Positions 1 through 32,000 of a stretch of 32,000 nucleotides of DNA are shown here, piece after piece. How positions within the stretch are numbered: position 1 is the first letter of the stretch; each line of letters starts with the position of its first letter. The stretch is from Candidatus Woesearchaeota archaeon (lineage in GTDB: Archaea; Nanobdellota; Nanobdellia; UBA10117). The position numbers and the translations under genes were made by a program. The notes below the pieces were generated by a model, which saw only the letters and a program-made list of their open reading frames with translations, was not told where the DNA came from and searched no databases. Where the stretch lies: contig CAZUEL010000002.1 of assembly GCA_964619325.1 (NCBI GenBank), positions 8,276 through 40,275 of the forward strand, in the 5' to 3' direction.

Positions 1-22
1 ACAGTAAATTCCATAGGCAAAC

Positions 23-31
23 GTTAAAAAT
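23..31 (+). promoter_or_regulatory. TATA-like box (gttaaaaat) for the M24 peptidase gene
   Basis: A/T box about 22 nt upstream of ATG 52, the spacing seen at most first-in-operon genes here. Confidence 0.45.
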
Positions 32-51
32 AAGTCTTTTAATCTTTTCGC

Positions 52-777
52 ATGGCCTCGAAACTCGCTTCGGTACGAAAAGCCTGTAATATAAATGATG
101 CTGCGTTCCGGGAAACTGTAAAACATTTTTCCGCCCAAGCCGAGCAGAGCTCGGCTGGGCCCAGCGGAACAAAAAGTTCCGCTTGGGAGTTCAAAACAGA
201 AAAAGATGTTGCTAAATTCCTGAACAATGAAATTAGAAAACGCGGGGCGAGGCTGGCCTTCAGAATAATTGTGGCAAATGGCCCGCACGCGTTTGAGTTA
301 CACCACAAGCCCTGCAAAAAAAGATTAAAACGCGGTTTCACTGTGATTGATTTTGGCGCAAAGGTAGGAAAGTATTGCTCGGACATGACTCGCACCGTTT
401 TCGTTGGCGAGCCGACAAAGCGGGAGCTGGAACTTTACAATTTAGTGAGAAACGCGCAGGTAAAGTGCGTCAAACTTTCAAAGCCTGGTGTTTTATGTTC
501 TTACATTGACCACAAAGCGTCCGTATTTCTGGGAAAGTACGCCCCAAACTTTATTCACGCGGTTGGCCACGGCATCGATAAACGAGTGCATGCAAGTCCA
601 AAAATCTCGCCAAGATCGCCGGACAAATTGCGAAACAGCGACGTAATTGCAATCGAGCCGGGCATTTATTTCAAAAAGCGGCTCGGAATCAGGATTGAAG
701 ACACGGTTTTAGTTAGGAAGAAACCGCTGGCACTAACTAAGTTTACAACTAAGTTAGTAAAAGTTCAAGCGAAGTAG
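52..777 (+). CDS. M24-family metallopeptidase (Xaa-Pro aminopeptidase/prolidase-like, pita-bread catalytic domain only)
   Basis: 241 aa. Metal-ligand pattern is present: IDFGAKVGKYCSDMTRT (D..D), GHGID (H), IEPGIYF (E), IRIEDTV (E). The promoter at the expected spacing supports ATG 52. Carries an 18-codon in-frame insertion at 134-187. Confidence 0.8.
   Translation: MASKLASVRKACNINDAAFRETVKHFSAQAEQSSAGPSGTKSSAWEFKTEKDVAKFLNNEIRKRGARLAFRIIVANGPHAFELHHKPCKKRLKRGFTVIDFGAKVGKYCSDMTRTVFVGEPTKRELELYNLVRNAQVKCVKLSKPGVLCSYIDHKASVFLGKYAPNFIHAVGHGIDKRVHASPKISPRSPDKLRNSDVIAIEPGIYFKKRLGIRIEDTVLVRKKPLALTKFTTKLVKVQAK
134..187 (+). repeat. 54-nt structured palindromic element, copy 1, in frame in the M24 gene
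   Basis: CCCAAG|CCGAGC-aga-GCTCGG|CTGGGCCCAG|CGGAAC-aaaaa-GTTCCG|CTTGGG. Same architecture and length as 2783-2836 on the other strand. Confidence 0.75.
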
Positions 778-3344
778 TTCTGCAGAGCCGCTTTATTCTT
801 TTCGATCCAAAATGTATTTCTCTTGATTGTTTCCAGCGAATTATTCACAACCATTTTGTATTCTATCTTGTGAGTTTTGAAAAACTTTTTGGCCTCTGCG
901 AGTTTTTCTCTGCCAGAATACGGCGTTGTAACATCTTCTAGTACGTCTACAAATAATTTTTCCGCAGACTTTAATTTTTCTATCTTTTTCCAATTACTTG
1001 CTGCCCAGTCCAGGAGGAATGGCCTGCAGAGTGGGTTTCCGCTGACTGAAGAAATAACCTGAGCTGTATCCTGCATACGAACATCTTTTGAAAATCCAAA
1101 TTCCAAAGTCTTTTTCAGTAAATCTGAATTTTTGAAACCCCCAAGCGAGCCGAGCAAAACCTTTTGCTCCTCGGGAACTTTTGTTTGTTTGTAAAATTGC
1201 ACAATTTGCGCGTATGTGTTTTCGCCTCCAGTCCTGGAGCCAACATACAAAATTGCGGAGCGCAAATCTGGGTGAATTTCTCTTGTCTTCAGATATTTTT
1301 CAAATAACTCTTTTCCGATTTTCAAAGCGCCGGAGTCTTCTGTAAACACCAAAAACTTTATTGCCAAGCTTCTTAGCAATCTATCTTCCTCTGGCTCATT
1401 TTCGCGAGGTTGCCAGCCGAGCCTTGCCAGCACTTTCCTAAAAGCTGGCCTGCAGATTTCCCTGAACTTCGGCCAAATTTCATTCCAAAAAGATTCCTGC
1501 GAGAAGAAATAATAAATCTGCCATAGATTCCCAAAAATATCTGCAAGCACGAGGAAGCTGTCCTCATTTCGGTACGCGCGCAGGAAGTCAAGATATTTAT
1601 CGATTGCCAGCTCGCCATGCTTCGTCAGCCTGAACAAATCGTTCTGTACGCCCCACCGGTCAGCTGCGGACAGTGTTTTGTTTCCCACCAATTGTCTTAG
1701 TTTCGCGAGATTTGCGTCCGAATATTTTACGCGGTAAAAGCCGGCCTGCCCGTAATTTAATTTGAACCACTCTGGCGCGGCATTTAATTTTATTACTGCA
1801 TTTTGTTTATCAAAAGTTGTTTTCACCTGCTCGGCGTTCGTTTTAATTACCAGTGGAATCGGCCAGACTGTCTTGTCTTTTAGCTGAAACGCAAATCGTT
1901 TTTGTTTTAACTCCAGATTATTTCCGTTCAGTTCTGCCTCCACCAACGGGAAGCCGGCCTGCCTAATCCACGCGTGCATAATTTTTTCCACGCTCTGCTT
2001 TGATGCAGAGGCGAGGCAGTCCCAAAAAGCTTCAGACGTTGCATTTTTGTACGCGTGGCGGTTTAGATACTTACTAACACCTCTGCGAAAATTTTCCTCC
2101 CCTAAATATGTGTCGAGCATTCTCAAGATGCTACCGCCCTTGTTGTAACTTATCGCATCAAAAACTTCTGTTATGTCGGTCGGCGTTTTAATTTCTACTT
2201 CGATCGGGTGCGTTGATTTGAGCGAATCCTCGTTCAGCGCGATCTCGGTCTCCTCGGAAATAAAGTCCTCCCAGATTTTCCACTGTGGGAAAATTTCGCC
2301 TGCCGCTTTGTAGGCCATATATGTTGCGAAGCTCTCGTTCAGCCATAAATCATTCCACCACTCCATCGTCACCAGATTTCCAGACCACTGGTGCCAGAGT
2401 TCGTGCGCGATCACTTCGGCGACGCGCTTCTTGATTGCGGTCGATGTAATCTTCGGGTCGAACAACAATAAAATTTCGCGGAACGTGATTATGCCCCAGT
2501 TCTCCATCGCCCCAGACTGAAAGTCCGGCAGCGCCACCAGATCCAGCTTGGGCAGCGGATATTTTACGCCGGAATAATCTTCGAAATATTTCAGGAACTT
2601 TTTTGTCAAGTCGAGGGCAAACTTTCCTTGCCTGCTTTTTCCTGGAACTGTTGCAACCCGAATTTCCACATCCTTGTATTTATCCTTCAGGAATTCAAAC
2701 TCGCCGACGCACAGGCACAAAAGATATGTAGACATCTTCGGCGAAGTCTGGAACGAAATAATTTTTTGTTTGCCGTCCTTTTCCCAAGAAAAAGCTTTGC
2801 TTTTTCTGGGCCCAGCCGAACTTGGTTCGGCTTGGGTTTCTTTTTTTATCGGCATGTTAGAAATCGCCTTCAGCGTTGAATCAATCCTGACTGTCAGATC
2901 GAAGGTTGCCTTGTAGGCCGGCTCGTCAAAGCACGGGAAGCACTTGCGCGCGTAGTGGGATTCGAACTGCGTGGCTGCGAGATATTTTTCTTTACCTTTG
3001 CTGCCTTTGTACTTACTTCTGTAAATACCGAGCAACGAATCATTAAGCGCGCCTGAGAATTCTATTATGAGTTTTCTACGGCCGCTGATTTTTTTATTAA
3101 ATTTCAGAATTAGCTGTTCATTTTTCGGGTTTAGTTTGATTTGTGGGGTTAGATTTTGTTTGTTTAGTATTAGCTGTGCACTTTTGATTTTCAGCTCTGC
3201 CGCATTTAACACAATCTCGTTTGTTGGCTTTGGAATTTCCAGATCGATTACCACGTTGCCGGCAAACCTGAACTTTTTTAAGTCCAAGTCAATAAATAAG
3301 TCGTAGTGCTTTGGCTTTGCGATTGCTGGCAAGCGGAAGTCCAT
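765..3344 (-). CDS. M1-family zinc aminopeptidase (tricorn-interacting-factor/aminopeptidase N-like)
   Basis: GAMENWG exopeptidase motif and HELWHQWSGNLVTMEWWNDLWLNESFA (HEXXH-x18-E). Start moved from 3413 to ATG 3344 (MDFRLP...) because tttaaa at 3366-3371 lies exactly 22 nt upstream. 859 aa. Confidence 0.9.
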   Translation of the reverse strand: MDFRLPAIAKPKHYDLFIDLDLKKFRFAGNVVIDLEIPKPTNEIVLNAAELKIKSAQLILNKQNLTPQIKLNPKNEQLILKFNKKISGRRKLIIEFSGALNDSLLGIYRSKYKGSKGKEKYLAATQFESHYARKCFPCFDEPAYKATFDLTVRIDSTLKAISNMPIKKETQAEPSSAGPRKSKAFSWEKDGKQKIISFQTSPKMSTYLLCLCVGEFEFLKDKYKDVEIRVATVPGKSRQGKFALDLTKKFLKYFEDYSGVKYPLPKLDLVALPDFQSGAMENWGIITFREILLLFDPKITSTAIKKRVAEVIAHELWHQWSGNLVTMEWWNDLWLNESFATYMAYKAAGEIFPQWKIWEDFISEETEIALNEDSLKSTHPIEVEIKTPTDITEVFDAISYNKGGSILRMLDTYLGEENFRRGVSKYLNRHAYKNATSEAFWDCLASASKQSVEKIMHAWIRQAGFPLVEAELNGNNLELKQKRFAFQLKDKTVWPIPLVIKTNAEQVKTTFDKQNAVIKLNAAPEWFKLNYGQAGFYRVKYSDANLAKLRQLVGNKTLSAADRWGVQNDLFRLTKHGELAIDKYLDFLRAYRNEDSFLVLADIFGNLWQIYYFFSQESFWNEIWPKFREICRPAFRKVLARLGWQPRENEPEEDRLLRSLAIKFLVFTEDSGALKIGKELFEKYLKTREIHPDLRSAILYVGSRTGGENTYAQIVQFYKQTKVPEEQKVLLGSLGGFKNSDLLKKTLEFGFSKDVRMQDTAQVISSVSGNPLCRPFLLDWAASNWKKIEKLKSAEKLFVDVLEDVTTPYSGREKLAEAKKFFKTHKIEYKMVVNNSLETIKRNTFWIEKNKAALQNYFA
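2783..2836 (-). repeat. 54-nt structured palindromic element, copy 2, in frame in the M1 gene
   Basis: Minus strand reads CCCAAG|CCGAAC-caa-GTTCGG|CTGGGCCCAG|AAAAAGC-aaa-GCTTTTT|CTTGGG. Closing helix and central palindrome are identical to copy 1; the stems covary. Confidence 0.75.
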
Positions 3345-3363
3345 GCAAATTACTGCTTTGTTT

Positions 3364-3373
3364 AGTTTAAAAC
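3364..3373 (-). promoter_or_regulatory. TATA box (gttttaaact) for the M1 aminopeptidase gene
   Basis: Last A of tttaaa is 22 nt upstream of ATG 3344. Confidence 0.55.
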
Positions 3374-3375
3374 AT

Positions 3376-3528
3376 TTACGAGCTAAACGCGGCGAGAATG
3401 CTCGAGCCGGCAATCACCAACGCAAGGCCAAGAACTTTCATTAGCGTTACTGACTCGCCCAAAAAGAATCCAATTATCGAAGCGATTGCAGCAATGACTG
3501 CAAAAATTATTCCGGGCGGGATTATCAT
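3376..3528 (-). CDS. possible 50-aa two-helix membrane peptide
   Basis: My own translation: MIIPPGIIFAVIAAIASIIGFFLGESVTLMKVLGLALVIAGSSILAAFSS. Below the ORF-track cutoff, strongly hydrophobic, no family recognised. Confidence 0.3.
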   Translation of the reverse strand: MIIPPGIIFAVIAAIASIIGFFLGESVTLMKVLGLALVIAGSSILAAFSS

Positions 3529-3558
3529 TTATTTTAAAATCGTATTTAATATATAAAG

Positions 3559-4086
3559 TTAACTTAGTAGCGCAACCGTTGCCTGCTTCAACAAGGCTTT
3601 CTCATAATCCAGATTTTTGGACTTGTAGGTCTCATCCGGCGTGTTTTTGTAAAATATTGTGTACTGGGCGCTCCCTTTGTAAGCATAGACTACGAGCGCT
3701 TCTATGCCGCTTGGCTTGTCATAATCAATGAATGCACCGTCCCCTGCAGCAAAATCTTCTCTGGTAACATATGCGTAACCCTTACTCAAATCAAAATATT
3801 TCTTCGCACCTGCGGGATTGCTAAACACAGATTTGTGTGCGCGGATTGTTTCGTCGCCGCGTTTGTACCACGTTTCGGTGCCTGTCGCGCCAATCGCAGA
3901 CAGGTCTTCGGTTCGAGTATTTATGGCCTGCCAGCCCCCTGGAAAACCAGAACCTACTGCGATTACTTGCTGCGCCGGCGCTGCCTGCTGCTGTTGACCT
4001 GCGCCTTGATTTGTCTGAGCCTGCTGGCCTGCACATCCGCTTACTAATATTATTAATACCAATAACAATGCTGGAATGTATTTCAT
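3559..4086 (-). CDS. putative lipoprotein, function unknown
   Basis: Signal peptide with a lipobox-like LVSGC, followed by a Q/A-rich linker. Its start overlaps the upstream stop (ATGA at 4086). Confidence 0.65.
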   Translation of the reverse strand: MKYIPALLLVLIILVSGCAGQQAQTNQGAGQQQQAAPAQQVIAVGSGFPGGWQAINTRTEDLSAIGATGTETWYKRGDETIRAHKSVFSNPAGAKKYFDLSKGYAYVTREDFAAGDGAFIDYDKPSGIEALVVYAYKGSAQYTIFYKNTPDETYKSKNLDYEKALLKQATVALLS

Positions 4087-4604
4087 TATGTCTCGCCAGG
4101 CTTCAACAGCTTCTGGTTCAGCTGGTCGATCTTCTCTCTCGACTCGGTCATGAGCGCACCCCAGCCCTGCATTATCTCTGACTCTTTTTGTTTGATTGAG
4201 GAAATCTTGGACAAACTGCGCTGCAGGTCATCGAGTTTCAGCTGCAGATTTTCTATTGTGCGCATGATGTCCTTGTACTTATCAAGGCGAACAAAAACTG
4301 TGGCCCCAGCCTGTTCATACGTTGGCTGCGAGCTTTGCTGCATCGGCGGTGATAATGGATATGGTAGCTGTTGCGCGGACATCTGTAATTGTGTCTGAGA
4401 TGGATAGGCCTGCGCTCGCTGTAAAGGTGGTAACTCAGGCAATGGTGGTAGCGGTGGCAGGGACTGCTGTTGTCCGTCGTCCTGCGCATCTAGCTGTGGA
4501 AAACCACCTGTCTCAGAATCTTCTGGCATCGGCGGGAGCGGTGGCAGATCGGAAAACTCATTCCGCGTTTCTTGCTCGCCCTTCTTCTTCCAGAACCAAA
4601 CCAT
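4086..4604 (-). CDS. Pro/Gln-rich protein with C-terminal coiled coil, function unknown
   Basis: 172 aa with LPPLPP-type repeats and a heptad-like C-terminus (FVRLDKYKDIMRTIENLQLKLDDLQRSL...). TATA at 4625-4634 lies 22 nt upstream of ATG 4604. Confidence 0.6.
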   Translation of the reverse strand: MVWFWKKKGEQETRNEFSDLPPLPPMPEDSETGGFPQLDAQDDGQQQSLPPLPPLPELPPLQRAQAYPSQTQLQMSAQQLPYPLSPPMQQSSQPTYEQAGATVFVRLDKYKDIMRTIENLQLKLDDLQRSLSKISSIKQKESEIMQGWGALMTESREKIDQLNQKLLKPGET

Positions 4605-4624
4605 AGCTGAGAAGTAGCCTGCGC

Positions 4625-4634
4625 ATTTATATAA
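4625..4634 (-). promoter_or_regulatory. TATA box (ttatataaat) for the 4604 operon
   Basis: tataaa ends 22 nt upstream of ATG 4604. Confidence 0.5.
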
Positions 4635-4694
4635 GTTATTTACTTCTAAAGGCTAACAACTAGGGCTTCAATATTGCTCTCAAACTAACAAAAT

Positions 4695-4704
4695 TATTTA
4701 AAGC
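4695..4704 (+). promoter_or_regulatory. TATA box (ttatttaaag) for aglB
   Basis: tttaaa at 4698-4703 lies 22 nt upstream of ATG 4725. Confidence 0.55.
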
Positions 4705-4724
4705 TATCCTACCCAAAATTCCGA

Positions 4725-7352
4725 ATGGGTGAGTTGGAGCAAAGGCGGTCTGAACTTTTCAGCAGGATAAGCGCCACGCTAAGCGCTAAGCCAGGCGTAG
4801 CCGGTAAGCCCAGCCTTTTTTCCGGCAGGTTTGCGGAGTTGCCCTACTGGCTGCTGTTAATCCCAATCGTGGTTCTCGCGGCCTGGGTGCGGACAAGAAA
4901 CCTTGGCCTGCTAGTCGGCAAGTACTTGATAGAGCTGGACTCCTATTTGTGGTATCGATATGCAAAAATAATCTTTGACACGGGTGCACTACCCGCAATT
5001 GACACTGCTAGGTATGTTCCAGTCGGCGTCGACACATCTCAGTATGCTTTTTTTTCATACACACTGGCGTACTTCTATAAATTTATCCATATGTTTTTTC
5101 CAAGCTTACAACAGATAACTTGGCATGTCTATTACCCCGTTGTTGTAACCGTACTGAGTTTGCCCTTCTTCTTCTTGTTTGTCAGAAAAATTACAAACGT
5201 GCGAGTTGCGGTTGTTGCAACGGCTTTCCTCACAGTGATCCCTGCTTACATTCAGAGGACTTCTGCTGGCTTTGCAGACCACGAAGCGATGGCGATGTTG
5301 TGGATGTTTATTGCACTGATGTTTTTTGCATACATGTGGACTGAAAAGGATTGGAAAAAGTCCATCTCATTCGGTGCGCTTGGTGGTTTATTCGCCGGAT
5401 TCATGGCTGGCACGTGGGGCGGATTTGCCTATCTAGCAGCAACACTCGGTATATTTTTAGCCACGATGCTTCTATTCTCAAAGATTTCTGCGCCACAGTA
5501 TAAAGGCTATATCACGTTTTATATTATTCTAGCCGTAACTTATGCAATAACAAAATACACACCAATCATTTCATTCCTGAAATCACAGGATGGCCTGTAT
5601 ATGCTATTCCCAATAATTGTTGTTGGCGCGTACTGGCTGACAAAACTACCCAAATTAGACTCCTTCCTGCAAAAAATTGATGCAGTCCTACCACGGCAGG
5701 CCCTCGTAACGGCCTTGCTATTTGCAATTGGCATTGTGATTGGGCAGTTGTTAGGTATAATAGATTTACACTCAATCTACCAGTCCTTGACAAGAGCTAA
5801 CCCAAACCGATGGACAACAACAGTTGCGGAAAATGCATCGCCGTTCTTCTTCGGTGGTGGCGGGTGGTGGGACAGCTTCGGCTGGGCACTTCTATTTGCC
5901 CTGGCTGGCGGCGTTCTGCTATCTATTTACATCTTCAAGAACAGGGAATTCGGTGTCTTTGACCTCAAAAGGCAGATGTATGCGTATATTGCCGGAGCAA
6001 TTTATGTTCTATTCTTCTCTGGCTTTATATTTGGAAGATATAATTCTGGTGGAAGATTCCAAACAATCATTAACTTTTTCTCGAAATACTACATAAGCTG
6101 GCTGTTAATGTCACTAGCTGCATTTGTGCTTCTCTACCTATGCATGTATTACAAAGACAGGGTTGCTTTTGTAAACACCTTCACAGAGGACAAGTGGGTA
6201 ATGGTGTTATTATTTGTGTTCTTCAGTTTTTCGCTAGTGGGCTCACGAATATTAATCCGCCTCATGTTCGGTCTCTCTCCAGCAGTGGCGCTGGTAGCTG
6301 CATGGTTCATGTTGCGCGCGATAGAAAAAACATCCAGCCACAACAAAACAAAAATCATTGCAATTATTTTAGTGTTGTTTATGCTACTTTCTTTTTACTC
6401 GCTTGCCAGAACGTCCTACAACATTAATCGCACGATGGGTTCGATGGTGCCCGGCCAGTGGGAAGCTGCAATGAATTTCCTAAATAGTAGCACTCCGGAA
6501 GATTCTGTGGTGACACACTGGTGGGATTATGGTCACATGACTACTGCCGTTGGGGCGCGACGCGCCGTGACTGACGGTGGAAACCTGATGAGCTGGAATC
6601 ACGCGTCCGGCAGGTACTTCCTTACTGGAAAAGATAGCCAGTCTACGCTGGAATACTTATATTCACACCAAGTTAATTATACTCTTATATCGAACCAGGA
6701 AATTTCGAAGTATTATGCATTTTCGCTCATTGGCTCGGACGACAGCCTAGATCGGCTCAGCACAATTGGCATGTTTGGCCTGCAAGACAAGCGCGAGGCA
6801 CGGGACGGCGATCTGGTGTTATATGGTGGACAGTGGACTTTTGACAGCGATATCACCACTGGTGATGTAGTGTTACCGCGCGGCGGGGCGCAAATACAAG
6901 GTTTCTCCCTTCTCGTAAAGAACAACGGCGTGGCAGAGGTTAAAGCATACATTTCTAACAATGGTAATCGGCTTATTTTCGATGTCGGTTGCCTGTACAT
7001 ACACACCTACCGAGCTGGATCAAACGCATATATTTATGGCAACAGGAGATCTTTCCCGCAGACAGAAAATACGCTGCCTGGTTGTCTGGTGATTGTTCCA
7101 TTCATCGATAATTCCGCAGTCAACGATCAAGGTGCAGCATTCTGGCTCTCAGGCAAAGTCTGGGCTACAAATTTTGCAAGGCTGTACATGTACGGCGAGG
7201 ATGATAAAAACTTCCAGCAGGTTTACTCAGACGCACTACCACTGGGCTTTTACAACGGCCAGCCAATCGGTCCGATAAAAATCTGGAAAGTCCAATACCC
7301 TGAAGGTGTTAAGACCGATCCGAAATACCTGGAGCCAAGCCCGTACGGTTAG
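4725..7352 (+). CDS. aglB: archaeal oligosaccharyltransferase AglB (STT3 family)
   Basis: 875 aa. Polytopic N-terminal half, then the catalytic WWDYGH motif (THWWDYGHMTT) and a soluble C-terminal domain. Confidence 0.9.
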   Translation: MGELEQRRSELFSRISATLSAKPGVAGKPSLFSGRFAELPYWLLLIPIVVLAAWVRTRNLGLLVGKYLIELDSYLWYRYAKIIFDTGALPAIDTARYVPVGVDTSQYAFFSYTLAYFYKFIHMFFPSLQQITWHVYYPVVVTVLSLPFFFLFVRKITNVRVAVVATAFLTVIPAYIQRTSAGFADHEAMAMLWMFIALMFFAYMWTEKDWKKSISFGALGGLFAGFMAGTWGGFAYLAATLGIFLATMLLFSKISAPQYKGYITFYIILAVTYAITKYTPIISFLKSQDGLYMLFPIIVVGAYWLTKLPKLDSFLQKIDAVLPRQALVTALLFAIGIVIGQLLGIIDLHSIYQSLTRANPNRWTTTVAENASPFFFGGGGWWDSFGWALLFALAGGVLLSIYIFKNREFGVFDLKRQMYAYIAGAIYVLFFSGFIFGRYNSGGRFQTIINFFSKYYISWLLMSLAAFVLLYLCMYYKDRVAFVNTFTEDKWVMVLLFVFFSFSLVGSRILIRLMFGLSPAVALVAAWFMLRAIEKTSSHNKTKIIAIILVLFMLLSFYSLARTSYNINRTMGSMVPGQWEAAMNFLNSSTPEDSVVTHWWDYGHMTTAVGARRAVTDGGNLMSWNHASGRYFLTGKDSQSTLEYLYSHQVNYTLISNQEISKYYAFSLIGSDDSLDRLSTIGMFGLQDKREARDGDLVLYGGQWTFDSDITTGDVVLPRGGAQIQGFSLLVKNNGVAEVKAYISNNGNRLIFDVGCLYIHTYRAGSNAYIYGNRRSFPQTENTLPGCLVIVPFIDNSAVNDQGAAFWLSGKVWATNFARLYMYGEDDKNFQQVYSDALPLGFYNGQPIGPIKIWKVQYPEGVKTDPKYLEPSPYG

Positions 7353-7362
7353 TGGTGATTAT

Positions 7363-8349
7363 ATGTCAGATGGGTCCTACACTCTTGCGCTGATAAGCAT
7401 CGCAGTGAGCTTTTTTGTAACGATTTTTCTTGTAAAAATCTGGATGCGCGCGGCAAAGAAGTTCGAGCTTGTCGGCAAGGACCTAAACAAGGTTGACGGC
7501 CAGCTCATCCCAGAGAGCGGTGGCCTGCCCGCCATGTTCGGTGTCCTGTCCGGCCTGCTGCTATATGTTTTTTTCAAAACATTTCTGCTCAAAACTGAAA
7601 CAAACCTGCTCGCCATGTTCGCGGTGATGATGTCGTTCATGTTTGCCGGCTTCCTTGGTTTCATCGATGACATACTGGGCTGGAAAAAAGGCCTTGCGCA
7701 GTGGCAGAAACCGCTGCTGACACTGCCAGTCGCTGTCCCACTCATGGTGCTTGACGCAGGCCATCATGCAATGGCACTGCCGATATTCGGCCAGGTAGAT
7801 TTCGGGCTCGCCTATCCACTAATTATAATTCCTGTTGCGATTGTTGGCGCCGCAAACGGATTCAACATGCTTGCTGGCCTGAACGGCTTGGAGGCAGGCA
7901 TGGGCGCGATCATACTTGGCGCAATGGGCTATGTTTCATTTGTCACGGGCAACCCGCTCCTCTCACTAATCGCGTTCAGCACAGTTGCTGCACTTCTCGC
8001 ATTTCTGATTTTCAATAAATACCCCGCAAAAATATTTCCGGGAGATTCGCTGACTTATGGCGTTGGCGCCCTGATTGCGATTCTTGCAATCCTCGGCAAC
8101 ATGGAACGCATCGCGGCCTTCCTGTTCATCCCATATTTTATCGAGCTGCTGCTAAAAGCGCGATATAAATTCAAGTTTGAGAGCACTGCAAACGTGCCGC
8201 AGCCTGATGGAACACTGCTTGCACCAGAAAAAACTGCATCGCTGGTGCACATCTTTGTCAGAAAGTTCGGGACAGAAAAATGGGCCTGCGGAGGCATATT
8301 GCTGACCGAAATATTCTTAGCGCTTTTGGCCCTCATATGGTACATCTAA
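7363..8349 (+). CDS. UDP-GlcNAc:dolichyl-phosphate GlcNAc-1-phosphate transferase-like (MraY/WecA/GPT family, AglH-like)
   Basis: IDDILGWKKG and NGFNMLAGLNGLEAGMG motifs; polytopic. Start moved to ATG 7363, after the aglB stop, with GGTGA 5 nt upstream. Confidence 0.8.
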   Translation: MSDGSYTLALISIAVSFFVTIFLVKIWMRAAKKFELVGKDLNKVDGQLIPESGGLPAMFGVLSGLLLYVFFKTFLLKTETNLLAMFAVMMSFMFAGFLGFIDDILGWKKGLAQWQKPLLTLPVAVPLMVLDAGHHAMALPIFGQVDFGLAYPLIIIPVAIVGAANGFNMLAGLNGLEAGMGAIILGAMGYVSFVTGNPLLSLIAFSTVAALLAFLIFNKYPAKIFPGDSLTYGVGALIAILAILGNMERIAAFLFIPYFIELLLKARYKFKFESTANVPQPDGTLLAPEKTASLVHIFVRKFGTEKWACGGILLTEIFLALLALIWYI

Positions 8350-8350
8350 A

Positions 8351-9643
8351 ATGAAAATATTCGAGCAATTGAAAACCTACCTGAAGAGTGATGCTGCATT
8401 TATAACACAAAGTGGTACATTATTTACTACCTCACTTTTGGCGGCATTCTTAAATTATTTATACCAATTTTCAATGGGCCGCCTGCTTGGACCTGCGGAC
8501 TACGGAGTTCTTGGTGCATTTTCTGCAATGGTACATTTCTTTCTAGCCATAACAAACACAATACAAACCGTGACTGCAAAATTTGTATCTGTACTAAATA
8601 CCAACTCTGAATTGAGCAAAATCGGCTGGCTACTACGCAAACTTTCTACGAAAACATTACTAGCCGGCTTCGGCTTATTTTTCTTTTTCTTGATTATATC
8701 TGGTTTCATTGGAAACTTCCTTAACATTCCAAAATCGTACCTGGTCATGTTCAGTACATTTTTTATCGCACTCTTTTTGATATCTGGGTTGCGGGGCGTC
8801 CTACAGGGCCTACAGAAATTTAGGTCGCTTGGCCTAAACGTAGTTTTTGAGGCTACGTTAAAAATTGGCATCGCCCTAGGCCTAATATTACTGGGGTTGG
8901 GCATATCTGGTGCAATAATATCATTTGGTGCGGCAATGATAATTACAACCGCGTTTTCTTTTGTACCGCTTGCCAAAACATGGAGAAACGCAGCCTATTA
9001 TGAATTAAACACTGCGGAAATTTACAGATATTCTATGCCCGTATTCGTAGCGATGACAGCAATCACTGCATTTTACACGCTAGACATAGTGCTGGTAAAA
9101 CACTTCTTGGACGCAACGGCCGCTGGCCACTATGCAGCAGCATCAATCCTAGCAAAAATAATTTTCTTTGGTTCTATGTCAATCAGTCAGGTAATGTTCC
9201 CAAAAATTTCTGAGTTATATACAACCGGACAGAATTACCGCAGCGTCTTCGGCAAAGCCGTGGCCCTGACTGGATTGCTAGCGGCTACAGGCGCGGCGAT
9301 CTATTATCTATTTCCAAAATTTGTAGTTTCTCTGCTTTTCGGCCCAGACTATTACGACATAATACCGATAATTGGGCTCTTCGGTCTAGCAATCAGTCTC
9401 TTCTCTATTTCTTTTGTTTTTGTAAACTACTTTTTAGCTATTAACAAAACTGACTTTGTTTATTTACTCATTTTATTTGTAGTAGCAGAACTCACGGCAA
9501 TTTGGTTCTACCACAACTCAATTTTACAAATAATACGAATATTATTGGCCATTGTAACAATCCTACTGGCAAGCTTAGTTTTATATTTCTTTCTATCATT
9601 AAAAACTGAAAATGCGAGTGTCAATAATAATTCCAGCATATGA
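8351..9643 (+). CDS. polysaccharide/oligosaccharide flippase (MOP/Wzx-like)
   Basis: 430 aa with roughly 12-14 hydrophobic segments. Sits inside the glycosylation cluster, 1 nt after the upstream stop. Confidence 0.7.
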   Translation: MKIFEQLKTYLKSDAAFITQSGTLFTTSLLAAFLNYLYQFSMGRLLGPADYGVLGAFSAMVHFFLAITNTIQTVTAKFVSVLNTNSELSKIGWLLRKLSTKTLLAGFGLFFFFLIISGFIGNFLNIPKSYLVMFSTFFIALFLISGLRGVLQGLQKFRSLGLNVVFEATLKIGIALGLILLGLGISGAIISFGAAMIITTAFSFVPLAKTWRNAAYYELNTAEIYRYSMPVFVAMTAITAFYTLDIVLVKHFLDATAAGHYAAASILAKIIFFGSMSISQVMFPKISELYTTGQNYRSVFGKAVALTGLLAATGAAIYYLFPKFVVSLLFGPDYYDIIPIIGLFGLAISLFSISFVFVNYFLAINKTDFVYLLILFVVAELTAIWFYHNSILQIIRILLAIVTILLASLVLYFFLSLKTENASVNNNSSI

Positions 9644-10391
9644 TGAAGAAGCGAGAATAAAGGAAACGCTAGGCGCGTATTTATCATATTTTTCAGCAAT
9701 GCAGCATGATATTGATTTCATTATCGTGGTTGAGGGCCATGACAAGACGCTAGAAATTGTAAAAGAATTTCAAAAGACCAACAGCAACGTCAAATATAGC
9801 TATTCTGCCGCGCGCTTGGGAAAGGGTGGCGCAATTATTTGCGGCTTCAAAATGGCCACCGGCGATCTCATTGGATTTGTGGATGCTGATGCAAGCACAG
9901 CACCAGAAGCGTTCGACTCGCTCATTAAAACAATTGGAGATTACGATGGCATAATTGCTTCGCGAAAAGTCCGTGGGGCAAAACAGATTAAAAGGGAGCC
10001 AATCCTGCAACGATTTGGCAGTCGCGGATTCAACACCTTAGTAAGAACTATGTTCTTGCTACCATTTAAAGATACGCAATGCGGTGCAAAACTATTCAAA
10101 CGGCAAGCCATACTCACAATTTTACCAGAACTAGGCATAACTGAATTTACATTCGACATTGACCTGCTTTTAAGACTACATTTAAAGGAATTTAAAATTA
10201 AAGAAGTGCCAACAATTTGGGAGCATAAACCTGGCGCGAAATTTAATTTCACAAAATGGTTTTGGAAATTAATACCAATTATGTTTCTATCGCTATGTCG
10301 GCTTCGCCTTCTTCACTCCCCATTTAGAAGTGTTGTTCGCGCGCATGATGTGGTAAGAAGTAAGATAAAGAAACTATTTCCAAAGTTTTAG
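9612..10391 (+). CDS. family 2 glycosyltransferase (dolichyl-phosphate hexosyltransferase-like)
   Basis: VSIIIPAYDEE N-terminus and a DADAS (DxD-type) motif; C-terminal hydrophobic tail. Confidence 0.8.
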   Translation: MRVSIIIPAYDEEARIKETLGAYLSYFSAMQHDIDFIIVVEGHDKTLEIVKEFQKTNSNVKYSYSAARLGKGGAIICGFKMATGDLIGFVDADASTAPEAFDSLIKTIGDYDGIIASRKVRGAKQIKREPILQRFGSRGFNTLVRTMFLLPFKDTQCGAKLFKRQAILTILPELGITEFTFDIDLLLRLHLKEFKIKEVPTIWEHKPGAKFNFTKWFWKLIPIMFLSLCRLRLLHSPFRSVVRAHDVVRSKIKKLFPKF

Positions 10392-11570
10392 TGAGATAAA
10401 CACTGCCGCGCCGGAAACTATTGCTACATAAATAAATGGTATCATCGGCCCGCCTAAAAACTGCCCGAATATTCCGCCCAGCAGCGGGCCAAGCATCAGG
10501 CCAACATCTTTTGAAGAATCAAATACGCCAGTCATCTCGCCACGCTTGCCAGCAGGAATAATTTGTGTTGCGATCGCCTCGGTACCAGGTATTATCCACG
10601 CCACCGCACCAGCGGAAAGTATGAGGAAAAACGCAAACATGTATTTGTTAACGCTCAGGAATGCAAAATACGAAGATGAAAACAGAAGTAAGAAGCCTGC
10701 AAGAATGATATATTTTGCACCTACTTTATCCATAAGATAGCCAGACGTCAGGTAGAGTAAGCCTTCTACTAACATCATCGCACCAAGAACTGCACCAGCT
10801 GCTTCTTCACTGAAACCAAAAACATTTGATCCGGCAATCTGCACAAACACCCACTCAATGCCAATCCAGATGTTTATGCCCACAGACATAAAATAAAGCG
10901 GCAACGCATACTTGTGGATCGAAATATATTCTCTGAAAGATTTAGCGAGCGCAAATAGTTTTGTATGTTTTATCTCTGTTTTGGTTTTTTGCTGAGAATC
11001 ATACTTTAGTACAAATGCGCCATAAACTAAGCTAGCAACTACGAGCGCCGAAAAAATCAGGAAATTTGCGCGAAGGCTAGCCGTAGCGGTAACAATGCCT
11101 GCGATTATTGGGCCAGCAATCCACCCCACTTGCGAGAGCGTAAAATAAATCCCTTCAGATAAACTATACATTTTTGGTGGCGAGTACTCACGCACCAAAA
11201 CCGCCTCTGGAATCCAGAATGCAACCGCAATTATTCCAAAAACAAACTCGAGAATCATCAACTGCCACAAATTCTGCGCAAAATAATAAATCACGCCTAT
11301 GCCCGCAAGGCCGGCAAGGGCTGCGAGCATAATTTTTCGGCGACCGAACCTATCTACCGCGAGGCCAAGCGGCACTTCAAAGAAAAAAGATGCAGCATAA
11401 ACAAGTGACACAGTCAGGCCGATTATTGCCAAACTCTCAGATATGTCTTCGGTAAAATATGGTATGATAAAATCGAATATGCCAAATGCAGTGACTACTA
11501 ACAATCCTATGAGCGACACTTTGAAAATCTTTCCGAGTCCGCCGCGCATCGCGTCTTTAAACGAAATCAT
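10374..11570 (-). CDS. MFS transporter
   Basis: 398 aa, about 12 TM segments, with the MFS loop motif GLAVDRFGRRK. Confidence 0.8.
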   Translation of the reverse strand: MISFKDAMRGGLGKIFKVSLIGLLVVTAFGIFDFIIPYFTEDISESLAIIGLTVSLVYAASFFFEVPLGLAVDRFGRRKIMLAALAGLAGIGVIYYFAQNLWQLMILEFVFGIIAVAFWIPEAVLVREYSPPKMYSLSEGIYFTLSQVGWIAGPIIAGIVTATASLRANFLIFSALVVASLVYGAFVLKYDSQQKTKTEIKHTKLFALAKSFREYISIHKYALPLYFMSVGINIWIGIEWVFVQIAGSNVFGFSEEAAGAVLGAMMLVEGLLYLTSGYLMDKVGAKYIILAGFLLLFSSSYFAFLSVNKYMFAFFLILSAGAVAWIIPGTEAIATQIIPAGKRGEMTGVFDSSKDVGLMLGPLLGGIFGQFLGGPMIPFIYVAIVSGAAVFISLKLWK

Positions 11571-12007
11571 CCGCCCATCACCCTACACTCGCCATTGATG
11601 CAGGACGGCGCATACTCTTTTTCGGGACAGACTAAATTCAAAACTGGATCGACACATTTCACACGAGCGTTGTTCCACGCTATTTTGTAATCCTTGTTTA
11701 TTGCAGTGATGCAGAAGTTTCCGCTCCTGCACTCCAAATCTGTAAGCGAGCAGCGCAGGTTGTTGCACAGCGGCTTGACTACAACACAATCTTTTTCTGA
11801 AATGCAGCGGTGTGATTCTCCGTAAGAAGAAACTCCGCCCTGCGCGCAGTCCGGGTCTGTTGCGTACGTGCAGCCCAACGGACAGACGGAGTCGCCCGCA
11901 CGGCATTCTGGCTTTGTTTCCGGAGTTATTTTTGCGAGCGCAAAGATTGCATACGCAACTATTGCAAGAACTAAAACTGCAACAATGATTTTACCAGTCG
12001 CGGCCAT
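11567..12007 (-). CDS. membrane-anchored cysteine-rich extracellular protein, function unknown
   Basis: N-terminal TM helix, then 14 Cys by my count. ATGA overlap with the MFS gene. TATA lies 22 nt upstream of ATG 12007. Confidence 0.6.
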   Translation of the reverse strand: MAATGKIIVAVLVLAIVAYAIFALAKITPETKPECRAGDSVCPLGCTYATDPDCAQGGVSSYGESHRCISEKDCVVVKPLCNNLRCSLTDLECRSGNFCITAINKDYKIAWNNARVKCVDPVLNLVCPEKEYAPSCINGECRVMGG

Positions 12008-12027
12008 ATGATTTCTAAAAATTTGGC

Positions 12028-12037
12028 GTATAAAAAG
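12028..12037 (-). promoter_or_regulatory. TATA box (ctttttatac) for the Cys-rich/MFS operon
   Basis: tttata ends 22 nt upstream of ATG 12007. Confidence 0.5.
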
Positions 12038-12090
12038 TTTGAGTTATGAAAATTGTTACTGTACGATTAAAATTTTAGCTAATGCATAGT

Positions 12091-12099
12091 TATTTAAAC
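12091..12099 (+). promoter_or_regulatory. TATA box (tatttaaac) for the polybasic micro-ORF
   Basis: Predicted TSS near 12120, giving a ~32-nt leader that carries AAGGAGGT at 12136-12143. Confidence 0.45.
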
Positions 12100-12151
12100 A
12101 ACAACTGCATTAAAAACATAAAGTTAGTAAAACTTAAGGAGGTCAAAACAA

Positions 12152-12235
12152 ATGGTCAAGCGAAAAGTCCACCACAAGAAACGAAAGGCGAAGAGAAAAA
12201 CGCATAAGCGCGTGCACCACAAGAAACGCAGGTAA
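12152..12235 (+). CDS. 27-aa polybasic peptide (MVKRKVHHKKRKAKRKTHKRVHHKKRR)
   Basis: Strong SD (AAGGAGGT) 8 nt upstream, its own TATA, and T-runs downstream. Not in the ORF track because it is too short. Confidence 0.5.
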   Translation: MVKRKVHHKKRKAKRKTHKRVHHKKRR

Positions 12236-12252
12236 TTATTTATTGTTTAGTG

Positions 12253-12272
12253 TTTTTTTAGTTTTGTTTTTT
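12253..12272 (+). terminator. oligo-T tract cluster (T7, T4, T6)
   Basis: Archaeal terminators are typically oligo-T runs; these lie just downstream of the micro-ORF stop. Confidence 0.3.
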
Positions 12273-12308
12273 AATTTGCACATTAAAGTTCACAAACTAT
12301 GTTTTGTG

Positions 12309-12461
12309 TTAAATCCTCTTTCCCCGAGCACACGATGTGCAACAGTCCATATTTTTGTTAAAATGCTCCTTGCACACACTTGCACCGCAGAACTGGCACG
12401 AGTTGGTGGCTGGCCTGCCGCAGTAAACACACATACTTGCACGGGACACACTTGCTTTCAT
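12309..12461 (-). CDS. 50-aa cross-brace (HIT/MYND-like) zinc-finger protein
   Basis: My own translation: MKASVSRASMCVYCGRPATNSCQFCGASVCKEHFNKNMDCCTSCARGKRI. Ligand pattern is CxxC-x7-CxxC-x4-CxxH-x6-CCxxC. The ATG lies 2 nt after the cysS stop. Confidence 0.55.
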   Translation of the reverse strand: MKASVSRASMCVYCGRPATNSCQFCGASVCKEHFNKNMDCCTSCARGKRI

Positions 12462-12463
12462 CG

Positions 12464-13849
12464 CTAAACTTTTTTCCATCTCGTCCCGCCGTCCTGCAGG
12501 TCTTCCAGCAAAATTCCTTTTCCTTTCAGCTCGTTTCTGATTCTGTCCGAAGTTTTCCAGTCTTTGGATTCCCTTGCCTGCTCGCGTTCCTTTATGAGTT
12601 TCATAAGTTCGGCTGGAAGTTTTTCTTCTTTAATGTGTTTCAAATTTAATCCTAACACATTATCCGCATCAAGAATAAATTTATAAACTTTTTTTGCTGC
12701 TGCGGAGCTTAGTTTATTTGCAGCTATTGATTTATTTACCACAGACATAAGATCAAAAATTACTGCGAGCGCGCCCGCGATGTTAAAGTCGTCGTCCATC
12801 GCTGCCTCAAACTTGTCTTTCGCTTTTGAAATTATTGTATTAACCTTTTCACCGGCTTTTGCACTAACATTTTGCAGTTTCAGAACAAAATCAACGAACT
12901 TTTGGTAAACTGCGTTTGTATTTCTCAAATTCTCTTCCGAGTAGTTGATTGGCTGGCGGTAATGCGTTGCCGCGAAGAATAATCTCAAGACCTGCGGCGA
13001 ATATTTTGCCAGCGCGTCTCGGATTGTTACAAAGTTTCCTAATGATTTTGACATCTTCTCGCCATTGACCATTAAAAACTCATTGTGCATCCAGTAATTC
13101 ACGAGCGGCTTTTTTCCGGAGACAGCTTCTATCTGCGCGATCTCGCACTCGTGATGCGGGAAAATCAAGTCTATGCCGCCGCCGTGGATGTCGTACTGCG
13201 GGCCAAAGAATCTTTCTGTAATAGCTGTGTCTTCGATGTGCCAGCCAGGCCTGCCGGCCCCAAAGGGCGAGGGCCAGAACGGCTCGCCTTCTTTATGGCA
13301 TTTCCAGAGAGAAAAGTCACCGGGATTTCTCTTCTGCGGGTTCTGTTCAACTCGGTGTTCCTTCAGCTGCTCAGGATTTTGGCGGGATAGCTTGCCATAA
13401 TCTTTGAACTTTGAAATATCAAAGTAAATGCCATCGTCAATCTGGTAGGCGAAGCCTTTCTTCATCAGTCTTTGTATTTGGTGGGTTATTTCTTTTATGT
13501 TGTCTGAGGCACGGACATATTTGCTGACTGAAATAACATTTAGTGACTTCATATCTTGGTAGTATGTATTTTCAAATCTTTTTGCTAATCTTGCTGGTAC
13601 TTCTTTTTTTTCATTTGCACGTTTAATTATTTTATCATCTATATCTGTAATGTTTTGCACGTAATTTAGTTTGTAGCCCTTCCACTTCAGATAGCGGGCG
13701 ACGATGTCAAAATTTATGTAACTCCTTGCGTGACCGATGTGCGCATAGTCATAAACAGTCGGCCCGCACACAAACATTTTTACTATCTTGCCTCGCGGGA
13801 CAAACTTCTTTTTCTTTCGGCTGAGCGTATCATATATTTGCAAAGTCAT
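12464..13849 (-). CDS. cysS: cysteinyl-tRNA synthetase
   Basis: HIGHARSY (HIGH) and KMSKSLGN (KMSKS) motifs; 461 aa. Confidence 0.95.
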   Translation of the reverse strand: MTLQIYDTLSRKKKKFVPRGKIVKMFVCGPTVYDYAHIGHARSYINFDIVARYLKWKGYKLNYVQNITDIDDKIIKRANEKKEVPARLAKRFENTYYQDMKSLNVISVSKYVRASDNIKEITHQIQRLMKKGFAYQIDDGIYFDISKFKDYGKLSRQNPEQLKEHRVEQNPQKRNPGDFSLWKCHKEGEPFWPSPFGAGRPGWHIEDTAITERFFGPQYDIHGGGIDLIFPHHECEIAQIEAVSGKKPLVNYWMHNEFLMVNGEKMSKSLGNFVTIRDALAKYSPQVLRLFFAATHYRQPINYSEENLRNTNAVYQKFVDFVLKLQNVSAKAGEKVNTIISKAKDKFEAAMDDDFNIAGALAVIFDLMSVVNKSIAANKLSSAAAKKVYKFILDADNVLGLNLKHIKEEKLPAELMKLIKEREQARESKDWKTSDRIRNELKGKGILLEDLQDGGTRWKKV

Positions 13850-14321
13850 TGTTAACTATCCCTCCTTGATATCTTGCTTGGTAAACTATTTTATTATTAA
13901 CACTTATTTTTTCTTTGCCATTGAATTCTTTTATTTTTCCGTTCCACTTGTTTTCATATTTCCAGCCTGCAAATTCTGCGGATTCGAAAATACTTGGGCC
14001 GCGATACGGTGCATCTTTCGGCATTTGCATAAGCGCTGTTTTGAGGAATTTCAAAAATAATTTATAATCTTCTCTGCCTTTGTAGCGCCCGCGATAAGTC
14101 ATAGACCAGATTGGAACGTCTTTAAACCAAACAACTTCAAAGCCCTGGAACGGCTCGCCACCAACATACTGATCAACGTAGCGCCAGTCACCTGATTCTG
14201 ATTTTATTAATTTGAGTTTTGGAAATGGATTTGTTTCTACAACGTCCTCTTTTGCCCAGCTTTCTGATAGTGCTGAAAACAAAAAGTCTGCAATTTGTTT
14301 TTCACTTACCATTTCAATCAT
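13830..14321 (-). CDS. conserved hypothetical protein (possibly DUF5680-like)
   Basis: 163 aa. GDWRYVDQYVGGEPFQGFEVVW..WSMTYRG recalls DUF5680 from memory only. 4-nt overlap with the upstream gene and 20-nt overlap with cysS. Confidence 0.65.
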   Translation of the reverse strand: MIEMVSEKQIADFLFSALSESWAKEDVVETNPFPKLKLIKSESGDWRYVDQYVGGEPFQGFEVVWFKDVPIWSMTYRGRYKGREDYKLFLKFLKTALMQMPKDAPYRGPSIFESAEFAGWKYENKWNGKIKEFNGKEKISVNNKIVYQARYQGGIVNNDFANI

Positions 14322-14926
14322 TCTATTTTTCTTACTTTATTATTTAATACTATAAGAGCCTGCCTGCCTGTTAATCGCTTAACTTCGTATTTTGTATTCG
14401 CCTCAGCTTCATCTATGATTTTTTTAAATTTGGCTGCATAGTGTGCAGTAACTATAAACGGGACAATGTTGAGGGCTGTTAAATCTTTCAGGCCAACTAT
14501 GTTTCTGTCAGCATGTTTCCACGCAGCAGCTTCGATGGTTGGGCAGACTATGTAGCTGCCGGCGCTGACGCCGACATATAATTTATTTCTTCTGACAAAA
14601 CTTTTAATCCATTTATCAAAACCTGTTTTTTTCAGTCTATCTAAAATATAAAATGCATTTCCGCCGCACGAATAAAATACATCAAAATTTGTATATTTTT
14701 TAGCATTAATTCTCATACTTATGTCTGCTTCAATTATGTTTTGTCTTTTAACGCCTAATTTAATCAAACTTTTTCTAAGTGCTTTTACGCGGCCAAGCCG
14801 CCCTCTTAATTTAGCAGTATGCATTATCAAAACTTTGTTTTCAGAGATGGGCTTGTCTAGCAATACGAGAAATGCATTCTTAATTTTTTTTGTTGTCAGT
14901 CCTTTTGAGGTCAGCAATAGTTTCAT
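14318..14926 (-). CDS. S51-family peptidase (dipeptidase E-like)
   Basis: 202 aa with GVSAGS nucleophile motif and GGNAFYIL. No TATA at the -22 position. Confidence 0.75.
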   Translation of the reverse strand: MKLLLTSKGLTTKKIKNAFLVLLDKPISENKVLIMHTAKLRGRLGRVKALRKSLIKLGVKRQNIIEADISMRINAKKYTNFDVFYSCGGNAFYILDRLKKTGFDKWIKSFVRRNKLYVGVSAGSYIVCPTIEAAAWKHADRNIVGLKDLTALNIVPFIVTAHYAAKFKKIIDEAEANTKYEVKRLTGRQALIVLNNKVRKIE

Positions 14927-14940
14927 CTTTCAGCTTTATG

Positions 14941-15269
14941 GAGCGGGGTAAGTGAGTTGCACACTTCTCTTCCGCTCTCGGACCCGCAGGGGGCTCTGCC
15001 CCCTTCAGGTGGACGCTCACCCTGACAAACAAAACCAAAGGTTTTGTTATACAGCAAAACTTCGTTTTGCTTGTACCCCCGGCGCCATCTTCGATGGCGC
15101 GAAGGAACCACGAGGCGTCCCAGCACATATCCCGAACCTGCAAAGTTGCATCAAACTTTGTTTGATGCGACGACTTCTTTCTTTGGATGCCCGGGAGCCT
15201 TTCTTTCCGTCAGAAGAAAGAAAGGCTGCCGCTGCAGGCGGACGCATAGCTGATCTGCCAACCCCGCTT
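14941..15269 (-). ncRNA. unassigned structured RNA (~330 nt): either a stable ncRNA or a structured 5' leader
   Basis: Non-coding gap, about 55% GC by hand count. Terminal helix pairs 15261-15268 with 14942-14949. Six near-perfect hairpins. The consensus promoter predicts a TSS at 15269. Confidence 0.55.
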
Positions 15270-15290
15270 AATTTAGCGACTGGCTCTAAC

Positions 15291-15304
15291 TTTAAATAGG
15301 TTTT
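15291..15304 (-). promoter_or_regulatory. BRE/TATA promoter (aaaacctatttaaa) for the structured RNA
   Basis: 14-nt identity with the map promoter at 19923-19936. The map spacing (22 nt) places the TSS at 15269, the first base of the terminal helix. Confidence 0.6.
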
Positions 15305-15655
15305 CTAGGCACCACATCCGCTACCACGGAGAGATTCGCCTTTCACTAATACCTCCTTCAAAAGTGCCACCAGGCCTTCCTGCTTGCCGACCTGCCAGCC
15401 TGCAGTTAAACTTTGTAGTTCAGTTGGGTCGCGATAGATCCCGTGTTGTATGGATGCCGGGCTTTCCGCGCTAACACTAACTAATGTGCTCTCGCCGCGA
15501 AAGACAACATTTGGCCCGAGCACTGTTCTACTATCGTACCAAAGCTGCAAGCTTCCAGCAATCGTACGCCAAGGCGTAGCGGTTGTTACGTGCCAGCTGT
15601 CAAATTTTCCGGCTATGCCGCCAGCTTTTTCTAGTTTGTATGTTTCATTTTCCAT
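15305..15655 (-). CDS. hypothetical 116-aa protein
   Basis: ATG 15655 (MENETYKLEKAGG...). No family recognised. GC-richer than its neighbours. Overlaps the wHTH ORF by 11 nt. Confidence 0.55.
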   Translation of the reverse strand: MENETYKLEKAGGIAGKFDSWHVTTATPWRTIAGSLQLWYDSRTVLGPNVVFRGESTLVSVSAESPASIQHGIYRDPTELQSLTAGWQVGKQEGLVALLKEVLVKGESLRGSGCGA

Positions 15656-15806
15656 TTTCAATCCTCCCGTAAGTCTTTTTACGAGTATCAATCCAATCAC
15701 GTCGTTCAGAAATCAGCCCTTGCTTCAGAAGCCAGCCTAGTGCGTATCGAATAGTTCTTTCAGAATAATCTGACCTTAGCTGCAGCTCTGCTTGGGAGGC
15801 TGGCAA
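15645..15806 (-). CDS. small winged-helix DNA-binding protein (start uncertain)
   Basis: My own translation: ...SDYSERTIRYALGWLLKQGLISERRDWIDTRKKTYGRIENGK, typical of a wHTH recognition helix plus wing. The frame is open from 15869 but has no ATG or GTG; the only standard start is TTG 15806. Confidence 0.4.
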   Translation of the reverse strand: MPASQAELQLRSDYSERTIRYALGWLLKQGLISERRDWIDTRKKTYGRIENGK

Positions 15807-15922
15807 TAGTTTCAGAATTAGCGCCGCGGCTTTAGGCAGTACACCGGAAACTTGGGCTAGAAGTAAATACTAAATCTGCCTGTATGCGTTGTTCGCCCAT
15901 AACCAGAAACCGAACCACAGCG

Positions 15923-15930
15923 TTTATAAA
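15923..15930 (+). promoter_or_regulatory. TATA box (tttataaa) for the DUF1858 gene
   Basis: Ends 22 nt upstream of ATG 15952. Confidence 0.55.
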
Positions 15931-15951
15931 TCTTGGGAAAGCGGCAATCTT

Positions 15952-16332
15952 ATGCTTAATCCGTTCAAGAAAGAGCAGCCGCTTACGCCAAGCCAGAAGG
16001 CTGTCCTCGGAATAAAAGACGCGCCAGAACCTGCGCAGAGTGTGGGCGCGCAAGCAGCACAGCAGCTTGGCCAATACGTCACAAAAGATATGATTCTCGG
16101 CGACATAGTTGAAAGATTCCCACAAGCAGTTTTTGTGATGTCTCAATTCGGGCTGCACTGTGTCGGCTGCCACGCAAATGTTTTTGACACGGTGGAGGCT
16201 GGCGCGAAGGCACATGGCATGCCAGATGAAGAAATAAACGAGATGCTGGCTGAGGTGAACAAGGTGATTGCGGACAGCGAGAGGGAAGCCGAGGCAGAGC
16301 TGAATAAATTGAAGGCAGACGAGCAAAAATAG
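15952..16332 (+). CDS. DUF1858 / hybrid-cluster-protein-associated redox-disulfide domain protein
   Basis: TKDMILGDIVERFPQAVFVMSQFGLHCVGCHANVFDTVEAGAKAHGM contains the family CxxC core. Start set to ATG 15952 by promoter spacing. 126 aa. Confidence 0.7.
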   Translation: MLNPFKKEQPLTPSQKAVLGIKDAPEPAQSVGAQAAQQLGQYVTKDMILGDIVERFPQAVFVMSQFGLHCVGCHANVFDTVEAGAKAHGMPDEEINEMLAEVNKVIADSEREAEAELNKLKADEQK

Positions 16333-16334
16333 CC

Positions 16335-16341
16335 TTTTTTT
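16335..16341 (+). terminator. T7 tract after the DUF1858 gene
   Basis: Oligo-T run immediately after the stop codon. Confidence 0.3.
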
Positions 16342-16403
16342 AAAGCATTTATAAACACTTTAAGCGGAAAAACAGCCCTGACGTATGCCGATTTTACTGC
16401 ATG

Positions 16404-16417
16404 GAAAGGCTTAAAAG
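16404..16417 (+). promoter_or_regulatory. BRE/TATA promoter (gaaaggcttaaaag) for the histone-fold/polB operon
   Basis: The aaggcttaaa motif recurs at 23722 and 28432. Predicted TSS is about 16437-16439. Confidence 0.55.
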
Positions 16418-16438
16418 TCCTACCGCCCTCAATTTTAT

Positions 16439-16903
16439 GTGATAGTTATGACAGACGAAATTCAGACACAAGAGCCGCAGTTAGATGCCCAGGAACCTGA
16501 GGAGCAGGCCACAGAGGCAGCGGAAGCTGTGCCAGTGGAGAAGACAGCAGAGGGCGAGGTCCTCCCCTTCCCTAGAGCAAGAGTAGTCTCTATCATGCGC
16601 ACAGAGATCAAGGACAAAATCATTCGCTCAGAGGTAAAAGAGGCGATGAATTTCTGGATCGGCAACTTACTAAAAAGAATTGCAAAAGAGATGAACAACT
16701 CAATGTATGGCTCAGTCAGCATCGCAGACTTTCAAAGGGCAACCAAGCCATATGATATGGTTGAGGACATCGTCAAAGACCAGGAAAGACTGATTGTCAG
16801 CTGCGAGAAATTAAAGCTAGATTCAGACTCCATCCGGAGAGAGATGTTGAGATTCTTTGCTACTATCCGAGGCAAGCCACTGGACGCTGAAACGCAGATG
16901 TGA
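16439..16903 (+). CDS. histone-fold protein (CBF/NF-Y/archaeal-histone-like) with an acidic N-terminal tail and a C-terminal extension
   Basis: LPFPRARVVSIMRTEI..IRSEVKEAMNFWIGNLLKRIAKEM..VSIADFQRA fits the helix-loop-long helix-loop-helix pattern. Start is GTG 16439 or ATG 16448. The TGA stop overlaps the polB ATG. Confidence 0.7.
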   Translation: MIVMTDEIQTQEPQLDAQEPEEQATEAAEAVPVEKTAEGEVLPFPRARVVSIMRTEIKDKIIRSEVKEAMNFWIGNLLKRIAKEMNNSMYGSVSIADFQRATKPYDMVEDIVKDQERLIVSCEKLKLDSDSIRREMLRFFATIRGKPLDAETQM

Positions 16904-19359
16904 TGGCAGCTGAGAAAACAAAGATTCAATTTTATATTTCAGATGTAGACTACGATGCCAGCCAGAACAGCATACGCATTTTCGGCCTGACAAACGACAG
17001 AAAGCGCATAATAATCTTCGACCGGACTTTCAAACCATATTTTTATGCAGTCCTGGCTGATGATGCCGAGCCGGCCAGGGTGCTAGAGCTGCTCAGAACG
17101 ACAAAACTCAACTACCAAGGCGAAGAGGTTAAAATAATCCACGTCAAGCTGGAGGAAAAGCGATTTTTAACAACGGCAGTGAAGGTCATAAAAATTTTTG
17201 CCGAAACACCAAGCCACATTCCAATCTTGCAGGATGCAGTAAAAGAAACCTATGGCATTGCGGCAAGAACAGAGTACGATATAAAATTTTTCAAGCGATA
17301 TTTAGTTGATAAAAACTTAATGCCGCTCGCCCTCGCAGAAGCTACTGTCGAGCCGGGCAGCGCCCGTTTCGATGGCATAGATTATGTTTTCGAAGCGGAG
17401 AGCGTCAAGCAGCTCTCCACAGATGCAGTGCCTAATCTGAAGCTCTTGGCGTTTGATATAGAAACACTTTCTTCCGGCCCGTTCCCACAGCCGAACAAAG
17501 ACCCGATCATAATGATTTCATTCTATGGCTCGGATGGCTTCAAAAAAATCTTGAGCTGGAAAAAGTTCAAGGATGCAGGCAACTATGTCACATTTGTCGA
17601 CTCTGAAATAAATCTTATTGAAGAATTTATAAAAACAATAACGACTTACAAACCAGATTTATTGGTTGGTTACGGCTCTGACAACTTTGACTTTCCCTTC
17701 CTGCAGATTCGGGCGGCGAAATACGGCCTGAACTTGGACATCAGCTGGGCTGGGCTACCGGTTTACATCGGAACCAAAGGCAGATCCGCAGCAAAAACAA
17801 AGGGTTGCCAGCACTTAGATATCTCGCACTTCATCCGAAACATCATGGATTTGCAAACCGAAAGGTACAAATTAGATTCTGTTGCTAAGGAATTACTTGG
17901 CCGCGGAAAATTAGGTGGCGTTGATCCAAAAAACATCGCTGACATCTGGAGTAGCGGTGACGAGGACAGACTGAGAAATCTTGCGGAATACAATCTAGTT
18001 GATTCCGAGCTGGCACTGATGATTACAGAAAAAATCCTGCCGACAGAGATGCAGCTCATGAAATTGCTCGGCCTGCCCCTGTTCGAAATAAATAGGATGA
18101 CTTATGGCCAACTGGTTGAGTGGTATTGCATCCGGAATGCTGCACAGTTTGGCCAGCTCGTGCCACGCAAGCCAAAGAACTGGGAGGTGTTTGAGCGCCG
18201 TAAGACGAGCTATGAAGGCGCATTTGTTGTAAAACCAAAGCCTGGGTTGTACAAAAATATCCACGTGTTTGATTTCAGAAGCCTATACGCTACGATTGCT
18301 GCATCGCACAACATCGGGCCGGATTCTGTGAACTGCTCTTGTTGCGCGGATGATGGGCGGGCAAAAATCGGAAGTGTGCATTTCTGCCAGAAGGAAAAAA
18401 GTTTCTACGCGACTTTGCTTGGCGACTTAGTTGAACGCAGAAAGAGAATCGGTGAGATCCTGAAAACCACGCCGCAGGACGACCCATCGCACCAGGACTT
18501 GATTGCACGCAGGCATGCCCTGAAATATGTTGCCGCATCATTCTACGGCTATCTGGGCTTTGCAGGCTCCCGCTGGTATTCGGTAGACTGCGCACAAACA
18601 ATCACATACTTAGGCAGGAGTTACATTCAAACTGTCATCAAGACCGCGGAGAAGTTCGGCTTTGAAGTGCTTTATGGTGACACAGACTCATTGTTTTTAA
18701 CTTCCAAAGCTGAAGTTGATACAAATAAGTTCTTGGATATTGTTAACTCTGCACTACCGAAACCCATGGAGCTTGAACACAGAGATTCTTTTGCGGCGGG
18801 ATTGTTTTTGGAAGCTAAGGGCAAGGCTGGCGGAGCAAAGAAAAGATATGCATTATTATCTAATTCCGGAAATGTTGTTTTGAAAGGGCTTGAGGCGGTG
18901 CGCGGCGACTGGTCAATGCTGGCAAGGCGGGCGCAACGGACAGCAATTGAACAAATACTGAAGGATGGCTCGCCTGAACAGGCTGCAGCCTTTGTGCAAA
19001 ACATAATCAAGGATGTTCGCAACCGAAAAGTTGATTTGAAGGACCTAGTGATCGAAGTCCGGCTCACTCGGGATTTGAATCGCTATGCGTCTAGGGGGCC
19101 GCATGTTGCTGCTGGCCTGATCGCTGCACAGCGTGGGGAACGAGTCGGCCGCGGAAGTTTAGTTCGGTTTATCGTGAACGCTGGGGCCGGCAAAATCTCC
19201 GACCGAGTTGCCCTGGAAGAAGACGCCACACTGGACAGCTACGATCCAGATTACTACATTGACAACCAGATAATGCGGGCAGTCTTCAAGCTCTTTGAAA
19301 TCTTCAACTACGATGTGAGCAAGCTGAAGGCAGGGCAGGCTACGCTGGGGAGTTTCTAG
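16903..19359 (+). CDS. polB: family B DNA polymerase
   Basis: ExoI FDIET, ExoII NFDFPFL, ExoIII YNLVDSEL, motif A DFRSLYATIA, motif B KYVAASFYGY, motif C YGDTDS. Confidence 0.95.
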   Translation: MAAEKTKIQFYISDVDYDASQNSIRIFGLTNDRKRIIIFDRTFKPYFYAVLADDAEPARVLELLRTTKLNYQGEEVKIIHVKLEEKRFLTTAVKVIKIFAETPSHIPILQDAVKETYGIAARTEYDIKFFKRYLVDKNLMPLALAEATVEPGSARFDGIDYVFEAESVKQLSTDAVPNLKLLAFDIETLSSGPFPQPNKDPIIMISFYGSDGFKKILSWKKFKDAGNYVTFVDSEINLIEEFIKTITTYKPDLLVGYGSDNFDFPFLQIRAAKYGLNLDISWAGLPVYIGTKGRSAAKTKGCQHLDISHFIRNIMDLQTERYKLDSVAKELLGRGKLGGVDPKNIADIWSSGDEDRLRNLAEYNLVDSELALMITEKILPTEMQLMKLLGLPLFEINRMTYGQLVEWYCIRNAAQFGQLVPRKPKNWEVFERRKTSYEGAFVVKPKPGLYKNIHVFDFRSLYATIAASHNIGPDSVNCSCCADDGRAKIGSVHFCQKEKSFYATLLGDLVERRKRIGEILKTTPQDDPSHQDLIARRHALKYVAASFYGYLGFAGSRWYSVDCAQTITYLGRSYIQTVIKTAEKFGFEVLYGDTDSLFLTSKAEVDTNKFLDIVNSALPKPMELEHRDSFAAGLFLEAKGKAGGAKKRYALLSNSGNVVLKGLEAVRGDWSMLARRAQRTAIEQILKDGSPEQAAAFVQNIIKDVRNRKVDLKDLVIEVRLTRDLNRYASRGPHVAAGLIAAQRGERVGRGSLVRFIVNAGAGKISDRVALEEDATLDSYDPDYYIDNQIMRAVFKLFEIFNYDVSKLKAGQATLGSF

Positions 19360-19907
19360 GCTTCGTAAACATAGCCCCAACCAGGCTGCCAACCAGCCTT
19401 TTTCAATCGCCAGTCTTCTTTCATTGCCTGCTGCCAAGTTCTGCCTCTGACGATTACATCAAGCGCTAACTGCGGTGCTTGATGTGCTACAATAGCAATG
19501 TGCTTACCACCAAACTTCTTTACTAAAAAATTCAGGAAGTCGCGCATTCTCGCCTCAACATCCTTATAACTTTCTCCGTTGGAGAATGCCGTATCAATAC
19601 GCTTCAACATTAATGCATGGACTTTTTCTGACAGCGCACCATTCAAGTCACCGTAATTACACTCGCGCAGCCTTTTATCTTGAATTATTTTAACAAATTT
19701 GCCGAACGTTAGATTTGCGGACTCAACCGCGCGCCGTAAATCCGAGCAAAACACAACGTCAAACTTTTTGCCTTTGATTTGCGCTCTCAATTTTATAGAT
19801 TGTGCGATTCCTAGTTTTGAAAGTTCACCGGGCAGCCAGCCAGTCGAGCGGTCTTGTTCATTGTCAGTCGTAGTTCCGTGAACGAAATAAGTTATAATTA
19901 CTTTCAT
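19356..19907 (-). CDS. histidine phosphatase superfamily protein (phosphoglycerate mutase-like)
   Basis: VHGTTTDNE (RHG-type motif with R replaced by V), SDLRRAVESA, RLRECNYGDLNG, GES, VAHQ. Confidence 0.75.
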   Translation of the reverse strand: MKVIITYFVHGTTTDNEQDRSTGWLPGELSKLGIAQSIKLRAQIKGKKFDVVFCSDLRRAVESANLTFGKFVKIIQDKRLRECNYGDLNGALSEKVHALMLKRIDTAFSNGESYKDVEARMRDFLNFLVKKFGGKHIAIVAHQAPQLALDVIVRGRTWQQAMKEDWRLKKAGWQPGWGYVYEA

Positions 19908-19921
19908 TTTGTTTTTTCATC

Positions 19922-19938
19922 AAAAACCTATTTAAATG
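19922..19938. promoter_or_regulatory. bidirectional promoter with a single palindromic TATA (atttaaat)
   Basis: tttaaa at 19931-19936 lies 22 nt from map ATG 19958 and 24 nt from the divergent ATG 19907. Confidence 0.6.
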
Positions 19939-19957
19939 CTTTTACCGAAGGATTGTT

Positions 19958-20851
19958 ATGTACTCCAAATCTGAACTCGACAAACTGATGAAGGCAGGCC
20001 AGATAGCAGCGAAAGCCCGCGAATACGGAAAAACCCTGGTGAAAGAGGGCGCTTCCGTTCTGGAGATCGCAGATAAAATAGAGGCAAAGATGATTGAGCT
20101 GGGTGGCCAGCCTGCGTTCCCGACAGATGTTTCGATTAATGAGATGGCTGCACACCACTGCCCCGCGTTCGGCGAAAAAACAATTCTGAAAAAAGGTGAC
20201 CTGGTAAAACTAGATTTAGGCGCACACATTGATGGATACATGTCCGACACCGCGGTCACGATCTCGGTTGGAAATGTAAAGGAGGATTTACTGCTGATAA
20301 AAGCTGTCGAAGATGCACTTGCTGCTGCAATTAAATTAGCAACACCGGGCCGCGAAGTTTGGGAAATCGGCAAGGCCATCCAGGACACAATCACAAAGGC
20401 CGGCTTCGCTCCAATCCGGAACTTATCGGGCCACTTGATACAAAGGCATGACCTGCACTCGGACATCACAATTCCAAACACAAACAACCGGAACAAAACA
20501 AAACTGGAGGACGGCATGGTAATCGCAATCGAGCCATTCGCAACACCCGGCGACGGCTTGGTCAATGATGTCCGCGAGTTCCAAGTTTTCCGCGTTAAGA
20601 ACGTAAAAAATATGCGCACCAACCGCGACGTTTTAGAATTTGTTTTAGATACTTACGAAACAATGCCGTTCTGCGCACGCTGGCTCATCAAAAAGTTTGG
20701 CGTGCTGAAAACCAATCTCGCTCTGAAGGAAATGGTTGCGAAAGGGATTCTGCACGAGTACACTGGCCTCAAAGAAATTTCAGAAAAAAACGCAGCGCAG
20801 GCCGAACATACTATCATCATCGGCCAGACACCGGTTGTTACAACAGCTTAG
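19958..20851 (+). CDS. map: methionine aminopeptidase, type 2 (archaeal)
   Basis: 297 aa. FPTDVSINEMAAHH, DLGAHIDGYMSDTA, GHLIQRHDLH, IEPFAT and AQAEHTIII, plus the type-2 helical insert. Confidence 0.95.
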   Translation: MYSKSELDKLMKAGQIAAKAREYGKTLVKEGASVLEIADKIEAKMIELGGQPAFPTDVSINEMAAHHCPAFGEKTILKKGDLVKLDLGAHIDGYMSDTAVTISVGNVKEDLLLIKAVEDALAAAIKLATPGREVWEIGKAIQDTITKAGFAPIRNLSGHLIQRHDLHSDITIPNTNNRNKTKLEDGMVIAIEPFATPGDGLVNDVREFQVFRVKNVKNMRTNRDVLEFVLDTYETMPFCARWLIKKFGVLKTNLALKEMVAKGILHEYTGLKEISEKNAAQAEHTIIIGQTPVVTTA

Positions 20852-20869
20852 TTTTAATTAAAAATAAAG

Positions 20870-20989
20870 CTACTCTTCCTCGTCCCCGTCTTCGTCGCCG
20901 CCTTCATCACCATCATCATCGTCTTCGATGTCTTCGTCGGCGTCATCGTCGTCTTCTTCTTGTAGTTTTATCACATCTATTTCAGACAT
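20870..20989 (-). CDS. 39-aa polyacidic peptide (MSEIDVIKLQEEDDDDADEDIEDDDDGDEGGDEDGDEEE)
   Basis: GGAGGT lies 6 nt upstream of the ATG. Its own TATA at 21028-21037 gives a ~20-nt leader. Confidence 0.5.
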   Translation of the reverse strand: MSEIDVIKLQEEDDDDADEDIEDDDDGDEGGDEDGDEEE

Positions 20990-21027
20990 TGTAGACCTCC
21001 AGGTCTTGTTCTTTCCCGAATCCACCC

Positions 21028-21037
21028 ATATTTAAAG
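21028..21037 (-). promoter_or_regulatory. TATA box (ctttaaatat) for the polyacidic micro-ORF
   Basis: Predicted TSS near 21009, upstream of the SD and ATG 20989. Confidence 0.45.
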
Positions 21038-21056
21038 TTATCGCTGCTAAAACATA

Positions 21057-23327
21057 TTAACTGAGATATTCTGGTGCAGACGCTGTATTTTTCTTTACCG
21101 ATGCGAGCGCAGCGACGTATTTTTCGGTCTCCGCTTTTGATAGAGAGGGCTTGCGGTCTTCCAGCGCCTTTTCAAAATTTTTCATTGTTACTTGTTTCGC
21201 TTTGATGTTCTCTCTCAGTGCGAGCATTGCGGCTTCCCTGCAGATCGCTTCGATGTCCGCGCCAGAGTAGCCCGCCGTCTTGAGCGCAATTTCATCTAGG
21301 TCGATGTCCTTTGCCAGCGGCATTTTTGCGGTGTGGATTTTCAAAATCTCTAAACGAGTTTTCTGCTCTGGCGGCGTAGTCAATATGTGTCTGTCAAATC
21401 GTCCTGGGCGCAGGATTGCTGAATCCAGAAGCTCTGGCCTGTTGGTTGCTGCAATCACGACAACATCAGTTAGGTCTTCGAGGCCGTCCATCTCTGTCAA
21501 GAGCTGATTGACAACTGTTTCTGTTGCTTTTGAAACTGAACTTGCGGTCCGCTTGCTTGCCATCGAGTCAATTTCGTCAAAGAAAATTATACATGGCGCT
21601 ACCTGGCGTGCCTTTTTGAAAATGTCCCTGACAGCTTTTTCTGATTCGCCGACCCACTTGCTCAACAGTTCAGGACCTTTTATCGAGATAAAGTTTGCTT
21701 CTGACTCTGTCGCGACTGCTTTTGCTAACAAAGTTTTTCCGCAGCCGCTTGGGCCGTACAAGAGAATTCCGCGTGGTGGCCTGATACCCATTCGCTTGAA
21801 AACTTCTGGCTGTTTTAATGGCCACTCGACTGCTTCCTTCAGCTCCTGCTTTGCAAGTTCTAAGCCGCCGACTTCAGTCCACTTTACTTTCGGCTGTTCT
21901 ATCAGAACTTCGCGCATCGCGCTCGGCCTGACTAATTTGAGTGCTTCTTTGAAATCTGATTTGTAAACTATTAATTTTTCTAGTATTTCTTTCGGAATCG
22001 CTTCATCGTCTTTGAAATTAAACTGTGGCAGCACCCTTCGTAGAACTGACATTGCTGCTTCCTTACACAGGCCTTCTGCATCCGCGCCGACAAAGCCGTG
22101 TGTGACATCGGCAAGCTCTTTCAGATCAACATCATCAGCGAGCGGCATATTTCTTGTATGAATTTTCAAAATCTCTAGCCTGCCTTCCTTGTTCGGCACG
22201 CCAATCTCTATCTCGCGGTCAAATCTGCCGCCGCGCCTGAGCGCTGGGTCCAATGCCTCTGGCCTGTTGGTCGCTGCAATTACTATAACTTTGCCGCGCG
22301 CCTTCAGGCCGTCCATCGAGGCCAACATCTGCGCGACAACTCTGCGCTCGACCTCGCCGTATGATTCCTCTCGCTTTGGCGCGATCGCATCAATCTCGTC
22401 GATGAATAAAATTGCGGGCGCGTTCTTCTCCGCTTCTGCAAATAAATCTCTTAGCTTTTTCTCTGCCTCGCCAACAAACTTGGACATTATCTCCGGGCCG
22501 TTCAGCGAGATGAACGTTGCATTTGACTCGTTTGCGACTGCCTTTGCCAGCAACGTCTTGCCTGTGCCTGGCGGGCCATACAACAGCACTCCCTTGGGCG
22601 GCTGTATCCCTAGTCTTTCAAAAATCTCTGGGTGTTTAAGCGGGAGTTCAATCATCTCGCGGACTTTCTTTACTTCTTCTTGCAGGCCACCAATATCTTC
22701 GTAAGAAACATCCGGGACTTTTTCCTCTTTCAGCTCGACCGCTTCCGGAAGGATTTCGAGTTCTGTATCCTCTGTAATTAAGACTGTTTCTTTCGGGCTT
22801 GTTGACACCACCACAAATTTGAGGTCGGTGAACATACCAGTGGTGATGTCTTCCATCGCGCCGAACAATTCGCTGACGTCACCAAATGGCGAAAAAGTCA
22901 TTCTCTGCCTTCGCCTTGGGCCACCCAACGCTATGATGTCGCCTTTCACAACTGGCCGGCTCATCAGGTAACGCTTGAAAACCTGCGGCGGCATCTGGAT
23001 AAAAATGCCTTTCTGGACTGGCGCGATCGCGACTGACTTTGCTGCCTTTAGCTCGGCTGGCTTCACGTTTACGTACTCGCCGATTGAGGTGCCGGCATTC
23101 CTTCTTGTAATTCCATCGACTCGAACGATCGCTGCGCCGATGTCCGCGGGGTATGCCCTTGCGGCTATTGCTACTGATTTTTTGGCGCCAGATATTTCGA
23201 CAACCGTGCCGTGCTGGATGCCAAGTTCTTTCATAATCTGAGAATCTATTCGGGCTATGCCTCTTTGAACATCATCTTGCATAGCTTCTGCTACCTTCAG
23301 CTTTAGCTCGCGAGGCTTTTCTGCCAT
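21057..23327 (-). CDS. cdc48: CDC48/VCP-like AAA+ ATPase
   Basis: CDC48 N-domain plus two AAA modules (GPPGTGKT and GPSGCGKT Walker A; DEID Walker B in each). Start set to ATG 23327 by TATA spacing. 756 aa. Confidence 0.95.
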
Positions 23328-23347
23328 AGCTTGTAAAAGGAGAGGCA

Positions 23348-23357
23348 CTTTTATATG
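23348..23357 (-). promoter_or_regulatory. TATA box (catataaaag) for cdc48
   Basis: tataaa ends 22-23 nt upstream of ATG 23327. Confidence 0.55.
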
Positions 23358-23438
23358 CCTGTCGTGTGGATGCCCACATACAATAAGTTCACGGCTAAAA
23401 TTGGCTGAAAGCGATGTATATGGATTTATATATGTGGA

Positions 23439-23681
23439 TTATTTTAGCCTTGTTCGTCTTGATTTAGAAGATACTGTTACTAACATCTCCGGCGCACGTT
23501 CCTGCGCATATTCTGTGGCAAGCCTTTCAAAACCCAAATCTAAAAGCGTGCGGACTAAATTTCTGGATGCATCTTGGTCGGCTTCTGCTCTAACTCGGCG
23601 CATGTATTCTGCCTTCTTTGCCTTAACTGTGGCTAGCTGGTTGTAGTGCTTCATGTAGGCCAGCTTATTTTGAGATGCCAT
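23439..23681 (-). CDS. hypothetical 80-aa helical, basic protein
   Basis: tttaaa at 23703-23708 lies exactly 22 nt upstream of ATG 23681. No family recognised. Confidence 0.5.
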   Translation of the reverse strand: MASQNKLAYMKHYNQLATVKAKKAEYMRRVRAEADQDASRNLVRTLLDLGFERLATEYAQERAPEMLVTVSSKSRRTRLK

Positions 23682-23700
23682 AGTTTTTACTAATAAAATA

Positions 23701-23710
23701 GGTTTAAATA
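23701..23710 (-). promoter_or_regulatory. TATA box (tatttaaacc) for the 23681 gene
   Basis: 22-nt spacing to the ATG. Confidence 0.5.
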
Positions 23711-23721
23711 GATTGCGGGAG

Positions 23722-23735
23722 GAAGGCTTAAATAT
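23722..23735 (+). promoter_or_regulatory. BRE/TATA promoter (gaaggcttaaatat) for the dehydrogenase gene
   Basis: Shared aaggcttaaa motif. ATG 23757 lies about 24 nt downstream. Confidence 0.55.
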
Positions 23736-23756
23736 CTCTAACTACGATAAACTTTG

Positions 23757-24713
23757 ATGAAAAAATTCAAAAAATTAGTTTTACTCGGGATTGGCGAACA
23801 ATTGCTAACACCAGACTATTGGAAGCAAATAAGGTCGCTTGCGGAAAAAACAGTGTTGATTTCTAAAGCTGATAAAAATATGGTGGCTGAGCTGGCAGAT
23901 GCAGATGGCCTGCTGGTAAACCAGTTTGTAATACCTGCGCCCAAAGAAACAATAGCTACGGGGCCAAAAATAAAATATATTGGTGTTTTTTCAACAGCCT
24001 ATGGGAAAGTTGACATGGAATATGCAAAACAAAAAGGAATAGTTGTGTGCAACATTCCGGGATTTAGCACTGAAGCAGTTGCTGAGTTTGGTTTTGGTGC
24101 AATTTTAGAATACATCAGAGATTTAGAGCGTTGTAAGCAACTTGCGCGCGATGGGGATTTTTCTGAAGTTCCGAAATTTCCTATGTATGAAATTAGAGGT
24201 AGAAAGTTTGGTGTTATTGGCCTCGGCAGGATTGGTATGCGAATTGCTGAACTTGCACACGCTTTTGGCGCCGAAGTTTCCTATTGGTCAAAAACCAGAA
24301 AGAAAGAAGCTGAAGCAAAAGGAATAAAGTATGCAGAGATAGCCACTATTATTTCTGAATCCGACTTTCTTTCCATAAATTTAGCGCTAAATAAAGATAC
24401 TAACGGGTTCATGAACGCTGCGCGAATAGTAAAAATAAAACTGGGTGCAATTTTCATAAACTTAGCTCCAAATGAGTTAATAGATTTTGACGCATTAAAG
24501 AAAAGGTTGGCAAAAAGTAATATTATTTACATTGCAGACCACACCGACGAAATGTCGCCAGAATTAGTAAAATCATTGCAAGCCTTTAGAAATTGTATCT
24601 TGTATCCGCCGCTCGCTTTTGCAACGAATGAAGCCCGCCAGCTCAAACAAGAAACTTTTGTAAGTAATGCTAAAGCGTTTCTCAATGGTGCGCCAGTAAA
24701 TATAGTTGGTTGA
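23757..24713 (+). CDS. D-isomer-specific 2-hydroxyacid dehydrogenase (glycerate/phosphoglycerate dehydrogenase-like)
   Basis: NAD-binding GVIGLGRIGMRIAELAHAFGAEV and the family layout with a C-terminal catalytic His region (ADHTDE). Confidence 0.85.
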   Translation: MKKFKKLVLLGIGEQLLTPDYWKQIRSLAEKTVLISKADKNMVAELADADGLLVNQFVIPAPKETIATGPKIKYIGVFSTAYGKVDMEYAKQKGIVVCNIPGFSTEAVAEFGFGAILEYIRDLERCKQLARDGDFSEVPKFPMYEIRGRKFGVIGLGRIGMRIAELAHAFGAEVSYWSKTRKKEAEAKGIKYAEIATIISESDFLSINLALNKDTNGFMNAARIVKIKLGAIFINLAPNELIDFDALKKRLAKSNIIYIADHTDEMSPELVKSLQAFRNCILYPPLAFATNEARQLKQETFVSNAKAFLNGAPVNIVG

Positions 24714-24715
24714 TT

Positions 24716-24730
24716 GAAAACCTTAAATAC
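24716..24730 (+). promoter_or_regulatory. BRE/TATA promoter (gaaaaccttaaatac) for radB
   Basis: ATG 24751 lies about 24 nt downstream. Confidence 0.5.
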
Positions 24731-24750
24731 TTTCCCTCCTCTAGAATTGC

Positions 24751-25479
24751 ATGACTAAATTATCAACCGGCTCAAAAATAATTGACCTTCTGCTTGATGG
24801 CGGGCTGGAGCCTGGTGTTATCACGACGCTGTTCGGGCCGGCCAGCTCTGGCAAGTCAAATATCTCGATGCTTGCCGCGATAAACGCAGCGGAGCAGGGC
24901 AAGAAAGTTCTTTTCATAGATACAGAGGGCGGCTTCTCCGCAGAAAGAATAAAACAGCTAAACAAAAACTACGAAAACCTTTTGAAAAACATTGTGATTG
25001 CAAACCCAACAAATTTCGCGGAGCAGAAAAATTATTTCAAGAAATTAATGGATGCAGCAAACCACGAGAAAGCAGGCCTGATTATTGTGGACTCAATCGT
25101 GATGCTTTACAGATTGCAGAAAGCAGAGGAGGACATTTCCACGACAAATCAGGAACTCGCATCACAACTGGCAATCCTCTCGGAAGTCGCGCGAAAGAAA
25201 CAGATTCCAGTGCTTGTCACAAACCAAGTGTACGCGGATTTCAAGAAAGATTCTTCACACAAAGGCAACGGCTTCCGAATGGTCGGCGGGGATTTGCTGA
25301 AATACTGGAGCAAGTGCATCGTCAAGCTGGAAAACCTTGAGCAGGGCGTAAGGCAGGCCAGCATCTACAAACACCGAAGCCTGCCAGAGGGAAAGTCGGT
25401 GCTGTTTGAGATAAAAGAGCAGGGCTTGGAAGAGGCGAAGATGCCTGAGAAAGAGAAGAAAGGGTTTAGGTTGTTTTGA
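24751..25479 (+). CDS. radB: RadB recombinase paralogue (RadA/Rad51 family, short form)
   Basis: 242 aa. LSTGSKIIDLLLDGGLEPGVITTLFGPASSGKSN (Walker A), IVDS (Walker B). Lacks the N-terminal HhH domain. Confidence 0.85.
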   Translation: MTKLSTGSKIIDLLLDGGLEPGVITTLFGPASSGKSNISMLAAINAAEQGKKVLFIDTEGGFSAERIKQLNKNYENLLKNIVIANPTNFAEQKNYFKKLMDAANHEKAGLIIVDSIVMLYRLQKAEEDISTTNQELASQLAILSEVARKKQIPVLVTNQVYADFKKDSSHKGNGFRMVGGDLLKYWSKCIVKLENLEQGVRQASIYKHRSLPEGKSVLFEIKEQGLEEAKMPEKEKKGFRLF

Positions 25480-25538
25480 TAATCACACAAATACTGGTCA
25501 TTAATTTTATAAAGCTAATATTAACTGCATCGGTCGAT

Positions 25539-26330
25539 ATGCGAAATGACTATGCTCTTGCAAAATTAAAAGCTGGTGCAATGGCACTCAGAGATATTCG
25601 GCCGTTCGCGAGATTTGTATTGGATTATTTTGACTGCATAACTGGCGGGAATCCAGTTTACACAGTTAGGGGGCGTAACACATACGTAACTCGCCCACAC
25701 ACAAGAGATTGTGCCACAATAGCTGAAGTTGAATTATTAGGTGTTTATCAACCATCAGGTTTCGAAATACGCGCGAACGATACTATCATCGATATAGGTG
25801 CGCACATTGGTACGTTTTCAGTGCGCGCATCAAGATTTGCAAGTAGTGGTACGATTTATTCTTTCGAACCATTTCCAGAAAATTTTTCTATGTTGCAGCG
25901 CAACCTGCAATTAAATGCTCTAACAAATGTTAAGTCATTTCAAATAGCCATATCTGGCGCAGCAGGTGTGGCACCTTTATTCATATCAGAAACTAATTCT
26001 GGTGGGCACTCGCTGGTTAAGAGCGCCCCTACAGTAAGACACTCAACAAGGAGCGTGCCAGTCACAGTGAAATCACTTGAACAAGTAATTGAGGAGAATG
26101 GAATTAACCGCGTTGATTTCTTAAAAATTGATTGTGAAGGGGCCGAATATGATATTCTACGATCAACTTCGCGGGCAACATTTGAAATTGTAGAAAAAAT
26201 AAGCGTTGAATGTCACAAAATTGCTGGGCGAGACAATAAAACGCTGCGTCCATTTCTAGAGGAACGCGGATTTAGGGTTAGTTTTGGCTTAGAAAATCAC
26301 GAAGTTGCTATGCTCTATGCTAAGCGTTAG
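25539..26330 (+). CDS. FkbM-family SAM-dependent methyltransferase
   Basis: IIDIGAHIGTFSV, YSFEPFPENFSMLQRN, KIDCEGAEY. ATG 25539 is preferred because of ttttataaag at 25505-25514. The alternative is TTG 25476, which overlaps the radB stop. Confidence 0.75.
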   Translation: MRNDYALAKLKAGAMALRDIRPFARFVLDYFDCITGGNPVYTVRGRNTYVTRPHTRDCATIAEVELLGVYQPSGFEIRANDTIIDIGAHIGTFSVRASRFASSGTIYSFEPFPENFSMLQRNLQLNALTNVKSFQIAISGAAGVAPLFISETNSGGHSLVKSAPTVRHSTRSVPVTVKSLEQVIEENGINRVDFLKIDCEGAEYDILRSTSRATFEIVEKISVECHKIAGRDNKTLRPFLEERGFRVSFGLENHEVAMLYAKR

Positions 26331-28383
26331 TTGTATTTTTCCACCCTTCTTTACTCGGGCATTTCGGATTCAAACACATGTCAAAAGGCCTTTGCCCTTT
26401 GCGAATAATTTTGATGATTGGGTATGGGCACTTGTCGCACTGCTTGTCGGCCCGCTTTATCAAAGCCCCCTGCGGCAGAGGGAGCGTGGTCTTGCAGTCC
26501 GGATATTTCGAGCAGGCTGCGAATTGCTTGCCAGTCGCTCTAGATCTTATTGTGCGAATGTCGCCAACCTTGCAGTTGAAACATGACATGAGGAATGCCT
26601 CATCCCGCCGCGCCTCATTCAGCGCAACTCTTAATTCTTCGCCAATCTCTTTTTTGTTTTTCTGGAAATCCTTGCAGATTTTTATCAAAACTTCTTTCGC
26701 CGCGTCTAAAACAGCCGGCATCTTCAGCTTGCCCTTTCTGATTGCGTTCAGCTCTTTCTCAAACTTTTTAGTTAACTCTTCAGAAAGAATTTCGGGCGCA
26801 TATTTCTGGAACGTTTTTACAATTTCTAAACCAAGTTTAGTAACTTGGATTGACGTGCCAGCCACGTAATTTCTGCGGTAAAGTGTGTCAATAATTTCCG
26901 CGCGCGTTGCCTTTGTGCCCAAAGATTTTTTTTCTAATTCTTTTATTATCGAGGCCTGTGAGTATCGCTTTGGCGGTTCTGTTTTTCTTTCTTCAATCGC
27001 GGTTTTTTCATCATATTGCTTGCCCTTCGTGAAAGCAGGCAACTCAACCTCTTCCTTACGGACATAAGGCTGGTAGAACTCTTGCCAGCCCGACTCAATT
27101 GTCCGCGTGCCTTTCAAAATAAATTTTTCTTTCTCAATATCAAACGTTACTGTTGTTGTCTCCCTTGTGCCGGCGTCCGCAAACACAGACAAAAATCTTT
27201 TTACAATCAAATCGTAAATCTTTTTTTGGTACGCATCTAATTGCGTTGGCACTTCGCCGGTTGGGTAGATTGCCGGGTGTGCGGGGTCAGATTTTTTGCC
27301 TTCGTTTGGCCGCAAATCCTTTTTCGCTAGAATTTTCTGTGCTAATTTAGAATATTCTGTTTGCATCGACAAAGAAGTTAATAATTTTTTATAATTCAAC
27401 TGCGGCGGCAGCTTCTGCGATGATGTTCGCGGGTAAGAAATATAAGCTGCGGTGTAAAGTTCTTGTGCAATCTCCAAGGTTTTCTTTGGTGGAATCCTAA
27501 ATACGCGGTATGCTTCTATCTGCATGCTCGTCAAATCAAACGGAAACGGCGGATTGACTGCTTGTTTGACTGCTTCAGTTGAAAGAACTGTGGCTGGCTT
27601 GTCTTTCACTTTCACGAAAACCGTTTCCGCGTCTTTCTTTTCCCAGAATTTATCTTTTTCGTGCGTTGCGATTAGCGGCTCTGTTACTTGCGGATGTTTC
27701 ACGTTCGCAAAAATCTGCCAGTACGGCTGCGAAATAAAATTTTGAATTTCTAATTCTCTATCTGCTAAAATTTTAAGGGCTGGCCCCTGCACTCTGCCGA
27801 TGGAAAGTGCAGTAAAGCTGTGTGTTGCTGCGTTTAAAGCGTCCGAGGCTGCGCGGGAAAGATTGATACCATACCACCAGTCCAACCAGTGCCTTGTTTC
27901 TCCGGCTTCGGCTTGGCCCCACTCCAAATGCGGTAGAAGATTTGCATACGCATCTTTCAGATCGCCTGCAGTTAAAGTTGAGAATTTCATTCGCTTGGCA
28001 TCCTTCTGGCCTGCCGCGAATCTGATTATGTTGAGGCCGATGACTTCACCCTCGGTATCAAAGTCTGTTGCGACAACAAATTCATCCGCTTCCTTTGATA
28101 ATTTCTTCAGGTTCTCCAAGTATGGCTTTGAGAACGCAGCAGTCTTTGAAGTTTCAGAAGTTGGTTTCCACTCAATATCAAAAACTGGGTATTTATAGCC
28201 CTTTTCCTTTTGCGCGAGGGTGTAGAGGTGGCCGACTGCCGGCACTACCAACACCTCTTTCGGGCCGACCTTGACTTCAAAATAGCCGATTTTGCCCAAA
28301 GTTTTCCTGACTGACCGGCCCAGCGCTGAGGCTATTTTTTGGGCTGCTGCAGGTTTCTCTGAGATAATCAACTGGGTTGGCAT
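26320..28383 (-). CDS. topA: type IA DNA topoisomerase
   Basis: N-terminal Toprim (LIISEKPAAAQKIA, DFDTEGE), active-site YISYPRTSS, C-terminal Cys4 zinc ribbons (CFNC..CSKYPDC, CDKCPYP..C). Confidence 0.95.
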   Translation of the reverse strand: MPTQLIISEKPAAAQKIASALGRSVRKTLGKIGYFEVKVGPKEVLVVPAVGHLYTLAQKEKGYKYPVFDIEWKPTSETSKTAAFSKPYLENLKKLSKEADEFVVATDFDTEGEVIGLNIIRFAAGQKDAKRMKFSTLTAGDLKDAYANLLPHLEWGQAEAGETRHWLDWWYGINLSRAASDALNAATHSFTALSIGRVQGPALKILADRELEIQNFISQPYWQIFANVKHPQVTEPLIATHEKDKFWEKKDAETVFVKVKDKPATVLSTEAVKQAVNPPFPFDLTSMQIEAYRVFRIPPKKTLEIAQELYTAAYISYPRTSSQKLPPQLNYKKLLTSLSMQTEYSKLAQKILAKKDLRPNEGKKSDPAHPAIYPTGEVPTQLDAYQKKIYDLIVKRFLSVFADAGTRETTTVTFDIEKEKFILKGTRTIESGWQEFYQPYVRKEEVELPAFTKGKQYDEKTAIEERKTEPPKRYSQASIIKELEKKSLGTKATRAEIIDTLYRRNYVAGTSIQVTKLGLEIVKTFQKYAPEILSEELTKKFEKELNAIRKGKLKMPAVLDAAKEVLIKICKDFQKNKKEIGEELRVALNEARRDEAFLMSCFNCKVGDIRTIRSRATGKQFAACSKYPDCKTTLPLPQGALIKRADKQCDKCPYPIIKIIRKGQRPFDMCLNPKCPSKEGWKNTTNA

Positions 28384-28403
28384 AACGCTCTTTGCGATAC
28401 CAT

Positions 28404-28413
28404 CCTTTATAAA
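28404..28413 (-). promoter_or_regulatory. TATA box (ttttataaag) for topA
   Basis: tataaa ends 22-23 nt upstream of ATG 28383. Confidence 0.55.
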
Positions 28414-28431
28414 ATATGGAGGGTGGCAGGG

Positions 28432-28445
28432 GAAGGCTTAAAAAC
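28432..28445 (+). promoter_or_regulatory. BRE/TATA promoter (gaaggcttaaaaac)
   Basis: Third copy of the aaggcttaaa motif. Predicted TSS is near 28465, upstream of GGAGA and ATG 28494. Confidence 0.5.
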
Positions 28446-28493
28446 TGCTCAATTCGTGATATTAAATTCAAAACTATCGGAGAATATGATAAA

Positions 28494-28721
28494 ATGGGAA
28501 CAAATTTTGGGTATCGCGGGACACCGCCACCAACAGTGACGAAACTAGCATTAGCCGAACACCACGCACTAAGACAGTCTGGCGATCCACTAGACAATAG
28601 AGTCGGAGACAAAGCCGATGATGACAAAGGCATGCCGCCTGGTGCTTACACCATTCCACAAACACCTGCAGAAGACGAACAACTCAATGTGTTGTTAAGG
28701 CGCGGCAAGGTCACGTTGTAA
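28494..28721 (+). CDS. hypothetical 75-aa protein
   Basis: MGTNFGYRGTPPPTV... Start chosen downstream of the promoter and SD-like GGAGA. No family recognised. Confidence 0.4.
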   Translation: MGTNFGYRGTPPPTVTKLALAEHHALRQSGDPLDNRVGDKADDDKGMPPGAYTIPQTPAEDEQLNVLLRRGKVTL

Positions 28722-29321
28722 CTAAACCTCGATAATCCTTCCGCTTTTTCCCACAGAAATTATTTTTGTCTTTCCTACTAAATCTTCAATCCCTTCTGCC
28801 TCGTGAATGTTTGAGCTGATTGCAATTGTCGGCTGGATTTTATCAATCGCCCTGCGGATTCCATCTGAGCCGAAAAATCTGCCGTCAAAATCTATTTTTG
28901 TTCCTGATGGGTGAGCGTGCGTTACAACGATTGTCTTTTTAGTTCCTTTAACCTTATCCGCACTCCTTTTCAGTAAATCGTAGAGCTCCTTCTCGCTCAG
29001 GCCGAAAATGCCAAAGTTTGCTGAGCCAGCCCCGAACAAGGCAACATCGCCGAACTTTGCGTAGTAGCCATGCAAGAATTTCATCCCATACAGCTTTGCC
29101 ATTGTCTCTGCGTGCGCGGGCGATTCGTGGTTGCCGGGGATTAAGGCGAGGTTTAGGCCTTTCTCCTTAAAAACTTTGAATAAGCCGGGCGTATGCCGCT
29201 CGGACTGCGTGAAATCGCCTGCGAATAAAACTAAATCTACCGCTTCTCGTGAGGCTTGCTCCGCCAGCTTCTTTGCCTGTGTTAGGTCACCGTGCAGGCA
29301 ACCGACTGCGAGGATTTTCAT
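28722..29321 (-). CDS. metallophosphoesterase (YfcE/MJ0936-like)
   Basis: MKILAVGCLHGD, AGDF, GNHE, VTHAHP motifs. Confidence 0.85.
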   Translation of the reverse strand: MKILAVGCLHGDLTQAKKLAEQASREAVDLVLFAGDFTQSERHTPGLFKVFKEKGLNLALIPGNHESPAHAETMAKLYGMKFLHGYYAKFGDVALFGAGSANFGIFGLSEKELYDLLKRSADKVKGTKKTIVVTHAHPSGTKIDFDGRFFGSDGIRRAIDKIQPTIAISSNIHEAEGIEDLVGKTKIISVGKSGRIIEV

Positions 29322-29347
29322 TTTTTAGTCCGGATTGAATGGGTCTG

Positions 29348-29650
29348 CTAGTGGAATATAAGGCTTTTCTGCGCGGCTGGGTTATATGCCGCCCCATTAA
29401 ACTGTCTGTGTGATTGCCAGCGAACGTACAAATTATGCGCCGCTTTGGCAGCCATCGTTCCGCCAACCAAAAGCAGACCTAGTGCGGCACCGCCTGGGCC
29501 AGCAAGGATATCTAGTGCTGGTGAGCCTGCCTGAAGATCTCGCGCGGCGTTAATTGCACTGGCGATGCCCGGCATAAGCACGCTCGAACCTACGCCCAAT
29601 AAAACGCCATCGAGAGTACCGCTACCGGCTTCGGATTTACTAAGTTCCAT
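29348..29650 (-). CDS. Gly/Ala-rich small membrane protein, function unknown
   Basis: 100 aa with glycine-zipper-like hydrophobic segments. TATA at 29671-29680 lies 22 nt upstream of the ATG. Confidence 0.5.
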   Translation of the reverse strand: MELSKSEAGSGTLDGVLLGVGSSVLMPGIASAINAARDLQAGSPALDILAGPGGAALGLLLVGGTMAAKAAHNLYVRWQSHRQFNGAAYNPAAQKSLIFH

Positions 29651-29670
29651 GCACTAATTTCAATATAGTC

Positions 29671-29680
29671 ACCTTATAAA
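29671..29680 (-). promoter_or_regulatory. TATA box (ctttataagg) for the Gly-rich/phosphoesterase unit
   Basis: 22-nt spacing to ATG 29650. Sits just downstream of the upstream gene's stop (29683-29685). Confidence 0.5.
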
Positions 29681-29682
29681 GC

Positions 29683-30072
29683 TTACCCTATCGCTGATCT
29701 AGAAAAGCTCTGCTGTGCATCCAAAAGCTCATAAACCGTACGTGCAAAATCTGCTATTGCCTGCCTGTATTGTTCCGCGCGCCCCACAGTTAGATAAAAG
29801 TTCTGTACCAGTAAGGTGAGCCCGGTATAAATTGCTTCTGTATTTATGCTAGTGACTAGTGTCTGCTCCCACAACAAGGGGGCTTGCTTTCGCACTAAAA
29901 CCTGCCGGCCTTCTTTACCATCTTGCAACTCGAACGCATAGCCGATCTGCGCCGCCGCGATTTTCATAACATCGAGCAACGTTTTTCCATCTACAGAAAA
30001 ATTCCATTTTAACTCCAAGGGTGGTGCTTTCTCTAATAAGTGTTTGAGTGGCCAAATTTTAGAGAGTTTCAT
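29683..30072 (-). CDS. hypothetical 129-aa protein co-transcribed with serS
   Basis: ATG lies 1 nt after the serS stop. No family recognised. Confidence 0.5.
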   Translation of the reverse strand: MKLSKIWPLKHLLEKAPPLELKWNFSVDGKTLLDVMKIAAAQIGYAFELQDGKEGRQVLVRKQAPLLWEQTLVTSINTEAIYTGLTLLVQNFYLTVGRAEQYRQAIADFARTVYELLDAQQSFSRSAIG

Positions 30073-30073
30073 C

Positions 30074-31345
30074 TTATTTCAATTTTTTAATTTCCTTAAA
30101 CCCAGTATATTCCCAGAGCACCTTCGGAATCCTTATGCTGCCGTCCTTCTGCTGGAAGTTCTCCACGAGGCAGGCCATCGCCCGCTCGGTTGCGATCGCG
30201 GTGTTATTTAGCGTGTCTGCAACGAAGGTCTTGCCTTCCCACTGATACTTAATGTTCGAGCGCCTGCCCTGGTAATCCCGCAAAATAGAGCATGAGCCGA
30301 GCTCCCGGTATTTCTGCTGTGATGGGAACCAGCCTTCCAGGTCGATTGTCTTGCCATCCTTCTTTCCCAAATCGCCGGAGCACAGCATCAGGAGCCGGTA
30401 TGGAATCTCGAGCGCCTTGAAAACCTCTTCCAAGTTTGCCAAAAGTATGTCGAACTCCTTCTCCGCCTGCTCTTTCCTGCAAATCACGACTTGTTCAACT
30501 TTCTCAAACTGGTGTATGCGGAAAATGCCTTTGGTGTCCTTGCCGTGGGTGCCGGCCTCTTTTCTAAAGCACGGGGAGATGCCTGCAAATCGCAGTGGCA
30601 GGCTTTTCCCATCAACCGCGCGGTCGCGCATGTATGCAACGAGCGGGTGTTCTGCTGTTGCTATTAAATATAAGTCCTCGTCCTGAATTTTGTAAATGGA
30701 ATCCTCAAACGCGGAGATGTGGACCGCACCCGAAACCGCGGCTTTGTTCAGCATGTACGGCGGCTGAATCGGCGTAAAACCTTTTTTTATCAGCAAGTCA
30801 AGCGCAAAATCTATTATCGCGTGATTCAGTTTCACTAACTGGTTTTTCAAATAGTAAAATCTCGCTCCTGCAACCTTTGCGGCCTGCTCGACATCCAGGC
30901 AGTCCAGCGCTTCCAGCAAGTCCTGGTGGTGCTTCGGTGTAAACGTAAAGCTTGGAAGCTTACCTACCTTCTTCATCTCCACGTTATCAGTTTCATCTTT
31001 GCCGACTGGAACATCTGACTCCAGCAAATTCGGTATTTCCAGAAGCACCTTGTCGCGCATCATCTTTGTGGTGTTGGCCTGCTCGTCAACCTTCTTCAGT
31101 TCATCAATGAGCTCCTTTGTTTTCTTAATTTCCGCGGCTGCTGGCTTGCCTGCCTTTTTCAGCTGATTGATTTTTTCAGAAATAACATTGCGCTCGTGCT
31201 TGAGTTTCTCGGCCTGCTGCAGGTACTCACGCCATTTTTCATCCAGCCTCGTGACTTCTTCCACTAATTCTACTGGCTGGCCTCGCTTCTGCTGGCTCTC
31301 CTTGATTACTTCGGGGTTTTTTCTGAATAGCTCGATGTCTAACAT
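30074..31345 (-). CDS. serS: seryl-tRNA synthetase
   Basis: 423 aa. N-terminal coiled-coil arm (MLDIELFRKNPEVIKESQQKRG...) and a class II core (FRIHQFEKVEQ, GSCSILRDYQGRR). Confidence 0.95.
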   Translation of the reverse strand: MLDIELFRKNPEVIKESQQKRGQPVELVEEVTRLDEKWREYLQQAEKLKHERNVISEKINQLKKAGKPAAAEIKKTKELIDELKKVDEQANTTKMMRDKVLLEIPNLLESDVPVGKDETDNVEMKKVGKLPSFTFTPKHHQDLLEALDCLDVEQAAKVAGARFYYLKNQLVKLNHAIIDFALDLLIKKGFTPIQPPYMLNKAAVSGAVHISAFEDSIYKIQDEDLYLIATAEHPLVAYMRDRAVDGKSLPLRFAGISPCFRKEAGTHGKDTKGIFRIHQFEKVEQVVICRKEQAEKEFDILLANLEEVFKALEIPYRLLMLCSGDLGKKDGKTIDLEGWFPSQQKYRELGSCSILRDYQGRRSNIKYQWEGKTFVADTLNNTAIATERAMACLVENFQQKDGSIRIPKVLWEYTGFKEIKKLK

Positions 31346-31366
31346 AATACTACCTCAGTGACTTGA

Positions 31367-31376
31367 ACTTTAAAAG
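31367..31376 (-). promoter_or_regulatory. TATA box (cttttaaagt) for serS
   Basis: tttaaa ends about 24 nt upstream of ATG 31345. Confidence 0.5.
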
Positions 31377-31517
31377 TTTGAGCTACTAAAAAGTCCTTGA
31401 ACCAGTTCCCTACTGGGATTGGCAGACAATCATCTCACATTAACTTTTTAATTAGGGTTTAAATATGTTTTGGTTTATAACTTTATTTGCCAAGTGTAGC
31501 AAGTATTTTAGAAATAG

Positions 31518-31895
31518 TTATACGCCAGTGCCGTGTGGTTTACGCAACTCGTTCGCATAGCCATCGCAAAGTTCTGTTAGCGTTGACATCTCGCCTTGGG
31601 TTAATGGCCTAAACTCCGTAGTAATGCAATCGTCCAATCGTGCCAGCGCATAAGGAAGGTTTATTATTGAAAAAGCGCATCCATTATTCAGACCATGTTT
31701 GAATTCTACCGTAGTGGTTATTTTCAGAGCAAGGTCTTTCAGGGTTTTGGCCCGAAAACCTGGTCTATTTATCAATACGACAATATCAGATTTTTCGGGC
31801 AAATAATTTATTTGGACAGCTACGTATGCATCCGTGTGCCCAGATGCCAATCGCGCACTAACCAACACACTTGGAAAATCAGAAACACCAGCCAT
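31518..31895 (-). CDS. hypothetical 125-aa protein
   Basis: ORF with a TATA (cttttaagg) about 22-24 nt upstream of ATG 31895. No family recognised. Confidence 0.5.
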   Translation of the reverse strand: MAGVSDFPSVLVSARLASGHTDAYVAVQINYLPEKSDIVVLINRPGFRAKTLKDLALKITTTVEFKHGLNNGCAFSIINLPYALARLDDCITTEFRPLTQGEMSTLTELCDGYANELRKPHGTGV

Positions 31896-31911
31896 AGTTG
31901 ATTTAACTTGC

Positions 31912-31927
31912 GCAAGCCTTAAAAGAA
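31912..31927. promoter_or_regulatory. divergent promoter region (gcaagccttaaaagaa)
   Basis: The near-palindromic ccttaaaagg-type box fits the -22 spacing for ATG 31895 and lies about 30 nt upstream of ATG 31954. Confidence 0.4.
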
Positions 31928-31953
31928 TTTCTATCTTTAATTATTTAATAAAA

Positions 31954-32000
31954 ATGAGTGGTGGACCAACAGGACCGGCTTTGATTGTTAACTGCAGGTC
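31954..32000 (+). CDS. possible start of a gene truncated by the window end (MSGGPTGPALIVNCR...)
   Basis: ATG downstream of the divergent promoter. Only 15 codons are visible. Confidence 0.25.
   Translation, partial: MSGGPTGPALIVNCR

Follow-up and report, generated by a model that had tools for sequence, protein, structure and literature searches.

Rickettsia palindromic elements (RPEs), bacterial repeats of about 100-150 bp, form sequence families with a conserved encoded peptide (PMC10969869, a review). REPINs are inverted doublets of hairpin palindromes that can fold either as one long pairing or as a two-hairpin "clover"; they lie outside genes, the two REPs of a unit repeat one sequence and pair together, and they are linked to a flanking RAYT gene and thought to be mobilised by a RAYT dimer (PMC3116915). 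In archaea, IS200/IS605 is the most widespread IS family (PMC13343696), about 89% of MITEs are intergenic, and, according to a census, a Woesearchaeal genome is dense in MITEs (PMC11602168).

The DNA analyzed here, a stretch of 32,000 nt referred to as the window, carries two intact copies of a 54-nt double-hairpin cassette, lying in frame in two unrelated peptidase genes. We consider that the cassette probably belongs to a family of mobile DNA elements of DPANN archaea that are miniature (49-57 bp) and non-autonomous, served by a putative structure-specific enzyme acting in trans. As a double-hairpin DNA element family it is previously undescribed in the searchable literature, where no description of the motif or of an in-frame palindromic element in DPANN was found, and where string matches to CTGGGCCCAG appeared unrelated, the ten listed coming mostly from antibody cloning; this agreed with the first-pass annotation, which knew of no archaeal equivalent.

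That annotation had also named RPEs as the nearest analogy. The element resembles them as an in-frame palindromic repeat that is apparently read through in unrelated housekeeping genes, adding a fold-compatible peptide, in a reduced-genome symbiont lineage. In contrast with RPEs, it is 49-57 bp long and archaeal (DPANN), it conserves no more than about 22 nt of feet and leaves the stems free to vary, and its peptide changes with the phase of insertion. The analogy may therefore be kept in the sense of "works like", not of membership. With REPINs it shares the inverted hairpin doublet, the two folds, the lack of an encoded protein and the clustering or nesting with other copies; however, the two hairpins within a copy differ, and half of the copies are genic (16/30 copies of 3n length lay in long ORFs, as did both intact window copies). 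It thus resembles REPINs in architecture, outside both the REPIN and the RPE families. Classical prokaryotic MITEs (those of Sulfolobus and the Haloquadratum PATEs) likewise occur as many small, non-autonomous copies bounded by terminal inverted repeats, which here amount to 6 nt only (CCCAAG...CTTGGG). In contrast to MITEs, the element generated no target-site duplication, filled and empty sites differing by exactly 54 nt in M1 and M24; it lies at the very bottom of the size range, showed no recognisable parent IS in the 2-14-kb loci covered and, among the copies judged, lies about half in ORFs. Hairpins adjoining both ends and the absence of target-site duplication are also features of IS200/IS605-derived elements such as PATEs, but the element has no fixed tetra- or pentanucleotide target, and its ends, being structurally their own reverse complement, are not strand-asymmetric. 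The small dispersed repeats (SDRs) of heterocystous cyanobacteria, attributed to Elhai et al. in 2008, are reportedly 21-27 nt long, bacterial and mostly intergenic; they too are mobile, well below 100 nt, of conserved secondary structure, often nested and with no known mobilising enzyme, whereas the present element is longer, archaeal and genic in about half of its copies.

Table 1. Element copies, half-elements and host genes in the window.
Feature	Positions	Strand	Context or composition	Peptide or insert	Score or basis
Element copy 1, 54 nt	134-187	+	Phase 1 in M24 peptidase gene	(A)QAEQSSAGPSGTKSSAW(E)	66 bits, E 2e-13
Half-element 1 of copy 1, bulged hairpin	134-159	+	CCCA-A-G + CCGAGC aga GCTCGG + CTGGG		MFE fold; core covariation in diverged copies
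Half-element 2 of copy 1, mirror-image bulged hairpin	160-187	+	CCCAG + CGGAAC aaaaa GTTCCG + C-T-TGGG		MFE fold; core covariation
Element copy 2, 54 nt	2783-2836	-	Phase 1 in M1 aminopeptidase gene	(T)QAEPSSAGPRKSKAFSW(E)
Diverged third copy, 48 nt (weak, probable)	15028-15075		Intergenic		cmsearch 22 bits, E 6e-4, filters off
Host gene 1, short M24 (Xaa-Pro peptidase-like) protein, 241 aa	52-777	+		Insert at residues 28-46
Host gene 2, M1 family aminopeptidase (tricorn-interacting-factor F2/F3-like), 859 aa from ATG	768-3344	-

Both 54-nt copies of the first-pass annotation, their common architecture, their start at codon position 2 and their peptides were reproduced from the sequence, within long ORFs at 52-777 (+) and 765-3413 (-). 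The first reads CCCAAG, CCGAGC-aga-GCTCGG, CTGGGCCCAG, CGGAAC-aaaaa-GTTCCG and CTTGGG; the second, on the minus strand, reads CCCAAG, CCGAAC-caa-GTTCGG, CTGGGCCCAG, AAAAAGC-aaa-GCTTTTT and CTTGGG. The spaced pattern gave these 2 matches in the window as against 0.00 expected (100 shuffles). The third copy, composed of AACAAAACC-aaa-GGTTTTGTT and aTACAG-CAAAAC-ttc-GTTTTG-CTTGTA, displayed core pairs changed on both sides; it lies within a cluster of perfect hairpins. At the gathering score the window had no Rfam match, its hairpin-rich spacer giving noise only, and no tRNAs were found in it. Homology identified the host proteins as prolidase/M24 (E about 1e-35) and as M1/PSA/ERAP (E about 1e-166).

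Folding energies of the two copies were -36.6 and -29.9 kcal/mol (z = -7.1 and -4.9). The MFE fold consisted of two adjacent 11-12-bp hairpins with a one-base bulge in each, CCCA(A)G and CTGGG enclosing hairpin 1 and CCCAG and C(T)TGGG enclosing hairpin 2. A closing helix around a free central palindrome, as originally described, is one of two mutually exclusive pairings; in diverged copies elsewhere (e.g., L007 3143, L011 1563, L021 5694, L036 183 and L002 495) compensatory core changes fitted the two-hairpin fold and disrupted the closing helix. We therefore prefer two adjacent bulged hairpins in mirror orientation.

The conserved part of the element is confined to feet of 5-6 nt, about 22 nt altogether, whereas the 5-7-bp stems vary freely and stay complementary. 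At stem positions 1-5 of 52 non-redundant copies, 515/520 pairs were Watson-Crick and 0/520 were G.T, with 3-4 pair types at each position; the scans demanded an intact 22-nt core and so favoured young copies, the perfection of the stems being partly an effect of ascertainment, and mismatches occurred in many diverged copies. In the model alignment 98.9% of cells were paired, as compared to 58% or less in slid registers, double-sided changes numbered 591 vs. 175 ± 14 in shuffles, and G.U pairs occupied about 5/2453 cells. That G.T pairs are wholly absent speaks for palindromy at the DNA level rather than for selection on RNA structure. The earlier proposal of selection on nucleic-acid structure and not on the peptide was supported by the stem covariation and by the dependence of the peptides on phase, with DNA as the more likely nucleic acid. 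Since the architecture is its own reverse complement, calling the copies "sense-oriented", as had been done, means little; polarity is carried by the loops only, in which purine-rich sequences were co-oriented in 36 cases vs. 10 and occupied the sense strand in genes. Some loops are GNRA-like (GCAA, GAAA). Loop polarity could hint at a constraint at the RNA or the protein level.

Alignment of orthologues, which had been proposed as a check, revealed exactly the 18 residues missing in 39/39 other orthologues examined of M1 and likewise in 39/39 of M24, relatives at about 75-86% identity being among the insert-free proteins. At the DNA level, empty M1 sites in two genomes (L068 and L069) indicated a precise 54-nt insertion without target duplication: subtraction of the 54 nt left IKKEKKDGK, colinear with IKSEKRVGK of the relatives, and in M24 it left HFSEFKTEKD, as in P0126. 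The M24 copy was shared at the same site only by the sister genome L069, which carries a different copy, of 48 nt, elsewhere in its M1 gene; the window does not have that copy. The TruD gene of L020 contains three copies, and TruD orthologues have inserts at other sites. Insertion sites were A/T-rich at positions -3 to -1 and showed no further bias; no conserved target tetranucleotide was seen, the left flanks varying (GAAA, TCCG, AAAG and others). Several candidate features of the junctions were discarded. Direct repeats were no more frequent than expected in A/T-rich flanks, which excluded a target-site duplication, and 42/50 copies had no extension of the terminal helix into the flanks. Copying of the stems from the flanking target was rejected as well: the common substrings of hairpins and adjacent flanks were slightly longer than expected (3.67 vs. 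3.41) owing to composite duplicates and composition, and no fixed register was in excess once duplicates were collapsed.

The search for further copies, also suggested at the outset, recovered hairpin-bearing matches at 31 archaeal loci in GTDB species genomes and about 30 loci in JGI/ENA metagenomes. Nearly all hosts are MAGs of Woese-, Pace- and Nanoarchaeota (DPANN), and the core is identical in widely divergent lineages of this group. Copies measured 49-57 bp, apart from the 48 nt of the third window copy and of the L069 M1 copy. Near-identical copies were flanked by unrelated sequence, and copies occurred at both genic and intergenic sites. The few GC-rich bacterial matches (L025, L040, L047, L048 and L062) had no hairpins, as expected of chance matches. 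Two sets taken for orthologous pairs (L018/L037/L043/L053 and L051/L057) proved to be one composite repeat at unrelated loci, with flanks differing by about 50% beyond 10-25 nt; these copies show recent spread and not constraint. Every apparent singlet proved to be a degenerate doublet, genes flanked by isolated half-elements were not encountered, and no copy was found in viral contigs.

Copies of 3n length lay in long ORFs in 16/30 cases as compared to 1/16 for non-3n copies (Fisher P = 0.0016), the 3n length applying to 64% of copies, and a mean of 5.0/6 frames per copy was open vs. 3.0/6 in shuffles. Genic copies are thus almost always a multiple of 3 nt with about 5/6 frames open, which argues indirectly that they are read through and not spliced; since the family has few stop codons in any of the six frames, a genic copy would add a surface loop of 16-19 residues. 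The peptides were wholly different between insertion phases (e.g., PK...LGP...LG vs. PSR...WAQ...LG), and therefore the conserved object is the nucleic acid and not the peptide. In the structure model of the M24 protein, a check for a surface loop that the first-pass annotation had proposed, the insert was predicted as a coil (pLDDT about 54, vs. a whole-model mean of 94), a disordered loop joining helices 4-27 and 50-63, both modeled with confidence. In M1 the insert occupies an N-terminal-domain loop, opposite a gap in human PSA.

Two orthologous copies changed more slowly than their host genes. The M24 copy differed at 3/54 nt, all in loops, against 22% divergence of the gene (P about 1e-3), and the TruD copy kept 37 contiguous identical nt at 28% divergence; the edges of conservation were sharp in both, the comparison of copy with host resting on these two orthologous pairs. 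Such slower change is not predicted by a purely selfish, decaying insert. It favors a different account, in which the double hairpin is a cis-element with a function, either original or acquired by domestication, and is kept because the host uses it, either as mRNA structure (stability, ribosome pausing, protein binding) or as a DNA site for a conserved DPANN protein, dispersal being merely the means of delivery. The core identical over very divergent DPANN lineages and the loop polarity, purine-rich on the sense strand and at times GNRA-like, are also on its side. However, G.U pairs are nearly absent, unlike in RNA stems under selection; the copies share no context, being scattered over unrelated genes and intergenic DNA; they are newly gained, close relatives being devoid of them; many diverged ones contain mismatches; no Rfam match was obtained; and the orthologous pairs number only two. 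We regard this account as rather unlikely.

Excision from RNA, by the splicing endonuclease or another activity, would leave the protein unaffected and make the cassette an archaeal intron or intervening sequence. Bulge-helix-bulge introns do occur in archaeal tRNA, rRNA and, rarely, mRNA, the hosts are archaea, and the element has the symmetry of an endonuclease substrate, but it contains no bulge-helix-bulge, having single-base bulges instead of two 3-nt bulges 4 bp apart, and its flanks do not pair with it. Moreover, splicing would make needless both the 3n length of nearly all genic copies and the avoidance of ORFs by non-3n ones, and all frames are kept open, so that an intron is very improbable. 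Apparent indications of splicing were dismissed: non-3n L002 and L004 lie outside genes, after a stop and before the ATG that follows; the ORF of L015 is a low-complexity membrane protein whose frame is not checkable; and that of L058 looks spurious. The similar peptides encoded by the window copies (xQAExSSAGP...W) could suggest an ancestral or convergent insert selected at the protein level, with incidental hairpins, an idea that is scarcely credible and was refuted by the orthologue alignments, in which both inserts are absent, and by the unrelated peptides of other-phase copies; many copies are intergenic, and the insert models as disordered. As every source genome is a metagenome assembly, an origin by chance or as an artefact of assembly or adapters was also considered. 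The probability of this is negligible: zero window matches were expected, copies came from assemblies of many independent projects with lineage-specific stems, and they lie in frame in conserved genes and at the same site in two related genomes; the multi-project occurrence and the shuffle expectation refuted it.

In the mobile element that we favor, the unit is [CCCA-A-G stem loop stem' CTGGG][CCCAG stem loop stem' C-T-TGGG], i.e., mirror-oriented hairpin modules that insert precisely, without target-site duplication, at unrelated intergenic and genic sites, genic copies persisting almost only at lengths divisible by three. The hairpins would act as DNA, single-stranded or cruciform, and not as RNA. 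A structure-specific enzyme may bind them in trans and recognise or cut at the conserved feet, as HUH/Y1 enzymes do with IS200/IS605 ends and RAYTs with REPINs, and template switching from arm to arm of the palindrome could keep the stems perfect while they drift by whole base pairs. Neither a transposase nor a HUH nuclease was present among the 30 window ORFs, and tblastn of 536 kb of element loci with approximate IS608/IS200 TnpA queries, a weak test, yielded no Y1 transposase. A bolder and more doubtful extension, possible at best, is an archaeal counterpart of the REPIN-RAYT type of partnership or a wholly new hairpin-directed insertion system. An enzyme conserved across DPANN would then recognise bulged DNA hairpins through the invariant 5-6-nt feet, whatever the stem sequence, and insert them without target duplication, and a host-level constraint, suggested by the sharp-edged conservation of the M24 and TruD orthologous copies, would keep copies in place; the element would in that case be a systematic remodeller of surface loops across reduced-genome proteomes.

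If confirmed, the family would be the first in-frame palindromic mobile element found described for archaea and among the smallest mobile units, as well as a very clean natural case of stems that vary freely and yet pair perfectly as DNA. Its relevance extends to the tolerance, and perhaps the use, of selfish DNA by the ultra-small genomes of DPANN and to the origin of new surface loops in conserved enzymes. Its invariant feet offer a simple probe for the mobilising enzyme through phylogenetic profiling, and its copies matter for annotation and MAG assembly, as they occur at contig ends and inflate protein lengths. The closest relatives of the window genome were GCA_053535775.1, GCA_053535875.1 and JACOYC01. 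A sister core, CCAGAG/CTTGGCCAAG/CTCTGG, was also named.

Within the window, the spaced pattern CCCAAG-N13-19-CTGGGCCCAG-N13-19-CTTGGG was matched by copies 1 and 2 only (expected number 0 in 100 dinucleotide shuffles), and the two 54-nt cassettes of like build were found where the first-pass annotation had placed them. Each starts at codon position 2 of a long ORF, and ORF translation agreed with the peptides it had given. The observation is real, and the element is best read as a small mobile palindrome able to enter genes in frame; the earlier interpretation was borne out overall, with refinements. Elsewhere the window carries the usual genes of an archaeal chromosome (AglB/STT3, glycosyltransferases, CysRS, family-B DNA polymerase, Cdc48, RadA-like protein, topoisomerase I, SerRS). 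The M24 and M1 genes converge, and their 3' ends share 13 nt (765-777) that include both stop codons, as is also the case in the sister genome L069 (3268-3280). A second M24-family gene without the element (19958-20851, +, 297 aa) probably encodes a methionine aminopeptidase.

Positions of the element, its host genes and related repeats (window coordinates; L-numbers denote loci fetched from public genomes and metagenomes)
Feature	Position	Strand	Description
Copy 1	134-187	+	CCCAAG CCGAGC-aga-GCTCGG CTGGGCCCAG CGGAAC-aaaaa-GTTCCG CTTGGG
Copy 2	2783-2836	-	CCCAAG CCGAAC-caa-GTTCGG CTGGGCCCAG AAAAAGC-aaa-GCTTTTT CTTGGG (read on minus strand)
Host gene of copy 1	52-777	+	M24 Xaa-Pro-peptidase-like, 241 aa; E about 1e-35 to best solved relatives
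Host gene of copy 2	765-3413 (768-3344 from ATG)	-	M1 aminopeptidase, 859 aa; E about 1e-166 to puromycin-sensitive aminopeptidase and ERAP1
Third, probable diverged copy	15028-15075		Covariance-model match, E = 6e-4
Spacer hairpins	15028-15048, 15053-15071, 15082-15100, 15148-15168, 15196-15227		
Diverged copy	L007 3143		CGCAAG...CTGCG and CACAG...CTTGTG
Diverged copy	L011 1563		CCCAT...ATTGGG
Diverged copy	L021 5694		CCCAAT...ATGGG and CCCAA...TTTGGG
Diverged copy	L002 495		TCCACG...CGGGA
TruD pseudouridine synthase gene	L020 5852-7099	-	Three in-frame copies: 6155-6208, 6456-6506, 6752-6805
TCG-stem copies within second repeat	L002 6021, L004 1881, L007 3284, L013 1417, L022 825, L023 3556, L024 9, L031 5130		
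Composite repeat	L018 2301, L037 2463, L043 190, L053 8112, L061 1127		
Sister-family members	L020 1934-1995; L071 1943-2002		

All 39 best M1 orthologues aligned, two of them 75-76% identical, lacked exactly 18 residues at the insert site, and the empty site was seen in the DNA of two relatives (L068 and L069). Removal of CCCAAG...CTTGGG from the window gene left ATA AAA AAA GAA A/AA AAG GAC GGC = IKKEKKDGK, colinear with IKSEKRVGK of the relatives; the insertion thus left no target-site duplication. Alignment of M24 orthologues, an earlier suggestion, gave the same picture: exactly these 18 residues were absent from 39 others, and removal of the 54 nt yielded HFSEFKTEKD, as in the insert-free orthologue P0126. 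The M24 copy was common to one other genome only, the sister L069 (GCA_053535775.1), at the identical site. L069 also carries, elsewhere in M1, a private 48-nt degenerate copy (2166-2213; 16 extra residues) present neither in the window nor in anything else compared. TruD orthologues presented inserts at still other positions; the copies in the gene of L020, a related genome, were in differing states of decay (protein of 415 aa vs. the usual 359), and the middle one was shared with L070 (1676-1726; GCA_053535875.1). Near-identical copies (1-3 differences) occurred in loci with flanks unrelated beyond 10-25 nt, and the target site displayed no consensus other than A/T-rich flanks.

Copy lengths varied from 49 to 57 nt and were multiples of three in 64%. 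Where the flanks were long enough for a judgement, 16 of 30 copies with such lengths lay in long ORFs vs. 1 of 16 with other lengths (odds ratio 17, Fisher p = 0.0016), this single copy being in a low-complexity membrane ORF whose frame was not checkable. On average 5.0 of the six frames were stop-free per copy, as compared to 3.0 in shuffled and 4.4 in palindrome-preserving shuffled controls, and 46% of copies were open in all six; intergenic copies not divisible by three were no less open than those in genes. Openness to translation is a built-in property of the family. Copies occupied all three phases, encoding then unrelated peptides, in keeping with the earlier claim that nucleic-acid structure and not the peptide is conserved. 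A surface loop had been proposed for the insert; in the AlphaFold2 model of M24 (mean pLDDT 94) residues 28-48, which link helices 4-27 and 50-63, formed a coil (pLDDT about 54), and the M1 insert position corresponded to a gap in human PSA, in an N-terminal-domain loop. No bulge-helix-bulge motif was found in the element, and genic copies are probably read through, not spliced.

Of the 104 hairpins in 52 non-redundant copies, 99 combined a 3-6-nt loop with a perfect stem of 5 bp or more, and 515 of the 520 pairs at stem positions 1-5 were Watson-Crick, with 3 or 4 pair types per position; the 22-nt core (CCCAAG, CTGGGCCCAG, CTTGGG) was invariant in this set because the search demanded it intact. 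Stem flavours were lineage-specific (TCGNN, AAAAN, CCGAA/CGAAA/CGGAA). In the covariance-model alignment 98.9% of cells were paired, double-sided changes numbered 591 vs. 175 ± 14 in column shuffles, and pairing fell to 24-58% when the partner was slid by 1-3 columns. The stems thus vary and stay paired, as had been claimed. The fold proposed earlier held for its two hairpins; the closing helix around a free central palindrome is the less favoured of two possible pairings. On all four strands RNAfold gave two adjacent 11-12-bp hairpins with one bulged base each (-30 to -37 kcal/mol), pairing CCCA(A)G with CTGGG around hairpin 1 and CCCAG with C(T)TGGG around hairpin 2, and the two folds are mutually exclusive. 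In the four diverged copies from L007, L011, L021 and L002 the two-hairpin pairs were kept by two-sided changes and the closing helix would mismatch. These compensatory changes indicated that the element is a mirror-image doublet of bulged hairpins; apparent lone half-elements all proved on inspection to be degenerate doublets.

G.T(U) pairs, absent from the 520 pairs at stem positions 1-5, numbered about 5 of 2453 in the covariance-model alignment, and both strands form equally good hairpins, which speaks for pairing that is needed, or arises, at the level of DNA; stem perfection is partly ascertainment, as the intact-core requirement favours young copies and diverged copies do carry mismatches. 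The family diversified by whole-pair changes, with intermediates not visible. Arm-to-arm template switching in quasi-palindromes (quasipalindrome correction) yields such whole-pair changes. Loops are the sole asymmetric part of the element. The two loops of one copy were co-oriented in purine skew (36 vs. 10, p = 1.6e-4), and in genic copies the purine-rich side lay on the sense strand (60% A, 8% T), a bias that fits, and does not prove, selection for hydrophilic loop residues. L051 (502-554) and L057 (3005-3058) each hold the core element inside a larger repeat of about 150 nt (ends AGGGCAA...TTGCCCT). Between the two, both hairpin loops have switched orientation without moving (CTT vs. AAG, CTTG vs. 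CAATG), one stem was identical and the other had two whole-pair changes, which looks like individual hairpins flipped at the DNA level.

Further copies, which the first-pass annotation had advised seeking in the genome or bin, were sought more widely: the spaced pattern matched 32 loci in GTDB (one genome per species) and 35 in JGI/ENA metagenomes. Five matches on GC-rich bacterial contigs (L025, L040, L047, L048, L062) had variable segments without hairpins and are about as many as 22 specified bases would match by chance. The others came from Woesearchaeota, Pacearchaeota, Nanoarchaeota or 'Nanobdellati' MAGs, plus a few bins labelled Methanosarcinales, and in every archaeal match both variable segments were hairpins. 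L001, L002 and L024 carry the element under the MAG label 'uncultured Methanosarcinales archaeon' (binchicken co-assemblies); L002 and L024, from one bin, may be mis-binned because their flanking repeat is of the type common to Woesearchaeota copies, and this suggests for the three loci mis-binned DPANN contigs or mislabelled bins, not an element in Methanosarcinales. With a covariance model built from the pattern-derived copies, about 17 more copies, all diverged, emerged from the fetched loci, and a probable one from the window. Copies less than 100 nt from true contig ends (L024 9-59, L038 3-55, L045 1533-1584, L050 27-79, L067 1204-1256) are expected of an assembly-breaking repeat and suggest under-counting in MAGs. 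Exact-core scans caught only part of a wider superfamily, since a sister family shares the double bulged-hairpin architecture with another core, CCAGAG / CTTGGCCAAG / CT(C/T)TGG.

Whether the element is functional or domesticated in its host was weighed on two orthologous pairs. Between the window and L069, the 54-nt M24 copy differed at 3 positions, every one in a loop, as compared to 22% in the rest of the gene (P = 9e-4 for at most 3 differences; P = 9e-6 for 0 differences in 46 stem and core positions). The TruD copy common to L020 and L070 is old and already degenerate: four of six pairs of hairpin 1 were replaced by other Watson-Crick pairs, the remaining 37 nt were identical although the genes differ at 28%, and flank divergence reaches the element edges. 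Greater conservation of these copies than of their host genes is the main argument for such a role, and is not what one would expect of a purely selfish insert in decay; two pairs are, however, too small a sample to decide.

Established for this element are precise duplication-free insertion, feet that do not vary, stems that vary freely, mirror symmetry, and copies nested within other small repeats. By analogy, a structure-specific enzyme acting in trans might bind the hairpins and read the feet, in the manner of Y1/HUH transposases at IS200/IS605 ends or of the RAYT dimers proposed for REPINs, whose two-hairpin fold is a 'clover' (PMC3116915). Among archaeal IS families, IS200/IS605 is the most widespread (PMC13343696). 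No transposase or Y1/HUH gene was found among 30 window ORFs, and tblastn with IS608/IS200 TnpA queries, a weak test, found none in 536 kb of fetched DNA. The likeness to the Rickettsia palindromic element (RPE) drawn earlier stood for in-frame genic insertion, an RPE feature (PMC10969869), and not for size, host or a consensus peptide, which our element lacks. It resembles REPINs in look and two-hairpin fold, whereas REPINs are extragenic with identical paired REPs and the element often lies in genes and has two differing hairpins; unlike classical MITEs, it has no target-site duplication. A 2024 census found MITEs at very high density in one Woesearchaeal genome (PMC11602168), and no description of the element was found there or elsewhere in the searchable literature. 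Its significance lies in the archaeal host, the extreme smallness and the unusually clean evidence.

In groundwater Woesearchaeota, a second small hairpin repeat, GACCCTTTT-nnn-AAAAGGGTCAATC(A/C)AAAAACGA, contains the TCG-stem copies, whose place within it varies; the insertions are thus nested. This repeat, often just upstream of a start codon or tRNA gene (L022, L031), may be a mobile module resembling a promoter or terminator. In AT-rich lineages a longer composite repeat, ...GGGAAGATACATCTAAG (57-nt core) AAACCGTTAGGTGTCGTAGAT..., occurred in unrelated genes but in one and the same phase, and one of these sites is the N-terminus of a translation GTPase-like protein; the composite encodes (N/K)SRE(D/N)TSK-PKKIIRNFLGPENQEGFLG-KPLGVVD and is nearer to an RPE in size and behaviour.

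Perfect hairpins of 8 bp or more number nine in the window: four are part of copies 1 and 2, and five lie in the spacer that separates the S51 peptidase gene from the following ORF (14927-15304), downstream of a GC-rich stretch (14940-15020). This spacer, which had no Rfam match, could represent several decayed elements side by side, or else a structured RNA that has escaped recognition.

What the first reader, a model, noticed from the sequence alone, without database searches (positions are those of the whole stretch)
2783..2836. Second copy interrupts a conserved stretch of the M1 aminopeptidase, consistent with an insertion
In this M1 protein, ISNMP and MSTYL are separated by 38 residues (IKKETQAEPSSAGPRKSKAFSWEKDGKQKIISFQTSPK). 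From memory, M1 enzymes such as ERAP1/APN-type have about 20 residues between the SNMP-like strand and the MSTYL strand. Removing the 18 element-encoded residues leaves 20. The same logic holds for copy 1: the insert sits between the first helix and the FKTEKDV segment, which aligns with the usual kpG.tE.ev turn of M24 enzymes. Two unrelated folds acquired the same 54-nt module, in sense orientation and the same phase. This argues for a mobile or copy-pasted element that is tolerated only when it is translatable.
Basis: partly seen in the sequence, partly recalled or inferred. Interest (0 to 1): 0.7.

Follow-up and report, generated by a model that had tools for sequence, protein, structure and literature searches.

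The report
Tiny double-hairpin element inserted in genes
The 54 bases are a real in-frame insertion of a tiny palindromic "double-hairpin" DNA element, one of a family I found undescribed in the paper library, that has spread through small-genome (DPANN) archaea, often inside essential protein genes, much as palindromic elements do in Rickettsia.

Summary
Window 2783-2836 is an exact 54-nt, 18-codon insertion in an M1 aminopeptidase. Twenty-nine of 30 homologues have no insertion here; the 30th carries an unrelated one. The two closest orthologues show a 54-nt gap. AlphaFold places the insert in the only low-confidence loop, between two beta-strands.

The first copy (134-187) is likewise an 18-codon insertion in an M24 peptidase.

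Both copies have the architecture CCCAAG-hairpin-CTGGGCCCAG-hairpin-CTTGGG. This scaffold is its own reverse complement.

Exact-pattern scans found about 85 further copies, almost all in DPANN archaeal sequence. The 73 non-redundant copies have near-perfect Watson-Crick hairpins with 57 different stem sequences. Matches in GC-rich bacterial contigs lack hairpins.

Copies inside long ORFs are nearly always a multiple of three in length (31/34, against 19/39 elsewhere). They sit in ribonucleotide reductase, ArgRS, aIF2-gamma, Kae1, TruD, ribosomal protein S3 and others.

The M24 copy is present in one relative but exactly absent from that relative's 93%-identical sister. Nested and degenerate copies also exist.

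Best reading: a mobile, DNA-level palindromic element, functionally like Rickettsia palindromic elements, that survives in genes only when it can be translated. The mobilising enzyme is unknown.

The parts
2783..2836 (-). Double-hairpin element, copy 2 (54 nt), in frame within the M1 aminopeptidase gene. It encodes (T)QAEPSSAGPRKSKAFSW(E). On the + strand the parts are: CCCAAG 2783-2788, hairpin AAAAAGC/TTT/GCTTTTT 2789-2805, central palindrome CTGGGCCCAG 2806-2815, hairpin CCGAAC/TTG/GTTCGG 2816-2830, CTTGGG 2831-2836.
   Evidence: E = 4e-11. The 54-nt gap in orthologues is, and the homologue alignment. The pLDDT < 50 segment at residues 175-189 is.
134..187 (+). Double-hairpin element, copy 1 (54 nt), in frame within the M24 peptidase gene. 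It encodes (A)QAEQSSAGPSGTKSSAW(E). The parts are: CCCAAG 134-139, hairpin CCGAGC/AGA/GCTCGG 140-154, CTGGGCCCAG 155-164, hairpin CGGAAC/AAAAA/GTTCCG 165-181, CTTGGG 182-187.
   Evidence: E = 3.6e-13. The orthologous copy in L050 (51/54 identical) is.
765..3344 (-). Host gene: M1-family aminopeptidase (tricorn-interacting-factor F2/F3-like), 859 aa from the ATG at 3344.
   Evidence: Pfam domains; homologues; structure model with mean pLDDT 90.8.
52..777 (+). Host gene: single-domain M24 (Xaa-Pro peptidase-like) protein, 241 aa. It would be 223 aa without the element, as in its orthologues.

Best explanation
Window 2783-2836 is one copy of a small (48-57 nt) non-coding palindromic DNA element made of two tandem hairpins on a fixed 22-nt scaffold (CCCAAG / CTGGGCCCAG / CTTGGG). 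The element proliferates in the genomes of DPANN archaea.

**What is shown.**
- The element inserts with exact boundaries and no evident target duplication, and it can be exactly absent in a near-identical relative.
- It lands in genes and in spacers. Within genes, the copies that persist are a multiple of three in length, free of stop codons, and located in surface loops, linkers or termini. There they are simply read through and add 16-19 hydrophilic residues.
- In this M1 enzyme the result is an 18-residue loop, modelled with low confidence, between two beta-strands of the N-terminal domain.

**What is inferred.**
- The constraint acts on DNA, as single-strand hairpins or a cruciform, and not on RNA. 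The stems are almost purely Watson-Crick and the whole design is strand-symmetric.
- Mobilisation is in trans by a structure-specific enzyme. The leading guess is a single-strand 'peel-and-paste' HUH/Y1 transposase of the IS200/IS605 or RAYT type, because those recognise bulged hairpins, leave no target duplication and excise precisely. No such enzyme was found. I give this sub-hypothesis a probability of about 0.2.
For: **Insertion boundaries and structure context.**
- Both insertions have exact boundaries.
- The structure model has a single pLDDT < 50 segment, residues 175-189, flanked by strands 166-172 and 193-198.

**Family.**
- The scaffold pattern gives 48 genome loci and 52 metagenome loci. 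About 85 of these matches are real elements, and the named genome records among them are DPANN MAGs or MAGs labelled Methanosarcinales.
- After removing duplicates, 73 elements remain. All have two hairpins.
- The roughly 16 hits in high-GC contigs, including the bacterial MAGs, have none.

**Structure.**
- 141 of 146 hairpins have perfect stems of at least 4 bp, with 57 distinct stem sequences.
- 99.3% of cells are paired, against 78% in shuffles and 31-53% when partners are slid. 488 cells show double-sided changes against 117 in shuffles (0/500 shuffles reach this).
- Of 715 stem pairs, 708 are Watson-Crick, 1 is G-T and 6 are other.

**Filter for translatability.**
- 31/34 copies in long ORFs are a multiple of three, against 19/39 elsewhere.
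- Pfam confirms that the hosts are real housekeeping genes: RNR, ArgRS, aIF2-gamma, TruD, Kae1, S3, carbamoyltransferase and others.

**Mobility.**
- The M24 copy is present in the window and in L050 but absent from L104, which is 93.4% identical to L050. It is also absent from L105 and L106.
- L050's M1 has a different, degenerate copy at another site.
- L035 has two near-identical copies, one carrying a nested variant element.
- Near-identical units of about 113 nt (93-97% identity) sit in unrelated genes.
- In one Woesearchaeota repeat, the element sits at variable positions within an A/T run.
Against: - No transposase or other mobilising gene was found in the window or in the 767 kb of fetched loci.
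- No longer 'autonomous' element bounded by half-scaffolds was seen.
- The pattern found nothing in viral contigs.
- The orthologous M24 copies are far more conserved than their gene. They match at 51/54 nt against a median of 43/54 for 54-nt windows of the gene. Synonymous codons are identical in 15/16 cases inside the element against 106/185 outside (p = 0.003). All three differences lie in loops. A decaying selfish insert should not behave this way. This points to a host-level constraint, to recurrent insertion at the same site, or to arm-to-arm correction.
- Translation of the insert is inferred, not observed.
- The flanks show only a weak A/T-run preference and no clear target motif.
Confidence: 0.72

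Rival explanations
1. The double hairpin is a host-selected functional nucleic-acid motif, for example a binding or processing site for a conserved DPANN protein on DNA, or on transcripts of either strand. In this reading it is not mainly a selfish element, and it is kept in place by selection. This does not fully exclude the best explanation.
For: - The scaffold is identical across lineages with 27-49% GC, labelled Woesearchaeota, Pacearchaeota and Nanoarchaeota.
- The orthologous M24 copies are conserved at synonymous sites, with changes only in loops.
- The stems are strictly maintained.
Against: - The element is dispensable. It is exactly absent from a 93%-identical relative and from three other orthologues, and absent from all M1 homologues.
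- Copies are scattered over unrelated genes, at different sites, and in spacers, with no consistent position relative to genes.
- Degenerate copies exist.
Confidence: 0.15
2. The hairpins are generated or refreshed locally by replication template-switching or palindrome-mediated repair, not by transposition. This would explain perfect Watson-Crick arms without selection.
For: Stems are perfect with very diverse sequences, and loops vary freely. Template switching is a documented route to perfect hairpins (bioRxiv 10.1101/2023.04.19.537475, listed; I did not read it).
Against: - This cannot create the same 22-nt scaffold independently at about 85 sites in different phyla.
- It does not explain near-identical copies in unrelated genes.
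Confidence: 0.06
3. The element is removed or skipped at the RNA or translation level. Candidates are an archaeal bulge-helix-bulge intron cut by the tRNA splicing endonuclease, or ribosomal bypassing as reported for mitochondrial 'byp' elements.
For: The element forms a very stable local structure (-31 to -39 kcal/mol, z about -5). Small hairpin elements in mitochondrial genes are reported to be bypassed (from my own knowledge: Lang et al. 2014).
Against: - No BHB motif can be drawn. The minimum-free-energy fold has two single-base bulges, not two 3-nt bulges 4 bp apart.
- Rfam finds nothing.
- Genic copies are multiples of three and stop-free, a constraint that a spliced or bypassed element would not need.
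- Copies whose length is not a multiple of three lie between genes or at gene ends. Removing them exactly does not join the flanking frames.
Confidence: 0.03
4. This is an ordinary lineage-specific loop, or an assembly artefact, and no element is involved.
For: The loop tolerates other insertions: P0056 has an unrelated 27-aa insert at the same place.
Against: - The same structured 54-mer occurs in two unrelated genes.
- An independent assembly (L050) carries the M24 copy.
- About 85 family members come from many studies.
Confidence: 0.01

Closest known systems
Rickettsia palindromic elements (RPEs; Ogata et al. 2000, as summarised in PMC10969869)
   Same: Both are short palindromic repeats in reduced genomes of host-dependent prokaryotes. 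Both insert in frame into many unrelated housekeeping genes. Both add a peptide at positions compatible with the protein fold, with a lineage-typical reading frame.
   Different: - RPEs are about 100-150 bp, bacterial, and defined by sequence families. I did not compare sequences against RPE families.
- The present element is 48-57 nt and archaeal.
- It is defined by a strand-symmetric 22-nt scaffold plus two hypervariable perfect hairpins, and in one subfamily it uses all three frames.
REP/REPIN elements mobilised by RAYTs, and IS200/IS605-derived hairpin MITEs (PATEs)
   Same: Both use hairpin units arranged as an inverted doublet, with recognition apparently by structure and a short conserved foot. 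Each hairpin here has a single-base bulge. There is no evident target duplication, and presence/absence is exact, as expected for single-strand HUH transposition.
   Different: - REPs are extragenic and carry GTAG/CGTC heads (PMC3733652, abstract). The present element has neither property.
- No Y1/HUH gene was found.
- No conserved 4-5-nt target was seen.
Classical prokaryotic MITEs
   Same: Both are small, multicopy and non-coding with terminal inverted repeats (CCCAAG/CTTGGG here). The 2024 census reports a Woesearchaeal genome among the MITE-richest archaea (PMC11602168).
   Different: - No target-site duplication is seen, and no parent IS is known.
- The element lies at the very bottom of the MITE size range.
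- About half of the copies are intragenic, whereas about 89% of archaeal MITEs are intergenic.
Mitochondrial double-hairpin elements / GC clusters (Allomyces, yeasts) and 'byp' elements
   Same: Both are two-hairpin mobile modules of a few tens of nucleotides that invade coding regions (from my own knowledge; PMC4478555 was listed but I did not read it).
   Different: Those are organellar and unrelated in sequence. Byps are not in frame and require ribosomal hopping. Here the in-frame filter shows ordinary read-through.

Membership tests
Rickettsia palindromic elements (RPE) | Multicopy palindromic repeat inserted in frame in unrelated protein genes | tested here: met
Rickettsia palindromic elements (RPE) | Sequence membership in one of the RPE families; about 100-150 bp; Rickettsiales host | tested here: not met
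   The element is 48-57 nt and is found in archaeal (DPANN) MAGs. I did not run a sequence comparison against RPE consensus sequences; size and host already exclude membership. It is an analogue, not a member.
MITE | Terminal inverted repeats | tested here: met
   CCCAAG...CTTGGG ends are invariant in the pattern-selected set. Variants such as CGCAAG...CTTGCG keep the complementarity.
MITE | Target-site duplication flanking the element | tested here: not met
   The gap in empty orthologous sites equals the element length exactly: 54 nt for M1 and M24. The flanks show only A/T-run enrichment. A 1-3-nt duplication of A's cannot be strictly excluded.
MITE | Related autonomous IS with the same ends in the genome | not testable with these tools
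   Only about 8-kb loci could be fetched. No long element bounded by half-scaffolds was seen in them.
REP/REPIN-RAYT | Extragenic location and a conserved GTAG/CGTC head | tested here: not met
   About half of the copies are intragenic. The scaffold has no GTAG/CGTC head.
REP/REPIN-RAYT or IS200/IS605 derivative | Cognate Y1/HUH transposase gene in the same genome | tested here: inconclusive
Pfam found no transposase in the window. Sampling is far too small to count as absence.
IS200/IS605 derivative | Hairpin ends, no TIR-dependent duplication, precise excision or insertion | tested here: met
   Hairpins with a single-base bulge. Exact 54-nt presence/absence between the 93%-identical L050 and L104.
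IS200/IS605 derivative | Insertion 3' of a fixed tetra- or pentanucleotide | tested here: not met
   There is no fixed flank. Only A is enriched (53-56%) at positions -2 and -3.
Archaeal BHB intron | Bulge-helix-bulge motif (two 3-nt bulges separated by 4 bp) at the boundaries | tested here: not met
   Folds show two long hairpins, each with a 1-nt bulge. The multiple-of-three bias argues for translation.
Described RNA families (Rfam 15) | Match at the gathering threshold | tested here: not met
   No match anywhere in the window.

The most novel reading that the evidence does not exclude
A DPANN-wide class of roughly 50-nt double-hairpin DNA elements, which would be among the smallest mobile elements described. 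They would insert and excise precisely by a structure-specific, probably single-strand-DNA mechanism. They would also be held under nucleotide-level constraint while sitting inside essential genes. That implies either recurrent site-specific (homing-like) insertion or a host function for the DNA structure itself.
Probability: 0.3. Interest if true: 0.8.

Novelty: new variant of a known kind. Interest (0 to 1): 0.62.

Why it matters
**A second case of a rare phenomenon.** This would be a second, independent case, in Archaea, of selfish palindromic DNA colonising protein-coding genes. Rickettsia is so far the textbook example. It occurs again in host-dependent organisms with reduced genomes, which suggests a general link between genome reduction and tolerance of intragenic repeats.

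**Practical consequences.**
- These elements inflate and interrupt DPANN protein sequences, including ribosomal protein S3, aIF2-gamma, ArgRS, Kae1 and RNR. This affects alignments, phylogenomics and domain annotation.
- The sites they occupy mark positions that tolerate insertion.

**Mechanistic interest.**
- The design combines an invariant strand-symmetric 22-nt scaffold, two freely varying perfect Watson-Crick hairpins, and exact gain or loss.
- It is a clean substrate for finding the responsible enzyme, and it could define a very small mobile unit.

Tried and rejected
- **Exact-sequence look-ups.** Look-ups of the window's M24 and M1 proteins to recover the source contig found nothing. 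Cluster look-up gave no names. The organism is therefore known only as a DPANN-like archaeon whose best named M1 relatives are Aenigmarchaeota, at about 54% identity.
- **Rfam and tRNA scans.** Neither found anything at the element.
- **BHB intron or bypassing.** I rejected these. The fold lacks a BHB motif, genic copies are in frame, and removing out-of-frame copies does not join the flanking ORFs.
- **Integron attC analogy.** I considered it because attC sites are structure-defined with RYYYAAC/GTTRRRY ends. I dropped it because the architecture is a double hairpin and the copies are intragenic.
- **P0056's insert in the same M1 loop.** It is not a hairpin element.
- **The only mid-ORF copy whose length is not a multiple of three (L023).** It lies in a 412-aa ORF with no Pfam match, so it may not be a gene.
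- **Search for an autonomous partner.** I looked for solo half-units and long elements bounded by half-scaffolds and found none. The tblastn search for a Y1 transposase was negative.
- **Viral contigs.** No match.
- **Literature.** Searches found no description of this element.
Full report
**1. The observation**

The window encodes archaeal genes: AglB/STT3, CDC48, family-B DNA polymerase, topoisomerase, and CysRS and SerRS.

The ORF 765-3413 (-) is an M1 aminopeptidase.

The 54-mer at 2783-2836 has one relative in the window, at 134-187 on the other strand. That copy lies inside an M24 peptidase gene (52-777 +). The two are 75% alike over 55 nt. The exact sequence has no chance expectation.

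Both copies begin at codon position 2. They encode (T)QAEPSSAGPRKSKAFSW(E) and (A)QAEQSSAGPSGTKSSAW(E).

**2. Both copies are insertions with exact boundaries**

*M1 gene.*
- Of 30 M1 homologues (45-78% identity), 29 have 20 residues between ISNMP and MSTYL.
- The exception, P0056, has an unrelated insert that is not a hairpin element.
- DNA of the two closest orthologues (L049 and L050) shows a gap of exactly 54 nt.
- Deleting 2783-2836 gives IKKEKKDGKQKIISF, which is collinear with their IKSEKRVGKNKIVSF.

*M24 gene.*
- Sixteen distant homologues lack the 18 residues, and so do three close orthologues (L104, L105, L106).
- Local alignments to solved prolidases start immediately after the insert.

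*Structure model.* An AlphaFold model of the M1 protein has mean pLDDT 90.8. Its only segment below 50 is residues 175-189, inside the insert (residues 170-187). This segment lies between strands 166-172 and 193-198 of the N-terminal domain.

**3. Anatomy**

Each copy reads CCCAAG - hairpin - CTGGGCCCAG - hairpin - CTTGGG.

As a single strand of RNA or DNA, it folds into two adjacent hairpins: CCCA(A)G-stem-loop-stem-CTGGG and CCCAG-stem-loop-stem-C(T)TGGG. Each has one bulged base. RNA energies are -31 to -39 kcal/mol, and z-scores (RNA or DNA parameters) run from -4.7 to -7.5.

The 22-nt scaffold is its own reverse complement, so both strands fold alike. The two window copies differ in the stems by compensatory changes.

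**4. It is a family**

*Where it is found.*
- Scanning for the scaffold with free inserts gave 48 loci in a one-genome-per-species collection and 52 loci in metagenomes.
- About 85 of these matches are real elements. The named genome records among them are MAGs labelled Woesearchaeota, Pacearchaeota, Nanoarchaeota or 'Nanobdellati', plus a few labelled Methanosarcinales or only 'archaeon'. There are often several copies per MAG.
- The matches in high-GC contigs, including the bacterial MAGs, have no hairpins and are chance hits.
- No viral contig matched.

*Hairpin structure in the 73 non-redundant elements.*
- 141 of 146 inserts are perfect hairpins with 4-8-bp stems, and most loops are 3-6 nt. 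There are 57 different stem sequences.
- On a model-based alignment, 99.3% of cells pair, against 78% in shuffles and 31-53% with slid partners. 488 cells carry changes on both sides against 117 in shuffles (0/500 reach this). This alignment was fitted to the structure.
- Counting directly gives 708 Watson-Crick pairs, 1 G-T and 6 other pairs.

The near absence of wobble pairs, together with the strand symmetry, points to a constraint on DNA, or on both strands, and not on one RNA.

*Model search.* A covariance model (R1) finds only the two copies in the window. In the loci it finds further diverged copies. These include a co-varying scaffold variant, CGCAAG...CTGCGCAG...CTTGCG.

**5. Where the copies sit**

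Copy length ranges from 48 to 60 nt.
- 50 of 73 elements are a multiple of three in length (p = 9e-10 against one third).
- Within ORFs of at least 190 aa the figure is 31 of 34; elsewhere it is 19 of 39 (Fisher p = 1e-4).

The three exceptions are weak:
- one lies 5 codons from a stop;
- one lies 19 codons from a possible start;
- one lies in an ORF with no Pfam match.

Pfam shows that the hosts are ordinary housekeeping genes:
- ribonucleotide reductase (in the linker before the TSCPD domain);
- ArgRS (in the DALR domain);
- aIF2-gamma (N-terminus);
- TruD, and Kae1/TsaD (twice);
- carbamoyltransferase;
- ribosomal protein S3 (C-terminal tail);
- a glycosyltransferase, PfkB, a DnaG-like Toprim protein and an intein-containing protein.

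All three phases occur in the 'TCG' subfamily. In the window's lineage, however, 3 of 3 genic copies use the same frame. In an AT-rich lineage, 3 of 3 genic copies encode the same peptide, SREDTSKPKKIIxNFLGPENQEGFLGKPLGxVD.

**6. Evidence for movement**

- **(a) Exact presence/absence between close relatives.**
  - The M24 copy is present in the window and in L050, but exactly absent from L104. L104's gene is 93.4% identical to L050's. The copy is also absent from L105 and L106.
  - This means either a recent insertion at the same nucleotide in two lineages, or precise loss.
- **(b) A second site in the same gene.** L050's M1 gene lacks the window's insert. It carries a different, partly degenerate 48-nt copy at another loop, encoding TQAEQSSAAPRSEGATEW. 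This copy is absent from L049 and from the window.
- **(c) A nested copy.** L035 holds two near-identical copies. One is interrupted inside its first hairpin by a CGC-type element.
- **(d) The same unit in unrelated genes.** Units of about 113 nt that contain the double hairpin are 93-97% identical between unrelated genes.
- **(e) Variable position within another repeat.** In groundwater Woesearchaeota the element sits at variable positions within the A/T runs of a second repeat, TGACC-TTTTT-nnn-AAAAA-GGTCAATCAAAAAACG.

The flanks show A enrichment at positions -2 and -3, but no fixed target and no clear duplication.

**7. An unexplained point**

The orthologous M24 copies of the window and L050 are 51/54 identical. 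The genes are 77-79% identical, and no other 54-nt window of the gene reaches 51 matches. Same-amino-acid codons are identical in 15/16 cases inside the element against 106/185 outside (p = 0.003). All three differences are in loops.

Three readings are possible:
- the stems and scaffold are constrained at the nucleotide level after insertion;
- the same variant has inserted twice at this site;
- the arms are corrected against each other.

I cannot separate these. This point is the main reason for the 'novel case' score.

**8. Mechanism**

*Shown:*
- exact in-frame insertions;
- a structured, strand-symmetric family;
- a filter for translatability;
- sporadic distribution among close relatives.

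*Inferred:*
- the elements move as DNA;
- genic copies are translated as surface loops;
- a structure-specific enzyme acts in trans.

A single-strand HUH/Y1 transposase is the best available analogy, because it would fit the bulged hairpins, the lack of duplication and the precise excision. No such gene was found in the small amount of sequence I could examine, so this step is a guess.

Splicing and bypassing are unlikely.

**9. Comparison with known systems**

Functionally the closest system is the Rickettsia palindromic elements (PMC10969869). The element is not a member of that family, given its size and host.

It shares features with REP/REPIN and IS200/IS605-type hairpin elements and with MITEs, but fails at least one defining feature of each (see the membership table).

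A 2024 MITE census noted a MITE-rich Woesearchaeal genome without describing these elements (PMC11602168). My other searches found no description.

**10. Verdict**

The element is best filed as a new variant of a known kind: palindromic mobile DNA inserted in frame. It stands out for three reasons:
- its very small size;
- its scaffold-plus-variable-hairpin design;
- its spread through essential genes of DPANN archaea.

Noticed in passing
window 14941-15272 (+): An intergenic stretch of about 330 nt with very strong predicted structure (MFE -144 kcal/mol, z = -8.55). Its ends pair with each other, and it contains several perfect hairpins with 3-nt loops. It has no Rfam match. It is probably an unannotated structured RNA gene (SRP-RNA- or RNase-P-like?), possibly carrying hairpin insertions. 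Model R1 gives only a weak hit at 15028-15075.
   Followed up: partly
L050 2166-2213: The closest relative's M1 gene lacks the window's insert. It has a different, partly degenerate 48-nt copy of the same element family at another loop, in the same reading frame (TQAEQSSAAPRSEGATEW).
   Followed up: yes
L003, L011, L013, L017, L019-L022, L034-L037, L039, L047 (flanks of the element): In groundwater Woesearchaeota the element is usually embedded in a second conserved repeat, (a)TGACC(C)TTTTT-nnn-AAAAA(G)GGTCAATC(C)AAAAACG. This repeat often lies just upstream of start codons or next to tRNA genes. The insertion point within its A/T runs varies. The nature of the outer repeat is unknown.
   Followed up: partly
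L030 2280-2394, L058 2428-2540, L092 1092-1204, L064, L079: In AT-rich (27-30% GC) Nano/Pacearchaeota-like contigs, the double hairpin is the core of a repeat of about 113 nt. The repeat is 93-97% identical between unrelated genes (aIF2-gamma, ArgRS and a 219-aa ORF) and encodes the same 33-aa peptide.
   Followed up: partly
L035 3556-3606 and about 6929-7027; also L012 3143-3193, L033 5575-5624, L042 7495-7544: A scaffold variant, CGCAAG...CTGCGCAG...CTTGCG, keeps all the complementarities. One such copy is nested inside hairpin 1 of a standard copy in L035, with a 2-nt (CG) ambiguous junction.
   Followed up: partly
L039 569-661: One copy has about 42 extra nt, themselves hairpin-forming, inside its first hairpin. 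This is another apparent nested insertion.
   Followed up: no
L103 (P0056), M1 loop between ISNMP and MSTYL: An unrelated 27-aa low-complexity insert occupies the same loop in another archaeal M1 enzyme. It has no hairpin DNA. This loop appears generally tolerant of insertion.
   Followed up: yes
window 19958-20851 (+) and 21057-23348 (-): There is a second M24-family gene, without any element. The direct repeats with 825-nt spacing reported by the repeat finder lie inside the CDC48 gene, whose Pfam match shows two AAA stretches.
   Followed up: no

Follow-up and report, generated by a model that had tools for sequence, protein, structure and literature searches.

A tRNA-Cys(GCA) gene with a 255-nt structured intron at position 37/38 in a DPANN archaeon

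Archaeal tRNA introns at position 37/38 are removed by the splicing endonuclease EndA, which acts at a bulge-helix-bulge motif. In Euryarchaeota, the intron of tRNA-Trp is about 65 to 105 nt long and houses a box C/D guide RNA. A 2014 review placed archaeal tRNA introns between 11 and 129 nt, with medians of 12 to 25 nt and with the tRNA-Trp intron, a box C/D host of 65 nt, as the exception (PMC4090602). Disrupted tRNA genes are also described from ARMAN and other DPANN archaea (PMC3239211, PMC5829648), and a 2018 survey of DPANN tRNAs suspected that further disrupted genes had gone undetected (PMC5829648). Splicing endonucleases of DPANN archaea have been reported to cut relaxed motifs or have been linked to disrupted tRNA genes (PMC3239211, PMC5829648, PMC12397907).

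The intron described here interrupts a tRNA-Cys gene at the same 37/38 position, and most of its relatives share with other archaeal introns of this class a stem, a 3-nt bulge and a 4-bp helix between nucleotides 32-35 and the 3' end of the intron. It differs from that class in its length (255 nt here, 76 to 165 nt in relatives), in a conserved multi-helix core of its own and, in the copy studied here, in having neither the canonical 3' bulge nor the helix. Like the euryarchaeal tRNA-Trp intron it is long, conserved, structured, situated at 37/38 of one tRNA and lineage-wide; unlike it, the host is tRNA-Cys, the C box is absent from 13 introns and no guide function is evident. With the ARMAN and DPANN cases it has in common the superphylum, a relaxed splice site and the fact that default finders miss it (PMC3239211, PMC5829648); both studies foresee disrupted tRNA genes in DPANN that have escaped detection. 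Those introns are short (e.g. 13 or 25 nt) and often lie at non-canonical sites, and here one very long intron occupies the canonical site. At about twice the upper end of the reported range (PMC4090602), this intron is an extreme member of the archaeal 37/38 class and not a new system. It belongs to a family of structured introns of 76 to 255 nt with a common core, two members of which (the present copy and locus L099) are without a canonical bulge-helix-bulge. A limited literature search found no description of tRNA introns this long in DPANN archaea.

The window, by which we mean the whole 32-kb stretch of DNA that was analyzed, contains a 378-nt gap (14927-15304) between a minus-strand peptidase S51 gene (14318-14926) and an ORF at 15305-15700. 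A first-pass annotation made from the sequence had assigned to this gap an unassigned structured RNA of about 330 nt. Recounting reproduced its gap length and its estimate of base composition: 181 of the 329 nucleotides at 14941-15269 are G or C (55%), compared with 35% for the peptidase S51 gene and 45% for the window. The predicted fold is much more stable than that of shuffled sequence on either strand (z = -7.1 for minus, -7.7 for plus). ORFs of 115, 87 and 67 aa run across the region, and the 115-aa frame has no Pfam match; relatives of the locus differ by large insertions and deletions where these frames run. The proposal was right to place on the minus strand here a highly structured gene for a non-coding RNA, driven by a promoter and with paired ends. 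Its class is where it erred, the product being a tRNA-Cys and not an unassigned new kind of RNA.

Conventional searches passed over this gene. Rfam gave no match at gathering thresholds anywhere in the window, and chance-level matches only (STnc280, mir-512, snoRNAs, preQ1, OxyS) at E<=10 on 14850-15350; a default tRNA scan of the window likewise reported no tRNA. Covariance models and default finders miss the gene because they cannot bridge a 255-nt intron, and the Rfam tRNA model also misses two loci with 91-nt introns, L088 and L108. The Rfam search that the first-pass annotation had recommended as a check thus returned no confident match, as a new RNA would have it, but that absence reflects the intron and not novelty. 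[quoted passage not shown] This was the sole tRNA call on either strand of the 32-kb window (c[14939,15267]), and 300 shuffles of the region gave none. A window of 32 kb cannot reveal a second tRNA-Cys gene elsewhere in the genome. The gene, its parts and its neighbors are placed as follows.

15291..15304, minus strand: BRE/TATA-like archaeal promoter AAAACCTATTTAAA, an exact match; G1 of the tRNA lies 24 nt past its last base
14939..15267, minus strand: tRNA-Cys(GCA) gene, 329 nt with its intron and the encoded CCA; mature tRNA 74 nt (ARAGORN -i c[14939,15267])
15232..15267, minus strand: exon 1, with GCGGGGU (acceptor, 5' strand), GCA(G)-AUCAGCU(A)-UGC (D arm), UCCGC (anticodon stem, 5' strand) and CU-GCA-G (loop)
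15235-15233, minus strand: anticodon GCA, within exon 1
14977..15231, minus strand: 255-nt intron, at the canonical 37/38 site
14939..14976, minus strand: exon 2, with A38, GCGGA (anticodon stem, 3' strand), AGAG (variable loop) and AAGUG-UGCAACU-CACUU (T arm)
within 14939..14976, minus strand: 3' portion of exon 2, with the acceptor 3' strand ACCCCGC, discriminator U73 and encoded CCA
14318-14926, minus strand: peptidase S51 gene (Pfam PF03575), its ATG 12 nt after the CCA
13830-14321, minus strand: DUF5680 gene (Pfam)
12464-13849, minus strand: CysRS gene, cysS (Pfam)

Read along the minus strand, the parts have the dimensions of a tRNA cloverleaf: a 7-bp acceptor stem, a D arm, a 5-bp anticodon stem with a 7-nt loop, and a 5-bp T stem with a 7-nt loop. 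The acceptor stem (GCGGGGU with ACCCCGC) is followed by U and CCA. It corresponds to the end-to-end helix AGCGGGGU/ACCCCGCU, which the first-pass annotation had reported as the terminal helix of a new RNA; the helix is indeed in the sequence, and it is the tRNA acceptor stem, continued by U73-CCA. A short D arm near the 5' end became apparent when the window, L001 and L002 were read side by side. The anticodon stem pairs UCCGC with GCGGA over 5 bp, its 5' strand running into CU-GCA-G before the gene is split after nucleotide 37, and the T arm (5-bp stem, 7-nt loop) directly abuts the acceptor 3' strand. U33 and the purine G37 flank the anticodon GCA. The window has the loop CU-GCA-G|A, as do 20 of 21 relatives, the exception being L093 with A37 in place of G37. 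U73 follows the acceptor stem in 21 of 21 sequences, to which the window adds the encoded CCA. This discriminator base is a classical, major identity element for CysRS.

The conserved tertiary nucleotides G18 G19 and U54 U55 C56 are only partly present in the window tRNA. Its D loop, AUCAGCUA, has A at the equivalent of G18 and no GG18-19 doublet, and its T loop, UGCAACU, has G55 and not U55; U54, C56, A58 and the G53-C61 pair are retained. Covariation between the two altered positions is perfect in the family, 15 sequences combining A or C at 18 with G55 and 6 combining G18 with U55, and on this comparison the contact between D loop and T loop seems to have been replaced rather than lost. The window tRNA is atypical in these respects (G55; no GG18-19), yet intronless genes recognized as tRNA by Rfam show the same features.

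Scanning the CysRS protein (12464-13849) against one genome per species gave as best matches a groundwater MAG named "Nanobdellati archaeon" (L001, 87% identity) and a "Candidatus Woesearchaeota" MAG (L002, 77%). Both have a homologue of the RNA at the equivalent place, with a TATA-like element on one side and a peptidase S51 gene on the other. These homologues are about 180 nt (L001) and 225 nt (L002) long, versus 329 nt in the window; their ends and part of the interior align, and most of the hairpins described by the first-pass annotation are absent from both. A degenerate exon-1 pattern, scanned against metagenomes, then identified 27 loci. About 15 of these metagenomic relatives have an intronless tRNA-Cys(GCA) whose sequence is nearly that of the joined exons of the window (for example L085, GCGGGGTTGGCAGATCAGCTATGCATCCGCCTGCAGAGCGGAATAGAAGGGTGCAATTCCCTTACCCCGCT), and exon 1 of the window aligns to L085-type genes without gaps. 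The remaining loci from the scan carry inserts of 14, 76, 78, 88, 91, 104, 122, 153 and 165 nt, all at the same position. Protein homologues of the peptidase S51 led to two more syntenic contigs, L108 with a 91-nt intron and L109 with none, both in the order promoter, tRNA-Cys, peptidase. Fifteen loci other than the window have introns of 14-165 nt at the intron site of the window, and when genes with and without introns are aligned, all of the insert falls between G37 and A38. When four intronless loci were submitted to the Rfam tRNA model, L085, L100 and L107 scored 48-50 bits (L085 50.1; gathering score 29) and L109 was not reported.

The cloverleaf was evaluated on 21 distinct spliced or intronless sequences. 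Pairing was present in 99.5% of cells, with changes on both sides at 9 of the 20 pairs. The covariation score was 0.37, compared with 0.145 in shuffles, and none of 500 shuffles reached 0.37; in a control that slid the pairing partner by 1-3 columns, 39-60% of cells were paired. The exons of the window depart from those of relatives only by compensatory changes, as in the T stem, which is AAGUG/CACUU in the window and AAGGG/CCCUU in relatives. In organisms with a CysRS 82-87% identical to the window's, the intron is 91, 104, 104, 122, 165 or 255 nt long, indicating that it changes fast, chiefly through added hairpins, with exons that stay in place. The intron-tolerant ARAGORN calls, the intronless homologues and the covariation together settle the identity of 14939-15267 (minus strand) as the tRNA-Cys(GCA) gene of a DPANN (Nanobdellati/Woesearchaeota-like) archaeon, with a 255-nt intron at 37/38, and we put the probability of this reading at about 0.93. 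The comparisons directly establish which gene this is, where its exon and intron borders lie, its homology to intronless and shorter-intron genes, the covariation of its cloverleaf and the conserved position of its promoter.

AG stands at both borders of the intron, so the cut can be moved by up to 2 nt and still yield the same product. Of 13 intron-bearing homologues, 9 combine the anticodon stem with a bulge of 3 nt on the 3' strand, reading UU|A, CG|A or CA|A, and with a 4-bp CUGC/GCAG helix; in these standard copies the cut falls after the second bulge nucleotide, and the 5' site lies two nucleotides into an unpaired AG|N. Most copies have a weak outer helix h', and the window has none. 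The canonical hBHBh' motif (two 3-nt bulges and a 4-bp helix) was not found in the window, where CUGC/UCCG pairs at 2 of 4 positions; the best alternative, CUGC/GCGG, leaves 8 nt bulged in the window and 6 nt in L099, which shares the deviating 3' splice site. An extended GC-rich hairpin makes up the last ~30 nt of both introns (in the window ACCUG-A-AGGGGGC...GCCCCCU-G-CGGGU). We also considered two-step (nested) splicing and rejected it, as a permissive h-B-H-B-h' scan gave many weak candidates, none of which regenerated the canonical motif. The motif of the window is either relaxed or dependent on another fold. We predict that this copy is spliced, on the grounds of its intact and covarying exons, its conserved promoter, the recurrence of the odd intron end in a second lineage and the published reports of DPANN endonucleases that cut relaxed motifs or are linked to disrupted tRNA genes.

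A gene disabled by its own intron is the alternative that survives best. Growth of the intron would have broken the bulge-helix-bulge, leaving an unspliced, structured 5' leader of peptidase S51-DUF5680-cysS, with tRNA-Cys supplied from elsewhere. Such a history would suit a window copy without the 3' bulge and the central 4-bp helix that are present in 9 of 13 relatives, the degenerate copy of exon-1 nucleotides 23-37 inside the intron, and the next ATG, which stands 12 nt after the CCA and has no promoter of its own. It is, however, improbable in our judgement: the exons are intact and differ from those of relatives only in compensatory ways, the promoter and its spacing are conserved, and L099 combines a like 3' intron end with intact exons, so that the arrangement has persisted in at least two lineages. 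DPANN splicing endonucleases are reported to accept relaxed motifs (PMC3239211, PMC5829648), and archaeal genomes are reported usually to have a single gene per isoacceptor (PMC4307357).

The intron of the tRNA-Cys gene divides into a conserved part and a lineage-specific part.

15131..15231, minus strand: conserved intron core, with homologous segments in L001, L002, L081, L086, L093, L103 and others
15196-15227, minus strand: pyrimidine/purine hairpin of the core
15189-15195 with 15131-15137, minus strand: helix of the core
15174-15186, minus strand: single-stranded purine tract CCAAAGAAAGAAG of the core
15148-15168, minus strand: hairpin of the core
14977..15130, minus strand: lineage-specific 3' part, a closed multi-hairpin domain (15082-15100, 15051-15074 and 15028-15048) followed by a GC hairpin (14988-15004)

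Common to 10 of 13 introns, the core comprises one pyrimidine tract and two near-identical purine tracts, R1 and R2 (AAAGAAAG). The pyrimidine tract (e.g. CCUUUCUUUC) forms the 5' strand of the core hairpin and R1 its 3' strand. A second helix encloses R2 (AAAGAAAG...), which is single-stranded and often identical to R1 over 9-13 nt. After R2 come, in order, a hairpin (mostly GUGC...GCAC), the sequence ACAAAAC, the 3' strand of the second helix and GCAG, which pairs with anticodon-loop nucleotides 32-35 (CUGC). The second helix keeps its pairing across the family as GGAAACC/GGUUUCC, CUACGAAAC/GUUUCGUAG, UGGGAAUC/GAUUCCCA and, in the window, CCCGGGC/GUUCGGG, the last with two G-U pairs that form on the minus strand only. 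These compensatory changes in the intron helices were read directly from the sequences, the MAFFT alignment of the core being too imprecise for pair counts. Extra hairpins have been added at different places: at the tip of the first hairpin in L103 and L002, inside the second helix in L093, and after the second helix in the window. L081 and L086 have introns that are 96% identical, compared with 65-70% identity in their flanking genes. Folded alone, the 255-nt intron of the window has an MFE of -118.5 kcal/mol (z = -7.4 against shuffles). A box C/D guide RNA housed in the intron was considered and rejected, since the C box (RUGAUGA) is found in none of 13 introns; CUGA occurs in only 3 and is not conserved.

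All six hairpins on which the first-pass annotation had built a mature ~330-nt multi-hairpin RNA fall within the 255-nt intron, four of them in the lineage-specific ~150 nt. The hairpins themselves are all present: a script gave 7, 9, 8, 9 and 13 bp for five (the last had been counted as 12), and the one at 15051-15074 (10 bp, one bulge) was seen in predicted folds. Neither the window nor any of 109 fetched loci holds a second copy of the lineage-specific part, and a mobile element or repeat as the source of these 150 nt was rejected for that reason; only the last ~35 nt of the 3' part resemble the end of the L099 intron.

Within this lineage-specific part lies a degenerate copy of exon-1 nucleotides 23-37 and the intron start (GCGUCCACCUGAAGGGGGCAGAGCC vs GCGUCCGCCUGCAGCGGCAGCC). 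This copy accounts for the repeated 11-mer CAGGYGGACGC, which had been reported together with a GCGTCC/GGACGC triple; both are found in the sequence. The conformational switch that had been drawn from them is possible on paper, with an intron segment pairing either with the exon-1 segment or with its degenerate intron copy, but it is without comparative support because that intron segment occurs in the window alone.

The region might instead encode a novel, independent structured ncRNA of ~330 nt with its own promoter and possibly the switch just described. The lack of an Rfam match, the strong fold z-scores, the promoter directly upstream and the alternative GGACGC/GCGUCC pairings would be expected of such an RNA, but the ends and flanks of the region make up an entire tRNA-Cys cloverleaf, U73-CCA included, relatives have nearly the same exons with no insert or with inserts of 14-165 nt, most of the hairpins are missing from close relatives (CysRS 82-87% identical), and the covariation favors the tRNA arms; we consider this reading very improbable indeed. 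A divergent RNase P or SRP RNA that Rfam models fail to recognize in DPANN archaea can be dismissed. Both RNAs typically have about this size (~330 nt), pair their 5' end with their 3' end and are rich in G+C, but neither model appeared at E<=10 in a 500-nt search. The homologues shrink to 150-180 or 71 nt with the inner part gone, a loss that neither a catalytic core nor SRP helices 5 and 8 would allow. The tRNA-Cys assignment accounts for every conserved nucleotide, and the intronless homologues refute a reading as RNase P or SRP RNA. The first-pass annotation had itself argued against both RNAs, a view borne out by the absence of either model at E<=10 and by an inner part that homologues can do without. 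By eye, a P4-like pairing of AAAGG-U-G with CCCUU had seemed possible in L001 and L002; it was dropped because the window has CACUU at that place, and this sequence covaries with the T stem beside it rather than with the strand upstream.

The tRNA-Cys gene stands behind a promoter that the first-pass annotation had picked out by its recurrence, and AAAACCTATTTAAA does occur exactly twice in the window, at 15304-15291 (minus strand) and at 19923-19936 (plus strand). With up to 2 mismatches allowed, the window holds 5 matches against 0.8 expected. The second exact copy lies 22 nt before the ATG of an ORF starting at 19958. The same or a similar motif (TATTTAAA, TATTTAAG, TTTTTAAA) is found 23-24 nt upstream of G1 in L108, L002 and L001. 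Applied to the tRNA gene, the 22-nt spacing of the second copy would put the transcription start at 15269, giving a 2-nt leader; typical archaeal promoter spacing is also compatible with a start at G1 itself. Randau and colleagues reportedly described leaderless tRNA transcription in Nanoarchaeum equitans in 2008. The present gene resembles that case in having its promoter at a fixed distance, with a start that, judged from the spacing, would lie at most 2 nt from G1. It differs in that relative L109 has a promoter-to-G1 distance ~20 nt longer, which points to a processed leader in at least some relatives, so that the lineage is not uniformly leaderless.

Downstream, the reading frames for peptidase S51, DUF5680 and CysRS overlap one another (12464..14926, minus strand). 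The first T5 run on the minus strand is 653 nt downstream, and the gap between CCA and ATG leaves no space for a promoter. The tRNA promoter therefore probably drives tRNA-Cys, peptidase S51, DUF5680 and cysS as one unit, to judge from this gene arrangement. A reading of the region as a cis-regulatory leader of the peptidase S51 gene had been entertained and was dropped on the evidence of the cloverleaf and of intronless copies ahead of cysS.

We propose the following course of maturation. Transcription would begin at the BRE/TATA element (15304-15291), about 0-2 nt from G1, and, with no terminator before the next gene, would read through into peptidase S51, DUF5680 and cysS. An archaeal splicing endonuclease would then excise the intron and an RtcB-type ligase would join the exons at CUGCAG|AGCGGA (...CCUGCAG|AGCGGAAG...). 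The product would be a 74-nt tRNA-Cys with U73 and a genome-encoded CCA, and the excised intron would be set free, probably as a circle. The intron itself is composed of an old core common to relatives and ~150 nt of lineage-specific hairpin insertions.

Whether the intron has a function of its own in this DPANN lineage, as a conserved, modular, structured RNA, is a separate matter; we hold it unlikely but worth stating, since the core recurs in 10 of 13 introns, its helices change in compensatory ways, the L081 and L086 introns are 96% identical, and the longest copies depart from the standard splice motif. If functional, the intron might act as a stable circular RNA or in cis on the tRNA-Cys/cysS transcript, affecting tRNA maturation or the fate of the cysS mRNA. 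The introns of the window and L099 also offer natural test substrates for DPANN endonucleases of relaxed specificity. As the gene is invisible to both a default tRNA scan and Rfam, genome reports on this DPANN lineage could wrongly list tRNA-Cys as missing or split.

The association of the tRNA with its synthetase gene extends beyond the window: cysS lies downstream of tRNA-Cys on the same strand in 17 of the 31 loci with the tRNA, and in six of these a gap of ~10 nt separates the tRNA from the start of cysS. So tight an arrangement (as little as ~10 nt) suggests that tRNA-Cys and its synthetase may be co-expressed from one promoter.

Comparing the intron of the tRNA-Cys gene in the window with those of its homologues, we found that 10 of 13 introns retain a single pyrimidine tract together with two purine tracts. 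The pyrimidine tract (Y) forms the 5' strand of the first intron hairpin and is the pairing partner of the first purine tract (R1), while the second purine tract (R2; AAAGAAAG) is single-stranded. R2 frequently matches R1 exactly for 9-13 nt, and the two vary in step among lineages (AAAGAAAGG, AAAGAAAGAAAC, GAAAAGAAAGAAA). Y might alternatively pair with R2, or a tertiary contact might form. These tracts and the other features discussed here are placed as follows.

Features of the tRNA-Cys region, in window coordinates
15174-15186 and 15196-15227: tract elements, the same in loci L001, L002, L081, L086, L088, L091, L093, L094, L097 and L103
14977-14990 and 15232-15237: intron/exon borders, compared with the intron ends of L099
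15251: equivalent of D-loop nucleotide 18 (alignment A2, column 17)
14954: T-loop nucleotide 55 (alignment A2, column 53)
12464-15267, minus strand: tRNA-Cys linked to its own synthetase gene, as also in L086, L090, L093, L096, L101, L103 and others
14952-15299, plus strand: 115-aa ORF, antisense across the whole tRNA gene

At the apex of the first intron hairpin, L103 and L002 share one inserted module, made up of CCAGAG, a hairpin, CUUGGCCAAG, a second hairpin and YUCUGG, despite exons and remaining intron that belong to different subtypes; this insert is a modular intron extension and possibly a mobile one. In the window, positions 15006-15030 hold a degenerate copy of 15224-15245, that is, of exon-1 nucleotides 23-37 plus the first 8 intron nucleotides. 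The copy, in which the anticodon GCA has become GAA, sits in the window-specific part of the intron and suggests that this intron grew partly through internal duplication. It also accounts for the repeated 11-mer, caggYggacgc, reported in the first-pass annotation. At the 3' end, the window and L099 introns share a GC hairpin followed by CUGCGG, 6-8 nt and AGCGG; the canonical 3-nt bulge and 4-bp helix, present in 9 of 13 relatives, are not formed at the intron 3' end of either.

Counting the 104-nt intron, the tRNA genes of L081 (4569-4747) and L086 (737-915) share 97.8% identity across 179 nt, with four differences in the intron, whereas identity in the flanking coding DNA is only 65-70%. 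L101 is listed beside L086 in this comparison. The CysRS genes adjoining the L081 and L086 tRNAs are 82% and 44% identical, respectively, to that of the window. By contrast, the exons of L081 and L001 match exactly and the DNA of their cysS (CysRS) genes is 80% identical, yet identity across the aligned tRNA region is just 77%, so that their introns are far more diverged. This pattern points to either strong constraint on the intron or a recent transfer or conversion affecting the tRNA cassette or cysS.

A same-strand cysS lies downstream of tRNA-Cys in 17 of 31 loci. In six loci the distance from tRNA to cysS start is only ~10 nt; because this spacing leaves no room for a promoter and a T-run is absent, tRNA-Cys and cysS may there be made as one co-transcript. 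In the window, L001, L002, L088 and L108, the two are separated by a peptidase S51 gene, alone or together with DUF5680.

The intronless tRNA-Cys of L109 (700-835), which drew no Rfam report at the gathering threshold, lies upstream of the same peptidase S51 gene as in the window and has the same promoter motif. Its promoter lies ~20 nt farther from the first tRNA nucleotide, implying a processed 5' leader, compared with a predicted leader of 0-2 nt in the window.

Within the tRNA-Cys family, G55 replaces the near-universal U55, and the GG doublet of the D-loop is missing. Among 21 sequences compared, A or C at the G18 position always accompanies G55 (15 sequences) and G18 always accompanies U55 (6 sequences), which looks like covariation of a D-loop/T-loop tertiary contact.

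The antisense ORF has no Pfam match, and relatives show large indels in its region; automatic annotation is likely to miscall it as a "hypothetical protein".

Follow-up and report, generated by a model that had tools for sequence, protein, structure and literature searches.

A coiled-coil histone encoded directly upstream of family-B DNA polymerase in a DPANN archaeal order

The small gene that directly precedes polB, the family-B DNA polymerase gene, in a 32,000-nucleotide stretch of a Candidatus Woesearchaeota genome (hereafter the window) encodes, to judge from sequence and model comparison, a member of the published coiled-coil (CC) histone family. Its product is very probably a DNA-bridging chromatin protein that is co-expressed with polB and does not depend on PolB, and comparison across related genomes indicates that the gene is an operon neighbour of polB rather than the gene of a dedicated polymerase subunit. 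These observations extend a histone family published in 2024 by one DPANN member and one gene context, and the same loci record repeated apparent loss of polB. The source genome is 782 kb and 92% complete, and homologs of the histone carry the source labels Nanoarchaeia or DPANN. The locus comprises the following features, numbered by their positions in the window.

16348-16355, plus strand: TATA-like TTTATAAA, a candidate promoter upstream of the histone gene, proposed from the sequence
16411-16417: second AT-rich element, TTAAAAG, upstream of the histone gene
16439-16443, plus strand: GTGAT, a probable Shine-Dalgarno-like element
16448-16903, plus strand: CC (HMfC-type) histone gene, 151 aa, assigned by HMfC homology, hhalign and an AlphaFold2 model
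16901-16905, plus strand: TGATG stop-start overlap of 1 nt, in which the last letter of TGA (16901-16903) is also the first of the polB ATG (16903-16905)
16903-19359, plus strand: family-B DNA polymerase (polB), 818 aa, carrying both exonuclease and polymerase motifs
19356-19907, minus strand: histidine-phosphatase gene, between polB and map and outside the conserved histone-polB-map run
19958-20851, plus strand: methionine aminopeptidase (M24), map, third gene of the conserved histone-polB-map run

The ORF at 16439-16903 (plus strand), described in an earlier note as encoding 154 aa, was confirmed as an ORF, and its start was revised. Translation likely begins at ATG 16448 (151 aa), since close relatives start at the equivalent methionine (M-x-D-E-I) and the GTGAT just upstream resembles a ribosome-binding site; on the same grounds GTG 16439 was rejected as the start. 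In several relatives GTGAT or GAGGTG likewise sits just 5′ of the ATG. The TATA-like TTTATAAA recurs at -99/-100 in two related genomes (G014 and G006), and a sigma-70 promoter scan was set aside as not applicable to archaea. Upstream of the histone gene, at 15889-16332 on the plus strand, lies a gene for a DUF1858/hybrid-cluster-associated redox protein followed by a T-run; such a gene is found near the histone in just one other locus among those examined. PolB itself carries the motifs DIET at residue 185, FDFRSLY at 456 and YGDTDS at 591, and ends in QATLGSF, which we take to be PIP-box-like.

The architecture of the histone was derived from Pfam, Foldseek and an AlphaFold2 model built on a 66-sequence alignment (pLDDT 87.8), which replaced an earlier model from a narrow alignment (pLDDT 64). 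Helices are predicted at residues 43-53, 61-82, 92-103 and 105-141, and the protein can be divided as follows.

16448-16561, plus strand: acidic, variable N-terminal tail, residues 1-38, with 12 D/E and 1 K/R and low pLDDT
16562-16756, plus strand: histone fold, residues 39-103, supported by Pfam, the model and Foldseek
16760-16870, plus strand: long C-terminal helix of the model, residues 105-141 (37 residues), a putative tetramerisation coiled coil

The histone fold, the acidic tail, the helical C-terminal extension (about 48 residues) and the lack of an RKT motif in loop 2, where the sequence reads YGSV, had all been proposed in the earlier note and were borne out. The PF00808 match is weak for this protein (E 0.031), the same Pfam entry matching 45 of 66 family members, and the Foldseek matches of the model are all histone folds. 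Within the fold, R43, R45, R51, R60 and K64 are basic α1-face residues. The C-terminal helix is modelled with pLDDT mostly above 95, and among the 66 members it shows a 3-4 hydrophobic repeat at positions 105, 108, 115/116, 119, 122, 126, 129, 133 and 137. The model contains one histone fold and a single long helix instead of two tandem folds, by which a DUF1931 double histone was ruled out. A PDB sequence search with the single histone protein returned no significant match, and structure searches with the model gave no significant or specific match, the top matches being generic histone folds; the nearest Atlas structures belong to archaeal clusters, among which Methanobacteriota are commonest (TM about 0.6).

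CC histones are an archaeal family described by Schwab et al. 2024 (PMC11390915), who list them in Nanoarchaeota and other archaea and characterise them by a long C-terminal helix, acidic disordered tails, which are common and not obligatory, and a predicted back-to-back tetramer. One member, HMfC (Mfer0945, E3GZL0) of Methanothermus fervidus, has been shown experimentally to bridge DNA (PMC11390915). HMfC was located through both of its termini, derived from the cloning primers in PMC11390915, in a search of 329 Methanobacteria genomes; the sole match (L191:1501-1833) is a protein of 110 aa that starts with MEEKLPFA and ends with FDLTSKL. The window's histone is 38% identical to it over 102 of its 110 residues with one gap (E 3e-19), and profile comparison by hhalign gives a probability of 98.8. 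The two share an LPF motif, the histone fold and a long amphipathic C-terminal helix. The acidic tail is present here, as in most CC histones, whereas HMfC is without one. The protein belongs to a published family, and the reading of it as a new Dpb3/Dpb4-like partner is not supported. A profile made from the 113 close homologs of the histone extends to 95 clusters at the 50% level, with proteins of Methanobrevibacter and Nanohaloarchaea among them, and a profile drawn from the window's own order alone finds a homolog at each of the 80 loci in the Methanobacteria scan (E 4e-14 to 9e-25). The DNA-binding positions of the CC logo (R32, K35, R45 and K49) would correspond to R14, R17, R27 and K31 of HMfC and to S48, R51, R60 and K64 here when mapped by spacing; under this mapping three of the four proposed positions are basic, position 48 being serine and not arginine, and the conserved R43 and R45 come in addition. 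Another family member, P0117 (276 aa), has two matched stretches and is possibly a tandem double CC histone.

From HMfC and the models of Schwab et al., the histone would be expected to form a homodimer through its fold, and two such dimers would, by homology, join back to back through their C-terminal helices to give a tetramer. In this arrangement the two basic α1 faces could each take hold of DNA and so bridge a pair of duplexes, with the acidic tail as a possible brake on DNA binding. Such a protein would act in chromosome organisation. C-terminal extensions proposed to tetramerise two histone dimers are also found in other bridging histones, namely MJ1647 of the Methanococcales and the RdgC histones (PMC11390915). 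By their descriptions these are separate sequence families, the Mc histones being limited to Methanococcales and the RdgC histones sitting in an operon with RdgC-like and TM genes, which is absent here; an RdgC histone was ruled out since the downstream genes are polB and map.

The idea that the ORF is instead an ordinary nucleosomal histone of the HMf type to which tails have been added is most unlikely. It draws on the weak PF00808 match and on a fold similar to that of HPhA (Z 5.3, rmsd 1.5, 62 aligned), and the nucleosomal HMfA/B do have the histone fold in common with the window's protein. HMfA/B, however, are about 68 aa long, carry RKT in loop 2 and have no long C-terminal helix, whereas the protein studied here is without RKT, possesses the extra 37-residue helix and resembles HMfC far more closely. 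Furthermore, the canonical RKT histone of the source genome is encoded by a different gene, located on another contig (C5:6744, E 5e-17). Across the order, a short canonical histone (PF00808) was detected in 17 of 39 genomes, a count from which short divergent histones may be missing, compared with 32 of 39 for the CC histone, so that the CC histone may be the main or only histone of some reduced genomes.

The CC histone and polB are closely linked within this DPANN order. Among the 32 histone-bearing genomes polB lies directly 3′ of the histone in 26, and the two genes are adjacent in 26/26 genomes where both were assembled together, counts that come from related genomes and are therefore non-independent observations. 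The arrangement, which the earlier note had put forward for a survey of related archaea, is accordingly not unique to the window. The conserved run is histone-polB-map, often with a cysRS or HTH gene upstream and with cdc48 converging, and polB-map spacing is also tight in most genomes of the order; the run resembles an old housekeeping operon of compact genomes. The histone is the first gene of this old, tightly packed run and, from the gene spacing, is probably co-transcribed with polB. Searches of the literature turned up no paper that connects CC histones with polB, and we found no such link in the CC section of PMC11390915. In two genomes polB is contained in two ORFs (G034, L227:1361-3846; G002, L226:1762-4138), those of G034 encoding 484 and 344 aa and overlapping by 4 nt, which could reflect a split gene, decay or assembly error.

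The TGATG junction is present as the earlier note had reported. Stop-start overlap does not, however, imply stoichiometric production, which had been read from it. In the source genome ATG overlaps of 1 or 4 nt occur at 52 of 404 (13%) close same-strand gene pairs, and against this background there is nothing unusual in the histone-polB overlap by itself. Of 25 histone-polB junctions measured in the order, 20 overlap and every one falls within 16 nt. This regularity, the invariable adjacency of the pair where both were assembled together, and the fact that the order's histones group in a clade of their own, set on a long branch and with its own invariant residues, are what can be said for an accessory factor comparable to the Dpb3-Dpb4 pair of Pol epsilon, in which a histone dimer would bind PolB, hold the nascent dsDNA and raise processivity. 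The distinct clade, to which HMfC does not belong, makes an added function conceivable, and the order's histone could have gained one. Nevertheless an accessory factor of this kind is very improbable in the light of the genomes from which polB is missing.

Orthologous polB was not found in 6 of the 32 histone-bearing genomes (G006, G010, G023, G025, G027 and G028), which are 83-89% complete. Five of these (G006, G010, G023, G025 and G028) gave no PolB family match at all and retain PolD, and in the sixth, G027, the only PolB is a distant one located elsewhere (26% identical). In G010, G027 and G028 map is the next gene after the histone and shares its contig, and in G025 one small ORF comes between the two, as would be expected if polB had been deleted from the run. 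On the histone tree the six genomes are spread over five separate positions, one of them sister to the window's genus, and the pattern in G006, G010, G023, G025 and G028 (L073-L078) suggests repeated loss of polB from the histone-polB-map run. In the histones of all six, 93% of the 41 positions conserved in polB-linked copies are retained, with a core identity of 63-65% versus 66% in the polB-linked ones, so conservation is unchanged where the polymerase is not found. The overlap, moreover, is reused with unrelated genes: in G006, G023 and G025 the 1-nt overlap with the histone involves a glycosyltransferase and two ORFs of no known function. Since related genomes retain the histone after loss of the polymerase, the histone is not dedicated to polB, contrary to the earlier proposal, and exclusive occurrence with the polymerase, a trait of a Dpb3/Dpb4-like subunit, is not what these genomes display. 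In G025 the ORF that takes the place of polB (L075:4683-5003, minus strand) encodes 106 aa, starts with MGCGQCG, has no Pfam match and overlaps by 1 nt. In G023, where PolB was not found, a family-X DNA polymerase gene lies about 1.3 kb 3′ of the histone (L078:6658-7638, minus strand).

In eukaryotes Dpb3 and Dpb4 form a heterodimer that binds the polymerase, whereas the locus holds one gene of a homo-oligomeric family that persists without polB, and the likeness to Dpb3/Dpb4 (POLE3/POLE4) is confined to the histone fold. The Dpb4-Dpb3 entry 5y27_B aligns to the model with Z 5.4 and rmsd 5.2 over 81 residues at 10% identity, on a par with H3, TAFs, CENP-S/X and HPhA, while NF-YB and H2B score weakly against the histone and alike. 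The prediction of a complex between a histone dimer (residues 38-139, two copies) and PolB (8-803) scored 0.00 in two runs and was counted neither for nor against the accessory reading, which also has to contend with an activity already measured in the family, the bridging of DNA by HMfC (PMC11390915). A paper on the Asgard replisome leaves histones and Dpb3/4 unmentioned. A PolB-histone complex, if it did form, would be an archaeal counterpart of Dpb3/Dpb4; the comparative evidence points away from such a dedicated role. We know of no earlier archaeal counterpart of these subunits.

Outside the order no polB adjoins a CC histone at any sampled locus, and at the 80 loci of the Methanobacteria scan none occurs within 5 kb. 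In five genomes of other orders (G040, G057, G072, G081 and G090) the histone and polB are on different contigs, which further weakens the case for an accessory factor. The methanobacterial CC histones have nadC-like and ZPR1-like neighbours (named from sequence), HMfC preceding a convergent ZPR1-like gene where the window's histone directly precedes polB, and at other loci the CC histone stands by a thermosome gene, a DUF362 ferredoxin gene or unknown genes. In another family of the class, four genomes have the histone upstream of a gene for a fused PriS-PriL primase, either immediately next to it or at a distance of up to about 1.2 kb, and in two of the four GINS51 follows the primase gene. 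In two further genomes the primase lies 1.6-3.7 kb from the histone.

These replication contexts bear on the reason for the gene's position. It is possible, though doubtful, that the placement of the CC histone reflects selection for co-expression with replication genes, so that a bridging histone would be supplied during copying without binding to PolB; this idea refines the preferred reading rather than excluding it. It agrees with the position of the histone ahead of polB across the order and with the recurrence of primase and GINS contexts in separate lineages. The run, however, includes map as well and has cysRS and cdc48 close by, which gives it the look of a mixed housekeeping cluster; the other neighbours, among them the nadC-like, ZPR1-like, thermosome and ferredoxin genes, have a similar bearing, and the shared ancestry of the genomes limits the weight of the recurrence. 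A further suggestion, which seems improbable, is that the order's CC histone is still a chromatin protein and is in addition associated with the replisome, where it would bind or be co-expressed with PolB and bridge sister duplexes or load new DNA, as an independent parallel to Pol epsilon. The preferred reading remains that of a DNA-bridging CC histone with polB as its operon neighbour.

Where the histone neighbours the primase gene, at L063:2588-8888, L066, L068 and L071, it lies between a radical-SAM activase gene and the fused PriS-PriL primase gene. The large gene upstream of the activase perhaps encodes an anaerobic ribonucleotide reductase.
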